A stretch of DNA of 55,782 nt from Actinomycetota bacterium (GTDB lineage Bacteria > Actinomycetota > Actinomycetes > S36-B12), in the NCBI GenBank assembly GCA_947449945.1, contig CANFTO010000003.1, forward strand, positions 1-55,782, given 5' to 3'. This document shows positions 1-55,782 of the stretch, one piece after another. The notes beneath the pieces are model-generated. The model made no database searches and was not told the DNA's origin. It saw only the letters and a list, made by a program, of their open reading frames with translations. The stretch's first letter is position 1, and the number at the start of each line of letters is the position of its first letter. Both the position numbers and the translations under genes were made by a program.

Positions 1-1352
1 ATGTCTTTCAACGCTGCATAAAAACCAGGGAACACAATGACGGTGCCTGAAGCAGTGAACTCAGCAGCAGTGCCATCAGTCGACGTTCCCTTGATTTTTG
101 CTGTGGTGGTTGCTAGCCGCGCATTCACCATTTGTGAAGCAACAGTGCGCTTCCAGATGAGGTCATAGAGAGCAAACTCGTCAGCATTTAATTCGCGGCG
201 AAGTTGATCGGGTGTCTGGAATGCGTCACCGGCTGGGCGGATAGCTTCGTGTGCCTCTTGCGCGTTCTTGGACTTATTTGGGAACACCCGCGGAGTTGCT
301 TCTACATATTCAGCGCCATACAACTCGGTCACTTGCACGCGAGCTGCATTGATTGCCTGAGCAGAAAGACTGACCGAGTCAGTACGCATGTAAGTGATGT
401 AGCCGTTTTCGTACAGGCTCTGAGCAATGCGCATCGTGCGCTGCGCGCCCCAACGTAAGCGGTTGGAAGCTTCCTGCTGCATCGTGGAAGTAGTGAACGG
501 AGCGGAAGGCTTGCGCTGCGTTGGCTTTTGCTCAACTGAGGTAATGGTGAACTTGCCAGCCTTCAGGCCATCCGCAAGAGATGTCGCCCGCGCTTCGCTC
601 AGCAACGTGACCTTGTCTTCAGCCTTGAGGTTTCCTTGCTGATCAAAGTCTTTACCGATAGCAACGCGAACACCATCGACAGTGGTCAAACGTGCCTTGA
701 AATCAACGGGACCAAAGATCGCATCGATATCCCAGTAACCAGCAGAGTTGAAGGCGATGCGCTCCCGCTCACGGTCAACCACCAAACGCACAGCAACTGA
801 CTGCACGCGGCCAGCAGACTTCGCTTCGCGGCCAATCTTCTTCCAGAGCACTTCCGATACTGGGTAGCCATAAAGACGGTCGACTATGCGACGCGTTTCT
901 TGAGCCTGTACCAGATCCATGTCGAGGTCACGGGTGTTGTTCACTGCCTCGCGGATTGCGTCGGCGGTGATTTCGTTAAACACCATGCGCTGAACTGGGA
1001 CCTTGGGACGTAGTACTTCTAGGAGGTGCCACGAAATAGCTTCGCCTTCGCGGTCCTCGTCCGTTGCGAGAAGAAGTGCGTCCGCGTTTTTCAACGCCGC
1101 CTTCAGATCTCGAATCGTTTGGGCCTTTGATGCGTGCACGATGTAATAAGGGGTGTAACCGTCATCGACGTTGACTGCGAGCTTGCTCCACGAATGTTTG
1201 CGCTCCCCTTCAGGGAGATCTGAGGCCTTTGACGCCAGGTCGCGGACGTGACCTACTGAGGCCATGACTACATAGTCATCCCCTAGGTATCCGGCGATCT
1301 TCTTGGCTTTTGCTGGTGATTCGACGATCACGAGCGTTTTGTCGTTGGCCAC
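1..1352 (-). CDS. topA: DNA topoisomerase I, N-terminal part (runs off window start)
   Basis: Manual translation from GTG 1352: MANDKTLVIVESPAKAKKIAGYLG...ASVGHVRDL (TOPRIM), LLATDEDREGEAISWHL, SAGRVQS, GYITYMRTDS. Not in the ORF track because it is truncated. Confidence 0.95.
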   Translation of the reverse strand, partial: MANDKTLVIVESPAKAKKIAGYLGDDYVVMASVGHVRDLASKASDLPEGERKHSWSKLAVNVDDGYTPYYIVHASKAQTIRDLKAALKNADALLLATDEDREGEAISWHLLEVLRPKVPVQRMVFNEITADAIREAVNNTRDLDMDLVQAQETRRIVDRLYGYPVSEVLWKKIGREAKSAGRVQSVAVRLVVDRERERIAFNSAGYWDIDAIFGPVDFKARLTTVDGVRVAIGKDFDQQGNLKAEDKVTLLSEARATSLADGLKAGKFTITSVEQKPTQRKPSAPFTTSTMQQEASNRLRWGAQRTMRIAQSLYENGYITYMRTDSVSLSAQAINAARVQVTELYGAEYVEATPRVFPNKSKNAQEAHEAIRPAGDAFQTPDQLRRELNADEFALYDLIWKRTVASQMVNARLATTTAKIKGTSTDGTAAEFTASGTVIVFPGFYAALKD

Positions 1353-1430
1353 GCATTTCCCTTCAGTCGAAGCGGAGTCTGACGCTAAGCCACCGCCCTC
1401 TGTCAAATCTTTGGGGGGTCATGTGAGGTA

Positions 1431-1465
1431 TTGACGCTACTTAACTAACAACCTAGTCTGTTGGT
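1431..1465 (+). promoter_or_regulatory. Sigma-A-type promoter of the TA operon, probably leaderless, with an overlapping imperfect palindrome
   Basis: TTGACG (1431-1436), 17 bp, TAGTCT (1454-1459), ATG 6 nt later. AACA-ACCTAGTC-TGTT overlaps the -10. Confidence 0.65.
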
Positions 1466-1708
1466 ATGACTATGACTGTTGGGGTGTTTGAAGCCAAGAC
1501 GAATCTGTCGCATCTTCTGGATCTAGCTGCAGCGGGTGAGCGGATTGTTGTGACCAAGCGCGGGGTGCCTTGCGCCACGATCGGACCTCCACCATCTCGG
1601 CTCGATCAGATTCAAGACTTCATCGAATTCGCTGCAGTCATGAGGGCCCGAACGAAACCTGGTCCCGAGTCTGCAAAAGAGCTAATCGAGCTTGGGAGAA
1701 TCGAATGA
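1466..1708 (+). CDS. Phd/YefM-family type II antitoxin
   Basis: VGVFEAKTNLSHLLDLAAAGERIVVTKRGVP is the Phd_YefM signature; ATGA overlap with the PIN gene. Confidence 0.9.
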   Translation: MTMTVGVFEAKTNLSHLLDLAAAGERIVVTKRGVPCATIGPPPSRLDQIQDFIEFAAVMRARTKPGPESAKELIELGRIE

Positions 1709-2103
1709 GTGCTGTCATTGACGCATCAATCATGGTGTCCTACTTAATGAACGACGAAGATTCATCGCTGTCAGTACCGGTCATTACTCCCCTCCTCGGT
1801 TCGCCAACGCACGTACCAAGTCTTTGGGTTTATGAAATGGCATCGGCTTTTCGGATTGCTGAAAAGCGTGAACGCATCACAAGCGATGACACGCGTCAGT
1901 ACCTTTCTTACCTCAAGATCCTGATGATCGATCATCACCATCCTGATTCCCAGGAGATCGTCGACATCGCACGTCAAACCGGACTCAGCATTTATGACGC
2001 GTCATATATATCGCTGTGCTTGCAGGAAGATCTTCCTTTAGCCACATTAGATAAGCAGATGAGAAAAGTCGCCGAAGAACTCGGAATCAAAGTTCTTGTG
2101 TAA
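1705..2103 (+). CDS. vapC: VapC-family PIN-domain toxin
   Basis: Start re-called at ATG 1705: MSAVIDAS...YEMASA...SIYDASYI...LATLD carries the conserved PIN acidic residues. Confidence 0.88.
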   Translation: MSAVIDASIMVSYLMNDEDSSLSVPVITPLLGSPTHVPSLWVYEMASAFRIAEKRERITSDDTRQYLSYLKILMIDHHHPDSQEIVDIARQTGLSIYDASYISLCLQEDLPLATLDKQMRKVAEELGIKVLV

Positions 2104-2117
2104 CTCAGAAATGAAAT

Positions 2118-2155
2118 AGTTCTGCCCCGCACTCAACTGAGTACGGGGCAGAACT
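2118..2155. terminator. Hairpin between convergent vapC and hppA
   Basis: AGTTCTGCCCCG...CGGGGCAGAACT inverted repeat. Confidence 0.75.
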
Positions 2156-2166
2156 TTGTACGTGAA

Positions 2167-4479
2167 CTATGCGTTCGCAGGCATGTCACCAACTGCGATT
2201 GGGCGACGCTTGCTGATCACAACTGAAATGATCACGATCAACGCTGCAACGATGGAAACTGTCCAACGGAGACCGGCGTTCGCATCAGTACCGATACTCA
2301 GTGACACCACAGCTGGTGCAATCAACAACGCAACAAGGTTCATCACCTTGATGAGAGGGTTAATTGCAGGGCCTGCAGTGTCCTTGAATGGGTCACCGAC
2401 GGTGTCGCCGATCACTGTTGCTGAGTGAGCTTCTGAGCCCTTGCCGCCAAAGTGTCCGTCTTCAACGAACTTCTTCGCGTTATCCCAAGCACCACCTGAG
2501 TTCGACAGGAACACAGCCATGAGCACGCCAGTCGCAATCGTGCCGGCAAGGTACGCGCCCAATGGGCCAACACCAAGACCGAAGCCAACAGCAATTGGAG
2601 TGAACACTGCCAGGATGCCTGGGGTTACGAGCTCGCGAAGTGAATCGCGAGTCACGATGTCGACAACCTTGCCGTATTCAGGCTTCTCGGTACCGGCCAT
2701 GATGCCTGGGTGCTCGCGGAACTGACGACGCACTTCGAAGATCACAGCGCCAGCAGCACGGGATACCGCGTTGATGGCAAGTCCTGAGAACAAGAACACC
2801 ACTGCAGCACCGATGATCAAACCAACGAGGTTTGAAGGGTTAGCAACGTTGAGAATGCCGAGGTATTCAAGATTTGCGAATACGTCGGAGATGCTCGCAC
2901 CTGAACTTGCAGTTGCCGCTTGAACAGCGTCACGGAATGAACCGAACAACGCAGTTGCTGCAAGAACAGCAGTAGCGATTGCAATGCCCTTGGTGATTGC
3001 CTTGGTTGAGTTACCGACTGAGTCAAGGCGAGTAAGTACTGCAGCGCCTTCACCATGAACGTCTCCGGACATTTCAGCGATGCCCTGAGCGTTGTCAGAA
3101 ACAGGTCCGAAGGTATCCATCGAAACGATGACGCCCACAGTGGTAAGCAAGCCAGTGCCAGCCAATGCGATGGCGAACAGTGACAAGATCACAACGCCGC
3201 CACCAACAAGGTAAGCGCCGTACACAGCCGCAGCAATGATGAGCGCTGAGTACACCGCTGATTCCAAGCCGAGTGAAATACCCGAAAGGATCACGGTTGC
3301 TGGACCAGTGAGTGAGGTCTTAGCAACGTCGTCAACTGGGCGACGGTTGGTCTCAGTGAAGTAAGCAGTGAGCTGCTGAATGATTGCAGCGAGCACGATG
3401 CCGATCAACACAGCGATGATGACGAACCAACGAGGGCCCATTGCTTCAACGCCTGATCCGCGAATCGCATCAATTGCAAGACCGACAGGTGCGTACTTCT
3501 CAAGCAGTTCAGTCCAAGTTGCTGGAATCCAAACAAAGGCAGCGACGATGACCAGGATCAAGGAGATCACTGCGGAGATAAAGAAGCCACGGTTAATGGC
3601 TGACATACCTGAGCGATCACCCTTGCGAGGTGCAACAGCGAAGATGCCGATCACTGCGGTTAGGACACCGATTGCAGGAACCACTAATGGGAACACCAAA
3701 CCGAGTGAACCGAATGCAGCCTTGCCCAGAATCAATGCGGCGACCAAAGTCACTGCGTAAGACTCGAAGAGGTCAGCTGCCATGCCAGCACAGTCGCCGA
3801 CGTTGTCGCCAACGTTGTCCGCGATCGTTGCAGCATTGCGTGGGTCGTCTTCTGGGATGCCCTGCTCAACCTTGCCCACGAGGTCAGCGCCGACGTCAGC
3901 GGCCTTGGTGAAGATGCCACCGCCAACACGCATGAACATTGCGAGCAATGCAGCGCCGAAGCCGAAGCCTTCAAGAACCTTTGGTGCTTCACCCTTATAG
4001 ACGAGCACCACGAGTGCTGCACCGAACAGGCCGAGGCCAACGGTAAACATGCCTGCAACGCCACCAGTTCGGAAAGCAATACGCATTGCGCGCTCTTCGC
4101 CTGACTCGTTGGCTGCAGCAGCTACGCGGACGTTGCCGCGCACGGCAAGCCACATGCCCATGTAACCGGTGATGCCTGAAAAGACAGCACCAACAAGGAA
4201 GAAGATGCTTCGACCGATGCGCTCTGATGATGTCTCAGCAGGGAGCAGGAACAGTACGAAGAACACAATCACAGCGAAGACAGCAAGTGTCTTGAACTGA
4301 CGGGTCAGATAAGCGCTAGCGCCTTCCTGAATCGCAGCTGCGATTTCTTTCATCTTTGGGGTGCCCTCACTCGCGGCGAGGACTTCACGAACCAACACTG
4401 CTGCTACTACAAGCGCGAGCAGTGCGATTACAGCAACGACGACAACAGTCGTCAGATTGCTTCCACTGAGCTCAATCAT
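2167..4479 (-). CDS. hppA: Membrane-bound H+-translocating pyrophosphatase, predicted K+-independent
   Basis: GGGIFTKAADVGADLVGKVE, DNVGDNVGD, GDTVGDPFKD motifs; GNSTKA has Lys at the K+-dependence position; AGGAGA RBS before ATG 4479. Confidence 0.95.
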   Translation of the reverse strand: MIELSGSNLTTVVVVAVIALLALVVAAVLVREVLAASEGTPKMKEIAAAIQEGASAYLTRQFKTLAVFAVIVFFVLFLLPAETSSERIGRSIFFLVGAVFSGITGYMGMWLAVRGNVRVAAAANESGEERAMRIAFRTGGVAGMFTVGLGLFGAALVVLVYKGEAPKVLEGFGFGAALLAMFMRVGGGIFTKAADVGADLVGKVEQGIPEDDPRNAATIADNVGDNVGDCAGMAADLFESYAVTLVAALILGKAAFGSLGLVFPLVVPAIGVLTAVIGIFAVAPRKGDRSGMSAINRGFFISAVISLILVIVAAFVWIPATWTELLEKYAPVGLAIDAIRGSGVEAMGPRWFVIIAVLIGIVLAAIIQQLTAYFTETNRRPVDDVAKTSLTGPATVILSGISLGLESAVYSALIIAAAVYGAYLVGGGVVILSLFAIALAGTGLLTTVGVIVSMDTFGPVSDNAQGIAEMSGDVHGEGAAVLTRLDSVGNSTKAITKGIAIATAVLAATALFGSFRDAVQAATASSGASISDVFANLEYLGILNVANPSNLVGLIIGAAVVFLFSGLAINAVSRAAGAVIFEVRRQFREHPGIMAGTEKPEYGKVVDIVTRDSLRELVTPGILAVFTPIAVGFGLGVGPLGAYLAGTIATGVLMAVFLSNSGGAWDNAKKFVEDGHFGGKGSEAHSATVIGDTVGDPFKDTAGPAINPLIKVMNLVALLIAPAVVSLSIGTDANAGLRWTVSIVAALIVIISVVISKRRPIAVGDMPANA

Positions 4480-4583
4480 GGGTCTCCTGACTAGGCGTGA
4501 ACCGTTGTTCACAAATCTCGCGGAGTTTATTGACTAGAAGGGGGAAATCGGTAGGAAATGGGAAAATGTCCGTTTTACCGGAA

Positions 4584-4919
4584 TTACGTGGCGCGGAGCG
4601 CTTCCTCTACCGATGAACCCATATAAATAAAGGTGTCCAGACCCGTAATGGCCATGACCTTTTGAACCCGATTCGTCGCCGCGACCACGGCAACCCGTGA
4701 ACCTTGGGGCTTGGCCAATTCAGCCGCACGCACCAGCACGCTTAAACCCGTGGAATCCATAAAGGGCACCTGAGCCAGGTCTAAGACCAGTATTTGGCCC
4801 GGGTGCCATTCAGCCTCGATTGACTCCCATAAAACTGGCGCGGTTGCGAGGTCAATATCGCCGCGCACAGTGAGGAGAAGTGCCGTTTCGACCGTCTCAC
4901 TGGAGACCCCAAACTCCAT
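4584..4919 (-). CDS. STAS anti-sigma factor antagonist (BldG-like)
   Basis: From ATG 4919: VRGDIDLATAP...LDLAQVPFMDSTGLSVL with the phospho-Ser motif; divergent from the helicase as in the conserved locus. Confidence 0.88.
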   Translation of the reverse strand: MEFGVSSETVETALLLTVRGDIDLATAPVLWESIEAEWHPGQILVLDLAQVPFMDSTGLSVLVRAAELAKPQGSRVAVVAATNRVQKVMAITGLDTFIYMGSSVEEALRAT

Positions 4920-4958
4920 GCGCTGACCATGGCACACCTGCGCGTTACGGTGGGTGAA

Positions 4959-7259
4959 ATGAGCAGCAGTGTCGAAAGCGTTCTCGCGCGACTTTCCCAA
5001 GGTCGCGAGGATCGACTGCGCCATGTTGAGGTGCGAGCTGCACGGGAAGCAACCTTCAGCGATTGGCCAAGTTGGGTCACCGAGGAGATTCGCGAATCTT
5101 TTCCTGGCGTCTCTCAACCTTGGAAGCATCAAATCGATGCGGCCCAGTTGGCTCACGACGGCAATCACGTAGTGCTTTCAACTGGAACTGCATCAGGAAA
5201 ATCCCTGGCCTATCTATTACCAATTTTGAACGCAATTGAAATTGGATCCCACGCGCCAAACGGTCGGGGAGCAACTGCGCTCTACATCGCACCAACGAAA
5301 GCCTTAGCCCATGATCAATTACGTGCGCTTGACGAACGCAATCTGCCATGGTTGCGCCCAGCAACAGTAGACGGAGATAACTCACGCGAAGAACGACAGT
5401 GGGCCCAACAACATGCCAATCTCGTTCTTACTAATCCTGATCTTTTGCACCATTCACTACTCGGAGCACATTCGCGCTGGGCACCGTTTCTCAAACGCCT
5501 TGAATACATCGTCATCGACGAGGCACATGTGTATCGAGGTGTATTCGGTGCTCATGTATCTGCAGTGATTCGACGTCTTCGTCGCGTTTGTGACCACCTT
5601 GGAAGTTCACCTGTGATCATCGCTGCTTCTGCAACCGTCGCAGATCCGGCTATCGCAATACATCGCCTTATCGGGGATCACGTGGTGGAAGTTACCGATG
5701 ATTACTCGCCGACGCCTGAACGCACGATCGCCTTGTGGCAGCCGTTAGATCTCGGCCTAGATAACGCAGAGCCAGTACATCGCACCGCAACTACTGAAGC
5801 TTCACACATTTTGGCCGATTTAGTCGCTGACGGACGACAAACCCTTGCCTTTGTTCGCAGCCGACGTGCAGCTGAAGGCGTTGCGTCAATGACTCGTGAT
5901 CTCTTGCGCGAAATCGACCCTGAACTTGTTGATGGTGTCTCCTCCTATCGCGGTGGCTATCTCCCAGAAGAGCGCCGCGCAATTGAGGATTCACTCCGTG
6001 ATGGTTCAGTACGTGCATTAGCTACAACTAATGCACTCGAACTTGGTATCGATATCAGCGGCCTTGATGCTGTGGTCATCGCAGGTTGGCCAGGAACGCG
6101 ATCGTCTCTTTGGCAACAGTTCGGTCGTGCGGGACGAGGTGATTCACCTGCGTTAGCAATCTTCATTGCGCGCGAAGACCCGCTTGATGCATTTGTTGTT
6201 GAGCATCCCTCATCGATTCTCGATGCACCAGTTGAAGCGTCAGTGTTTGATCCAGCAAACCCTGTGATTCTTGGACCGCATCTGTGCGCGGCTGCATCTG
6301 AAATTCCATTGACTGATGAAGAAGCGATCCGGTGGTTCGGCCCAACTGCCCTTGAGTTGCTGGAACAACTGGCGGCCCAAGGTTTTCTACGCAAGCGCAG
6401 CACAGGCTGGTTTTGGACGCGCAGGGATCGGGCTAGCGATCTTGCTGACCTTCGAAGTTCCGGGGGCGCACCCATTCGCATAGTTGAAGAGAGCACTGGT
6501 CGATTGCTTGGAACCGTTGATCAAGCGTCCTCGCACACCACAGTTCACCCCGGAGCTGTGTACACCCATCAAGGTGTGACTTCAGTTGTTACTGAACTAG
6601 ATTTAGAGGATCTAGTCGCAACAGTGGTTGAAGAACCAGTCGACTACACAACCCACGCGCACGAAATTAGTGACATTCGTATTCTTGATGAATACGAAGG
6701 GCGCCCATGGGGTGACGCCACTATTCATGTTGGCCAAGTGCAAGTCACCAGTCAGGTCACCAGCTTCCAACGTCGGCGTCTGTTCACTGGCGAGAATCTT
6801 GGTGAACAAGGTTTGGAACTTCCAGAGCGTGAACTCATCACCACTGCGGTGTGGTGGACGGTCACCGACGATCAGTGCGCGCGAGCAAACATTGACTCCA
6901 CTGAAATACCTGGTGCGGTGCATGCAGCGGAGCATGCGTCTATCGCGTTGCTTCCATTGTTCGCCACCTGTGACCGGTGGGATATCGGCGGAGTCTCAAC
7001 CGCGTTACATATTGATACCGGTGTAACAACCGTGTTTGTCTATGACGGTTATCCAGGTGGAGCGGGGTTTGCCCAGCATGGTTTCGATATCGCTCGTCAA
7101 TGGCTCACAGCTACTCGCGATCTCATCCGTGAATGCCGATGCCGCGAAGGCTGCCCTTCATGCATTCAGTCGCCTAAGTGTGGAAATGGCAATAATCCAC
7201 TTGATAAAGCGTCGGCTGTCCGAGTGCTGACTGAGTTGCTTCGTAACGCCACGGACTAA
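4959..7259 (+). CDS. DEAH-box helicase with C-terminal DUF1998 Cys cluster (Rv3649/SftH-like)
   Basis: TGTASGKS, DEAH, QQFGRAGR, C-terminal CRCREGCPSCIQSPKC; start after TACGGT -10. Confidence 0.92.
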   Translation: MSSSVESVLARLSQGREDRLRHVEVRAAREATFSDWPSWVTEEIRESFPGVSQPWKHQIDAAQLAHDGNHVVLSTGTASGKSLAYLLPILNAIEIGSHAPNGRGATALYIAPTKALAHDQLRALDERNLPWLRPATVDGDNSREERQWAQQHANLVLTNPDLLHHSLLGAHSRWAPFLKRLEYIVIDEAHVYRGVFGAHVSAVIRRLRRVCDHLGSSPVIIAASATVADPAIAIHRLIGDHVVEVTDDYSPTPERTIALWQPLDLGLDNAEPVHRTATTEASHILADLVADGRQTLAFVRSRRAAEGVASMTRDLLREIDPELVDGVSSYRGGYLPEERRAIEDSLRDGSVRALATTNALELGIDISGLDAVVIAGWPGTRSSLWQQFGRAGRGDSPALAIFIAREDPLDAFVVEHPSSILDAPVEASVFDPANPVILGPHLCAAASEIPLTDEEAIRWFGPTALELLEQLAAQGFLRKRSTGWFWTRRDRASDLADLRSSGGAPIRIVEESTGRLLGTVDQASSHTTVHPGAVYTHQGVTSVVTELDLEDLVATVVEEPVDYTTHAHEISDIRILDEYEGRPWGDATIHVGQVQVTSQVTSFQRRRLFTGENLGEQGLELPERELITTAVWWTVTDDQCARANIDSTEIPGAVHAAEHASIALLPLFATCDRWDIGGVSTALHIDTGVTTVFVYDGYPGGAGFAQHGFDIARQWLTATRDLIRECRCREGCPSCIQSPKCGNGNNPLDKASAVRVLTELLRNATD

Positions 7260-7265
7260 CAACTG

Positions 7266-7637
7266 TTAATTGCCTGACGGTCCCGCAACAGCTGTCGCGG
7301 TTACACGCCCAATGGGCAAACCAAATCGATGAAAAAGTGCAGCGACAAGCGACGGGGCTGGCCCTTCAACAGATACTGAAATGTCTGTGCCCTTCATTTC
7401 ACAGGTAGTCAGCAGTACATGATTTGCTTTCGCCATTTGATCAGCTGCTGAACAAGGATCCCCAAGTGTTTGGGCTCCAGCAAGTGCACTGAGATCGGCT
7501 GAACTTTGCGCCCCGTGACTTGCGAGCGTTGCCTGAACCTGGGTGACAGCGATGAATCCAACAGCCAGGAGCACGATGCTCATGGCAAGGCCAAGCACAG
7601 TCGCGCTTCCGCGATCGCGCGCAATCATGCTCCTCAC
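7266..7637 (-). CDS. TadE/TadG-like pseudopilin (Rv3654c-like)
   Basis: DRGSAT prepilin cleavage site, hydrophobic helix, ADLSALAGA, Cys pair. Confidence 0.8.
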   Translation of the reverse strand: MRSMIARDRGSATVLGLAMSIVLLAVGFIAVTQVQATLASHGAQSSADLSALAGAQTLGDPCSAADQMAKANHVLLTTCEMKGTDISVSVEGPAPSLVAALFHRFGLPIGRVTATAVAGPSGN

Positions 7638-8020
7638 AGTGATTCCAATGGCGCTGTTGACGAGCGGTCTAGATTGAAACTGAAACGTGAGAAGAGAGGG
7701 ATGGGTACAGTGACCTGCTGGCTCAAATTCACGGTAATCATTTGATCGCCTTGCGTCATCGTGAGTTCAGCATCGGGTGCTTGAGTGTGTGCTTGCAGTT
7801 GAATGTCTTCAACGGAAATGCCACGTGCTAAACCACGAGCAAGGTCGTGAGCAGTGTCCGCTAGATGTAGGGCAGTCATTCCTGTCTGGAGTCCAGTAAG
7901 CAGCAGAACCGTGAGAGCAATCAGGACCGGAATCATCATTGCGGTTTCTATAACTGCGCTTCCTCGATCATGTTGGGTGGAGTCGAGTAATCCTCGACTC
8001 CACCCACGCCACATCACCAT
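7634..8020 (-). CDS. TadE-family minor pilin
   Basis: DRGSAVIETAMMIP (G|xxxxE) followed by a hydrophobic helix. Confidence 0.8.
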   Translation of the reverse strand: MVMWRGWSRGLLDSTQHDRGSAVIETAMMIPVLIALTVLLLTGLQTGMTALHLADTAHDLARGLARGISVEDIQLQAHTQAPDAELTMTQGDQMITVNLSQQVTVPIPLFSRFSFNLDRSSTAPLESL

Positions 8021-8200
8021 TTAGAAGAATGCCGAGAGTGCGGTGCTCATGACTTTCCAAATTAAGTTGCGCACTTCCGCACTCGTTAAGAGCTTGATCA
8101 TGACTCCGCCAAGACCCGCAGCAGCAACGGTGCCAACTGCATATTCAGCGGTTGTCATACCGCGATCATCGAATCGGATGCACTGCAAATGCTTTTTCAT
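8021..8200 (-). CDS. Flp-like pilin, DUF4244 family (Rv3656c-like)
   Basis: DDRGMTTAEYAVGTVAAAG signature; AAGGAA RBS before ATG 8200. Confidence 0.85.
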   Translation of the reverse strand: MKKHLQCIRFDDRGMTTAEYAVGTVAAAGLGGVMIKLLTSAEVRNLIWKVMSTALSAFF

Positions 8201-8291
8201 GGAATTTCCTTTCTCGACCCAGGGCCTGGTGCCCGTGTTGGTGGCTAACCGTGCGCCGAAAGGAAACTGCCACGCATCTGTGATTTTCAAA

Positions 8292-8331
8292 CTGTGGACG
8301 CCAGCCCAGATAAATCAAGGCTGGGGATAAC
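8292..8331 (-). promoter_or_regulatory. Paired DnaA-box-like direct repeats upstream of the pilin gene
   Basis: Minus strand TTATCCCCAG ... GCGTCCACAG, cores 29 bp apart. Confidence 0.45.
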
Positions 8332-8333
8332 TT

Positions 8334-9047
8334 TCAATTGCCGAACATGCTTGTTGCCATTGAAGCCACAACCGGAACAACGCCAAGCAAAATGAATGCC
8401 GGTAAATAACAGGCCGCGAGTGGCATCACTGCCCGTACCCCTGCTCCCCTGGCCGCGACTTCAATCACCCTACGTTTTTCACGCCGCTCATCACTTGCAA
8501 CCCCGGTGAGGAGTTCAGCAATAGGTGCACCGCTTTCGTGTGATCGTCGAAAAGCCAACGCGATCCGATCAAATGCAGGTTCTGCTTCTGCCGCACTCCA
8601 CGCGAGGGAGGCTGGCGTGCCTAACTGAATTGCCCGTTCCACGCCCATCAACGTGCGCGATGCAGGTGGACCAACAGCTTCACTCACTGCTAGCACAGCA
8701 CTGGTGATACTTGCGCCCGAGGCCAAAGTTGCAGCGAGCAAATCGCACACCATTGGCATTTGAGAAACAATGGCGCGCGCGCGTTCTCGTTCTGTTCGAC
8801 TTTCGAGATTACCGAGAAATCGGTAGGCAACCACGCCTGTAGCTATCCCGAGTAACACTCCAATGGATGAAGTCACAATCATCATCACGCCAAAGGCTGT
8901 CAATGAGGCAGCAATCAATCTCATCGGAAGCCGTGGCTTAGGTTCAACATCGGGACTCCGAAAAATCTTTCGCAATCGCCTTCGCGCTGGAGGTCGAACA
9001 ACAACCCAGGAAGCAACTATCAATAGAAACGTTATTAATACTTTCAC
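8334..9047 (-). CDS. tadC: TadC / T2SS F-family membrane protein
   Basis: DLLAATLASGAS, C-terminal PLAACYLPAFILLGVVP. Confidence 0.85.
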   Translation of the reverse strand: MKVLITFLLIVASWVVVRPPARRRLRKIFRSPDVEPKPRLPMRLIAASLTAFGVMMIVTSSIGVLLGIATGVVAYRFLGNLESRTERERARAIVSQMPMVCDLLAATLASGASITSAVLAVSEAVGPPASRTLMGVERAIQLGTPASLAWSAAEAEPAFDRIALAFRRSHESGAPIAELLTGVASDERREKRRVIEVAARGAGVRAVMPLAACYLPAFILLGVVPVVASMATSMFGN

Positions 9048-9730
9048 ATCTGTTGCTCCACAGCTCTGACCATGCGTCGCGACCAGAGCGACCCGAGAAC
9101 CGACAGAGTTGCGCCAGTTACAAGACAGACCAATCCCATGGGGTTACCGAAAATCCACTCAATTGGCTCGGCACCCATTGCTATGCCCATCAAAAGCCCA
9201 ATAGCCGGCAACCAGCGCAGCACTGCTGCCGTTGCTCGTGGACCTGCGAGTTCAGCTTGCAAGGTGTTCCGTAGTTCCTCGTTTTCACGCAACCCTTGAA
9301 TCATTCGTGCAACGGCAGCGCTCATGCCGCTTCCTGAGTTCGATGCCACTTGCCAGCATGCAGCAAGTTGCCTCAAATCTGGATGTCGTTGCGCGTCAGC
9401 TATGAGTGCCTGCGCAACGTCACCTTGCATGCCTACGGCACTCAAGGCAGCAGGCCATATTGGAGGCGCACTCGACGCCAACACCAATGCAGAACTTGGA
9501 GACTGCCCAGACCTGAGTTCCATCTCGAATGCCGCCAATGAATCAATCACTGCTCTTGTATCCAACTGCCTTCGATCAGAGCCTTTCGCTCGATTGCGCA
9601 GAGCATCAAGGACTTCAACGTGCCAAATCTTGGTGCGGGCAAGATTTAGCGACGCTAGGCGCATTGATGACCAAGGATCCATCCACACTGCTACTGAACA
9701 CGCAAGAAGTATTGCTATCGCGAGATTCAC
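9044..9730 (-). CDS. tadB: TadB / T2SS F-family membrane protein
   Basis: ELRSGQSP, LAACWQVASNSGSG, AELAGPRATAAVL, GAEPIEW. Confidence 0.85.
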   Translation of the reverse strand: MNLAIAILLACSVAVWMDPWSSMRLASLNLARTKIWHVEVLDALRNRAKGSDRRQLDTRAVIDSLAAFEMELRSGQSPSSALVLASSAPPIWPAALSAVGMQGDVAQALIADAQRHPDLRQLAACWQVASNSGSGMSAAVARMIQGLRENEELRNTLQAELAGPRATAAVLRWLPAIGLLMGIAMGAEPIEWIFGNPMGLVCLVTGATLSVLGSLWSRRMVRAVEQQM

Positions 9731-10878
9731 AATGCACCTGCTCGTGCTTTAAGTGCACGAATTGCTGGATGCTCCACATAAGTACCGTCGATGAACTCCA
9801 GTGCAGGTGTGAGTACAAATTGATGACGCTCATTTACATGCCCAATATAAATTCCTTGAACGCGCCGTTGTCCTGATGCGCTTCGCTCCAAATGGAGTAC
9901 CGCATCCAAACCTGCAGCAAGCAGTGCATGCACGGAAGCCCGATCAAGCCCCGCAGTTAGGCCCAACGCCTCAATTCTCGCAGGAACATCTACTGCTGAA
10001 TTTGCGTGCACAGTTCCGCAGCCACCTTCATGCCCAGTGTTAAGAGCTGAAAGCAACTCAACAACCTCAGCGCCGCGCACTTCGCCAACAACAATGCGAT
10101 CAGGACGCATACGCAACGTTTGTCGAACGAGATCTCTCATGGCAATTGCGCCAGCACCTTCAATATTTGCAATGCGAGATTGCAAACGCACTACATGCGG
10201 GTGGTCTGGGTTCAACTCAGCAGAGTCTTCAACAATGACGATGCGCTCATTCGCTGGAATAAGCCCAAGTAATGCCGACAGGATTGTTGTTTTCCCTGAT
10301 CCGGTGCCCCCACTAATCAAGAAAGACAACTTTGCTTCAATGAGTGTCCGCAACCAGGCACTTGTGTGCTCATCAATAGCTCCGTGGCCCACAAGCTCAT
10401 CCAAGGTAAAAGGCTTTCTTCTGGGTAAACGCAGCGAGATCACCGTGCCGTCAATTGCGATGGGTGGAATTGCGGCGTGCAGACGAATACCTGATGCCAT
10501 ACGCACGTCAATGAACGGGTGAGCATCATCAAGTCTGCGACCAGCTTGACTTGCTAAGCGCTGTGCCAATGCGCGTACTTCCTGATCCGAAGCGAAAGAC
10601 AACGGCACTTGTTCCAAACCGGATCCACGATCAATCCAAATTTGGTGTGGTCCATTGACCAATACATCGGTGACTTCATCCTGCTGCAGCAGTGGTTCCA
10701 ATATCCCGGCTCCGAGATACTCCCGCTGCAATTCAGTGACCAGCGAGAGAATTGCACCATCGCCAAGGACGATGCCCTCATCTCGAAGAGCTGCGGTTAC
10801 GCCAGCCTGTGTTGCTTCGCTTTGGCTGACTACTAAGCGAGAGCGCACACGATCAGCGAGTTTCACGCTGACCACCAA
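9727..10878 (-). CDS. cpaF: TadA/CpaF pilus assembly ATPase
   Basis: GGTGSGKTT Walker A, LRMRPDRIVVGEVRG, NTGHEG. Confidence 0.93.
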   Translation of the reverse strand: MVVSVKLADRVRSRLVVSQSEATQAGVTAALRDEGIVLGDGAILSLVTELQREYLGAGILEPLLQQDEVTDVLVNGPHQIWIDRGSGLEQVPLSFASDQEVRALAQRLASQAGRRLDDAHPFIDVRMASGIRLHAAIPPIAIDGTVISLRLPRRKPFTLDELVGHGAIDEHTSAWLRTLIEAKLSFLISGGTGSGKTTILSALLGLIPANERIVIVEDSAELNPDHPHVVRLQSRIANIEGAGAIAMRDLVRQTLRMRPDRIVVGEVRGAEVVELLSALNTGHEGGCGTVHANSAVDVPARIEALGLTAGLDRASVHALLAAGLDAVLHLERSASGQRRVQGIYIGHVNERHQFVLTPALEFIDGTYVEHPAIRALKARAGAL

Positions 10879-11912
10879 TCGCGAAAGAGTTGATCGCAGG
10901 TTTTCGCATAGGCACCTTTGACAAGAAGGCCTTGCTCAGCCGCTGCTATCACCTTGGAGTCTTCCGGAATGCTCGCGCGTACGGTTTTACCAAGTGCACG
11001 ACCAACATCATTTGCATTCATGCTGCGATCAACCTTGCGCACAATGATTTCTTGATTCGTCCACACCGAAGAAGCGCGCTCGATTACAACCGAGGCAGCA
11101 GCGATGGCTCGTATGCGGGTGGGAACAATCCACCAAACCGGAGCGTTCATCTGATGCAAGAGCTCGAGCACAAAATGATCAAGTTCTGCTCTACCAAGAT
11201 CAATCACCACAGCATCAAACGTTCGCACGGCACATTCCAAGATCGATTCCCACGCCTGTGGGGTTGGATGCGCCTGCGAATCACGTGATGCAGAAATCAA
11301 CGAAATGCCATGAGGTGTCGGTAATGCCGGGATCAAAGTCTCAGCGCTCATGCGTCCACTGGTCAACGCCAATTCGGGCCATCGTGCTCCTGGTCGCGTT
11401 TCGGCACCAAGGAGGAGATCGAGACCGCCACCAGTGAGATCTGCATCAATGAGTAACACGCGATGCCCCGCATGTCGTGCAGCGACTGCGAGGCCGACAG
11501 CCAATGTGGACGCACCGGCTCCGCCGCAGACACCCCCAATTGCCAACACTCGAGCTGGCGACCCAAATTCGACGGCAGCTGGCGTCAGTCTTTCTGCGAG
11601 CCAGTCATCAGCATGAGGCAATGCCACAACGTGCTCTGCCCCGATAAGTAGCGCCTGCCGCCAAAGCGCGGCGGGGATTGCCGCTTGGGTATCAAATTGC
11701 CAGGTCACTACTGCAAGATTGCGTCTCTTGCCAAGTGCATGCACTGATTCGATGAAGTCACTACCCAGTAGCAGAAGTGAATCATCGGACCAATGCGAGC
11801 CAAGACTCAGCAATGAATTCACAATCTCAATTTCCGCATTCCCGGCTGAGGCCAAGGAACGGACGTGGTCGATAACAATCGGGTCTGCGGTAGCAAGCAC
11901 TGTCCTGGTCAT
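10863..11912 (-). CDS. ssd: Ssd/CpaE-like MinD-family protein (Rv3660c-like)
   Basis: GGVCGGAGASTLA, LLIDADLTGGGLDLLLG, GARWPEL; first gene of the Tad operon. Confidence 0.85.
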   Translation of the reverse strand: MTRTVLATADPIVIDHVRSLASAGNAEIEIVNSLLSLGSHWSDDSLLLLGSDFIESVHALGKRRNLAVVTWQFDTQAAIPAALWRQALLIGAEHVVALPHADDWLAERLTPAAVEFGSPARVLAIGGVCGGAGASTLAVGLAVAARHAGHRVLLIDADLTGGGLDLLLGAETRPGARWPELALTSGRMSAETLIPALPTPHGISLISASRDSQAHPTPQAWESILECAVRTFDAVVIDLGRAELDHFVLELLHQMNAPVWWIVPTRIRAIAAASVVIERASSVWTNQEIIVRKVDRSMNANDVGRALGKTVRASIPEDSKVIAAAEQGLLVKGAYAKTCDQLFRDWWSA

Positions 11913-11962
11913 GCCTTGACCTTGATCGTCCAAGGGGCGTGAATCCAGTGCGATCGGGCAAT

Positions 11963-12000
11963 CTGTGGATGACGCTCACTGTTTGGGAGCCTGTGGATAT
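11963..12000 (-). promoter_or_regulatory. Paired DnaA-box-like direct repeats upstream of the ssd-tad operon
   Basis: Minus strand ATATCCACAG ... TCATCCACAG, cores 28 bp apart. Confidence 0.5.
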
Positions 12001-12019
12001 CTGCAGTACCGTGACCCTC

Positions 12020-12808
12020 ATGCCGACGGCAGCCTTCTTTGACCTCGACAAGACCATTTTGGCTAAGTCGAGTGCTTTCGCCTTTGCGCGCCCCTTTTTC
12101 AAAGGTGGGCTCATTAGCCGCCGCGGAGTGCTGCGCAGCGCATATGCCCAACTCGTATTTGTCACGTCAGGTGCTGATCACGAACTTATGGAGCAGATGC
12201 GCACCTACGTCACCAATTTGGTTACTGGCTGGGATGTTGAGTCGGTGCAGGCAATCGTTGCGGAAACCCTCGACGAAATCATTGATCCGATGGTCTACCA
12301 AGAAGCGGTCGATCTGATCGCTGAGCATCGCGCTGCTGGTCACGACATTGTGATCGTGTCATCTTCAGGTAGCGACATGGTCGAACCAATCGGTGCTCGT
12401 CTCGGAGTTGATCACACGATTGCTACACGTGCAGCAATTGAAAACGGGCGCTACACCGGTGAACTGGAATTTTTCGCTTACGGACCAAACAAAGCGCTCG
12501 CAATTCAAGAGCTCGCAGCGGAACGTGGTTACAACCTCGACGAGTGCTACGCCTACAGCGATTCGCAGACAGATTTACCAATGATGGAAATCGTTGGACA
12601 TCCGGTCGCCGTAAATCCAGATGACGAACTTCGCGAAGTTGCTCTCGACCGCGAATGGCCGATCATGGATTTCCAAAAGCCTGTGGGCCTGCGTACGCAC
12701 ACGAAGCAAATAGCTGTCACTGGCACCAGCGTCGCTCTCGGAGCAGCAGCAATTGGAGTTGCGTGGTACGTCATCCGTCGCATGACCCGCGCTCGAGCAG
12801 CGTCATAA
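12020..12808 (+). CDS. HAD-IB family hydrolase (Rv3661/CicA-like)
   Basis: AAFFDLDKT, YAYSDSQTDLPM, AVNPD; start at ATG 12020 after TACCGT. Confidence 0.9.
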   Translation: MPTAAFFDLDKTILAKSSAFAFARPFFKGGLISRRGVLRSAYAQLVFVTSGADHELMEQMRTYVTNLVTGWDVESVQAIVAETLDEIIDPMVYQEAVDLIAEHRAAGHDIVIVSSSGSDMVEPIGARLGVDHTIATRAAIENGRYTGELEFFAYGPNKALAIQELAAERGYNLDECYAYSDSQTDLPMMEIVGHPVAVNPDDELREVALDREWPIMDFQKPVGLRTHTKQIAVTGTSVALGAAAIGVAWYVIRRMTRARAAS

Positions 12809-12829
12809 GCACTCGGTAGTGTCGAAACT

Positions 12830-13600
12830 GTGAGCCAAACCTTTCAGCCAGCGTTCATTGACGCATTACTTTCACGAGATGACGTCAATACTGCGCTCAC
12901 CGCGGCCCGCGATGACATCGATGCTGTGTTATGGCGTCGAGATATTCGTGCGGCAGCAAACGAGGTAGCTGCCGCATCAGTTGAACGCGGTGCTCGCGCT
13001 TCAGCAACCATTGAAGGCGCTGACCTCGTGATGCCTGACGATTCACCAATGGGTCGCGTCTTGGGGAGCACACTCTTACTGACATCCTCAATTCCCAGTC
13101 AGGTGGATACCTGGGGAAAAGCTCCGCTGCAGGTCATCGCACATCTTCATGCGCTCACTGCGTCAGGCTTTGCTCCAGCTGACACTCTTGGTCGCCCGCG
13201 TACTAGCGATGAAGCTGACGATCCTTTGAAGATCGGGTCGCTTCCTGACGTTTCATCTCTCGCACCAAGTCTGATGGCTATTTCAAGCCTTGTTACTCGA
13301 CGTACCGACCTGCCTGCATTGCTCACCGCAGCATTCGTTCATAACGAAATCCTGTGGATGCGCCCGTTTACTTGGGGCTCAGGGCTCGTGGGCCGCGCAC
13401 TGGTGCGATGCGTCATGGCGGAGCGCGGTCTAGATCCGTCACCATTCACCATTCCTGAGCACGGCTTTGTTGAGACCGGACGACCGGCCTACGTGCAGGC
13501 CATTAAGAACTACGGCACGGGCAGCGTTGAAGGCGTCGCTGAGTCTGTAATTTGGTTTGCTGCGTGCTGCGCTGTTGGTGCGGCTGCAGTCAACCTGTGA
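12830..13600 (+). CDS. Fic/Fido-like protein with a degenerate motif (Rv3662c-like)
   Basis: GARASATIEGA and HNEILWMRPFTWGSGLVGR in place of HPFxxGNGR; syntenic position. Confidence 0.7.
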   Translation: MSQTFQPAFIDALLSRDDVNTALTAARDDIDAVLWRRDIRAAANEVAAASVERGARASATIEGADLVMPDDSPMGRVLGSTLLLTSSIPSQVDTWGKAPLQVIAHLHALTASGFAPADTLGRPRTSDEADDPLKIGSLPDVSSLAPSLMAISSLVTRRTDLPALLTAAFVHNEILWMRPFTWGSGLVGRALVRCVMAERGLDPSPFTIPEHGFVETGRPAYVQAIKNYGTGSVEGVAESVIWFAACCAVGAAAVNL

Positions 13601-13644
13601 TCAACCTGCTGTCGTGCCTGCTCTAAGCATGATTAGGTACACCC

Positions 13645-15597
13645 ATGAGTGAAACCCTTGCCAACCTCGGCACCGAAAATCGTCTGTTCCCACCATCAGC
13701 CACATTTGCCGCACAGGCCAATGCGCAACCAGGGATCTTTGAGGCCGCAGCAGCCGATCCTCTGGGCTTTTGGGATGAGCAGGCTCAACATATTTCTTGG
13801 AGCACGCCATATACCGAGGTTCTTGATTGGTCGAATGCGCCGTTTGCCAAATGGTTCGTTGGCGGCAAACTCAACATTGCTTACAACTGCGTGGATCGTC
13901 ACGTTGAAGATGGCTATGGCTCGCAGGTTGCTCTTCGTTTCGAAGGAGAACCAGGCGATCGCCGCGATATTACGTATGCAGACCTGCAACGCGAAGTCAG
14001 CAAGGCAGCGAATGCGTTGATTGAACTTGGTATCAAAACGGGCGATCGCGTGATGATCTACCTGCCAATGATTCCTGAAGCCGTGATTGCCATGTTGGCA
14101 TGCGCGCGTATTGGTGCAACACACTCGGTCGTGTTCGCGGGGTTCTCTGCAACTGCCTTGCAGAGTCGCATTGAAGATGCGCAAGCAGCACTCGTGATTA
14201 CGGCTGACGGGCAGTACCGTCGCGGATCTTCTATGCCCCTTAAGCCTGCAGTTGACGAGGCCCTCGAAGGCGAAACGCCAATTCGCAACGTGTTGGTGGT
14301 TAAGCGAACGGGTGATGACGTTGCGTGGAATTCAGATCGCGACCTCTGGTGGCACGATGTTGTTGATCGTCAATCAGACGTACACGTGCCAGAAAGTTTC
14401 GACAGCGAACATCCTCTCTTCATTCTTTACACGTCAGGAACAACAGGCAAGCCAAAGGGAATCCTGCACACCACTGGTGGTTACTTGGTGCAGACCTCAT
14501 ACACGCACCGCGTGATTTTCGATCTCAAGCCTGAAACTGATGTGTATTGGTGCACGGCAGACATTGGTTGGATTACCGGTCATTCATATGTCACGTACGG
14601 TCCACTCGCCAATCGCGTTACCCAAGTAATTTACGAGGGCACGCCAGATTCACCTGCACGCGATCGTTGGTGGGACATCATCGAGCGTCACAAGGTTTCC
14701 ATTCTTTACACCGCACCAACAGCTATTCGTACCTGCATGAAATGGGGAGATGAACTTCCTAAGAGCAAGGATCTATCTTCACTTCGGCTCCTTGGTTCCG
14801 TTGGTGAACCCATCAATCCAGAAGCCTGGATGTGGTACCGCGAAGTCATCGGCAATAACAACTGCCCAATTGTTGATACGTGGTGGCAAACTGAAACTGG
14901 CGGCATCATGATCGCTCCCGTTCCAGGCATCACGGCTTGTAAGCCAGGCTCCGCTATGGGCCCAATCCCGGGCATCAGCGCAAAAGTTGTTGATGATGAA
15001 GGTGTTCCTGTGCAACCAGGTTCAGGCGGATATCTGGTGTTGACCCAGCCATGGCCTGCGATGCTGCGCGGCATTTGGGGCGACAATGATCGTTACGTTG
15101 AAACCTATTGGTCGCGTTGGCCAGATACCTATTTTGCAGGTGACGGTTCAAAACTCGATAGCGACGGCGCTATCTGGGTACTTGGTCGTGTTGATGACGT
15201 GATGAACGTTTCGGGCCACCGTCTTTCCACTACTGAAGTTGAATCAGCGTTGGTGTCACATCCAAAGGTTGCCGAAGCTGCAGTTGTTGGCGCTGAAGAT
15301 GAGCGCACTGGCCAAGGCATCGTCGCCTTTGTGATTTTGCGTGGTGGCTTCGAGGACGGACCAGAACTCGTCACTGAGCTTCGCAATCACGTCGCCAAGG
15401 AAATTGGCCCTATTGCCAAGCCACGTCAGATCATGATTGTTGCCGAGCTTCCTAAGACGCGTTCCGGAAAGATCATGCGCCGCTTGCTTCGCGATGTTGC
15501 CGAGCACCGCGACCTAGGTGATGCAACAACGCTTGCGGATCCAACAGTGATGAATCTGATTGCTTCAGGTTTGTCACAGGGTGCGAGTGAGGATTAA
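13645..15597 (+). CDS. acs: Acetyl-CoA synthetase
   Basis: [33 protein letters not shown]. Confidence 0.97.
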
Positions 15598-15602
15598 TTA
15601 AG

Positions 15603-16835
15603 ATGCAACCGACTGAGTTCTTAAGTCGGCTATCACTTCCCGAACGCGGCTACATTCGCGAACGATTACGTGATGAAACTTTCGGCGGAATTCTGCTGTT
15701 GGTTGCCGCAGCCATTGCACTTGTGTGGTCGAACTCTGCTTGGGCAAGTGGGTATCAAAGTTTCGTTAATTTCGAATTCGGTCCCGACTTTCTTCATCTG
15801 CACCTTTCAGTGGCCGAATGGGCATCTGATGGGCTTCTTGCTGTCTTTTTCTTCGTGATTGGCCTTGAACTCAAGCATGAACTCGTGCTGGGTTCACTTT
15901 CCAATATTCGCAAGGCTGCCGTTCCTGTCGCGGCTGCTATTGGCGGAATGTTCGTGCCCGCGCTGATTTTCGTGATTATCAACGTTTCAACTCCCCAAGG
16001 TGTACCCGGTGGCTGGGGAACGCCTATGGCCACCGATATCGCCTTTGCGTTAGCTGTGTTGGCAGTAGTCGGCAAGAACTTGCCAATTGCCTTGCGAGCC
16101 TTCTTGTTGACGCTCGCAGTCGTTGACGATCTCGGAGCGATTCTCGTCATCGCTGTGTTTTACACCGACAAGATTGCACTGAGCTGGCTTGCACTTTCAG
16201 CTCTGTGTTGCATCGCTTATGCGATTGCACAACGTCAGCGGGTGCGAACTGCCTGGCTATACGTGCCTCTTGGATTACTCACTTGGGTGTTCATGCTCAA
16301 CAGCGGCGTCCATGCAACAGTGGCCGGCGTGGTGTTAGGTCTGCTCACTCGTGTAAATCCCGATCCCGACGAAACCCAATCCCCCGCCGACCGCGTTGCA
16401 CATCGCATTCACCCATTGAGTGCCGGCATCTGTGTTCCGCTGTTCGCACTCGTTGCCGCGGGGGTTGATGTGCGGTCCATTGGAGTGTGGACGGCAGTCA
16501 GCACACCCGTAGCCATCGGCGTGATCCTGGGGTTGATTCTCGGTAAGCCCATCGGGATTTTTTGCACTTCGTGGCTGGTTGCTCGATTTACTCAGGCATC
16601 GCTCAGTTCATCACTTCGTTGGCTCGATATTTTCGCCGTGGGCCTATTAGGTGGCATTGGATTCACCGTTGCCCTCCTTATCGCCGAACTCAGCTTCGAT
16701 GGAACTGACCTCAGTTCGGCGAAGTTTGCTGTGCTGGTGGCTTCGGTGGCAGCAGCGCTCTTTGCCGCAATCGCCCTGCGCCGCCGTGGCCGGGCCTACG
16801 CGGCATTAGCTGAACTCGAGGAAGTTGACCTTTAG
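15603..16835 (+). CDS. nhaA: Na+/H+ antiporter NhaA
   Basis: GLELKHE, PMATDIAFA, LAVVDDLGAI, GIGFTVAL. Confidence 0.95.
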   Translation: MQPTEFLSRLSLPERGYIRERLRDETFGGILLLVAAAIALVWSNSAWASGYQSFVNFEFGPDFLHLHLSVAEWASDGLLAVFFFVIGLELKHELVLGSLSNIRKAAVPVAAAIGGMFVPALIFVIINVSTPQGVPGGWGTPMATDIAFALAVLAVVGKNLPIALRAFLLTLAVVDDLGAILVIAVFYTDKIALSWLALSALCCIAYAIAQRQRVRTAWLYVPLGLLTWVFMLNSGVHATVAGVVLGLLTRVNPDPDETQSPADRVAHRIHPLSAGICVPLFALVAAGVDVRSIGVWTAVSTPVAIGVILGLILGKPIGIFCTSWLVARFTQASLSSSLRWLDIFAVGLLGGIGFTVALLIAELSFDGTDLSSAKFAVLVASVAAALFAAIALRRRGRAYAALAELEEVDL

Positions 16836-16883
16836 GTCCCCAGAGAATTGAGATCCGCGCGCACCACGCGCTAGCCTCTTGGT

Positions 16884-17273
16884 ATGCCTGACAATCAACC
16901 AAGCATTGGTCAACTCGTCTCAAAGACGGTGAGCGATGCCAAGCGCCTTGCCACTGCTCAATTGGCACTCGCAAAAGCTGAGATGCAGGCTTCAAAGAAG
17001 GCCATCACCGCTGCTACCGCTTTGGGTGTCACCGCACTGATTTTGTTGCCGTTGGCGATTCTGTTCCTGTTGTTCACCTTGGCTTATGGCTTACAGCAGA
17101 TGGGGCTACAAGCCTGGGCGGCCTTCGGCATCGTTTCAGTCTTGCTACTGATCGTCATTGGCATCACTGCCGCACTTGCTGTTTCTCAGGCCAAGAAGGT
17201 CAAGGGACCAGAACTTGCAGTACGCGAGCTCAATAAGACTGTTGAAGCCTTCGGCCAGTCGGACGCTTCGTAA
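16884..17273 (+). CDS. YqjE/phage-holin-like membrane protein (Rv3669-like)
   Basis: SIGQLV...LALAKAEM, two TM helices, KVKGPE; syntenic position after nhaA. Confidence 0.75.
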   Translation: MPDNQPSIGQLVSKTVSDAKRLATAQLALAKAEMQASKKAITAATALGVTALILLPLAILFLLFTLAYGLQQMGLQAWAAFGIVSVLLLIVIGITAALAVSQAKKVKGPELAVRELNKTVEAFGQSDAS

Positions 17274-17277
17274 TTTC

Positions 17278-18468
17278 TTAGTCTCGAACCACACAGGTTC
17301 CGGTATCAACCAGAGTTTCACTCGCGATGCCCGTAGCCATCGCCATATTTAATTCACTTGCAGCAATTGCATAACCTGTAGATGTGTTGCTGATTCCGGA
17401 ACCGAACACCATGCCAAGCACTTCGCCTTTGCTGGAAACAAGTGGACCTCCTGAATCTCCGGGAATAACACTTCCGCGGAATGAAATCACTTGACGTTCA
17501 ACACCACTTTTGCCGTAAATATCATCGCCGCGCGCATCAATAAGCGCCCTGATGCGTACAGGAATCACTTTCAAGTCCGTGCCTCCTGGGTAACCAATCG
17601 CTGCGGCATCTTCCCCTGATGCTGGTGCACTGGTTTGGAGTTTCAAAGATGGAACAAACGAAGAATCTACTTGCAAGGCAGCAACATCAAGCCTTGGATC
17701 GAAGTACACCACCGTTGCAGGCCAACGCTCATTGCCAAGTTCCACCTGCGGATCATGGACTCCCGCAACCACATGCGCGTTCGTGAGCACCACGCCTTCG
17801 GCGATGAAGAATCCCGAGCCTGTGAGTGTTGTTTTGCATAGATCAGTTGATCCCGTCACTCGCACCACCGACTGAGAAGCACGAGCAACTGCAGCTTCTG
17901 TAGTCAGCGCAATCGTGGGCGCTTTGACGTCTGGTCCCACGACTTCTGTGATACTTGAAAACACACGTGGCAGCGAGCCTTGCCCAACCACATCACGTAA
18001 ATGAATGAATACATCGCGCACTTGATTCGGGACAATCGCATCAAGGGTGGTGACGACCTTTGATTGTTGAACCATCGTGGTGGTTTGAGAGACTGGAAGC
18101 ATCGCGATTGCAGTCGCAATGATCCAAACAATCACTGCGAGTGCCAACACATTCAGGGCAGCTCCTGCAGCACTGTCGATGTATTTCACCGGAGTCCACG
18201 TGATCGCTGCACGTAGCATCCGACCAAGAATTGACGTCAGACTTTGACCAATGAGTGCACAGGTGAGGACTGCACCAATCAATACGAGCGCGCGAACAAT
18301 GCCCTCGGAAAAGTACGACGCAATGACATCGGGAAGTAACAATGCTGCAGCGATTCCGCCGCCCAAGAAGCCAGTAAATGAGAGCAACCCAGCAACAAAG
18401 CCCTGGCGCCAACCGGCCCAAGCAAAAACAATCACGGCGCCAACAAGCACCCAATCAACAACACTCAT
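17278..18468 (-). CDS. marP: MarP-family membrane serine protease
   Basis: N-terminal CvpA-like TM region, TNAHVV, GDSGGP. Confidence 0.9.
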   Translation of the reverse strand: MSVVDWVLVGAVIVFAWAGWRQGFVAGLLSFTGFLGGGIAAALLLPDVIASYFSEGIVRALVLIGAVLTCALIGQSLTSILGRMLRAAITWTPVKYIDSAAGAALNVLALAVIVWIIATAIAMLPVSQTTTMVQQSKVVTTLDAIVPNQVRDVFIHLRDVVGQGSLPRVFSSITEVVGPDVKAPTIALTTEAAVARASQSVVRVTGSTDLCKTTLTGSGFFIAEGVVLTNAHVVAGVHDPQVELGNERWPATVVYFDPRLDVAALQVDSSFVPSLKLQTSAPASGEDAAAIGYPGGTDLKVIPVRIRALIDARGDDIYGKSGVERQVISFRGSVIPGDSGGPLVSSKGEVLGMVFGSGISNTSTGYAIAASELNMAMATGIASETLVDTGTCVVRD

Positions 18469-18475
18469 TGAATGA

Positions 18476-19171
18476 TCACGCTCGACCCATGGTTTTCACT
18501 AAGAGCTCTGCGGCTTCTGGATCCGTTGGGCCTTCGCCGTATGAAGGACACCATTTGGCAATCGTGCAAGCCCCGCAGGCCGGCTTGCGTGCATGGCAGC
18601 GTCGTCGGCCGTGCCAGATCACCAGCTGTGATGCCTTTGTCCAGTCTTTCTTCGGCCACAGTTCCATGAGGTCGCGTTCAACCTTCACTGGATCAGTTTC
18701 AGTCGTCCAACCAAGCCGCTTACACAAGCGCAGCATGTGGGTGTCAACGGTGATTCCTGGAAAACCAAAGGCCTCGCCAAGTACGACGTTCGCGGTTTTA
18801 CGACCAACGCCGGGCAGGGTCACAAGCTCTTCCAGAGTCTGGGGCACTTCCCCACCAAAACGGTCACACAGCTGCTGCCCCATGTTCTGCAAGGTCGCAG
18901 CCTTTGCCCGATAAAAGCCCACCGGATGGATGATTTCTTCGATCACAGCAGTCTTTGCACCAGCAAAGTCCGCGGCCGAGTTGTACTTGGCAAACAGGGC
19001 TGGCGTGACCTTGTTGACCCGAACATCGGTGCTCTGAGCGCTCAAAATGGTCGCCACAAGCAATTGGAGCGGGGTTTGGAAGTCCAATTCACACTTCACG
19101 TCAGGATATTGGAGTTCCAGAGCCTTAAAGATGGAGCGGAATCGTCGCTTTTGCGCTGTCATGTCCGCCAT
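18476..19171 (-). CDS. nth: Endonuclease III
   Basis: [19 protein letters not shown] Hh[20 protein letters not shown] 4Fe-4S motif. Confidence 0.97.
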
Positions 19172-19204
19172 TACCCCAGCGTAGGTCTCCGGTAGTAGTC
19201 AGGG

Positions 19205-19220
19205 TGTGTACCGGGTCACT
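19205..19220. promoter_or_regulatory. Putative Crp/GlxR site in the nth-crp divergent gap
   Basis: TGTGT-ACCGGG-TCACT matches TGTGA-N6-TCACA at 8 of 10 positions. Confidence 0.5.
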
Positions 19221-19245
19221 TCATTTATAGGCCAGAATGGGGCAC

Positions 19246-19920
19246 GTGGATGACCTCGTAATGAATGCCCCGCTCTTCGCGGCCCTTGATGTTGAGGGTG
19301 CCGCTGCTCTTCGCGCTTCTCTCGTTGAGCGCAATGTGGTTAAGGGTGAGGTGCTGTTCGCTGAAGGCGAGCCAGGCGATCGTATGTACGTGATCGTTGA
19401 AGGCAAGGTCAAGCTTGGCCAGACCTCAGTCGATGGCCGTGAGTCACTGCTCGCAGTGCTTGGCCCAGCCGAGATGTTTGGCGAACTCAGCCTTTTTGAT
19501 CCCGGTACTCGCACCTCAACCGCAACTGCGTTGACCGATGCAATCGTGCTTGGTCTCGGTAACGACCAACTTCGCCCATGGCTTGCTGGTCGCCCAGAAG
19601 TCGCCGCAGCACTTCTTCAGGCGCTTGCTCGTCGCTTGCGTCGCACGAACGAAGCAATGGCAGACCTTGTGTTCTCAGATGTTCCAGGCCGTGTTGCAAA
19701 AGCACTCATGGAACTTGGTGAAAAGTTCGGCACCATCACCCCTGATGGTTTGATGGTTACGCACGACATGACCCAAGAAGAACTTGCACAACTCGTTGGG
19801 GCATCGCGTGAAACCGTAAACAAGGCACTTGCTGACTTTGCGCAACGCGGATGGATTCGCTTGGAATCGCGTCAGGTATTAATCCTTGACGTTGAGCGCC
19901 TTGGCAAGCGGGCTCGTTAA
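19246..19920 (+). CDS. crp: Crp/GlxR cAMP receptor transcription factor
   Basis: MFGELSLFDPGTRTS cNMP domain, TQEELAQLVGASRETVNKAL HTH; start is GTG 19246 or ATG 19237. Confidence 0.95.
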   Translation: MDDLVMNAPLFAALDVEGAAALRASLVERNVVKGEVLFAEGEPGDRMYVIVEGKVKLGQTSVDGRESLLAVLGPAEMFGELSLFDPGTRTSTATALTDAIVLGLGNDQLRPWLAGRPEVAAALLQALARRLRRTNEAMADLVFSDVPGRVAKALMELGEKFGTITPDGLMVTHDMTQEELAQLVGASRETVNKALADFAQRGWIRLESRQVLILDVERLGKRAR

Positions 19921-20763
19921 ATCTTCATCTGTGGTGAATTCACCCAGGCTCTTCAAATAAGACAACTGCGCTTTCACTGACTGACGCGCTGCGTTTTTTA
20001 ATTTCTCTGGCGTATCTGCATACACAATCTCCAACACGTCTGTTGAAGTTTTGGCTCCGTTCTTCACCACTTCGCGCACCTCCTCTAACCGTGCAATGCG
20101 GTGATCAAAATAGGCGTCGAGGATGTCAGTTGGCCCGGTCAGGGCTGGCCCATGCCCTGGCAAGAGCCAGGAAATCTCATATTTCGCAACAAGTTCTTTC
20201 AATTGCTCAAGGCTGGTGAAGTAGGCACCGAGATCACCGTCGGGAACGGTAATTACCGCCGTGCCGCGACCAAGAACGGTGTCACCAGTCAACAAGGTTT
20301 TGTCGTATGGCAAAAAGAAACTCATGCTGTCTGCTGAGTGACCTGGCGTTGCCACCACATGCATCTCAGTTTCGCCAACAACAATGACATCTCCGTTTGT
20401 GAGCCCTTCCTCACCGAGTCGGTATTGCGGATCAACTGATCGCACTGTCGTCTTCGTTAACTCTGCCAAACCTTTAGCACCAGCCGAGTGATCCGAATGA
20501 CCGTGCGTCAAGATAACCGCACCAACCTCGCAATCGCGCAACGCCGCAGCAGCGACGATCGCTTTGAAATGACTCTTCTCGTCGGGCCCCGGATCAATCA
20601 CGATGCATTTCGACGTCCCTGGTACGTGTAGTAGCCAGGTGTTTGTTCCATCAAGAGTCCAGGCTCCAGCGTTATGCGCCAAAACGCACACCGCGCTGTC
20701 AGTTACTGAGCCACCTTCCCAATCTTCCTTGGACCCAATGAAGGGAAGTGGGCGACCGCTCAT
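19879..20763 (-). CDS. MBL-fold metallo-hydrolase
   Basis: TLDGTNTW, THGHSDH, TPGH, GDTVLG, PGHG. Confidence 0.9.
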   Translation of the reverse strand: MSGRPLPFIGSKEDWEGGSVTDSAVCVLAHNAGAWTLDGTNTWLLHVPGTSKCIVIDPGPDEKSHFKAIVAAAALRDCEVGAVILTHGHSDHSAGAKGLAELTKTTVRSVDPQYRLGEEGLTNGDVIVVGETEMHVVATPGHSADSMSFFLPYDKTLLTGDTVLGRGTAVITVPDGDLGAYFTSLEQLKELVAKYEISWLLPGHGPALTGPTDILDAYFDHRIARLEEVREVVKNGAKTSTDVLEIVYADTPEKLKNAARQSVKAQLSYLKSLGEFTTDEDLTSPLAKALNVKD

Positions 20764-21533
20764 GGCGTATCCGCTGCTTCAACAGGTGGTACGGGGCGAT
20801 CGCGTTCCAGGATCTCACCCGTGCGATCGTGAACGATGGTCCAGTGTTCGTAGCCATCTGCTTCGATTTGCAGGCGATCCATACGCGGCACGATGTCGCG
20901 CGCATCAGCTGCAGCGACAAGCGTTGCGATCTCCGCGTGGTCGAGCAGAAGTGCTAACGCTGCTCGAGTCGGTGCCATGAGCAAGATCTTGCCCTGATCT
21001 GCTTCAGCAATTGCAGCACTTGGCGAAATCCACCGAGCTTCAACGGCTTCGGTGCCATGCGGCTGAGCTATTTGATCTTCTGGCATATGGGTAATGAAAA
21101 ACCGCACGTCATACCGCAACTTTTCCCATTCAGGGGTGACCCAATGGTCGAGTAACACCAACGCATGCGGATCAACGGTGACGCCAGCTTCTTCTTCAAG
21201 TTCCCGCACGGCACATATGAGTAATCCACGCGTCTGAGCGGGATCTGCACTCATGCGCACCGAAAGTGACGCCAGGTTGATGACTTCGTTATCTAAGGCT
21301 TGCCCGCGTTCATAATCTTCGGGATCTAAGCGACCACCAGGGAAAACATAAGCACTCGCAGCAAAAGCCATAGTGCTCGCTCTACACATCATGTAGGTCT
21401 CTAAGCCATCTGTTGTTTCACGCAACAACAACACAGTGGATGCTGCACGTGGCGTGATGGGTTCCCAGCGAGCAGTGCCAGTAGCCAATTCCCGAGCGCG
21501 CGCGAGGGCGTACTCAGGAAAATCCCGAGTCAC
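20760..21533 (-). CDS. NUDIX hydrolase (NudT19-like)
   Basis: YVFPGGRLD, AVRELEEEAG, HWVTPEWEKLRYDVRFF. Confidence 0.88.
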   Translation of the reverse strand: MTRDFPEYALARARELATGTARWEPITPRAASTVLLLRETTDGLETYMMCRASTMAFAASAYVFPGGRLDPEDYERGQALDNEVINLASLSVRMSADPAQTRGLLICAVRELEEEAGVTVDPHALVLLDHWVTPEWEKLRYDVRFFITHMPEDQIAQPHGTEAVEARWISPSAAIAEADQGKILLMAPTRAALALLLDHAEIATLVAAADARDIVPRMDRLQIEADGYEHWTIVHDRTGEILERDRPVPPVEAADTP

Positions 21534-21994
21534 TACTCGGCGACCTCAACAATGAGCTCGACCTCAACTGGTGCATCGAGTGGAAGTGCTGCAACGCCAA
21601 GGGATGACCGGGCATGAACACCCTTGTCACCGAAAGCCTGCAACAGCACGTTGCTTGCACCGTTAACCACTACAGGAGCAGACACAAAGTCAGGAACACT
21701 GGCAACAAAGCCGGTGACCTTCACGATGCGTACGACTTTCTCCAGATCGCCGATCAATCCCTTGACCGCAGCGATGCCGTTGAGCGCACAAATCTTTGCG
21801 AGCTCATGGGCCTCATCAGGAGTGACGGTGCCACCAACCTTGCCGGTTTGTGGAAGCTCGCCATTGACCATAGGAAGCTGGCCTGACAAGAAGATGAGGT
21901 TTCCACTGCGCACCGCTGGAACGTAGGCCGCTACTGGCGTTGCAATTTCAGGCAGGGTTAGGCCGATCTCGGCCAAGCGACTTTCAACAGACAT
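21533..21994 (-). CDS. RidA/YjgF family protein (Rv3678c-like)
   Basis: PVAAYVPA, SGQLP, NGAS, HARS, LPLDAPVEVE. Confidence 0.9.
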   Translation of the reverse strand: MSVESRLAEIGLTLPEIATPVAAYVPAVRSGNLIFLSGQLPMVNGELPQTGKVGGTVTPDEAHELAKICALNGIAAVKGLIGDLEKVVRIVKVTGFVASVPDFVSAPVVVNGASNVLLQAFGDKGVHARSSLGVAALPLDAPVEVELIVEVAE

Positions 21995-22006
21995 GAGTGA
22001 TGCTCC

Positions 22007-22165
22007 TTATCCAGCCAGTGGGCGCTTGAAGTAAGCCACGAGTTGTTCGGCATTTTGGCCCGGCACAACCTGAACTAATTCCCAGCCATCAAGACCCCAG
22101 TTATCAAGGATCTGCTTGGTTGCGTGGATGAGCAGCGGTGCGGTGGCGTATTCCCATTTGGTCAT
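22007..22165 (-). CDS. DUF4177-family small protein (52 aa, Rv3678A-like)
   Basis: Not in the ORF track; manual translation MTKWEYATAPLLIHATKQILDNWGLDGWELVQVVPGQNAEQLVAYFKRPLAG. Confidence 0.88.
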   Translation of the reverse strand: MTKWEYATAPLLIHATKQILDNWGLDGWELVQVVPGQNAEQLVAYFKRPLAG

Positions 22166-22225
22166 GGAATGACCCTAGCGAGTGCGACCTGCGCTTCGAA
22201 CGGCAGTTGAGATTACGCTGGAGAG

Positions 22226-23209
22226 ATGGTCAATTGGTCGGGCACCGCGCTGCATGTGGTTTCCGGCAAGGGTGGCGCAGGTAAAACCACTGTCGCTGCA
22301 GCCTTGGCCATGAATTTGGCCCGCGATGGCAAGCGCACCTTGCTGATGGAAGTTGAAGGCCGGCAGGGAATTGCCCAACTCTTTGACACCGCTCCCCTGC
22401 CCTATGAAGAACGCCGGATAGCGATTGCACCGGGCGATGGGGAAGTCTGGGCACTGGCCGTTGACGCTGATGAAGCGCTTGTTGACTACTTAGCGACCTT
22501 CTATAACTTAGGCCGAGCCGGATCTGCGTTACGCAAAATGGGCGCCATTGATTTCGCCACCACCCTTGCTCCCGGCCTACGCGATGTACTGCTGACAGGT
22601 AAGGCCTGTGAGTTAGTGCGGCGCAAAACTAAGCGCGCCGACAATGCCTATGACGCCATCGTGATTGATGCCCCGCCTACTGGGCGTATCGAACAGTTTC
22701 TCAACGTAACCTCGCAAGTTTCTGCTCTCGCGAAAACCGGCCCGATTCATCGCCACGCTGAAATGGTGATGGGGGTCATTGGATCACCACAAACAGCAGT
22801 GCATCTTGTAACTCTGCTCGAAGAAATGCCCGTTCAAGAAACTATTGATGGCATTGCTCAACTGCGCGCAGCCGAACTTCCCGTCGGCGCAATCTTCATC
22901 AATATGGTGCGCGATGCACTCCTAGATGAGAAACAGATGACAAAGGTGCGCAAGGGGACCCTCGGCATTAAGAAACTGAGTGACATTGCAGTTGCTGCGG
23001 GGATCCATCAAGCCCCATCCGTACTTGCAGTTGCCTTACTTCAAGAGGCACATGATCACGTAGACCGTTCAGATCTTGAGGCCCGTGAGAGCCAGCGCAT
23101 CGACGAACTCGATCTCCCAACGATTTCCTTGCCATTAATTTCACGCGGAATAGATCTCGGAAGTTTGTATCTACTTGCCGACGCAATGTTTGAACAAGGT
23201 GTGCGATGA
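22226..23209 (+). CDS. ArsA/GET3-like ATPase (Rv3679-like)
   Basis: SGKGGAGKTT, DAPPTGRI, LLEEMPVQET. Confidence 0.9.
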   Translation: MVNWSGTALHVVSGKGGAGKTTVAAALAMNLARDGKRTLLMEVEGRQGIAQLFDTAPLPYEERRIAIAPGDGEVWALAVDADEALVDYLATFYNLGRAGSALRKMGAIDFATTLAPGLRDVLLTGKACELVRRKTKRADNAYDAIVIDAPPTGRIEQFLNVTSQVSALAKTGPIHRHAEMVMGVIGSPQTAVHLVTLLEEMPVQETIDGIAQLRAAELPVGAIFINMVRDALLDEKQMTKVRKGTLGIKKLSDIAVAAGIHQAPSVLAVALLQEAHDHVDRSDLEARESQRIDELDLPTISLPLISRGIDLGSLYLLADAMFEQGVR

Positions 23210-24351
23210 ACAACATCAACGCACCACAACTGTATCTCGATGATGTTGTACTCAACCCTGAGATTCACATCGTCGTGTGCACGGGTTCAGGCGGCGTTGG
23301 TAAAACCACGACTGCTGCGGCTATTGCACTTCGCGCTGCCGAACATGGCCGAAAGGTCTGCGTGTTAACTATTGATCCAGCACGACGTTTAGCTCAGGCA
23401 CTCGGGATTGAACATCTGGATAACACTCCACGCGCTGTGGAAGGTATCCAAGGTAGCGGTTCACTCGACGCGATGATGCTTGATATGAAACGTACTTTCG
23501 ACGAGGTTGTCGAAGGTCATTCAGACCCTGAACGTGCTCAACAGATTCTCAATAACCCATTTTACCAATCGCTTTCGTCCTCCTTTGCTGGAACTCAGGA
23601 ATACATGGCGATGGAAAAACTTGGACAACTTCATGCGCAAGCCCAGGCTGATGGAAGATGGGATCTGATTGTTGTAGATACGCCACCTTCGCGTAGCGCA
23701 CTTGATTTCCTCGATGCGCCAGCCCGCTTGGGATCATTCCTTGATGGGAAGTTCATTCGCATTCTTTCCGCTCCTGCGCGCGGCGCTGGGCGTGGCATTG
23801 GAAAAATCGCTGCGATGGGCTTTGGTTTCTTCACGAGTGCATTGTCAAAGATCCTTGGCTCACAGGTGCTCAATGATGTTGGCGCTTTTGTTGCAGCGAT
23901 TGACTCCACCTTTGGTGGGTTCCGCGAGCGGGCAGATGCAACCTATGCCCTTCTCAAAGACAGTCATACGTCATTCATTGTGATTGCCGCTCCTGAAGCT
24001 GACGCAATTCGCGAGGCTTCGTTCTTCGTCGAGCGATTGAATTCAGATCACATGCCTCTTGCAGGTCTCGTGCTGAATCGGGTTACGGAAGTGACCATGC
24101 CTGAAGTCACGCGTGAACAGGCACTTGCCGCGGCTCAGGAATTGGCAGCTGGGGATGCTGCAAGCAAATTCACCGCGGCATTACTGGAATTGCACGCCCA
24201 ACGAGTTTCCCAAGCTGAGCGGCAACTGGAGTTTGCACATCGGTTTACGTCAGCCCACCCAGGGATTCGGGTCACAACCGTGCGTGCGTTAGCTCAAGAT
24301 GTGCATGACCTTGATGGATTACGCGAAATTGGTACGTTGCTGACCGCTTAA
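23206..24351 (+). CDS. ArsA/GET3-like ATPase (Rv3680-like)
   Basis: GSGGVGKTT, TIDPARRLA, AGTQEYMAMEKL, DTPPSRSALDFL. Confidence 0.92.
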   Translation: MNNINAPQLYLDDVVLNPEIHIVVCTGSGGVGKTTTAAAIALRAAEHGRKVCVLTIDPARRLAQALGIEHLDNTPRAVEGIQGSGSLDAMMLDMKRTFDEVVEGHSDPERAQQILNNPFYQSLSSSFAGTQEYMAMEKLGQLHAQAQADGRWDLIVVDTPPSRSALDFLDAPARLGSFLDGKFIRILSAPARGAGRGIGKIAAMGFGFFTSALSKILGSQVLNDVGAFVAAIDSTFGGFRERADATYALLKDSHTSFIVIAAPEADAIREASFFVERLNSDHMPLAGLVLNRVTEVTMPEVTREQALAAAQELAAGDAASKFTAALLELHAQRVSQAERQLEFAHRFTSAHPGIRVTTVRALAQDVHDLDGLREIGTLLTA

Positions 24352-24653
24352 GAAACTCGGGCAACAACTTGAGTGCCGCGGGAGTAATCATCGCTGGCGT
24401 TCTGCAACAACATGCTCCAAGAAGCAACATTTGGACGGCGACGAAGTAGCGCACGGCGCTCACGTTCGGTCATGCCACCCCAGACGCCAAATTCAACGCG
24501 ATTATCAAGAGCGTCGGCCAGACATTCAGTGCGAACAACGCATCCAGCACAGATTTGCTTGACCCTGTTTTGGGCTGCGCCCTGGACAAAGAGCATGTCG
24601 GGATCTGCGGTCTTACATGCAGCATTTGCGGCCCAGTCAGTATCAAAAGTCAT
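24348..24653 (-). CDS. whiB4: WhiB4/WblA Fe-S transcription factor
   Basis: Four Cys; LFVQGAAQNRVKQIC; EFGVWGGMTERERRALL. Confidence 0.92.
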   Translation of the reverse strand: MTFDTDWAANAACKTADPDMLFVQGAAQNRVKQICAGCVVRTECLADALDNRVEFGVWGGMTERERRALLRRRPNVASWSMLLQNASDDYSRGTQVVARVS

Positions 24654-24758
24654 CTGCGAAATTCCCCTTTTGCCCCAATGTCCACCCATGTGAAGGTGAA
24701 CTGCTGTTCATCTGTGCGAGCGAATCTACGCAGATGTCACATCGCACAATAGGTTCAT

Positions 24759-24782
24759 AAGAACTATTTAGTAATAGTTCTT
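24759..24782. promoter_or_regulatory. AT-rich perfect palindrome upstream of whiB4
   Basis: AAGAACTATT-tagt-AATAGTTCTT. Confidence 0.45.
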
Positions 24783-24806
24783 TATAACTATAAGGGGTGA
24801 AGGAAT

Positions 24807-25274
24807 TTATCCCATTCCGAGGGCTGTTTTCACGGCGGCTGCCACAAATCCGCCGTCAGCCCGGCCTTTCACCTGCGGCTGAACTACCTTCATGACTGCA
24901 CCTAGGGCAGCGCCACCTGTTGCACCACTGGCCTGCACTTGCGCAACCGCGGCCGCGATGATGGCTTGGACCTCCGCCTCACTTAATGAAGCCGGCAGGT
25001 ATTTCTCCAGCACGCCAAGCTCCTCGCGCTCCTTCGCAGCAAGCTCAGGGCGTTGCGCATCGTCATAGGCCTGGGCGGCTTCTTTGCGCTTCTTCGCCTC
25101 ACGGCCAAGCACGGTCAGAACCTCATCGTCAGAGAGCACGCGGGCTTCCTTGCCGGAAACCTCCTCATTGGTGACCGCAGTCAGTGCCATCCGAAGGGTG
25201 GATGAGGTGAGCGAATCACGGCTCTTGATCGATGCGGTCAGGTCAGCATGCAACTGCTCCTTTAAGGAAGTCAT
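24807..25274 (-). CDS. GatB/YqeY domain protein
   Basis: LKEQLHADL...EAKKRKEAA...YLPASLSE...GRADG. Confidence 0.9.
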   Translation of the reverse strand: MTSLKEQLHADLTASIKSRDSLTSSTLRMALTAVTNEEVSGKEARVLSDDEVLTVLGREAKKRKEAAQAYDDAQRPELAAKEREELGVLEKYLPASLSEAEVQAIIAAAVAQVQASGATGGAALGAVMKVVQPQVKGRADGGFVAAAVKTALGMG

Positions 25275-25335
25275 GGATCCATTGTGGCCTAGAACCCAAT
25301 TGGTGGGAACCGCTTTGGGATGGGACGATCAAGTC

Positions 25336-26259
25336 ATGGGTCTAGGCAAAAAGGTGATGGGGACCGCGGCGATCGGTGCCGCGGGCTTGGCTTATGCCTA
25401 CTGGGAAGCTCAACAGTTCACCCTTCGACACAAGGAAGTCACCGTGCTGCCTCTTGGTCAGCCCGACTTACGCGTGCTGCACCTCTCAGATTTGCACTTC
25501 ATTCCCGGTCAGACCAAAAAACATGAGTGGCTCCATGCACTGCGAGACACCAACCCAGATCTCGTCGTGGTCACCGGTGATTTCTTGGCACACGTCGATG
25601 CAATTCCACACGTGCTCGACAGCCTAGATCCGCTGTTCGACCTCCCTGGTGTCTTTGTGCTTGGCAGCAATGACTACTTCGCCCCACGGCCAATTAACCC
25701 GGCGAAATACTTCACAGGCCCATCGCAACTTGAACCAACGCGGCCAATGCTTCCTTGGCACGATCTCGTTGATGGGCTCAAAGACAATGGTTGGCTTGAT
25801 CTTTCGAATACCTCAGCAATGGTTGTCGCAGACGGACGTACCCTTGATGTGCGCGGCGTTGACGATCCACACATTGGCCGCGATCGTTACGACGAAGTCG
25901 CGGGAGCATTCGATACATCCGCCGACTTAGCTCTAGGTGTGGTGCACGCGCCCTACCGCCGTGTTCTTGATGGCTTCATTGGCGACGGTGCTGATCTCGT
26001 ACTCGCAGGTCATACACATGGTGGTCAATTACGTGTTCCTGGATACGGAGCGCTTGTCACTAATTGCGATTTAGATCGATCAAAGGCACGCGGTTTGAGT
26101 GAATACGACGTGCTACGTGAAGACGGCAGCTGGCATGTAGCACCGCTGCATGTATCTGCCGGATGTGGCACATCGCCATATGCACCATTCCGTTTTGCGT
26201 GTCGACCAGAAGCCACTTTGCTCACCCTTAGCTCTCCGGTTTCTGCAAATCTTCGTTAG
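25336..26259 (+). CDS. Calcineurin-like metallophosphoesterase (Rv3683-like)
   Basis: LHLSDLH, TGD, GSNDY, GHTHGGQ, PFRFACRPEA. Confidence 0.9.
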   Translation: MGLGKKVMGTAAIGAAGLAYAYWEAQQFTLRHKEVTVLPLGQPDLRVLHLSDLHFIPGQTKKHEWLHALRDTNPDLVVVTGDFLAHVDAIPHVLDSLDPLFDLPGVFVLGSNDYFAPRPINPAKYFTGPSQLEPTRPMLPWHDLVDGLKDNGWLDLSNTSAMVVADGRTLDVRGVDDPHIGRDRYDEVAGAFDTSADLALGVVHAPYRRVLDGFIGDGADLVLAGHTHGGQLRVPGYGALVTNCDLDRSKARGLSEYDVLREDGSWHVAPLHVSAGCGTSPYAPFRFACRPEATLLTLSSPVSANLR

Positions 26260-26296
26260 ACTCATCTACTTACCCGAGCGTTAAGGAGTAACAGTT

Positions 26297-27076
26297 ATGG
26301 ACCTACGTCCCGCTGTTCGCGACCTCGGAAAAACCACTGGCAAATACGTTCAATCAATGGGTTGGCGCTCAGTCAATAACCACCTGAACATCTCGCTTGT
26401 CAATAAATACGTGTACTTCGAGGTTCCTAAAGCTGGCTGCGGAACGATGAAGTCAACCCTTGGTGGTTTGGAAGCTGCGCGCTTCAATGAATCCTTGGTT
26501 GAGCTCGTGCAAGACAACCCGCATCAACGTAAAAATGCGACGCCATTCGTCAAGCCCTATCAACTGCCAAATGATGAACTTGAGGATGCACTCACCAGCC
26601 GAAAATTCACACGCTTTGCTGTAGTACGCGAACCAGCATCGCGCTTACTTTCTGGTTGGTTGGAAAAGATAACGCAGGGTTTGCAACAAGCCGAACCAAT
26701 CTTTGAGATTCTGAAAGAGCAAGGTCGCGCACCTGAGCTGCCAAAAGACATCTCCTTCGCCGACTTCATTGATGTGGTGTGCGCCCTGCCTTCACGCAAA
26801 CAAGATCCTCATTGGCGTCGACAAACTGATCACATTGGTTTCGATCTCTTTAAGTTCAATGCGTTGATTCATCTTGAAGAACTTGAGAATTCATGGGAAT
26901 TACTCGGCACACTCACCGGCGCTCCTGGCTTGAAGGAAGACTTCTTCTGCAAAAAGGCAACTCATGCTGGGTCACATATGAATGAGCACTACACGCCTGA
27001 ACTTCTGGCGAAGGTGGCAGAAGCTTACGCCGACGACTACAAGGCGTTTGGTTATGCCGTACCGCGCATGGGTTAA
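26297..27076 (+). CDS. Sulfotransferase family 2 protein
   Basis: PAPS motifs YFEVPKAGCGTMK and VVREPASRLLSGW; HWRRQ; YADDYKAFGY. Confidence 0.8.
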   Translation: MDLRPAVRDLGKTTGKYVQSMGWRSVNNHLNISLVNKYVYFEVPKAGCGTMKSTLGGLEAARFNESLVELVQDNPHQRKNATPFVKPYQLPNDELEDALTSRKFTRFAVVREPASRLLSGWLEKITQGLQQAEPIFEILKEQGRAPELPKDISFADFIDVVCALPSRKQDPHWRRQTDHIGFDLFKFNALIHLEELENSWELLGTLTGAPGLKEDFFCKKATHAGSHMNEHYTPELLAKVAEAYADDYKAFGYAVPRMG

Positions 27077-27746
27077 CGCCACTCAAGAAGCTTTAACACC
27101 ACTTGGTGATCCAAAGTCTGCTGAAGGTGCAGCGAACTACATGAAACACATTGCACCCTTCATTGGTATCTCGACTGTTCCGCGACGCGAAGCACTTAAG
27201 GCAGCTTGGAAGCCTCTGCCACCCCTTAATGAAGCAAACCTTGCAAAGTTTTGCGCAGCGATGTGGAAATTACCTGAGCGCGAATATCAATATGCTGCCT
27301 GCGACCTCCTAGCGTGGAATAAGCAACCGCGCAGCTCTGCTTTTTTAATAGAAGCCCTCAAGGGGCTTGTTATTAAGAAGTCATGGTGGGACACCATTGA
27401 TGCCTTGAATTCGAACGCTGTAAATCCACTCGTTCGCCAATACCCCGAGCTTGTCGACACCATGTGGGAATGGATTGAAGACGAAAACATTTGGCTTGTG
27501 CGTGTAGCGATCCAGCATCAGCGTGGGCTTCGTGAGAACACCGATCTTGATTTGCTGTTTTCCATGTGTCAACCGCACATCAATGAAAAGAACTTTTGGA
27601 TAGCAAAAGCTATTGGTTGGGCTTTACGCGATGTTTCCGCCTATTGGCCAGCAGACGTTCAGGCCTTCATCGATCGCAATCCTGGAATCTCAAGCGTTGC
27701 TCGACGCGAAGGTCAGCGCGGCATCGACCGCGCTATCGCGAAATAA
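27054..27746 (+). CDS. AlkD-like DNA alkylation repair protein
   Basis: YMKHIAPFIGI, EREYQY, KSWWDTID, FWIAKAIGWALR. Confidence 0.88.
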   Translation: MPYRAWVNATQEALTPLGDPKSAEGAANYMKHIAPFIGISTVPRREALKAAWKPLPPLNEANLAKFCAAMWKLPEREYQYAACDLLAWNKQPRSSAFLIEALKGLVIKKSWWDTIDALNSNAVNPLVRQYPELVDTMWEWIEDENIWLVRVAIQHQRGLRENTDLDLLFSMCQPHINEKNFWIAKAIGWALRDVSAYWPADVQAFIDRNPGISSVARREGQRGIDRAIAK

Positions 27747-30073
<2,327 letters not shown>

Positions 30074-30119
30074 GAGGGAGAAGTCTACCCGGCAAAACGT
30101 AAGCGTTTTCCTCAAGGGT

Positions 30120-30158
30120 TTATCCACAAACACACACCCAGAAGGGCCCTGTCCACAG
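30120..30158 (+). promoter_or_regulatory. Paired DnaA-box-like direct repeats
   Basis: TTATCCACA (30120-30128) and CTGTCCACAG (30149-30158), cores 29 bp apart. Confidence 0.55.
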
Positions 30159-30271
30159 TTCTAGATTCGCCATGGACGCAGCGAATAGGGCCGACTTACC
30201 TTCACCGGATCTCCCCTTTCGGCATGGGTGCGCAACGTCGGGCGCACCTTTGCTGGGAGAGGAGGTGAAAG

Positions 30272-30394
30272 GTGGATCGGAAATTCGATCAGGGAAGGCG
30301 AAGGGCCCTGATGTACAGCCAATTGTTCATCGCAGTGGCTTGCATCATCAGGGCCCTCGCGGACCTCATTCGGACCCTTAAGGGCACCGGGTGA
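30272..30394 (+). CDS. Unannotated 40-aa hydrophobic/amphipathic peptide, candidate type I toxin
   Basis: AGGAGG (30260-30265) 6 nt before GTG; MDRKFDQGRRRALMYSQLFIAVACIIRALADLIRTLKGTG; alternative ATG at 30311 gives 27 aa. Confidence 0.6.
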   Translation: MDRKFDQGRRRALMYSQLFIAVACIIRALADLIRTLKGTG

Positions 30395-30434
30395 CCTTTC
30401 GGGGCGGCGAGGGGACCTTTCAACCCCTGTCGCC
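30295..30434 (-). ncRNA. Candidate antisense (antitoxin) sRNA of about 140 nt
   Basis: Minus-strand promoter just upstream; 5' hairpin; 12-bp perfect inverted repeat 30302-30313/30346-30357 as a likely 3' stem; ends are approximate. Confidence 0.45.
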
Positions 30435-30436
30435 CC
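30401..30436. terminator. GC-rich hairpin after the small ORF; could also end recR transcription
   Basis: GGGGCGGCGAGGGG...CCCCTGTCGCCCC; no clear U-tract. Confidence 0.55.
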
Positions 30437-30439
30437 ACA

Positions 30440-30468
30440 AATATAAAACGAAAGTTCTCAGAGTTCAA
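30440..30468 (-). promoter_or_regulatory. Near-consensus sigma-A promoter pointing antisense into the small ORF
   Basis: TTGAAC (30468-30463), 17 bp, TATATT (30445-30440). Confidence 0.6.
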
Positions 30469-30495
30469 GATCAGCAGAGCTAGAAAGCCTTGCAA

Positions 30496-31089
30496 TTAAA
30501 CGCGTCGTCGGCCTTCGAAGGCGCGCCCCAGCGTGACTTCATCTGCATATTCAAGGTCGCCGCCAACGGGTAGGCCGCTGGCCAAACGCGACACTGCGAT
30601 GCCTAGCGGAGCAATCATCCGCGCCAAATATGTTGCTGTTGCTTCACCTTCAAGATTTGGGTCAGTTGCCAGAATGATTTCTACGATGGTGGCATCAGAA
30701 AGTCGCGCCATAAGTTCGCGAATGCGCAAGTCATCAGGGCCGATACCTTCAATTGGGCTAATGGCTCCACCTAGCACGTGATAACGACCCTTGAATTCAC
30801 GAGTCTTTTCAATCGCGACCACATCTTTTGATTCTTCAACCACGCAAAGAATTGTTTGATCACGACGAGGATCGCGGCAGATCCGACATTCTTCTTCTTC
30901 AGCAACGTTGCCACACACCGCGCAGAAGCGAACCTTTTCTTTCACTTCACGTAATGCATCAGCTAAGCGCATCACATCAGTTGGATCAGCAGAAAGAATA
31001 TGGAATGCAATGCGCTGGGCACTCTTTGGGCCAACACCTGGAAGTCGACCTAACTCATCAATGAGATCTTGAACAATGCCTTCGTACAT
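30496..31089 (-). CDS. recR: Recombination protein RecR
   Basis: [12 protein letters not shown]4 zinc finger, [20 protein letters not shown]. Confidence 0.97.
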
Positions 31090-32960
31090 CAGTGTTCTAT
31101 CTCGCCGATTTGGGTTGCACCAAGTGCACGAATTGCCAGATCAATGCCTGACTCATCATCAACATCATCGTCATCAACGCTTGGCGTATCAACTTCGGCA
31201 ATCACTGCAATGGATTCGTTCGCTAATGAACCATTTGGAGCAACTGCATTTGGCGCGAGCACGACATCAATGCGCACATCAGCGCGCATCACGTCGAGGA
31301 TGGCTTGACGCAGACGTTCATCGTGACCACTGGTGCGCGCATTGTTGACTTGGCCGGCATTTGGAACACCAACAGCCAATGTTCCGTCAGCAACTGAAAG
31401 CGGCTGCGAGGCATTGAACAACATCCATGCAACGCGCGAGTAGGCCTTCGTGGCATCCATGATTGCTGGCCACATCGTGACGAAGTCAGGTAGCGAAGGC
31501 GTATCTCCAATTGCACCTGAAACGGGAGCAACCACAGCAGCAGCCTCTTCAACCACTGGCTTTGCGGGCGGGCCGGCTTTAGGAATTTTTGGTGCAGCAG
31601 GTGGTTTTGCTCCAGTGGAAGGCGCAACCGGAGTTTTTGCTGCAGGTGTTTCTTTTGGCGCAGCAGGTGGCTGCGTTACAGGTGGAGGCGTCGTAGCAGT
31701 TGAAGGTGCCACTGCAGAAAGCTTCGGTGGACTAGCTGGAATTGCCGGCGGCGCAGAAACGGGCACTGCCTTCGTTGTCGCTGCCGCATCAACGGGGGCA
31801 GCAGCCAAGCGACGTTCAATCTGATCAAGTCGCGCACGTAATCCGCGCTCGTCAGCGTCAATGGCTGGTAACAACAAACGTGCGCACATCAACTCAAGTT
31901 GAAGGCGTGGAGCGGTTGCACCCTTGAGTTCGCTCAATGCCTCGCTCACCACATCAGCTGCGCGCGAAAGTTCTGCTGCACCAATGAGTTGTGCTTGTTC
32001 AAGTTCACGGGCAATCAACTCATCTGGCCCGTCAATCAATGACATCGCAGCCGCGCCGGGCACATGCTGCAACACGATTAAGTCACGTAGGCGTTCTACA
32101 AGGTCACTGACAAAGCGGCGAGGTTCATGGCCTGCATCCATAACTTTCTCGATCGTGCCAAACAGCGCTGCGCCATCACGAGCTATGAGCGCATCAACAG
32201 TTTCGTCAAGCAAAGTCATGTCAGTCATACCAAGTTGCATGACAGTGTCGGCGTAGGTCACACCTTCACTGCCAGCACCCGCAATGACTTGTCCAAGAAT
32301 CGACAGGCTGTCGCGAACGCTTCCCGCGCCTGCACGTGCAATCAATGCGAGTGCTGCTGCATCGGCAGCTACACCCTCTTGTTCGCAAATGGAAGCAAGG
32401 TGCGTCTGCAATTCTCGAGTCGACACCAACCGGAAGGTGTAGTTGTGCGTACGCGAACGAATCGTTGGCAGCACCTTGTCGACTTCAGTGGTGGCAAAAA
32501 TGAAGCGCACATGCGGCGGTGGTTCTTCAACAAGTTTTAACAGTGCGTTAAAGCCTGCGGAGGTCACCATGTGGGCTTCGTCGATGATGTAAATCTTGTA
32601 ACGCGATGATGCCGGCGCAAACATTGCTCGTTCACGAAGGTCACGGGTGTCATCAACACCGCCGTGACTTGCAGCATCAAGTTCGATCACATCAATAGAA
32701 CCTGCCCCGTTTGGCGCAAGATCCATGCAGCTTTGGCACACACCACAGGGTGTTGGAGTTGGACCTTGCTCGCAGTTGAGCGAACGAGCCATGATGCGAG
32801 CCGTAGAAGTTTTGCCACAACCACGCGGGCCAGCGAAGAGATACGCGTGATGGGTGCGGTCATTCTCGAGAGCACGAGTTAACGGCCCAGTGACATGCTC
32901 CTGGCCGACCACTTCCGCAAGAGTTGCCGGGCGATAGGTGCGATACAGGGCCATAGACAC
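31089..32960 (-). CDS. dnaX: DNA polymerase III subunit gamma/tau
   Basis: [26 protein letters not shown], Pro/Ala-rich linker. Confidence 0.96.
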
Positions 32961-33020
32961 GGGTCTGAGTCTATGGCCCTGAACCGAGAACGCGGCGGGT
33001 GTAAAGAGTTACTGGAGGGG

Positions 33021-35084
33021 CTACTTCCGAATCACAATTGGTGCGGTCCAACCGGAATAAGCCTGACCGGGCCAGCCAATGCTGCGAATACGCACGGTCA
33101 TGCCACCAGAAGGAACATTCGCAAGACTGAAGGCAGCTTGCGCCCCACCGACGATTGGCGAATCAAAGTGTGTCCACGTTGTGGTCCCAGGCCAGATGTA
33201 TTCGAATTCATAACCCAAGACGTTATCTCCGCCCACTTCTGCACCAGTAGGTTGTTTCCACCTTATTGTGAGCACATCAGATGAGCGTTCATAGGTAGCA
33301 GCGAAAGCATCTGGTGTTGGGACCGTGTCGGTGAACTGGCGCGTGGGTGACACTCCAGAAGGGCGTGATTTAACCCCGTTGATATCAATTGTCTTCACAG
33401 AGAAGTTGACCCGCTCATTTGGTTTTGCCCCAAGTTCAGATCGGGTGAACCTTGCAGCTGTCTTTATTCCAATTGTTCGCACAACTACAGGTTCTTCCTG
33501 ACTTGAAGTTTGCGCAGATATTTCATATCCACGTATTTCATCAGTTGGAAGCGAGCTACCGTTCCAGAACACAAGCATTGTCGATGCGCTTCCCCACGCA
33601 TTGACATTTGTTGGTGGTTTCAGTTGGTCTGTGGCTTTGAGAGCAATAAGTGACGTCCAACCTGACTTGCCGGCTGCATTCACCGCCCGAAGCCGGTAGT
33701 AGTACGTGACTCCACCCAGGTTCGGGAGCGGGCTCACGTACTTAAACGTATTGTCACTTAGATCTTTTGAGAGACCCTCAGGTCCACCGCAATAAGCAGT
33801 GCACTGCAAGTTGAGTTCGTAGCCGGTCACTGCATCCTCACCGAGGGTACGTGGTGCATCCCATGTTTGCACTGCAGCACCAGCGACCTGCCGAACCTTG
33901 AAATTCAGTGGCACTGTTGGTGCGCTGTATCGAATGTTAGGTGATCCTGCAGGTGCTGGCGGTGTGACCGGTGCAGCCGGAGACCCCGCGCGCATTTCAG
34001 TCCATTTTGCATTTGTTACTGGAGATCCCGACCACATCTGAACACCGAGTAGGTCAAATGGCGCTGCGGTGTAGAGGTACCAGAACGTTGCGTCAATACC
34101 CAAAGCCGCAGAGTCGCGGTATGTCTGCTCAAGCAGAGTCGCGCCCTGCGCATCTGTGAAATGCGTACCTGGTCGCGAACCTGGACCTGCAAGTCCGTAA
34201 TTCACTTCGGTATCGAAAATCAAACGATCCAACAACGCTGAAGTTGGCCCAACTGCTTTCACGACAGCTGTTTGCCAGGCCTTGATGTCAGCTGTGCGTT
34301 GCGCAGAAATTCCATCAAAGGCAATGTCTCCCGCTGGATACGTGTGGATCGCGTATCCATCAAATGGGTTTCGGTATTGTTCCAGTGCTTGAAGGTATCC
34401 AGTAGTGAACTTCGCTGCTGGTGAAACTAATCGTGTTGTTGTTGAAGCCATCAATACCAGAGCATTTGCGTTTTTGCTTTTGATGATGTCATATGCGGTT
34501 TTCGTCAGTTCTGCTAATTGGTTGAAAGAGCCGGTCCAGAAAGTCTGAAGATTTGCTTCATTCCACACTTCATACGCCGCAATGCGCGAGCCATATCGAT
34601 TTACTACTGCCTGAACGTATGCACTCCAGTTGTCGATATTGCGCGGCGGACTGGCTGTTCCTAATCCCCAACGCGGATCACCAGCATTTGGATCACTTGC
34701 AGCCCATTGCGGAGTCAAGCCAAGCACCAACATCGGTTGTGCGCCTGATGCTTCAGCCTGCGCTACTCGTTGGTCCAAAACAGACCAATCGAAGACGTCA
34801 CGGGCCGGGTTCACATCTTTCCAAGCAGTCTTCATATCCCACAAGCGATGCATGCCAGCATTCAGTGGAACAGCACCGGTTACCTCTGGTGCAACTTCCA
34901 TCGACATGAAGTAACTCGCACGCGCTGATGCAGTTTGGAATTTCTTCAACCCTGCATCGATTTGATCTTGTGTGAGATCAGCAGCCTGTGCACTCGTAGG
35001 CACAACAGTGAGAACGGAACCGATGCCTAATGAGATAGCAGCGATCTTGACAATCCAATTGCGTGAACGTGGTGTCTTGGCCAT
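33021..35084 (-). CDS. Secreted clan GH-A glycoside hydrolase with C-terminal FN3-like repeats
   Basis: Signal peptide (..SAQA|A), FDWSVLD, TPQWA, YEVWNEAN acid/base, DTEVNYG nucleophile; FN3-like YYYRLRAVNAAGKSGW segments. Confidence 0.75.
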   Translation of the reverse strand: MAKTPRSRNWIVKIAAISLGIGSVLTVVPTSAQAADLTQDQIDAGLKKFQTASARASYFMSMEVAPEVTGAVPLNAGMHRLWDMKTAWKDVNPARDVFDWSVLDQRVAQAEASGAQPMLVLGLTPQWAASDPNAGDPRWGLGTASPPRNIDNWSAYVQAVVNRYGSRIAAYEVWNEANLQTFWTGSFNQLAELTKTAYDIIKSKNANALVLMASTTTRLVSPAAKFTTGYLQALEQYRNPFDGYAIHTYPAGDIAFDGISAQRTADIKAWQTAVVKAVGPTSALLDRLIFDTEVNYGLAGPGSRPGTHFTDAQGATLLEQTYRDSAALGIDATFWYLYTAAPFDLLGVQMWSGSPVTNAKWTEMRAGSPAAPVTPPAPAGSPNIRYSAPTVPLNFKVRQVAGAAVQTWDAPRTLGEDAVTGYELNLQCTAYCGGPEGLSKDLSDNTFKYVSPLPNLGGVTYYYRLRAVNAAGKSGWTSLIALKATDQLKPPTNVNAWGSASTMLVFWNGSSLPTDEIRGYEISAQTSSQEEPVVVRTIGIKTAARFTRSELGAKPNERVNFSVKTIDINGVKSRPSGVSPTRQFTDTVPTPDAFAATYERSSDVLTIRWKQPTGAEVGGDNVLGYEFEYIWPGTTTWTHFDSPIVGGAQAAFSLANVPSGGMTVRIRSIGWPGQAYSGWTAPIVIRK

Positions 35085-35104
35085 GTGCTGATCCTCTACT
35101 CATA

Positions 35105-35197
35105 AGGGACCCCCCGCACACCCGCCAGAGCTCACCTGTCCTTGCTGCCTTCCGGCCCTGGGGAGGTTCAGCGAGATAACGCCGCACGAGGGGTCGC
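35105..35197 (-). ncRNA. ffs: Signal recognition particle RNA (4.5S)
   Basis: CAGGGCCGGAAGGCAGCAAGG helix-8 motif inside a long GACCCC...GGGGTC hairpin. Confidence 0.93.
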
Positions 35198-35259
35198 GAT
35201 AACTGTACGGGCAGGGAGCAGATTGAGGCCAACTCGCACCGGACGGTAGGCTCCTCCAC

Positions 35260-35347
35260 GGAGGATTCGCCTAGTGGCCTATGGCGCTCGCTTGGAAAGC
35301 GGGTTGGGGGAAACCCCTCAGGGGTTCGAATCCCCTACCCTCCGCCA
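35260..35347 (+). tRNA. tRNA-Ser(GGA)
   Basis: GGAGGAT acceptor, CTCGC-TTGGAAA-GCGGG anticodon arm, long variable arm, GGTTCGAATCC, encoded CCA. Confidence 0.95.
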
Positions 35348-35350
35348 TAT

Positions 35351-35377
35351 GAAAGCCGTCCCTTGTGGGCGGCTTTC
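35351..35377 (+). terminator. Terminator hairpin after tRNA-Ser(GGA)
   Basis: GAAAGCCGTCC...GGGCGGCTTTC. Confidence 0.7.
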
Positions 35378-35455
35378 TGCTTGCAGCCGATCACTGGCGG
35401 GAATGCCTGGCTAGGTGATTGTGTTGTCACGAAAATATCAACGTTAGGGAGCCCG

Positions 35456-35722
35456 ATGAATCCGTTTATGGTCGTATGCACGTTCAAACCAGGTACGGAT
35501 ATGGCTCAGGTCGGTGCCGTTGTGGCCGCTGAACAAGCCAAGGCTGCCGAACTCACCGAAGCTGGGCGCCTTGCTGGAATCCATCTGGCAATTCCTCGCG
35601 GGACCGTCTTTTTACAGGTTGTCGCAGCAGACGCAACTGCCGCTGAATCAACTGTCTTGGAACTTCCGATGTCCAAGTTCTGGGATCTCGACGTTTTTCC
35701 GCTAGTCACTCCAGCGCACTAA
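35456..35722 (+). CDS. Small muconolactone-isomerase-like (dimeric alpha/beta barrel) protein
   Basis: AEQAKAAELTEAG...LELPM...DLDVFPL resembles the MIase family pattern; AGGGAG RBS. Confidence 0.55.
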   Translation: MNPFMVVCTFKPGTDMAQVGAVVAAEQAKAAELTEAGRLAGIHLAIPRGTVFLQVVAADATAAESTVLELPMSKFWDLDVFPLVTPAH

Positions 35723-35787
35723 CGCATCTCAACCTGGGGCGAGGGCACCAATTGGTCTCCTCGTTTCGCGGCTGTACCCTCTTCCAC

Positions 35788-35877
35788 GGTGGCGTGTCCG
35801 AGCGGCCAAAGGAGCGCGCCTCGAAAGCGCGTGTGGGGGCAACTTCACCGTGGGTTCAAATCCCACCGCCACCGCCA
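35788..35877 (+). tRNA. tRNA-Ser(CGA)
   Basis: GGTGGCG acceptor, CGCGC-CTCGAAA-GCGCG, variable arm, GGTTCAAATCC, CCA. Confidence 0.95.
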
Positions 35878-35913
35878 ATTCATGGGCATCCAAGTTTCTG
35901 GGTGCCCATGAAT
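35878..35913 (+). terminator. Hairpin after tRNA-Ser(CGA)
   Basis: ATTCATGGGCATCCA...TGGGTGCCCATGAAT. Confidence 0.65.
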
Positions 35914-35969
35914 CATGTTCGCCACCTATCGCGGTATTCGGGACTTTCGTCCCTATTGGCCCTCAGCAC

Positions 35970-36029
35970 TTGACATATAACTTAGGTAACCCTAACTTGA
36001 GCGCACTGCACCAAGTAAGGGTTGCCTAA
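35970..36029 (+). promoter_or_regulatory. Promoter with two DtxR/IdeR iron boxes
   Basis: TTGACA-17-TAACTT; 19-mers TTAGGTAACCCTAACTTGA (35982-36000) and CCAAGTAAGGGTTGCCTAA (36011-36029) resemble TWAGGTWAGSCTWACCTWA. Confidence 0.8.
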
Positions 36030-36043
36030 GTTAAGGAGCGCCG

Positions 36044-36868
36044 ATGTTCACCAACTTCCTGATTGGAATTCGTGAAGGACTCGAGGCTGCCCTCATTGTG
36101 TCGATCTTGGTGACCTACCTGGTCAAACTCAACCAGCGCCACCTCTTACCTCGCTTATGGCTCGGCGTGATTGCAGCAGTCGTGCTGTCGCTCGGGTTTG
36201 CAGGTCTACTCACACTCATCGGTGCTGAGCTTCCTGATGGCGCAGAGCAGATCTTTGCCGGCACGATGAGCGTGCTCGCCGTCATCCTGATCACCTGGAT
36301 GATTTTTTGGATGGCCAAACGCGCCCGTTACATCAAAGGTCATCTGCAAGGCGAAGTTGATCAGGCCTTGATGCGCGGTAGTTGGGCACTTGCATTTATT
36401 GCATTTCTCGCTGTCGCCCGTGAAGGCTTGGAAACTGCGTTGTTTTTGTGGGCAGGTTTTCGCTCAAGTGGTGAAGATGCATCAGCTATCTGGGGCGCCA
36501 TCATCGGCCTTGGTGTTGCTGTGGTGATTGGTGTTGTTATTTATCGCGGTGCGATCAATCTTGATCTGGGTCAACTTTTCCGATGGACTGGCATCGCACT
36601 CATCTTTGTTGCTGCAGGTGTGCTCGCACACGGTCTTGGTGATTTACAAGAAGCAGGCGTACTACCTGGAATCAACTCCCTGGCCTTCGATCTGAGCAAC
36701 TCCATCCCTGAAGATGGACTGCTTGGTTCATTGCTCAAGGGCCTGCTCAGTTTCACACCACAAACCACATGGCTTTCATTCGTCGTCTGGTGGCTCTACG
36801 TTCTCACCACGTTGTTCTTCTTCGCACGAACAACTAAGCGGCCGGCACCGCAGATGCAGCTGGCGTAG
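36044..36868 (+). CDS. efeU: FTR1/EfeU-family iron permease
   Basis: Two REGLE motifs, multiple TM helices, iron boxes upstream. Confidence 0.9.
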   Translation: MFTNFLIGIREGLEAALIVSILVTYLVKLNQRHLLPRLWLGVIAAVVLSLGFAGLLTLIGAELPDGAEQIFAGTMSVLAVILITWMIFWMAKRARYIKGHLQGEVDQALMRGSWALAFIAFLAVAREGLETALFLWAGFRSSGEDASAIWGAIIGLGVAVVIGVVIYRGAINLDLGQLFRWTGIALIFVAAGVLAHGLGDLQEAGVLPGINSLAFDLSNSIPEDGLLGSLLKGLLSFTPQTTWLSFVVWWLYVLTTLFFFARTTKRPAPQMQLA

Positions 36869-37472
36869 AAACCGTTGACGCAACAGGGCTTGGGCAACCT
36901 AGTCCTGACGGGCTTGGTGTTGGCGAAGCCTTCTTCGCAGCAACGGTCGCGTCATCAACAACAGCGGTGTAGCCACTGCCAATGATGACGTCAACTACGC
37001 GTTTGCTGCGGCCATCTGGAATGAGTGTTGCTCCGGGAAAGTAGTACTCAAGCAATTCAGCCGAAGCTTTGCCCTTTGGTCCGTAGCGCAATTCACCAAC
37101 ACCTGTGATGTCACGATTACCTACAGCATTGCCAACATCTTTAATCGTGAAACCACGAGCTCGCAATGTTTGCGCAGTGGTACCTGCAAGCCCTGGCGTT
37201 TTGGTTCCGTTGTACACATTGACGCGCACACGTGCAATTGCAGGAAGGGATTCTGCAGGCGACACCATGACCGTGACGCATGGCGAAGGATTCGGAGTTG
37301 CAGTAACCACTTCAGGTTCGCCGCTACCAGTCAACATTTTCGCGATGCCAAAGATCAACCCAGCGACAACTAGAACCGCTGCCGCAATGGCAACAACGAT
37401 GTGCCAGGTCGGACGACGACGTCGATAGCGACGCGGCGCAATTCGCACTGCACCTTCACGCATCCCGCTCAT
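36834..37472 (-). CDS. LytR C-terminal domain membrane protein
   Basis: Basic N-terminus plus TM; VNVYNGTKTPGLAG...VGNA...VDVIIG; ATGA coupling to the upstream deaminase. Confidence 0.85.
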   Translation of the reverse strand: MSGMREGAVRIAPRRYRRRRPTWHIVVAIAAAVLVVAGLIFGIAKMLTGSGEPEVVTATPNPSPCVTVMVSPAESLPAIARVRVNVYNGTKTPGLAGTTAQTLRARGFTIKDVGNAVGNRDITGVGELRYGPKGKASAELLEYYFPGATLIPDGRSKRVVDVIIGSGYTAVVDDATVAAKKASPTPSPSGLGCPSPVASTVSTPAASAVPAA

Positions 37473-37948
37473 GAATCCTCCTGTGATCGTTGCCCGGCCA
37501 TGAAATCGCGCACAAGATTGCCACATTCCTCCGCGAGGATTCCAGCGATCACTTCAGGCCGATGATTCATGCGCTTGTCGCGAGGGAGATCCCAATGCGA
37601 CCCGCAGGCCCCATATTCCTCATTCCATGCACCAAACACAATTCGGTCAATGCGTGAAAGCACGGCAGCTCCCGCACACATAGGACATGGTTCAAGCGTG
37701 ACCACGAGAGTGCACCCAGTCAGATGCCAATCCCCTCGAATCGCTGCTGCCTCGCGAAGCACGAGCACTTCAGCATGAGCTGTTGGGTCTTGAAGGGCTT
37801 CCCGTTGATTCACCGCACCGGCGATGACTTCGCCTTGCTCGTTGAGTACTAGTGCCGCAATAGGAAGGTCACCCGTGATCGGGCCAACCTTGGCAACCTC
37901 GATGGCCTGCTGCATTGCCTCAACATACGAGCGCTGCGCTTGGGACAC
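37469..37948 (-). CDS. tadA: tRNA adenosine(34) deaminase
   Basis: DPTAHAE, VTLEPCPMCAGA. Confidence 0.88.
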   Translation of the reverse strand: MSQAQRSYVEAMQQAIEVAKVGPITGDLPIAALVLNEQGEVIAGAVNQREALQDPTAHAEVLVLREAAAIRGDWHLTGCTLVVTLEPCPMCAGAAVLSRIDRIVFGAWNEEYGACGSHWDLPRDKRMNHRPEVIAGILAEECGNLVRDFMAGQRSQEDS

Positions 37949-37974
37949 CTATTAAGAATAGGGCGGTTGGTCGC

Positions 37975-38652
37975 TTACTGAGAATGACGGGCTTTACGTC
38001 GGTCAAGCCCAAAGCCAACTACGAGGGAAATCACCGTTAAGCCAGCGATAAACAACCATCCACCCATGTCACCAAAGCCGGAAATATTGGCCGGATCATC
38101 AGGGCACATGCCCAGGCCGCATTCAGGAATCACGGTGATGGCAATCACTAGTAGATCCAAGAACACTGCGGTGATGACCGCGTAGGTGATCGCACGCAAG
38201 GCACCAGCGCGCTTACTGATGCCTTCATCACCGCACGTCAACGGTGTGTTCCAGAACAACAAGATTGCACAGCCAATCACACCAACGGCAAAGGTAACGA
38301 AAGCCCAGGTGTACAGGTGCAAGCCAAAAAACTCAGGACCGTAACCGGGATCAGTAGGGCTTGCTACATGCAAGAAGATCTGTCGCACACTTCCCGCAGC
38401 TCCCGCGCACGCAGCCAAGATGCTGATCGCGTAATGCTGCGCCTTCATTCCCCACAGCAGATTCATTACTGGTCCAACAGCAAGTCCGATCATTCCTGAA
38501 CGTTGCACCAAACACAGCGGGCAAGGCTGCTCGCCAATGCCTAATTGAAGGTGAAGCGAACCGGCGAGTACTCCGAGCAGGCCTACGAGCGCCAAAATAT
38601 TGATGATGCGTGCCAGCGTTACCTGGCGTTCCACTGAAAGTCTTGTCATCAC
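37975..38652 (-). CDS. DsbB-family (DsbI-like) disulfide formation protein
   Basis: EQPCPLCLVQR, RQIFLH, GYGPEFFGLHLYTW, ECGLGMCPDDP. Confidence 0.85.
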   Translation of the reverse strand: MMTRLSVERQVTLARIINILALVGLLGVLAGSLHLQLGIGEQPCPLCLVQRSGMIGLAVGPVMNLLWGMKAQHYAISILAACAGAAGSVRQIFLHVASPTDPGYGPEFFGLHLYTWAFVTFAVGVIGCAILLFWNTPLTCGDEGISKRAGALRAITYAVITAVFLDLLVIAITVIPECGLGMCPDDPANISGFGDMGGWLFIAGLTVISLVVGFGLDRRKARHSQ

Positions 38653-38659
38653 GTCAGCC

Positions 38660-38812
38660 TTAGAAGTTCAGTGGGATTGGGTCGGTCATATGCGCCTTGA
38701 GCAGGATCACCGTGACGATCAAAGTCAGGACCGCTAAACCTGGGGTCCAGCGCCATTTCTTGAAGATCCCGAAAAAGACCAAAATCCAGAGCACAAACAT
38801 CGAAAGCATCAC
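38660..38812 (-). CDS. 50-aa two-TM membrane protein (Dba/DUF5993-like DsbI partner)
   Basis: Not in the ORF track; MMLSMFVLWILVFFGIFKKWRWTPGLAVLTLIVTVILLKAHMTDPIPLNF; TAGCGT -10 6 nt upstream; 7 nt from the dsbB-like gene. Confidence 0.75.
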   Translation of the reverse strand: MMLSMFVLWILVFFGIFKKWRWTPGLAVLTLIVTVILLKAHMTDPIPLNF

Positions 38813-38974
38813 GGGTTCACGCTAACGAAACATTTGGTCGTTCCGGTGTCCGAAACGGAAACATTTTGGAATTACGACACAACACGTCGGAAACACCACT
38901 TCTTTACCGTCAGATATGCGCCCGGATCCTCTGGGTCTAAGGGAAATCTGCAAGACCAGTAGTTCGGGAGGTGC

Positions 38975-40546
38975 GTGGTGTTAGTGGCGACCAGGTCAGG
39001 TCCATACGACGAAATGCTCGTGGATGGCGAACCACGCTCAACTCACCGTGCCCTCGCTGCAACCTTGGATGAACTGGGCCCTGAAGGATTGGCCGAACGC
39101 GCTCGTCAGCGCGACTCATACCTTGACCGCCATGGAATCACGTTTACGTTGGGCGAGCGTGAACGACCACTGCCGATGGATTTAGTTCCTCGCATCATTA
39201 CGCCCACCGAATGGTCAAACGTTGAAGCGGGAGTTATTCAGCGTCTCCATGCACTCGAAATGTTTTTGGCTGATGTCTACGGCGACATGGAGGTGCTGAA
39301 TGATCAGATCATCCCTCGATCTCTGGTCACAAGCTCAACCCACTTTCACCGCCAAGCCTGGGGATTAAAACCATCGAACAACGTGCGCATTCACGTTTCC
39401 GGTATTGATCTGATTCGTGATGAGCAAGGCGTGTTCCGCGTTCTTGAGGATAACTTGCGTAACCCTTCAGGTGTTTCATATGTGTTGGAAAACCGACGCA
39501 CGCTTGCGCATGTGCTCCCGGAAGTCTTTGCAAAGCACCGCGTTCGCCCGATTACTGAGTACCCCGAACGTCTACTCGAAGCACTTCGCGCATCCGCAAA
39601 TGAATCAGTGAATGATCCAAACGTTGTTGTTCTTACACCTGGAGTTCACAACTCTGCTCACTATGAACACGCTTTTTTAGCGCGCTATATGGGTGTGGAA
39701 CTTGTTGAAGGTCGCGATCTCTACTGTCGCGAAGGGCGCGTATGGATGCGCACGACTTCTGGTCCGCGAGTAGTCGACGTCATTTATCGCCGCATTGATG
39801 ACGACTTCCTTGATCCCGTTCATCTTCGCCCCGATAGCGTGCTGGGCGTCCCTGGGTTGATTAACGTTGCGCGCGCAGGCCATGTAGGTATTGCTAACGC
39901 CATTGGTAACGGTGTTGCCGATGACAAGGCTGTCTATCCATACGTTCCAGCTCTTATTCGCTACTACCTTGGTGAAGAACCAATTCTTCCCAACGTCGAC
40001 ACCTACGACCTCAGTGATCCAGAGCAACGCGAACATGTGATTGCAAACATTGAAAGCATGGTCGTTAAGCCAGCTGATGGTTCCGGTGGATACGGCCTGG
40101 TCATGGGCCCGACCGCGACTGAAAAAGAAATCCTTGGCGCGATTCAGGCTGTCAAAGAAGACCCACGTGGCTGGATCGCTCAACCAGTGGTGCGCTTTTC
40201 CACTTATCCAACAATTGTTGATGACGGATCCATTAGTCCGCGTCACGTGGATTTACGACCATTTGCAGTGAATGACGGAAAGAACGTTTACGTACTTCCC
40301 GGTGGCTTAAGCCGTGTGGCATTGCCTGAAGGCAGTCTCGTTGTGAACTCCAGTCAAGGCGGTGGCTCAAAGGACACCTGGGTGCTCGAGGACACCATGA
40401 CGATCGATCGACCGATCCCTGCCGAGGTTCCTCGTGCGGTCACGATCGACATGGATGTTCCCGAGCGCGTTGACGCACCATCTGCTCATGACGATCGAAT
40501 GCTGCAACAAGAACGTCAGCAACAACAAGGAGGCACGTCATGTTGA
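38975..40546 (+). CDS. Circularly permuted type 2 ATP-grasp protein
   Basis: VLEDNLRNPSGVSY, VIYRRIDDDFLDP, GNGVADDK, VVNSSQGGGSKDTW. Confidence 0.93.
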   Translation: MVLVATRSGPYDEMLVDGEPRSTHRALAATLDELGPEGLAERARQRDSYLDRHGITFTLGERERPLPMDLVPRIITPTEWSNVEAGVIQRLHALEMFLADVYGDMEVLNDQIIPRSLVTSSTHFHRQAWGLKPSNNVRIHVSGIDLIRDEQGVFRVLEDNLRNPSGVSYVLENRRTLAHVLPEVFAKHRVRPITEYPERLLEALRASANESVNDPNVVVLTPGVHNSAHYEHAFLARYMGVELVEGRDLYCREGRVWMRTTSGPRVVDVIYRRIDDDFLDPVHLRPDSVLGVPGLINVARAGHVGIANAIGNGVADDKAVYPYVPALIRYYLGEEPILPNVDTYDLSDPEQREHVIANIESMVVKPADGSGGYGLVMGPTATEKEILGAIQAVKEDPRGWIAQPVVRFSTYPTIVDDGSISPRHVDLRPFAVNDGKNVYVLPGGLSRVALPEGSLVVNSSQGGGSKDTWVLEDTMTIDRPIPAEVPRAVTIDMDVPERVDAPSAHDDRMLQQERQQQQGGTSC

Positions 40547-41445
40547 GTCGTATCGCCGAATCCTTCTTCTGGCTCGGTCGGTACATCGAACGCGCTGAAG
40601 CAACGACTCGCATTCTGGGTGAGCATTACCAACTCATCGTTGAAGACCAGTCAATTTCAGAACCGATGGCTTGTGCCGTGCTTCTTGACGCACTCTCCAT
40701 GCCACATATTGGTGTTGAAGATGGTCTCTTGTTAGTACGTAGCGTTGTTGGTGAATCAGGATTGCCCGCCACGATTACTGGCGCAGTCGGTGCTGGGCGC
40801 GACAACGCCCGTGCAGTTCGCGATTCACTTTCCACTGACACGTTCGAAGCACTGAACGCAGCTCACCTGTTTCTCTCACGTGGACTTACCCACTCATCTA
40901 GCCCTGGCGTTGGACTGCACCGAATTTTGGAAAGACTCCTCGTTGTCAACGGAGTAATCGACTGGACCATGCCACGCGATGAGGCGTACTACTTCATGAA
41001 GCTTGGTCGCAATATCGAACGCATCGACATGATGGGTCGATTGCTTGCCATGCGACATGAACAATTATGGCCAAACTCTGGGCCAGTCGCAGTGCTACGT
41101 GCAGCCGGCGCACTCTCGGCATTTTTACGCAAGAGTGGGCCTTTCCAAGGCGCAGATGTGCGCAAGTTCCTCGTGCTCGATGAAACTTTCCCGCGTTCAA
41201 TGCGGATGTGTGCAGCCGACGCTGAACTGGCAGTTCGCTCCCTTGAAGGGTTGGGTGTAGGCGATGGGGGCATGCTGTTACGTGAAGTCGGCATGCTGCG
41301 TTCCTCATTGGAATACACCACCAGTGATGACCCGGCAGAGATTGATCGCTTGATCGCTGATGCTCGCCAGGCAGCAATTCGTGCGTCAAACCAAGCGAAT
41401 AAGGCGTTCTTCCGCCAGCACGGCACGATCGTTTGGAGCCACTAA
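40540..41445 (+). CDS. Alpha-E domain protein
   Basis: MLSRIAESFFWLGRYIERAE, LGRNIERID, FPRS. Confidence 0.92.
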   Translation: MLSRIAESFFWLGRYIERAEATTRILGEHYQLIVEDQSISEPMACAVLLDALSMPHIGVEDGLLLVRSVVGESGLPATITGAVGAGRDNARAVRDSLSTDTFEALNAAHLFLSRGLTHSSSPGVGLHRILERLLVVNGVIDWTMPRDEAYYFMKLGRNIERIDMMGRLLAMRHEQLWPNSGPVAVLRAAGALSAFLRKSGPFQGADVRKFLVLDETFPRSMRMCAADAELAVRSLEGLGVGDGGMLLREVGMLRSSLEYTTSDDPAEIDRLIADARQAAIRASNQANKAFFRQHGTIVWSH

Positions 41446-42320
41446 TGAACAACGCCTTACATACCGGTCGTCGTCTTCGCATTTCACATCACACTGGATA
41501 TCAATACGCGGCTTCTGTTGAAGCTTCCTTCAACGAGGTGCGAATGAGTCCCCTCAATGGCGATGGACAGGTTCTCCTTAGTCACGAGTTACGCATTGAG
41601 CCTTACGCATCTGTTCAGACGTACACAGATTATTGGGGTGCGTTTGTTGAATCTTTCGACGTACACACTCCTCATCGCGTTCTCGAGGTCACTTCAATAA
41701 GCACCGTCGATATACCGCCCATGAAAGCTGAAATTCCCGGTGGTTCTTGGCATAGCGTGCACAGTGATGACACTCAGGAACGATGGGTGGAATACCTCAC
41801 GAACACGTCGTACGTTGACTCACCTGAAAGTGATGTGACGCGCATGTCTATCGTGCGTGACTTACGCCATACAGGCAGTCCTGCTATTGCCGTGCACGCA
41901 GCGATGGAAGCCGTACGGAGTCAGATTACGTACACACCTGGAGCAACCAACGTCTCGACCACTGCTGGTCAAGCCTGGGCTAGCGGTGTTGGTGTGTGTC
42001 AAGACTTCACTCATGCAATGTTGTCGATCTTGCGCGCGTTAAAGATTCCTGCGCGTTACGTCAGCGGCTATCTGCATAGTGAAGAAGAAGCAATGGGAAT
42101 GACCGTGACTGGTGAATCACACGCCTGGGTGGAGTACTGGGATCACGGTTGGCATGCGATTGATCCAACGAACAATCGCGCAGTTGGTGCAGCGCACGTC
42201 GTGGTCGCGCGGGGGCGCGACTACGGCGATGTGCCGCCACTCAAAGGTATTTATGCTGGCGGGAAGAGTGGCAGCTTGGGTGTGACTGTGGAGATCACTC
42301 AGATTGCCAACACGATCTAG
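41445..42320 (+). CDS. Transglutaminase-like protein
   Basis: GVCQDFTH, ARYVSGYL, SHAWVE, DPTN, GRDYGDVPP. Confidence 0.93.
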   Translation: MNNALHTGRRLRISHHTGYQYAASVEASFNEVRMSPLNGDGQVLLSHELRIEPYASVQTYTDYWGAFVESFDVHTPHRVLEVTSISTVDIPPMKAEIPGGSWHSVHSDDTQERWVEYLTNTSYVDSPESDVTRMSIVRDLRHTGSPAIAVHAAMEAVRSQITYTPGATNVSTTAGQAWASGVGVCQDFTHAMLSILRALKIPARYVSGYLHSEEEAMGMTVTGESHAWVEYWDHGWHAIDPTNNRAVGAAHVVVARGRDYGDVPPLKGIYAGGKSGSLGVTVEITQIANTI

Positions 42321-42337
42321 ATGTGAACGGGCTATGA

Positions 42338-42619
42338 CTAGCTACGTACCAGCCGAGCAATTGCTGCGGTGACTTCGGAGAGTTTTTCGTCCATATCAAC
42401 GGAGTCATCGTTCATTGCATCCGTGACACACTGCCCAAGATGCCCTTCGAGCATCAGGATCGCCACTGATTGCAATGCCTTGGTGACCGCAGAAACCTGA
42501 GTCAAGACATCCATGCATTGCTCGTCTTCTTCAACCATCCGATGCAGCCCACGGATCTGACCTTCAATGCGGCGCAGGCGCACGAGCACTGCGGCATTGC
42601 TCTCTGAAACCTCTGACAT
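42338..42619 (-). CDS. CsoR/RicR-family metal-sensing repressor
   Basis: RLRRIEGQIRGL, C...HLGQC ligand set, C-terminal AIARLVRS. Confidence 0.92.
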   Translation of the reverse strand: MSEVSESNAAVLVRLRRIEGQIRGLHRMVEEDEQCMDVLTQVSAVTKALQSVAILMLEGHLGQCVTDAMNDDSVDMDEKLSEVTAAIARLVRS

Positions 42620-42644
42620 AACGACCTCCGGGACACCACTCTAG

Positions 42645-42659
42645 TACCCACTGGGGGTA
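42645..42659. promoter_or_regulatory. CsoR/RicR operator (autoregulatory)
   Basis: TACCC-ACTGG-GGGTA palindrome 26 nt upstream of the start. Confidence 0.75.
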
Positions 42660-42683
42660 TCTGGCATCTTGACGATTAGTCAG

Positions 42684-43913
42684 TTAGTCGATGACTACAG
42701 GGCGCGAACCCACACCCCACACCACGTAGTTCCACATCCAGTTCGCTACGACGCTTACCCGGTTACGGCCGCCAGCCAAATAGAACACGTGCAATCCAAG
42801 CCACGCCAACCAAGCTGGTGTGCCATGAAGTCGGATTCCCTTGGCTTCAACCACGGCACGGCGGCGACCAATTGTGGCCATTTGGCCTTTGTCTTTGTAT
42901 ACAAATTCGGTCAGAGCCTTGCCCTGATGCTTGGCCTTGATCTGCTTGCCCACATGGATTCCCATTTGCATTGCAACAGGCGCGATCATCGGCAGTGCTC
43001 GACCATCTGGGCCTTCAAGGGAAGCTGCGTCTCCAATAATCCACACACCATCGGTGAGTTCTAAGTTCTTATCTACCCGAAGGCGATTTGAGCGATCCGC
43101 TAGGCCAAGGGTCGCCCACTGTTCATGTGCTGCGACACCTGCGGCCCAGACAATCGTTCCCGCGTTCAATACTTCGCCGGACTTCAAATGCACGTCGGTT
43201 GGATACATGCGGTCGACCGATGCGTCAACGAGTACTCGCGCACCAAGATCTTCGAGCTCACTCTTTGCATGCGCACTCGACTTCTCGCTGAACATCGGCA
43301 ACAGTCGAGGGCCTGCCTCAACTAACGTGACAGATGCGTATTGCGCGAGGTCTGGGAATTCACGCTTCATAGAACGTTGGAGCTCGGCGACCGCGCCAGT
43401 GACTTCAACACCCGTTGGCCCACCACCAACAACAACGACACGCAAGTGCTCTTTTGGCCGATGCCCATTTTCAATTTCTTCGTAAGTGTTAAGCAAGTTA
43501 TTGCGAATTTCGCGTGCTTCACCCATCGTTTTCATTTGTAACGCGTTTTCCGCAACCCCCGGAACACCAAATGTTGTCCCTGTACTACCGGTTGCCAACA
43601 CCAAATCATCAAATGGCAGCACTGCACCATCTTCAAGTCGAAGGTTCTTACGCTCAGTGTCAATACGCACGACATCCCCACGGCGGAAATCTACGCCGGG
43701 GATAGCGCCACGCACTGAATAGGCGATGTCATCTTCTGACAAGCCACCTGTTGCAACCTGATACAACAACGGAGCAAATAGTTGGTAGGGATTGCGATCA
43801 ATGAGCGTGACGTGAATGCCATCGGTTTTGCTCAATTCACGAGCAGCCCGAAGCCCGCCGAAACCGGCGCCAATGACTAAGACCTTACGATCGCCTTCTC
43901 GAGCTTCAGTCAT
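42684..43913 (-). CDS. ndh: Type II NADH dehydrogenase-like FAD oxidoreductase
   Basis: IGAGFGG, PLLYQVATG, VGGGPTGVE, YKDKGQMATIGR. Confidence 0.88.
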   Translation of the reverse strand: MTEAREGDRKVLVIGAGFGGLRAARELSKTDGIHVTLIDRNPYQLFAPLLYQVATGGLSEDDIAYSVRGAIPGVDFRRGDVVRIDTERKNLRLEDGAVLPFDDLVLATGSTGTTFGVPGVAENALQMKTMGEAREIRNNLLNTYEEIENGHRPKEHLRVVVVGGGPTGVEVTGAVAELQRSMKREFPDLAQYASVTLVEAGPRLLPMFSEKSSAHAKSELEDLGARVLVDASVDRMYPTDVHLKSGEVLNAGTIVWAAGVAAHEQWATLGLADRSNRLRVDKNLELTDGVWIIGDAASLEGPDGRALPMIAPVAMQMGIHVGKQIKAKHQGKALTEFVYKDKGQMATIGRRRAVVEAKGIRLHGTPAWLAWLGLHVFYLAGGRNRVSVVANWMWNYVVWGVGSRPVVID

Positions 43914-43946
43914 GTCTGCAAACCCAACGTCGTGAGTGCGAAAATA

Positions 43947-44849
43947 CTAGGCAATTTCAGGAACTGTGTTGTTCAATCGAGTCATTTGCTCTGCTGACAA
44001 CTGCACTGTTGCTGAACGAACAATCGATTCGGCAGTTGCCGGGCGAGTCGCTCCTGGAATGTTGATGACAACTGGCGAAAGTTGCGAGAGCCAAGCAAGG
44101 GCAACCTCTTGAGCTGTCGCATTGACTTCAGTGCCGACTTCAGCGAAGTCCACGTAACGTGAACCCACTTCAGCATGCTGCGAAGCGCCGCCAAGTGGTG
44201 ACCATGGCAAGTAGGCCAGACCAAGTTCGGTGCAGCGATGCAGTGCCACGGTGTTCGCGCGGTATTTCGGTGAGTACTGGTTCTGCACCGACACCAATCC
44301 ACCATCCGCAGGGCCACCAAGAATGTCGATGGCAATGTTGATCTGAACGTCATCGGCGTTTGAAATGCCGATGCGCTTGATGAGCCCATCGTTCTTCAGC
44401 GCCAACAGCGCCTTCATTTGATCGACGTAGTTGAGCGTTGGATCTGGGCGGTGATGCTGATACAGCGCAATTTGTGAAACACCCAAATTCGTCAGGCTCT
44501 TCTCACATGCAGCCCGCAAGGACTCTGGCCGCGAGTCTGATCCGAAAATTCCACCAGATTCGCGAGTAATGCCGCCCTTGGTAGTCACCAATACGTCAGC
44601 CATATTTGCTGAGCCGGTGTAAGTGCGCATTGCTTCAGCGACGAGCAGTTCGTTGTGACCCATCGTTGATGAAGACGGTGCGTAGATATTCGCGGTGTCA
44701 AAGAAGGTGACACCCAAGTCAAGAGCACGATGAATAGTTGCGATCATCCCGTCACGGTTTTCCAGCTTTTCTGGAAATGACATTGGCATGCAGCCAATTC
44801 CGACGGAAGAAACCTGGAGATCACCAATGCGGCGCTGTGGCAGAGTCAT
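43947..44849 (-). CDS. Aldo/keto reductase
   Basis: GIGCMPMS, FDTANIY, LYQHHRPD, YLPWSPLGG, IPGA. Confidence 0.92.
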   Translation of the reverse strand: MTLPQRRIGDLQVSSVGIGCMPMSFPEKLENRDGMIATIHRALDLGVTFFDTANIYAPSSSTMGHNELLVAEAMRTYTGSANMADVLVTTKGGITRESGGIFGSDSRPESLRAACEKSLTNLGVSQIALYQHHRPDPTLNYVDQMKALLALKNDGLIKRIGISNADDVQINIAIDILGGPADGGLVSVQNQYSPKYRANTVALHRCTELGLAYLPWSPLGGASQHAEVGSRYVDFAEVGTEVNATAQEVALAWLSQLSPVVINIPGATRPATAESIVRSATVQLSAEQMTRLNNTVPEIA

Positions 44850-44871
44850 TCCCAGAGTCTAGCGGCGAATA

Positions 44872-46674
44872 TCAGGTGAGGGATTCGGCTACAACTAGCC
44901 ATTCGGCATCGAGATCGTCACGCTTTCGACCGATTTCCTGCAATCTCCGATTCATTTCAGCCAAGCGTTCATGGTCAGTTGAAGCTTCAGCCATCTTGCC
45001 GTGAATTGTGGCCTCTTCTTCTTCTAATTTCGCCAGCGTGCGTTCAATGCGAGCCAGATCCTTTTCAATGATGCGTCGTTCACCCGCACTCAAGCCAGGC
45101 GCTTGCTCCTTCGCGGTGGTCGCATCTGGCGTCGAAGTCCGCGACGACGCAACAGTGTGGCCACGCATAGAGCGACGACGCTCAATGAATTCATCAATTC
45201 CGCCGGTCAAGTGAGTGACAGTGCCGTCGCCGAATAGCGCGTAATTGTCATCGCACACTCGTTCAAGGAAATACCTGTCGTGGGAAATCACTATCAAAGT
45301 GCCAGCGAAGCTATCGAGTAGATCTTCAAGCGCCGTGAGTGTCTCAACGTCGAAATCGTTCGTTGGTTCGTCGAGTACCAACACGTTAGGTCCACCCATG
45401 AGCAAGCGAGTCAATTGCAGGCGTCGACGTTCACCACCTGAAAGATCTCCAACCGGCGTCCACTGCCCATCAGCGTTAAAGCCAAGGCGTTCGCACAGTT
45501 GTGATGCAGATAGTTCGCGGCCTTTGCCTAACTCAACTCGTGATGCAACTTTTTCAACTGCCTCAAGTACGCGCCACTTTGGGTCGAGTTCTTCCAGATG
45601 CTGCGAAAGATACGCAGGTTTAACCGTGACACCAGTAATGAGTTTTCCTTCTGCCGGTGGAAGTTCGCCGAGCAGCATGCGAATAAGTGAGGTTTTACCC
45701 GCACCATTCGCACCGAGCAGGCCAATGCGATCACCGGGGCCGAAATTAAGGTTGACACGATCCAAGAGGCGACGCCCAGCAATATCCATTGATGCGTCTT
45801 GCAGTTCGAATACTGATTTACCTAGACGAGCCCCAGCAAAAGCAAGCAGTTCCGTGGTGTTGCGTGGAGGTGGCTCATTTTCAATGAGTTCATTTGCAGC
45901 ATCGATACGAAATTTTGGCTTCGAGGTACGCGCAGGTGCACCGCGACGCAACCAAGCGAGCTCTTTGCGCAATAGGTTCTGTCGTCGAGCTTCAGATGAG
46001 GATGCTTGACGATCGCGTTCAGCTTTCGCGAGCACGTAGGCGGAATAGCCGCCGTCATATTCCTCAACTTGGCCGAGCACAACTTCCCATGTGCGATCAC
46101 ACAGTGCATCCAAGAACCAGCGATCGTGCGTGACGACCACGATTGCTAATTTCGGGCGAGACTTCAGATGATCAACGAGCCACGAAATGACATCGACATC
46201 GAGATGGTTCGTTGGTTCGTCAAGCAACAACAGGTCACAGTCATTAATAAGAGCTTTGGCCAACTGCACGCGTCGACGTTCCCCACCCGACATTGAAGCA
46301 ACGCGAGCATTCAGGAGTTCTTCGTTGAACCCTCCGAGCAAACCTGTGAGTACATCGCGCACTCGAGCGTCGCCAGCCCATTCATGAATTGGCCTCCCGG
46401 GCACGACCACACTTGCCACAGTTGCATCGGCATCGGGGCTATCAATCTGCGACACCATTTCCACGTGAACATCGGATCCGACGGTCACTCGCCCTGAATC
46501 CACCGTCTCAATTCCGGTGAAAACTTTCAGCAGGGTGCTCTTGCCGGCACCGTTTCGACCCACCACTGCGATCCGTTCGCCAGCGCTCACACCTAGGGAG
46601 ACTCGCTCAAGGAGCGGGCGCTTACCGAAAGACTTTGAGACAGCTTCAATATTGACGAGATTTTTGGGGGCCAC
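44872..46674 (-). CDS. ABC-F family ATPase (Uup-like)
   Basis: Two ABC domains (GRNGAGKST, GANGAGKT, SGGERRR, LDEPTN), no TM helices, C-terminal coiled coil. Confidence 0.92.
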   Translation of the reverse strand: MAPKNLVNIEAVSKSFGKRPLLERVSLGVSAGERIAVVGRNGAGKSTLLKVFTGIETVDSGRVTVGSDVHVEMVSQIDSPDADATVASVVVPGRPIHEWAGDARVRDVLTGLLGGFNEELLNARVASMSGGERRRVQLAKALINDCDLLLLDEPTNHLDVDVISWLVDHLKSRPKLAIVVVTHDRWFLDALCDRTWEVVLGQVEEYDGGYSAYVLAKAERDRQASSSEARRQNLLRKELAWLRRGAPARTSKPKFRIDAANELIENEPPPRNTTELLAFAGARLGKSVFELQDASMDIAGRRLLDRVNLNFGPGDRIGLLGANGAGKTSLIRMLLGELPPAEGKLITGVTVKPAYLSQHLEELDPKWRVLEAVEKVASRVELGKGRELSASQLCERLGFNADGQWTPVGDLSGGERRRLQLTRLLMGGPNVLVLDEPTNDFDVETLTALEDLLDSFAGTLIVISHDRYFLERVCDDNYALFGDGTVTHLTGGIDEFIERRRSMRGHTVASSRTSTPDATTAKEQAPGLSAGERRIIEKDLARIERTLAKLEEEEATIHGKMAEASTDHERLAEMNRRLQEIGRKRDDLDAEWLVVAESLT

Positions 46675-46739
46675 GACGCCATCCTCGCAAAGTGCTCAAA
46701 TGTCCGGCACAGCGCACGTTGATCAGTTACTGTCCGCGA

Positions 46740-47792
46740 ATGCGTTGGCCCCTGTCCAGGGGGGATAAAGAGGCCACGACTGCAGAACCTGAGGGCTCAA
46801 CTGTCGTGGCGATGTACGGCAATGGACTTCATGTTCCAGTGTTGCCGGACACGATCGTTCCGATTCTTCAACGATTACGCGCTCATGTCACACCTAATGC
46901 CGAGTCACATTTCCGCGTGGATTGGGCTGGCATTCGCACGCGTATTGGCATGCTGCCGTGGGCTCCACAAGAACTTGCAGGAACAACCACAGATCGCCTT
47001 CCCGTACCAACCGACGGTTACCGCTCTGAAGCTGAGGAATACGTCGGCCTGGCTCTATCACTGGTCAATGACCGCGACTCGTATCGCATTGTTGAAGTGG
47101 GTGCTGGGTGGGCGCCGTGGGTAGTGATGGGCACCGCAATCGCAAAGCGCGAAGGCAAGAGTGTCACTGGTATTGCTGTTGAAGCTGATGAAATGCGTGC
47201 AAGTTGGGCCTTGCAACATGCACAAGACAACTCCATTGAAGTTCGCCACGTAACGGGCACCAGTCAATCAATTCGCGAGCAACTCGGCGAACATCCGACA
47301 GATATGACCGTGGTGCAAGCGGCATGCTGGTTCGAAGAAACCATCTTGCAATTTCCGAAATTGACTGACGATGACATGGGCGGTGCTGTCAGTACTGACG
47401 ACAACGCGCACATGGATTACCGCGGAGCCTTCTTCGATCACGTAGACGTGCCAACGGTCACCCTCGAGACTTTGCTGGCAGGCGATGAACCAACTGACTT
47501 GCTCCATATTGATTTACAAGGTCGCGAACTTGATGTGATCTTGCCGGATTTGGAACTCATCGCTCAAAAGGTTCGTTTCCTTGCTGTTGGCACTCACAAC
47601 AGATACGTCGAAGGCATGCTTCAAGAACATTTGCTCAAGCGTGAATGGGCCCTGCTCATGGAATCCCCGTGCACAGCCGTATTTGACGGGGTCAAGCCCA
47701 GCCTTACTGGCTTCACCACCCAAGATGGCAACCAGCTCTACGCCAACTCACGCTTCCGCGACGCTGACCCGCTTCTCATTCGCCAGCGCTAA
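46740..47792 (+). CDS. FkbM-like SAM-dependent methyltransferase
   Basis: IVEVGAGW, AVEAD, VPTVTLETL, LLHIDLQGRE. Confidence 0.7.
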   Translation: MRWPLSRGDKEATTAEPEGSTVVAMYGNGLHVPVLPDTIVPILQRLRAHVTPNAESHFRVDWAGIRTRIGMLPWAPQELAGTTTDRLPVPTDGYRSEAEEYVGLALSLVNDRDSYRIVEVGAGWAPWVVMGTAIAKREGKSVTGIAVEADEMRASWALQHAQDNSIEVRHVTGTSQSIREQLGEHPTDMTVVQAACWFEETILQFPKLTDDDMGGAVSTDDNAHMDYRGAFFDHVDVPTVTLETLLAGDEPTDLLHIDLQGRELDVILPDLELIAQKVRFLAVGTHNRYVEGMLQEHLLKREWALLMESPCTAVFDGVKPSLTGFTTQDGNQLYANSRFRDADPLLIRQR

Positions 47793-47800
47793 TCCCTCAC

Positions 47801-47842
47801 GAAATCCCCCAGAAACGCCCGTTTACGAAATCTGTCTGTAAC
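47801..47842 (+). promoter_or_regulatory. Putative GlnR boxes upstream of amtB
   Basis: GAAAT-N6-GAAAC (47801-47816) and GAAAT-N6-GTAAC (47827-47842) resemble gTnAc-N6-GaAAc. Confidence 0.5.
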
Positions 47843-47903
47843 ACAACTGGGTGAGACTGCGCCGCTGGTCTGGAATGGTCTGACCGTGTTGAAGGAGCCT
47901 TAC

Positions 47904-49573
<1,670 letters not shown>

Positions 49574-49583
49574 CGCTTCGAAT

Positions 49584-49626
49584 ATGAAAGTCCCCCTGAC
49601 CTCAGGTTGGTCAGGGGGACTTTCAT
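49584..49626 (+). terminator. Terminator after glnK
   Basis: ATGAAAGTCCCCCTGACC...GGTCAGGGGGACTTTCAT. Confidence 0.85.
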
Positions 49627-49632
49627 CATCTT

Positions 49633-49659
49633 GTGGAGACTCAGGCGTTTAGTCTCCGC
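49633..49659 (-). terminator. Hairpin downstream of the secreted repeat protein
   Basis: GGAGACT...AGTCTCC. Confidence 0.45.
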
Positions 49660-49702
49660 GGAGGAATCACTACTGACGCAGGCACGTCATTAGTTTGGAA
49701 AG

Positions 49703-50263
49703 TCATGGTGTTTGCCTTGGCCTTGGAGTGCCGGCAGTTTGTGCCGGCCGTGGAGCCTTGGTTTCCTTCGCAACAGGAGAAGCCGATGGTGCTGTCGGCC
49801 GTGGAGCCTTGGTTTCTTTCGCAACAGGAGAAGCCGATGGTGCTGTCGGCCGTGGAGCCGAGGTTTCCTTTGTTGGCTTTGGAGCCGGTTTCGGAATCGC
49901 ATCAAGTGCGGCTTGTCGGGCCGCAATTGCCGATGCAACATCAGCCCGACGATTTGCATGAGCCGCAGCTTTCGCGGCAGCTGTTTTTGCAGACGCCATT
50001 GCTTGATCGAATCTTGCTGTTGCAGCATCGACAGCAGCTTTGAATGCATCGTTTACAACTCGTCGCGCTGCTTCCTGCGCATCTCGAGGAGCGACCCGGA
50101 CGTTAGCGACCTGATGAACTGCCCCCGCAGTCACCGGTCGAGCTGCCCCCGCAGCTTGCTGTCCAGGAGGAGTGGGGTGTGAGTCAGCAAACGCCGCTGG
50201 AGCACTGGCCAACAGGATGACTCCCGTTAACGCACCTGCCGCCAGACCTGCGGTCCGCTTCAT
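49703..50263 (-). CDS. Secreted Ala-rich helical protein with a Pro/Thr-rich 17-aa repeat tail
   Basis: GGGAGG RBS; MKRTAGLAAGALTGVILLASAPAAFA|D signal peptide; KETKAPRPTAPSASPVA repeats. Confidence 0.75.
   Translation of the reverse strand: MKRTAGLAAGALTGVILLASAPAAFADSHPTPPGQQAAGAARPVTAGAVHQVANVRVAPRDAQEAARRVVNDAFKAAVDAATARFDQAMASAKTAAAKAAAHANRRADVASAIAARQAALDAIPKPAPKPTKETSAPRPTAPSASPVAKETKAPRPTAPSASPVAKETKAPRPAQTAGTPRPRQTP
49745..49872. repeat. 51-bp tandem repeat (about 2.5 copies), in frame
   Basis: CGGCCGTGGAGCC... starts at 49745, 49796 and 49847. Confidence 0.9.
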
Positions 50264-50317
50264 CTCCGACCCTCCCTGATCACTACTGAAGACCTGAAAG
50301 AAGCATCCACCCCATTT

Positions 50318-50334
50318 CTGTGAAATTCCTGTGA
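50318..50334 (-). promoter_or_regulatory. OmpR/PhoP-type direct repeat
   Basis: Minus strand TCACAG-gaatt-TCACAG (11-bp period). Confidence 0.65.
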
Positions 50335-50424
50335 GTTCTCTGCCCAAACCCCTAATTTGGCAGTTCGGACTAGTCATGGACGTACCGTCCTTACCTCCAG
50401 ATAGATTTCCCACAGGAGGTAGAC

Positions 50425-51108
50425 ATGAGCCAGCCAACGATTCTGATCGTTGACGATGAGCCAGGAGTGCGTGAGCTCCTGAGCGATGCCCTTGGCATGT
50501 CTGGCTACCTCACCCTCACCGCTCCTGACGGCGTCGAGGCCCTCAATATCCTGCTCAAGCAGCCAGTTGATCTCATGCTCATTGACATCAATATGCCAAA
50601 AATGGACGGGTTCGAACTTTTAGAGCGCCATCGCAAAGACGGGCACCAAACCCCCGCCATCATGCTGAGCGCCCGTGGAGACCGCGCCGACATCACCAAC
50701 GGACTGAAGATTGGCGCGGATGACTATGTGACGAAGCCGTTTGGTCTAGAAGAACTCGTACTGAGAGTGGCGGCGGTGCTGCGTCGCACTATGCCTGCAA
50801 CCCAAGTGGATGCCGTACTTCAGTGTGGACCGATCATCCTTGATCAGGGTCGTCATCTCGTGAAGTACCAAAACGAAATCATCGACCTCACTCAAACAGA
50901 ATTTCGTCTTCTTGAAGAACTCATGTTGCGCGCCGGATTCGTTGTTAGTAAGGAAGCGCTACTTCGCGCAGTTTGGGATATTGACTTTGAAAGTAACACC
51001 AGTGTCGTCGATACCTATATTTCGTATTTACGAAAGAAACTTCACACCGATGAATACGAAGGTATCCGTACGATTCGCGGTGCGGGTTTCCAACTCACGG
51101 CTAAGTAA
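50425..51108 (+). CDS. OmpR-family response regulator (PhoP/TcrX-like)
   Basis: IVDDE, DINMP, GADDYVTKPF, VWDIDFESNTSVVDTYISYLRKK. Confidence 0.93.
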   Translation: MSQPTILIVDDEPGVRELLSDALGMSGYLTLTAPDGVEALNILLKQPVDLMLIDINMPKMDGFELLERHRKDGHQTPAIMLSARGDRADITNGLKIGADDYVTKPFGLEELVLRVAAVLRRTMPATQVDAVLQCGPIILDQGRHLVKYQNEIIDLTQTEFRLLEELMLRAGFVVSKEALLRAVWDIDFESNTSVVDTYISYLRKKLHTDEYEGIRTIRGAGFQLTAK

Positions 51109-52343
51109 TGAAACTACAAACCCGTCTCACCATTACGGTGACATTGATCATCGCATTCATTGCTGTGGCAATCGGCGGGTTTGCAATTCTTCGATCTGAA
51201 TCTGTTGAATTAAACCGGCTTGACAGTGTGCTCGTTGATTATTCAACACAGCTTGCTACAACGGAAGATGATCCGTTGATGCTTTCGCAGTTTTTGGTGG
51301 ATGACAGTCCCTTCCCAGTAGCGATGACTTACCTCACCCCAGACGGTGATGTCGTTCAACTTTCCGACAGTGAAAGCGGGTTGCAAGAAGCTCCGACGAA
51401 ACAAGAACTCATTGAGTCAATCGCTCATCCAATATCACTTGATGCCCCAAGTCCCGTGCGCATGAGTGCTGCTCCACTTGGAGATCGCGATTACCTTTTA
51501 GTCTCAACCTCATTGGAACCTGTGATCAGCAATCGCGCTGATCAGATCAAACTCCTGTCACTTTTCACCCTCGGCATGATGCTGCTTGGATTCCTGGTGA
51601 CATTCGTGTTTTTCCGTCGAGATAGTCAGCTCGCCAATCTCGTCACCGCTCTGGAACAACGACAAAAGTACATGCAGGAGTTCTTAGGAGATGCTTCACA
51701 TGAACTTCGCACACCTCTGACAGTTATCAAAGGCTACGTCGAACTTCTTTCGACGAACAATGTCACTGATTCCGCACAATTGGAGCGTTACTACTCGCGC
51801 ATGGGAACTGAGATCGAGCGCATGGAGGGGCTGATTCGTGATTTGTTGCTCATCGCAGAGCTATCAGAAGATAGTTCGCGCGAGCAGGAGGAATTCAACC
51901 TTTCAAGTGCCTTGCAGCATCAAATTACGGATCTTGAACACCTTGAACCCGCACGCCCTATCTCGCAATCAGTAGAAAGCGATGTCTCCATCGTGTGTTC
52001 ACCTGACTTGATGGTGCGTTTACTTTCTAATGTCTTCTCAAATATTCGACGACATACGCCGATCGAAGCTCCCGTGAACATTTCCCTCAAAAAGATACGC
52101 ACTGAAGTAGTACTCATCATTGAAGATGGTGGCCCGGGATTGCCTGCCGACGCCTACTCAGCAGGTATTCAATTCTTCCAACGCTTTGATCAATCTCGTT
52201 CCCGTGAGTCTGGTGGCTCAGGGCTTGGTATGAGCATCATGCGCGGCATTGCGGATTCAGCAGGCGGAACCATCGAGCTTCACCCAAGCACTCTCGGCGG
52301 TCTCGCCGTGCATATGACGTTCCCTATAAACACAAATAAGTAA
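51108..52343 (+). CDS. Membrane sensor histidine kinase
   Basis: Two TM helices, DASHELRTPL, N box, DGGPG, GGSGLGMSI. Confidence 0.93.
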   Translation: MKLQTRLTITVTLIIAFIAVAIGGFAILRSESVELNRLDSVLVDYSTQLATTEDDPLMLSQFLVDDSPFPVAMTYLTPDGDVVQLSDSESGLQEAPTKQELIESIAHPISLDAPSPVRMSAAPLGDRDYLLVSTSLEPVISNRADQIKLLSLFTLGMMLLGFLVTFVFFRRDSQLANLVTALEQRQKYMQEFLGDASHELRTPLTVIKGYVELLSTNNVTDSAQLERYYSRMGTEIERMEGLIRDLLLIAELSEDSSREQEEFNLSSALQHQITDLEHLEPARPISQSVESDVSIVCSPDLMVRLLSNVFSNIRRHTPIEAPVNISLKKIRTEVVLIIEDGGPGLPADAYSAGIQFFQRFDQSRSRESGGSGLGMSIMRGIADSAGGTIELHPSTLGGLAVHMTFPINTNK

Positions 52344-52348
52344 CGACG

Positions 52349-53347
52349 CTAGCGATTTCGTCGGGTGTACACCTCATGTCGAGTTACGCCTTGTGGGTCA
52401 ACATAATCAACGCTCATTTCATTACCTGAGGTGGAATACCGCACGTGATAATTCCCTCCGTTGAGGGTGTAGGTCAGGTCGTATGCGGTTGCACCTGTTT
52501 GAACGAAGTTCGTCACAACTGCACCTCGCAACGGTTCACCGCCATCACGATAAGGATTCGCAGATGGTTGTGGTGACACTTGCCCATCGACTTCAGCTAC
52601 AACTCCCTTGAAACCACCATTGATATATGGATATGTCGATGTTCCGTGATAGTGATACTTCTTCTTTTTGTCGAAGTGACCATTGAACTCATCTAATCCC
52701 ACGACTGCGCTGCCGTCAGGTTCCGTTGATCCGTAGATGGGAAAACCGTCGAGGGCATAAGCAATTGGGGCTGTTCGCCCAACAATGCTTTGCAGGTGCA
52801 GTGGTGCAACGTGATAGTGGTAATCATCGGCTCTACCGCAGTGTCCGCCCCAGTTATCGAGTTCACCTGAAAGGTAGGCATCATCGCCTCGGTTATTGAG
52901 CGCATTGAAAATTGGAACACCATTGACTGCGAGTGCAATTGCACCCCGCAAGAAATGCCCTTTCGCGGACATCGGCGCCTTGCTCAAGACCGGTGTTGCC
53001 GGTATCGACCATGCCTTCGTGCCTAGGTAATCCTGTGCGTTGGGAACCTGTTGCTGCCAGCTTTTAATACCAACCATCATGTTGTGGGCCGGCAGCCCGG
53101 AGCTCTCTACCAAGTAATACTTGCCACTGCGTAAGACTTTGACTGAGCCAGAAAAGGCGTCAAAGCCAGGCAATGTTTTCCCACCCGTACTTGCAGCCTG
53201 AGCTGCAGTTGGGCGCGCAAGCATCGAAAGCAAACCCAGCGATGCAGCAGCACCTGCTCCAAGCAAAAGCGATCGCCGATCAAGCTCTGGAAGATGTGAG
53301 ATCTCATGTCCATGGCCACGTCCGTGTTGGTGATGGTGATGTGGCAT
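52349..53347 (-). CDS. Tat-exported YHYH-domain protein with a His-rich N-terminus
   Basis: MPHHHHQHGRGHGH..DRRSLL Tat motif..AQA; ALAVNGVPIF, LDNWGGH, YHYH twice, YALDGFPIYG, YPY. Confidence 0.85.
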   Translation of the reverse strand: MPHHHHQHGRGHGHEISHLPELDRRSLLLGAGAAASLGLLSMLARPTAAQAASTGGKTLPGFDAFSGSVKVLRSGKYYLVESSGLPAHNMMVGIKSWQQQVPNAQDYLGTKAWSIPATPVLSKAPMSAKGHFLRGAIALAVNGVPIFNALNNRGDDAYLSGELDNWGGHCGRADDYHYHVAPLHLQSIVGRTAPIAYALDGFPIYGSTEPDGSAVVGLDEFNGHFDKKKKYHYHGTSTYPYINGGFKGVVAEVDGQVSPQPSANPYRDGGEPLRGAVVTNFVQTGATAYDLTYTLNGGNYHVRYSTSGNEMSVDYVDPQGVTRHEVYTRRNR

Positions 53348-53394
53348 GAGCATTCCTCCCATTGAAGTCGTGGGGAAAACGTTGCAGTGAACCT

Positions 53395-53411
53395 TGTGAA
53401 GACTATGTGAA
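53395..53411 (-). promoter_or_regulatory. OmpR/PhoP-type direct repeat
   Basis: Minus strand TCACAT-agtct-TCACAA (11-bp period). Confidence 0.55.
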
Positions 53412-53482
53412 TTCAGCAAGCGTTTGGTAAGAATGCGTGATTATGGCTAGTCGCAGGTGAATTTCGAACCTAATGTGCACTC

Positions 53483-54178
53483 ATGAAAATAATTCTGGCT
53501 TCGCTCACGGCAATAGTCGTAGCCAGTGGCGCGCTCGACGTGAGTGCGCAAACTTCATCTGCCTCGCCCACTATCAGTCCAACAGCCAAGTCAAAGCAAG
53601 TTGAATTCGTCGCTGACGTTTGGGCTGACAATTGGTTTGCGTTGTACGCAAATGGCAAGCTCGTGGGGCAAGACTCGGTGCCGATCAGTACTGAGCGTTC
53701 ATTTAATGCCGAAACCATCAAGTTCACTGCTGCCTATCCACTTACCATCGGCATCGTTGCAAAAGACTTCACTCAGGATGCGTCAGGTCTGGAATACATC
53801 GGCACTTCACGCCAACAAATTGGCGATGGAGGAATCATTGCGCAGATAAAAGAAGTGAAGTCAGGAAAATTCGTGACCGCTACATCTAAATCATGGAAAT
53901 CACTTGCGACCAACACCGCACCCCTGAATCCAAGTTGCGTGACCTCGTCTAAACCCAACCTTGATTGCCAAAGTTCCAGCATTAACTTGCCAGCAAATTG
54001 GAATCTCTCGGCATTTAACGACGCGCAATGGGTCAATGCAACTCAGTACTCTCCAAGCGAAGTGGGAGTAAAAGAGGGTTACCTAACGATCAGTTGGAAT
54101 CCTGCGGCCGCATTGGTCTGGAGTTCAGATTTGAAACTCGATAACACGGTGTTGCTTCGCACCAAGGTAGCCAAATGA
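53483..54178 (+). CDS. Secreted hypothetical protein
   Basis: Signal peptide; VWADNWFALYANG, IGDGG, FNDAQW, VWSSDLKLDN; TAATGT -10 6 nt upstream. Confidence 0.75.
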   Translation: MKIILASLTAIVVASGALDVSAQTSSASPTISPTAKSKQVEFVADVWADNWFALYANGKLVGQDSVPISTERSFNAETIKFTAAYPLTIGIVAKDFTQDASGLEYIGTSRQQIGDGGIIAQIKEVKSGKFVTATSKSWKSLATNTAPLNPSCVTSSKPNLDCQSSSINLPANWNLSAFNDAQWVNATQYSPSEVGVKEGYLTISWNPAAALVWSSDLKLDNTVLLRTKVAK

Positions 54179-54753
54179 AGCGCGCACTCACAAAGATCTC
54201 TACTACTGGTGTGCTGTGTTTTGCCGTACTGACAACGACTCCGTTAAACAATGCCATTGCCGCGAAAATCTCACCTATGACGTTCACCGTTGCTGTACCC
54301 GGAATCGGATCCAGCAATCTACTTCCGCGTGCAAATACTTGTGACGGAGCATCAGCCTCACCTGCTCTTACGTTCACGGGAGTTCCTAAGAGCGCGAAAA
54401 GTATCACCGTGATCATGCATGGCATTCCTGGTCCAGCCCGTCCGGGAGAAACTGAACCAAGTACGCACGTGTATTGGACTCTTTACAACCTGCCAGTAAC
54501 AACGAAAGTCATCAACCAAGGCTCCACTGGCGGTGGCTTAATCGGTCACAATTTCAAAGACAACAATCTGGCTTACACCCCACCTTGTTCTCAAGGGCCA
54601 GGATTGAAGCAATACACAATCACCGCCTACGCGCTGAAGTCAGCGATCTCGTTAACTCCTTCAGCAGCAACCCGAGACTCCCTGTTGAATGCAATGGCTC
54701 CAATAACTCTCGCAACATCTACTCTTAACCTCAATTACGAAAGGGCCAGTTGA
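54175..54753 (+). CDS. Secreted YbhB/YbcL (PEBP/RKIP-like) protein
   Basis: TCDGASASPAL, VPKSAKS, HVYWTLYNLP, YTPPC, YTITAYAL. Confidence 0.85.
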   Translation: MKRALTKISTTGVLCFAVLTTTPLNNAIAAKISPMTFTVAVPGIGSSNLLPRANTCDGASASPALTFTGVPKSAKSITVIMHGIPGPARPGETEPSTHVYWTLYNLPVTTKVINQGSTGGGLIGHNFKDNNLAYTPPCSQGPGLKQYTITAYALKSAISLTPSAATRDSLLNAMAPITLATSTLNLNYERAS

Positions 54754-55715
54754 TGAAATTTGTGACTCGCAAAGCAATCGCGAAGCTTGGCTTAGCCACT
54801 CTCGCAACAGGCGCCATCGCCTTCACCGTGTTCGGGGTCCCTTCATCAACAAGCGCTGCCCCATCTGGTTGCCCGGCAGGGAACTTCCCTGATCTGTCAA
54901 CTTCCGTTGGTGCAGGTTCGGGATATGACAAACCTGCAATTTCAGCTTCATGCGCAAACAACATGCTGACGGTGAAATCCAACGGCATGATTAGTTATCC
55001 ATTCACGCCAAAAACCCCAAACTCATTGAAGACTCAGAACTGGACATGGACCATTCCGATCAGTCCAGCAATCGCGAAATCAACAACAGCAATCAACACC
55101 AAGATGGGCACCATCGGATTTACCGTGACGGGCATACCCATGTATGGACCAATGGAAGGGCCAATGCCTGCAGCTGAGGCGTACGGCGACCCGATCTATA
55201 ACGCAATCCTTGATTCATGCGGCGGTCACACTGGCCCATCGAGCGAATATCACGATCACTACTTAGGCCTTGATGCGCAATGCAATCTCTCGCAACGAAA
55301 AGTGCTGGGCTACGCCCTTGACGGGTTCCCTATCTATAACGCCCAAGGGTGCCTGAATGCGGCCTGCACGAAAACGGCAACATTTAAATCAGGTTACGTG
55401 AAAACGAAGGATCCAAAAACCGATGCCTGGGGTTCCTATACGTATAAGAGTGGGCAAAAGGGCAATGTCCTTGATGCGTGCAACGGCCGCAAAGAGCCTG
55501 ACGGTACTTACGGATATCACGCAACCACGACGTTCCCGTACATCATCGGCTGTTACAAAGGAACACCTGTGACGCAAAGTGGTGCTGCTGCTGGACCAAT
55601 GCCTGCGATGGGTGGCGGTAACGGACCAAGTAACAGTGGCCCGGGAGCCGGCGGACCAGGAGCTGGGGCACCCGGTGCTCCAGGTGCACGACCTAATCAA
55701 CCTCCTGCTGCCTAG
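54753..55715 (+). CDS. Secreted YHYH-domain protein with a Gly/Pro-rich tail
   Basis: IGFTVTGIPMY, LDSCGGH, YHDH, GYALDGFPIY, LDACNG, YGYH, FPYIIGCYKG. Confidence 0.85.
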   Translation: MKFVTRKAIAKLGLATLATGAIAFTVFGVPSSTSAAPSGCPAGNFPDLSTSVGAGSGYDKPAISASCANNMLTVKSNGMISYPFTPKTPNSLKTQNWTWTIPISPAIAKSTTAINTKMGTIGFTVTGIPMYGPMEGPMPAAEAYGDPIYNAILDSCGGHTGPSSEYHDHYLGLDAQCNLSQRKVLGYALDGFPIYNAQGCLNAACTKTATFKSGYVKTKDPKTDAWGSYTYKSGQKGNVLDACNGRKEPDGTYGYHATTTFPYIIGCYKGTPVTQSGAAAGPMPAMGGGNGPSNSGPGAGGPGAGAPGAPGARPNQPPAA

Positions 55716-55782
55716 CCAATGCGCTGGGGCCAGCCAGTGTTCGCATCAACTGACCCCCACACGTTGACGTTTACTTCTTTGG

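What the first reader, a model, noticed from the sequence alone, without database searches (positions are those of the whole stretch)
30190..30470. Candidate type I toxin-antitoxin locus hidden in the ask-recR gap
Seen in sequence: (i) a 40-aa ORF (30272-30394) missed by the ORF track, with a perfect AGGAGG RBS and a charged head followed by a hydrophobic/amphipathic helix (LFIAVACIIRALADLIRTLK). (ii) The RBS can be masked from the 5' side: ACCTTCACC (30198-30206) and TCTCCC (30210-30215) pair with GGGAGA...GGTGAAAGGT around an inner GGTGCGC/GCGCACC hairpin. (iii) It can also be masked from the 3' side: ACCTTTCA (30415-30422) and ACCTTTC (30394-30400) are complementary to TGAAAGGT (30266-30273), which includes the first two bases of the start codon. 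(iv) A near-consensus minus-strand promoter (TTGAAC-17-TATATT) fires into the ORF. Established: SD sequestration, 3'-5' fold-back inhibition and an overlapping antisense RNA are hallmarks of type I systems such as hok/sok, ibs/sib and aapA/isoA. Inference: this is a type I TA module, a class with few described examples in Actinobacteria, and I do not recognise the peptide family.
Basis: partly seen in the sequence, partly recalled or inferred. Interest (0 to 1): 0.88.

Follow-up and report, generated by a model that had tools for sequence, protein, structure and literature searches.

The report
Candidate actinobacterial type I toxin-antitoxin family
A roughly 370-base cassette inserted between recR and ask encodes a conserved 40-residue helical peptide whose message folds shut over its own ribosome site and is faced by a strong antisense promoter, which is the layout of RNA-controlled toxin genes, here in a bacterial phylum where my searches found no such family described.

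Summary
The 40-aa ORF (30272-30394), its AGGAGG site, the masking complementarities and the minus-strand promoter are all present, and comparison shows they are not chance.

The locus is one copy of a self-contained module. G000 has 3 copies and a relative has 5, four of them in tandem after lexA. The module occurs in 17 of 172 other genomes of one family, in 0 of 217 genomes of the nine other families of the order, and in 0 of 400 genomes sampled across the class.

These features are kept across six genera:
- the peptide, with its Shine-Dalgarno site and start codon;
- a TAnnnT -10 hexamer 73-79 nt upstream of the start;
- a 5' end that pairs with the Shine-Dalgarno site;
- a 3' element that pairs with the spacer and start codon, with compensatory changes;
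- a 3' hairpin;
- a convergent TTGACA-17/18-TAnnnT promoter.

A DnaA-box motif also sits at a fixed distance upstream of the peptide's promoter.

The module is an insertion, not the ask leader, because same-genus genomes have an empty recR-ask site. Pfam, NCBIfam, PADLOC and Rfam do not know the peptide or the RNA.

My best reading is a new chromosomal type I toxin-antitoxin-like family. Toxicity and both transcripts remain untested.

The parts
30113..30490 (.). Whole cassette. It is an insertion of about 370 nt between the recR stop codon and the ask promoter.
   Evidence: In same-genus genomes G006 and G012, recR and the ask promoter are about 45 nt apart. Homology to the window resumes at about 30112.
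30120..30128 (+). Distal DnaA-box-like 9-mer, TTATCCACA
   Evidence: Sequence. The TCCACA core starts 74 nt before the -10 hexamer; other g1 copies and the g10 copies have a box at -74/-75. The same 9-mer type clusters beside dnaA in this genome.
30149..30157 (+). Proximal DnaA-box-like 9-mer, CTGTCCACA
   Evidence: The TCCACA core starts 45 nt before the -10 hexamer. The same box lies at -44 to -46 in 14 of the 16 copies with an identifiable -10.
30197..30202 (+). Predicted -10 hexamer (TACCTT) of the peptide mRNA. The TSS is inferred near 30208-30210.
   Evidence: A TAnnnT hexamer lies 73-79 nt upstream of the start codon in 18 of 18 aligned copies. The TSS position is an inference.
30209..30266 (+). 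mRNA domain I. The 5' end (anti-SD AUCUCC) pairs with GGAGGU of the Shine-Dalgarno site, around the hairpin at 30226-30249.
   Evidence: MFE fold. The same domain appears in 10 of 10 folded homologues. In helix 1, 13 of 16 pairs show compensatory changes.
30260..30265 (+). Shine-Dalgarno site, AGGAGG
   Evidence: GGAGG-type sites lie upstream of the start in all intact copies.
30272..30394 (+). 40-aa ORF (GTG start, TGA stop) encoding the cationic helical peptide
30267..30273 (+). Spacer plus the first two bases of the start codon (GAAAGGU). It pairs with the 3' element.
   Evidence: Cognate versus non-cognate duplex test.
30302..30357 (.). Hairpin inside the ORF (AGGGCCCTGATG / CATCAGGGCCCT). 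On the minus strand it is a possible terminator stem for the antisense RNA.
   Evidence: Repeat I3, 12 nt and 100% complementary. It is helix 2. The terminator role is an inference.
30394..30400 (+). 3' element ACCUUUC, complementary to the spacer and start codon
30401..30436 (.). Terminal hairpin. It forms the 3' end of the peptide mRNA and, on the other strand, the 5' stem-loop of the antisense RNA.
   Evidence: Helix 5: 13 pairs, 99.1% of cells paired, 8 pairs with compensatory changes.
30440..30468 (-). Antisense promoter TTGAAC-17-TATATT. The TSS is inferred near 30434.
   Evidence: The promoter is kept in 18 of 22 copies by pattern match.
30300..30434 (-). Predicted antisense RNA, about 125-135 nt. 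Its 3' end is not determined.
   Evidence: The distance from the TSS to the end of the ORF hairpin is 124-127 nt in the 10 copies where the pattern-based measurement found that hairpin's end. No canonical terminator was found. This part is an inference.

Best explanation
The region is one copy of a chromosomal type I toxin-antitoxin-like module.

Shown by sequence comparison:
- A 37-41-aa cationic peptide, predicted to form a single helix, is encoded on the + strand behind a strong Shine-Dalgarno site.
- Its predicted mRNA starts a few bases after a conserved TAnnnT box.
- The mRNA folds into three domains. In domain I the 5' end pairs with the Shine-Dalgarno site. In domain II the spacer and start codon pair with an element just 3' of the stop codon, enclosing the whole ORF. 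Domain III is a terminal hairpin.
- A near-consensus promoter on the opposite strand points back into the ORF. Its transcript would begin with the complement of that terminal hairpin.
- One or two DnaA-box motifs sit at fixed distances upstream of the peptide's promoter.

Inferred:
- The full-length mRNA is stable but translationally closed.
- The antisense RNA is made in excess. It pairs with the 3' UTR and the 3' two-thirds of the ORF, and so blocks or destroys any message that opens.
- When the peptide is made, it inserts into the membrane and arrests growth.
- DnaA occupancy tunes transcription of the peptide gene.
For: Copies and distribution:
- G000 has 3 copies. G009 has 5, four of them in tandem after lexA.
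- The family was found in 17 of 172 other genomes of family f1, in 6 of its 16 genera, and in 0 of 217 genomes in the nine other families of the order. It was found in 0 of 400 other genomes sampled across the class.
- Neighbouring genes differ between genera: lexA, luciferase-like, LacI, Lsr2, HAD, ilvD, NrtR.
- The recR-ask site is empty in G006 and G012.

Coding:
- By my reading, 22 of 29 examined copies keep the Shine-Dalgarno site, the start and the stop.
- Start codons are ATG, GTG or TTG. Indels inside the ORF are multiples of three.
- Third codon positions vary most (entropy 1.16 versus 0.85 and 0.87). dN/dS is 0.29-0.63 in the ten pairs below 0.7.

RNA:
- All 10 folded homologues show the same three domains.
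- Over 45 consensus pairs, 94.9% of cells are paired, against 83.0% in shuffles. Twenty-nine pairs carry compensatory changes. For four of the five measures, 0 of 500 shuffles reached the observed values; 5 of 500 did for further pair types. Slid controls gave 36-48% paired.
- The duplex between the spacer/start and its own 3' element averages -9.99 kcal/mol, against -6.57 for non-cognate partners. None of 20000 permutations reached the cognate mean.
- G-U cells outnumber A-C cells 86 to 20, and the sense strand is the more stable in 15 of 18 copies.

Promoters:
- The antisense TTGnnn-17/18-TAnnnT promoter is present in 18 of 22 copies.
- The sense -10 hexamer is present in 18 of 18 aligned copies.
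- The TCCACA box lies 44-46 nt before the -10 in 14 of 16 copies.
- The same motif clusters beside dnaA.

Peptide:
- AlphaFold2 predicts one helix over residues 4-38, with mean pLDDT 79.
- Net charge is +1 to +6, and the best 19-residue hydrophobicity window is at least 1.6 in 11 of 18 peptides.

Published layouts:
- An antisense RNA on the 3' side is the arrangement reported for the Gram-positive type I families (passage read in PMC8594479).
- Closure by a 5'-3' long-distance interaction is described for hok and aapA (passages read in PMC6733600).
Against: - No test of toxicity was possible.
- Hydrophobicity is marginal in 7 of 18 peptides (best window 1.07-1.52), notably in the lexA-array copies.
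- No canonical intrinsic terminator was found for either RNA. The tails after the candidate antisense terminator are only moderately U-rich.
- dN/dS is close to 1 for the two most divergent pairs, at 0.99 and 1.04. Synonymous sites are constrained by RNA structure, so the coding signal is moderate rather than strong.
- The protein-atlas similarity to DinQ and TisB clusters is only 0.76, which is within the chance range.
- The family does not belong to any known type I toxin family.
Confidence: 0.6

Rival explanations
1. The small protein and its cis-antisense RNA are real, but the protein is not a toxin. It is a regulatory or structural small (membrane) protein, for example a DnaA-controlled cell-cycle factor, whose level is tightly set by RNA structure and the antisense RNA.
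For: - Everything that supports the architecture also fits this reading.
- Seven of 18 peptides are only weakly hydrophobic.
- Conserved DnaA boxes suggest physiological control.
- No copy was found on plasmids or phages.
Against: - Distribution is patchy: 17 of 172 genomes, and only 4 of 12 other genomes of the same genus.
- The module occurs in tandem arrays.
- Its insertion sites vary.
- By my reading, 7 of 29 copies are degenerate. This suits an accessory or selfish module better than a housekeeping factor.
- Double closure of the ribosome site, plus an antisense promoter stronger than the sense one, is typical of genes whose product is harmful.
Confidence: 0.25
2. The module is a non-coding structured RNA repeat, or a pair of sRNA genes. 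The 40-codon frame is a by-product of conserved RNA helices.
For: - Much of the ORF lies in conserved helices. The invariant R-A codons coincide with the AGGGCC stem.
- dN/dS is near 1 for the two most divergent pairs, 0.99 and 1.04.
- Both strands fold far better than shuffles.
Against: - GGAGG plus ATG/GTG/TTG at 5-8 nt is kept in all intact copies.
- The frame is open in 22 of 29 examined copies across six genera, and indels are in threes.
- Amino-acid replacements are conservative (D/E, I/L/V, K/R) in the C-terminal motif.
- Third positions vary most.
- No ORF on the opposite strand is kept across genera.
Confidence: 0.07
3. The module is a mobile repeat of the MITE type, with no function for the host. 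The promoters and the ORF are remnants.
For: - The module is an insertion relative to empty sites, and it sits in varied contexts.
- There are multiple copies per genome.
Against: - The cassette has no terminal inverted repeats.
- Six genera keep both promoters, the Shine-Dalgarno site, the ORF and the compensated helices. This indicates selection on expression, not on transposition alone.
Confidence: 0.05
4. The region is the 5' leader or a cis-regulator (riboswitch or attenuator) of ask, transcribed from the minus-strand promoter.
For: The minus-strand promoter points towards ask, and the region is highly structured.
Against: - In G006 and G012 ask has the same TAGACT promoter directly after recR, with no cassette.
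- The cassette also sits after lexA and beside unrelated genes.
- There is no Rfam match.
Confidence: 0.02

Closest known systems
hok/sok (plasmid R1 and enterobacterial chromosomes)
   Same: - A small toxic peptide.
- A compact, stable mRNA held translationally closed by pairing between its 5' and 3' parts. PMC6733600 cites Gultyaev et al. 1997 and Han et al. 2010 for this general mechanism without naming a family at that point; attaching it to hok is my recall.
- An antisense RNA from a stronger promoter (recalled, not checked).
   Different: - Sok lies 5' of the hok ORF (PMC8594479), whereas here the antisense gene is on the 3' side.
- There is no mok-like coupling frame.
- The peptide is unrelated: no Pfam hit.
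- The host phylum differs.
aapA/IsoA (Helicobacter pylori)
   Same: - A short peptide of about 30 aa (ORF of 90 nt).
- Several chromosomal copies.
- A full-length mRNA that is inert because of a 5'-3' long-distance interaction, plus local anti-SD hairpins that act during transcription (passages read in PMC6733600).
- Here domain I could play the co-transcriptional role and the 3' element the final lock.
   Different: - IsoA lies inside the mRNA region and covers the 5' part (PMC8594479).
- In aapA the far aSD masks the Shine-Dalgarno site itself. Here the 3' element masks the spacer and start codon, while the 5' end masks the Shine-Dalgarno site.
- There is no sequence similarity.
TxpA/RatA, BsrG/SR4 and related Bacillus families; SprG/SprF
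   Same: Toxin and antisense genes converge, with the antisense RNA on the 3' side overlapping the ORF. PMC8594479 reports this layout for the Gram-positive families.
   Different: - The peptides are unrelated.
- Those loci are mostly in prophage-like regions (recalled, not checked). Here there is no phage or plasmid match.
- Those families carry no DnaA boxes that I know of (recalled).
TisB/IstR-1 and DinQ/AgrB (E. coli)
   Same: - A toxin promoter under a global DNA-related regulator: LexA there (recalled), DnaA-box motifs here.
- An inert primary transcript (PMC5066626, abstract seen in the listing).
- These are the nearest named clusters in the protein atlas, but only at 0.76.
   Different: - Their antitoxin genes lie 5' of the mRNA and do not overlap it (PMC8594479).
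- No LexA-box-like palindrome was seen here by eye.
- There is no significant sequence similarity.

Membership tests
Type I toxin-antitoxin systems (the class) | Small ORF (under about 60 aa) for a hydrophobic or membrane-active peptide, with its own ribosome site | tested here: met
   The peptides are 37-41 aa. GGAGG lies 5-8 nt before the start. One helix is predicted. The best 19-residue hydrophobicity window is at least 1.6 in 11 of 18 peptides and marginal in 7 of 18.
Type I toxin-antitoxin systems (the class) | An antisense RNA gene whose transcript is complementary to the toxin mRNA | tested here: inconclusive
   A near-consensus convergent promoter is conserved in 18 of 22 copies. No conserved ORF lies on that strand. 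The transcript itself was not observed.
Type I toxin-antitoxin systems (the class) | Overexpressed peptide arrests growth or kills the cell | not testable with these tools
   This needs an expression experiment.
Type I toxin-antitoxin systems (the class) | The RNA neutralises the toxin by blocking translation or triggering decay of the mRNA | not testable with these tools
   Only the complementarity, which follows from cis-encoding, is shown.
Type I toxin-antitoxin systems (the class) | Toxin mRNA structured so that the ribosome site is closed | tested here: met
   The Shine-Dalgarno site and the start codon are paired in 10 of 10 MFE folds. Covariation supports this.
Known type I toxin protein families (Hok, Fst, Ldr, Ibs, TisB, DinQ, TxpA and others, as held in Pfam and NCBIfam) | A significant match to the family profile | tested here: not met
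   Among 3 peptides scanned, the only Pfam match up to E = 10 was an unrelated one (PTA_PTB, E = 0.2). NCBIfam gave none. PADLOC gave none for 4 peptides. The PDB profile search returned only designed coiled coils at E of at least 0.037.
Known antitoxin or cis-regulatory RNA families in Rfam 15 | A match at or near the gathering score | tested here: not met
   The window gave only SRP RNA and a tRNA, both elsewhere. A permissive scan of 29950-30650 gave one chance hit at E = 7.2. Four homologous loci gave two sub-threshold chance hits.
DnaA-box-controlled promoters | A 9-mer of the organism's DnaA-box type at a conserved position relative to the promoter | tested here: met
   TCCACA lies 44-46 nt before the -10 in 14 of 16 copies. 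The densest cluster of the 9-mer in G000 (5 in 600 bp) lies just after dnaA. The consensus TTATCCACA/TTGTCCACA is recalled. DnaA binding itself was not tested.

The most novel reading that the evidence does not exclude
The peptide gene is switched by DnaA. The conserved box or boxes upstream of an otherwise -35-less promoter would make transcription of a growth-arresting peptide depend on the replication initiator's state. That would couple replication status to dormancy in streamlined freshwater Actinomycetota. The tandem arrays (11 TCCACA cores in about 1.1 kb in G009) would at the same time act as a DnaA-titrating box cluster.
Probability: 0.25. Interest if true: 0.85.

Novelty: new member of a known kind. 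Interest (0 to 1): 0.7.

Why it matters
- The T1TAdb paper lists 24 families and never uses the word Actinobacteria (PMC8594479).
- A survey paper stresses their narrow, phylum-bound range (PMC5367252).

**What this family offers.**
- It would extend the class to Actinomycetota, with strong comparative support for the RNA architecture.
- It provides natural covariation data for a double translational lock.
- It links such a locus to DnaA boxes. No paper in the library holds both 'type I toxin' and 'DnaA box'.

**Annotation.** A 40-aa gene family is invisible to current annotation. Only 31 proteins were found among 5.8 billion clusters, and none carries a functional name: those with a source name are called hypothetical or unannotated.

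Tried and rejected
**ask leader or riboswitch.** Rejected because same-genus genomes have empty sites and the cassette also occurs elsewhere.

**MITE.** The cassette has no terminal inverted repeats.

**Antisense-strand ORF.** A 26-30-aa frame exists in g1 copies but is not kept in g7 and the other genera.

**LexA box in the promoter.** I looked by eye at the alignments and saw no GAAC-N4-GTTC palindrome. I ran no formal scan.

**Expression.**
- The look-up of sequencing runs listed 20 DNA holders and no RNA holder. This says nothing about expression.
- Read laying on four DNA runs used contigs only.
- One 726-nt contig of X14 bridges 29852-30570 with 32 differences, so a relative in another study carries the cassette at the same site.
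- One 176-nt contig of X9 covers 30240-30414.
- Parts without cover, and the 'skips 543-635' joints (sides of 38-44 letters at 85% likeness), are uninformative.

**Other searches.**
- Plasmid and phage tblastn gave no match.
- The protein atlas gave nothing at or above 0.9.
- The profile search against all 1.84 billion representatives gave 11 hits, 10 of them short family members.
- The search for related loci in genome contigs found only one MAG, labelled Actinomycetota bacterium. I therefore cannot name the family. One identical peptide carries an NCBI label 'Candidatus Nanopelagicales bacterium'.
- A covariance model of the whole 230-nt mRNA was not built, because the calibration forecast would exceed the limit.
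- Supplements of the papers were not opened. Fozo et al. 2010 supplementary tables of candidate toxins could list actinobacterial candidates that I have not seen.
Full report
**Setting.** The window carries dnaX, recR, ask and asd on the minus strand (Pfam). The finding lies in the 422-nt gap between the recR stop codon (30496) and the ask start (GTG at 30073-30071). Rfam finds nothing in the gap at gathering thresholds. A permissive scan gives only a chance hit at E = 7.2.

**Checking the observation.**
- The ORF at 30272-30394 (GTG start, 40 aa) is in the ORF list. AGGAGG lies at 30260-30265.
- The only promoter-like site in 29900-30700 is the minus-strand TTGAAC-17-TATATT at 30468-30440. 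Shuffles give a mean of 0.2 sites.
- The predicted mRNA (30209-32) has an MFE of -119.3 kcal/mol, z = -6.15. The opposite strand has -107.5 kcal/mol, z = -6.75. No shuffle of 200 folds as well in either case.
- In the MFE fold, the 5'-terminal AUCUCC pairs with GGAGGU of the Shine-Dalgarno site, and GAAAGGU (spacer plus the GU of the start codon) pairs with ACCUUUC at 30394-30400.
That part of the claim needs a shift of register.

**It is a repeated, self-contained module.**
- BLAST and nhmmer find two more copies in G000, in tandem on contig C34 just after lexA.
- G009 has four tandem copies there plus one at recR-ask. G010 has two plus one.
- In G006 and G012, of the same genus, recR is followed after about 45 nt by the same ask promoter region (TAGACT, then GTG 8 nt later). 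The roughly 370 nt at 30113-30490 are therefore an insertion, and ask is probably leaderless with its own promoter.
- In other genera the module sits beside unrelated genes.
- The cassette has no terminal inverted repeats.

**The ORF is a gene.**
- A profile of ten peptides from the genus found matches in 18 of 173 genomes of the family. Translations show the same design in other genera: a basic head, a hydrophobic stretch, then the motif RA[LI]xxLxxTL.
- With a 16-sequence profile, hits are in 17 of 172 other genomes of family f1 (6 of 16 genera) and in 0 of 217 genomes of the nine other families of the order. A class-wide sample gave 0 of 400 other genomes.
- Start codons are ATG, GTG or TTG, always 5-8 nt after a GGAGG-type site. 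Indels in the ORF are multiples of three.
- Third codon positions are the most variable, and dN/dS is 0.29-0.63 in the ten pairs below 0.7. It is 0.76 in one inter-genus pair and 0.99 and 1.04 in the two most divergent pairs. Synonymous sites are constrained by RNA structure, so this signal is moderate.
- By my reading, 22 of 29 examined copies are intact and 7 are degenerate. The defects are:
  - a 1-nt deletion in G000's first lexA copy;
  - loss of the 5' domain, the Shine-Dalgarno site or the start in G006, G015b, G143 and G150c;
  - loss of the stop in G067 and G164.
- Three further matches (G150a, G165, G141) lie at contig ends or were not examined.
- The opposite strand has no ORF kept across genera.

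**The peptide.**
- It is 37-41 aa long, with net charge +1 to +6. The best 19-residue Kyte-Doolittle window is at least 1.6 in 11 of 18 peptides and 1.07-1.52 in the other 7.
- AlphaFold2, run with the family alignment, gives one helix over residues 4-38 with mean pLDDT 79.
- Pfam, NCBIfam and PADLOC give no family. The PDB profile search returns only designed coiled coils at E of at least 0.037.
- The large protein collections hold 31 clusters and 11 representatives. None carries a functional name: those with a source name are called hypothetical or unannotated.
- The protein atlas gives no hit at or above 0.9. The nearest named clusters are DinQ-like and TisB at 0.76, which is only a lead.

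**The mRNA architecture is conserved and compensated.**
- In an alignment of 18 copies from six genera, a TAnnnT hexamer lies 73-79 nt before the start in 18 of 18.
- Taking the TSS 6 nt after that hexamer, the MFE folds of 10 of 10 homologues show the same three domains:
  - I, the 5' end pairs with the Shine-Dalgarno region around a stable hairpin;
  - II, the spacer and start codon pair with an element just before the terminal hairpin, enclosing the ORF and its internal hairpin;
  - III, a terminal hairpin.
- RNAalifold predicts 45 pairs on the MAFFT alignment, 29 with compensatory changes.
- Pair counts give 94.9% of cells paired, against 83.0% in shuffles. Four of the five measures were reached by 0 of 500 shuffles (5 of 500 for further pair types). 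Slid controls give 36-48%.
- MAFFT mis-registers the long-range pairing of domain II, so I tested it separately. Each copy's spacer/start window forms a 6-9-bp duplex with its own 3' element, using at least seven different sequence solutions.
- Over 13 unique combinations, the cognate mean is -9.99 kcal/mol and the non-cognate mean -6.57. None of 20000 permutations reaches the cognate mean.
- Related copies are not independent, so these figures overstate the significance. The variety of solutions is the stronger argument.
- Strand: G-U cells, valid only on the peptide strand, number 86. A-C cells number 20. The peptide strand is the more stable in 15 of 18 copies.

**The antisense unit.**
- Directly after the stop codon and the terminal hairpin, on the other strand, 18 of 22 copies have TTGnnn-17/18-TAnnnT, mostly TTGACA-18-TACATT. 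This is followed within 2-4 nt by the complement of the terminal hairpin.
- Of the other four copies, one is cut by a contig end. The other three (G006, G067, G164) show the promoter by eye at a shifted anchor.
- The sense promoter has no conserved -35.
- The 3' end of the antisense RNA is unknown. The ORF-internal hairpin ends 124-127 nt from the inferred TSS in the 10 copies where the pattern-based measurement found it (it missed the window's own copy), and its tails are only moderately U-rich.

**DnaA boxes.**
- A TCCACA core starts 44-46 nt before the sense -10 in 14 of 16 copies that have a -10. The two without it are G012, which has ATCAACAG at the same place, and G006, whose 5' region is replaced and whose -10 candidate there is doubtful.
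- A second core lies at -74/-75 in g1 and g10 copies. The sequence between the boxes and the -10 is not conserved.
- In G000 the 9-mer T[TGC][GA]TCCACA occurs 131 times. Its densest cluster (5 in 600 bp) lies just after dnaA on C113, with more copies upstream of dnaA. This is where actinobacterial origins lie (recalled).
- The motif is therefore this organism's DnaA box. Whether DnaA binds at the module was not tested.

**Comparison with the literature.**
- Library searches found no paper describing a type I family in Actinobacteria. Twenty-nine papers hold both terms, none in the title or abstract together.
- No paper holds both 'type I toxin' and 'DnaA box'.
- Passages read in PMC8594479 state that the antisense RNA lies on the 3' side in the Gram-positive families.
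- Passages read in PMC6733600 describe RBS occlusion by a 5'-3' long-distance interaction in general (citing Gultyaev et al. 1997 and Han et al. 2010) and in detail for aapA/IsoA, and anti-SD hairpins that form during transcription for aapA3 and hok. Linking the long-distance interaction to hok is my recall.
- PMC5367252 and PMC10730256 were searched for passages only.
- Supplements were closed.

**Verdict.** The type I toxin-antitoxin reading is the best-supported one (0.6). The main rival is a non-toxic small protein under the same RNA control (0.25). No expression evidence could be obtained (see Tried and rejected). This is a new family of a known kind of system, in a phylum without described examples, with an unexpected DnaA-box feature.

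Noticed in passing
G000 contig C34, about 7745-8026 (L002 1434-1715): The lexA-proximal copy in G000 has a 1-nt deletion inside the ORF hairpin, relative to G010 and G009. This shifts the frame of the C-terminal motif. It is either a pseudogene or an assembly error.
   Followed up: partly
L032 (G015), L018 (G143), L038 (G150), L013 (G006), L022 (G067), L048 (G164): These copies are degenerate. They have lost the 5' domain, the Shine-Dalgarno site or the start, or they have lost the stop codon. In several the antisense promoter and the terminal hairpin remain. This is the decay pattern expected if the peptide is the costly part.
   Followed up: partly
window 30071-30087 (minus strand): ask appears to be leaderless. 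A TAGACT -10 hexamer lies 8 nt before the GTG start with no Shine-Dalgarno site. The same arrangement is conserved in G006 and G012.
   Followed up: partly
L007 1750-2850 (G009, after lexA): The four-copy array carries 11 TCCACA cores in about 1.1 kb, which is denser than the cluster beside dnaA in G000. It could act as a DnaA-box cluster in its own right.
   Followed up: no
window 30141-30151 and 30300-30310: An exact 11-nt direct repeat, GAAGGGCCCTG. One copy abuts the proximal DnaA box and the other forms the 5' arm of the ORF hairpin. Its meaning is unknown.
   Followed up: no
window 35102-35198 (-) and 35260-35344 (+): Rfam finds a bacterial small SRP RNA (63.8 bits) and a tRNA (44.9 bits) a few kb away, next to the dnaX-recR block.
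   Followed up: no
window 29852-30570: A 726-nt contig from an estuary metagenome run (X14) covers the cassette at the same recR-ask site with 32 differences. Carriers therefore occur outside the source lake.
   Followed up: partly
window 30310-30395 (minus strand): In g1 copies the antisense strand has a 26-30-aa frame starting at ATG, after a weak AAGGG. It is not kept in other genera.
   Followed up: partly
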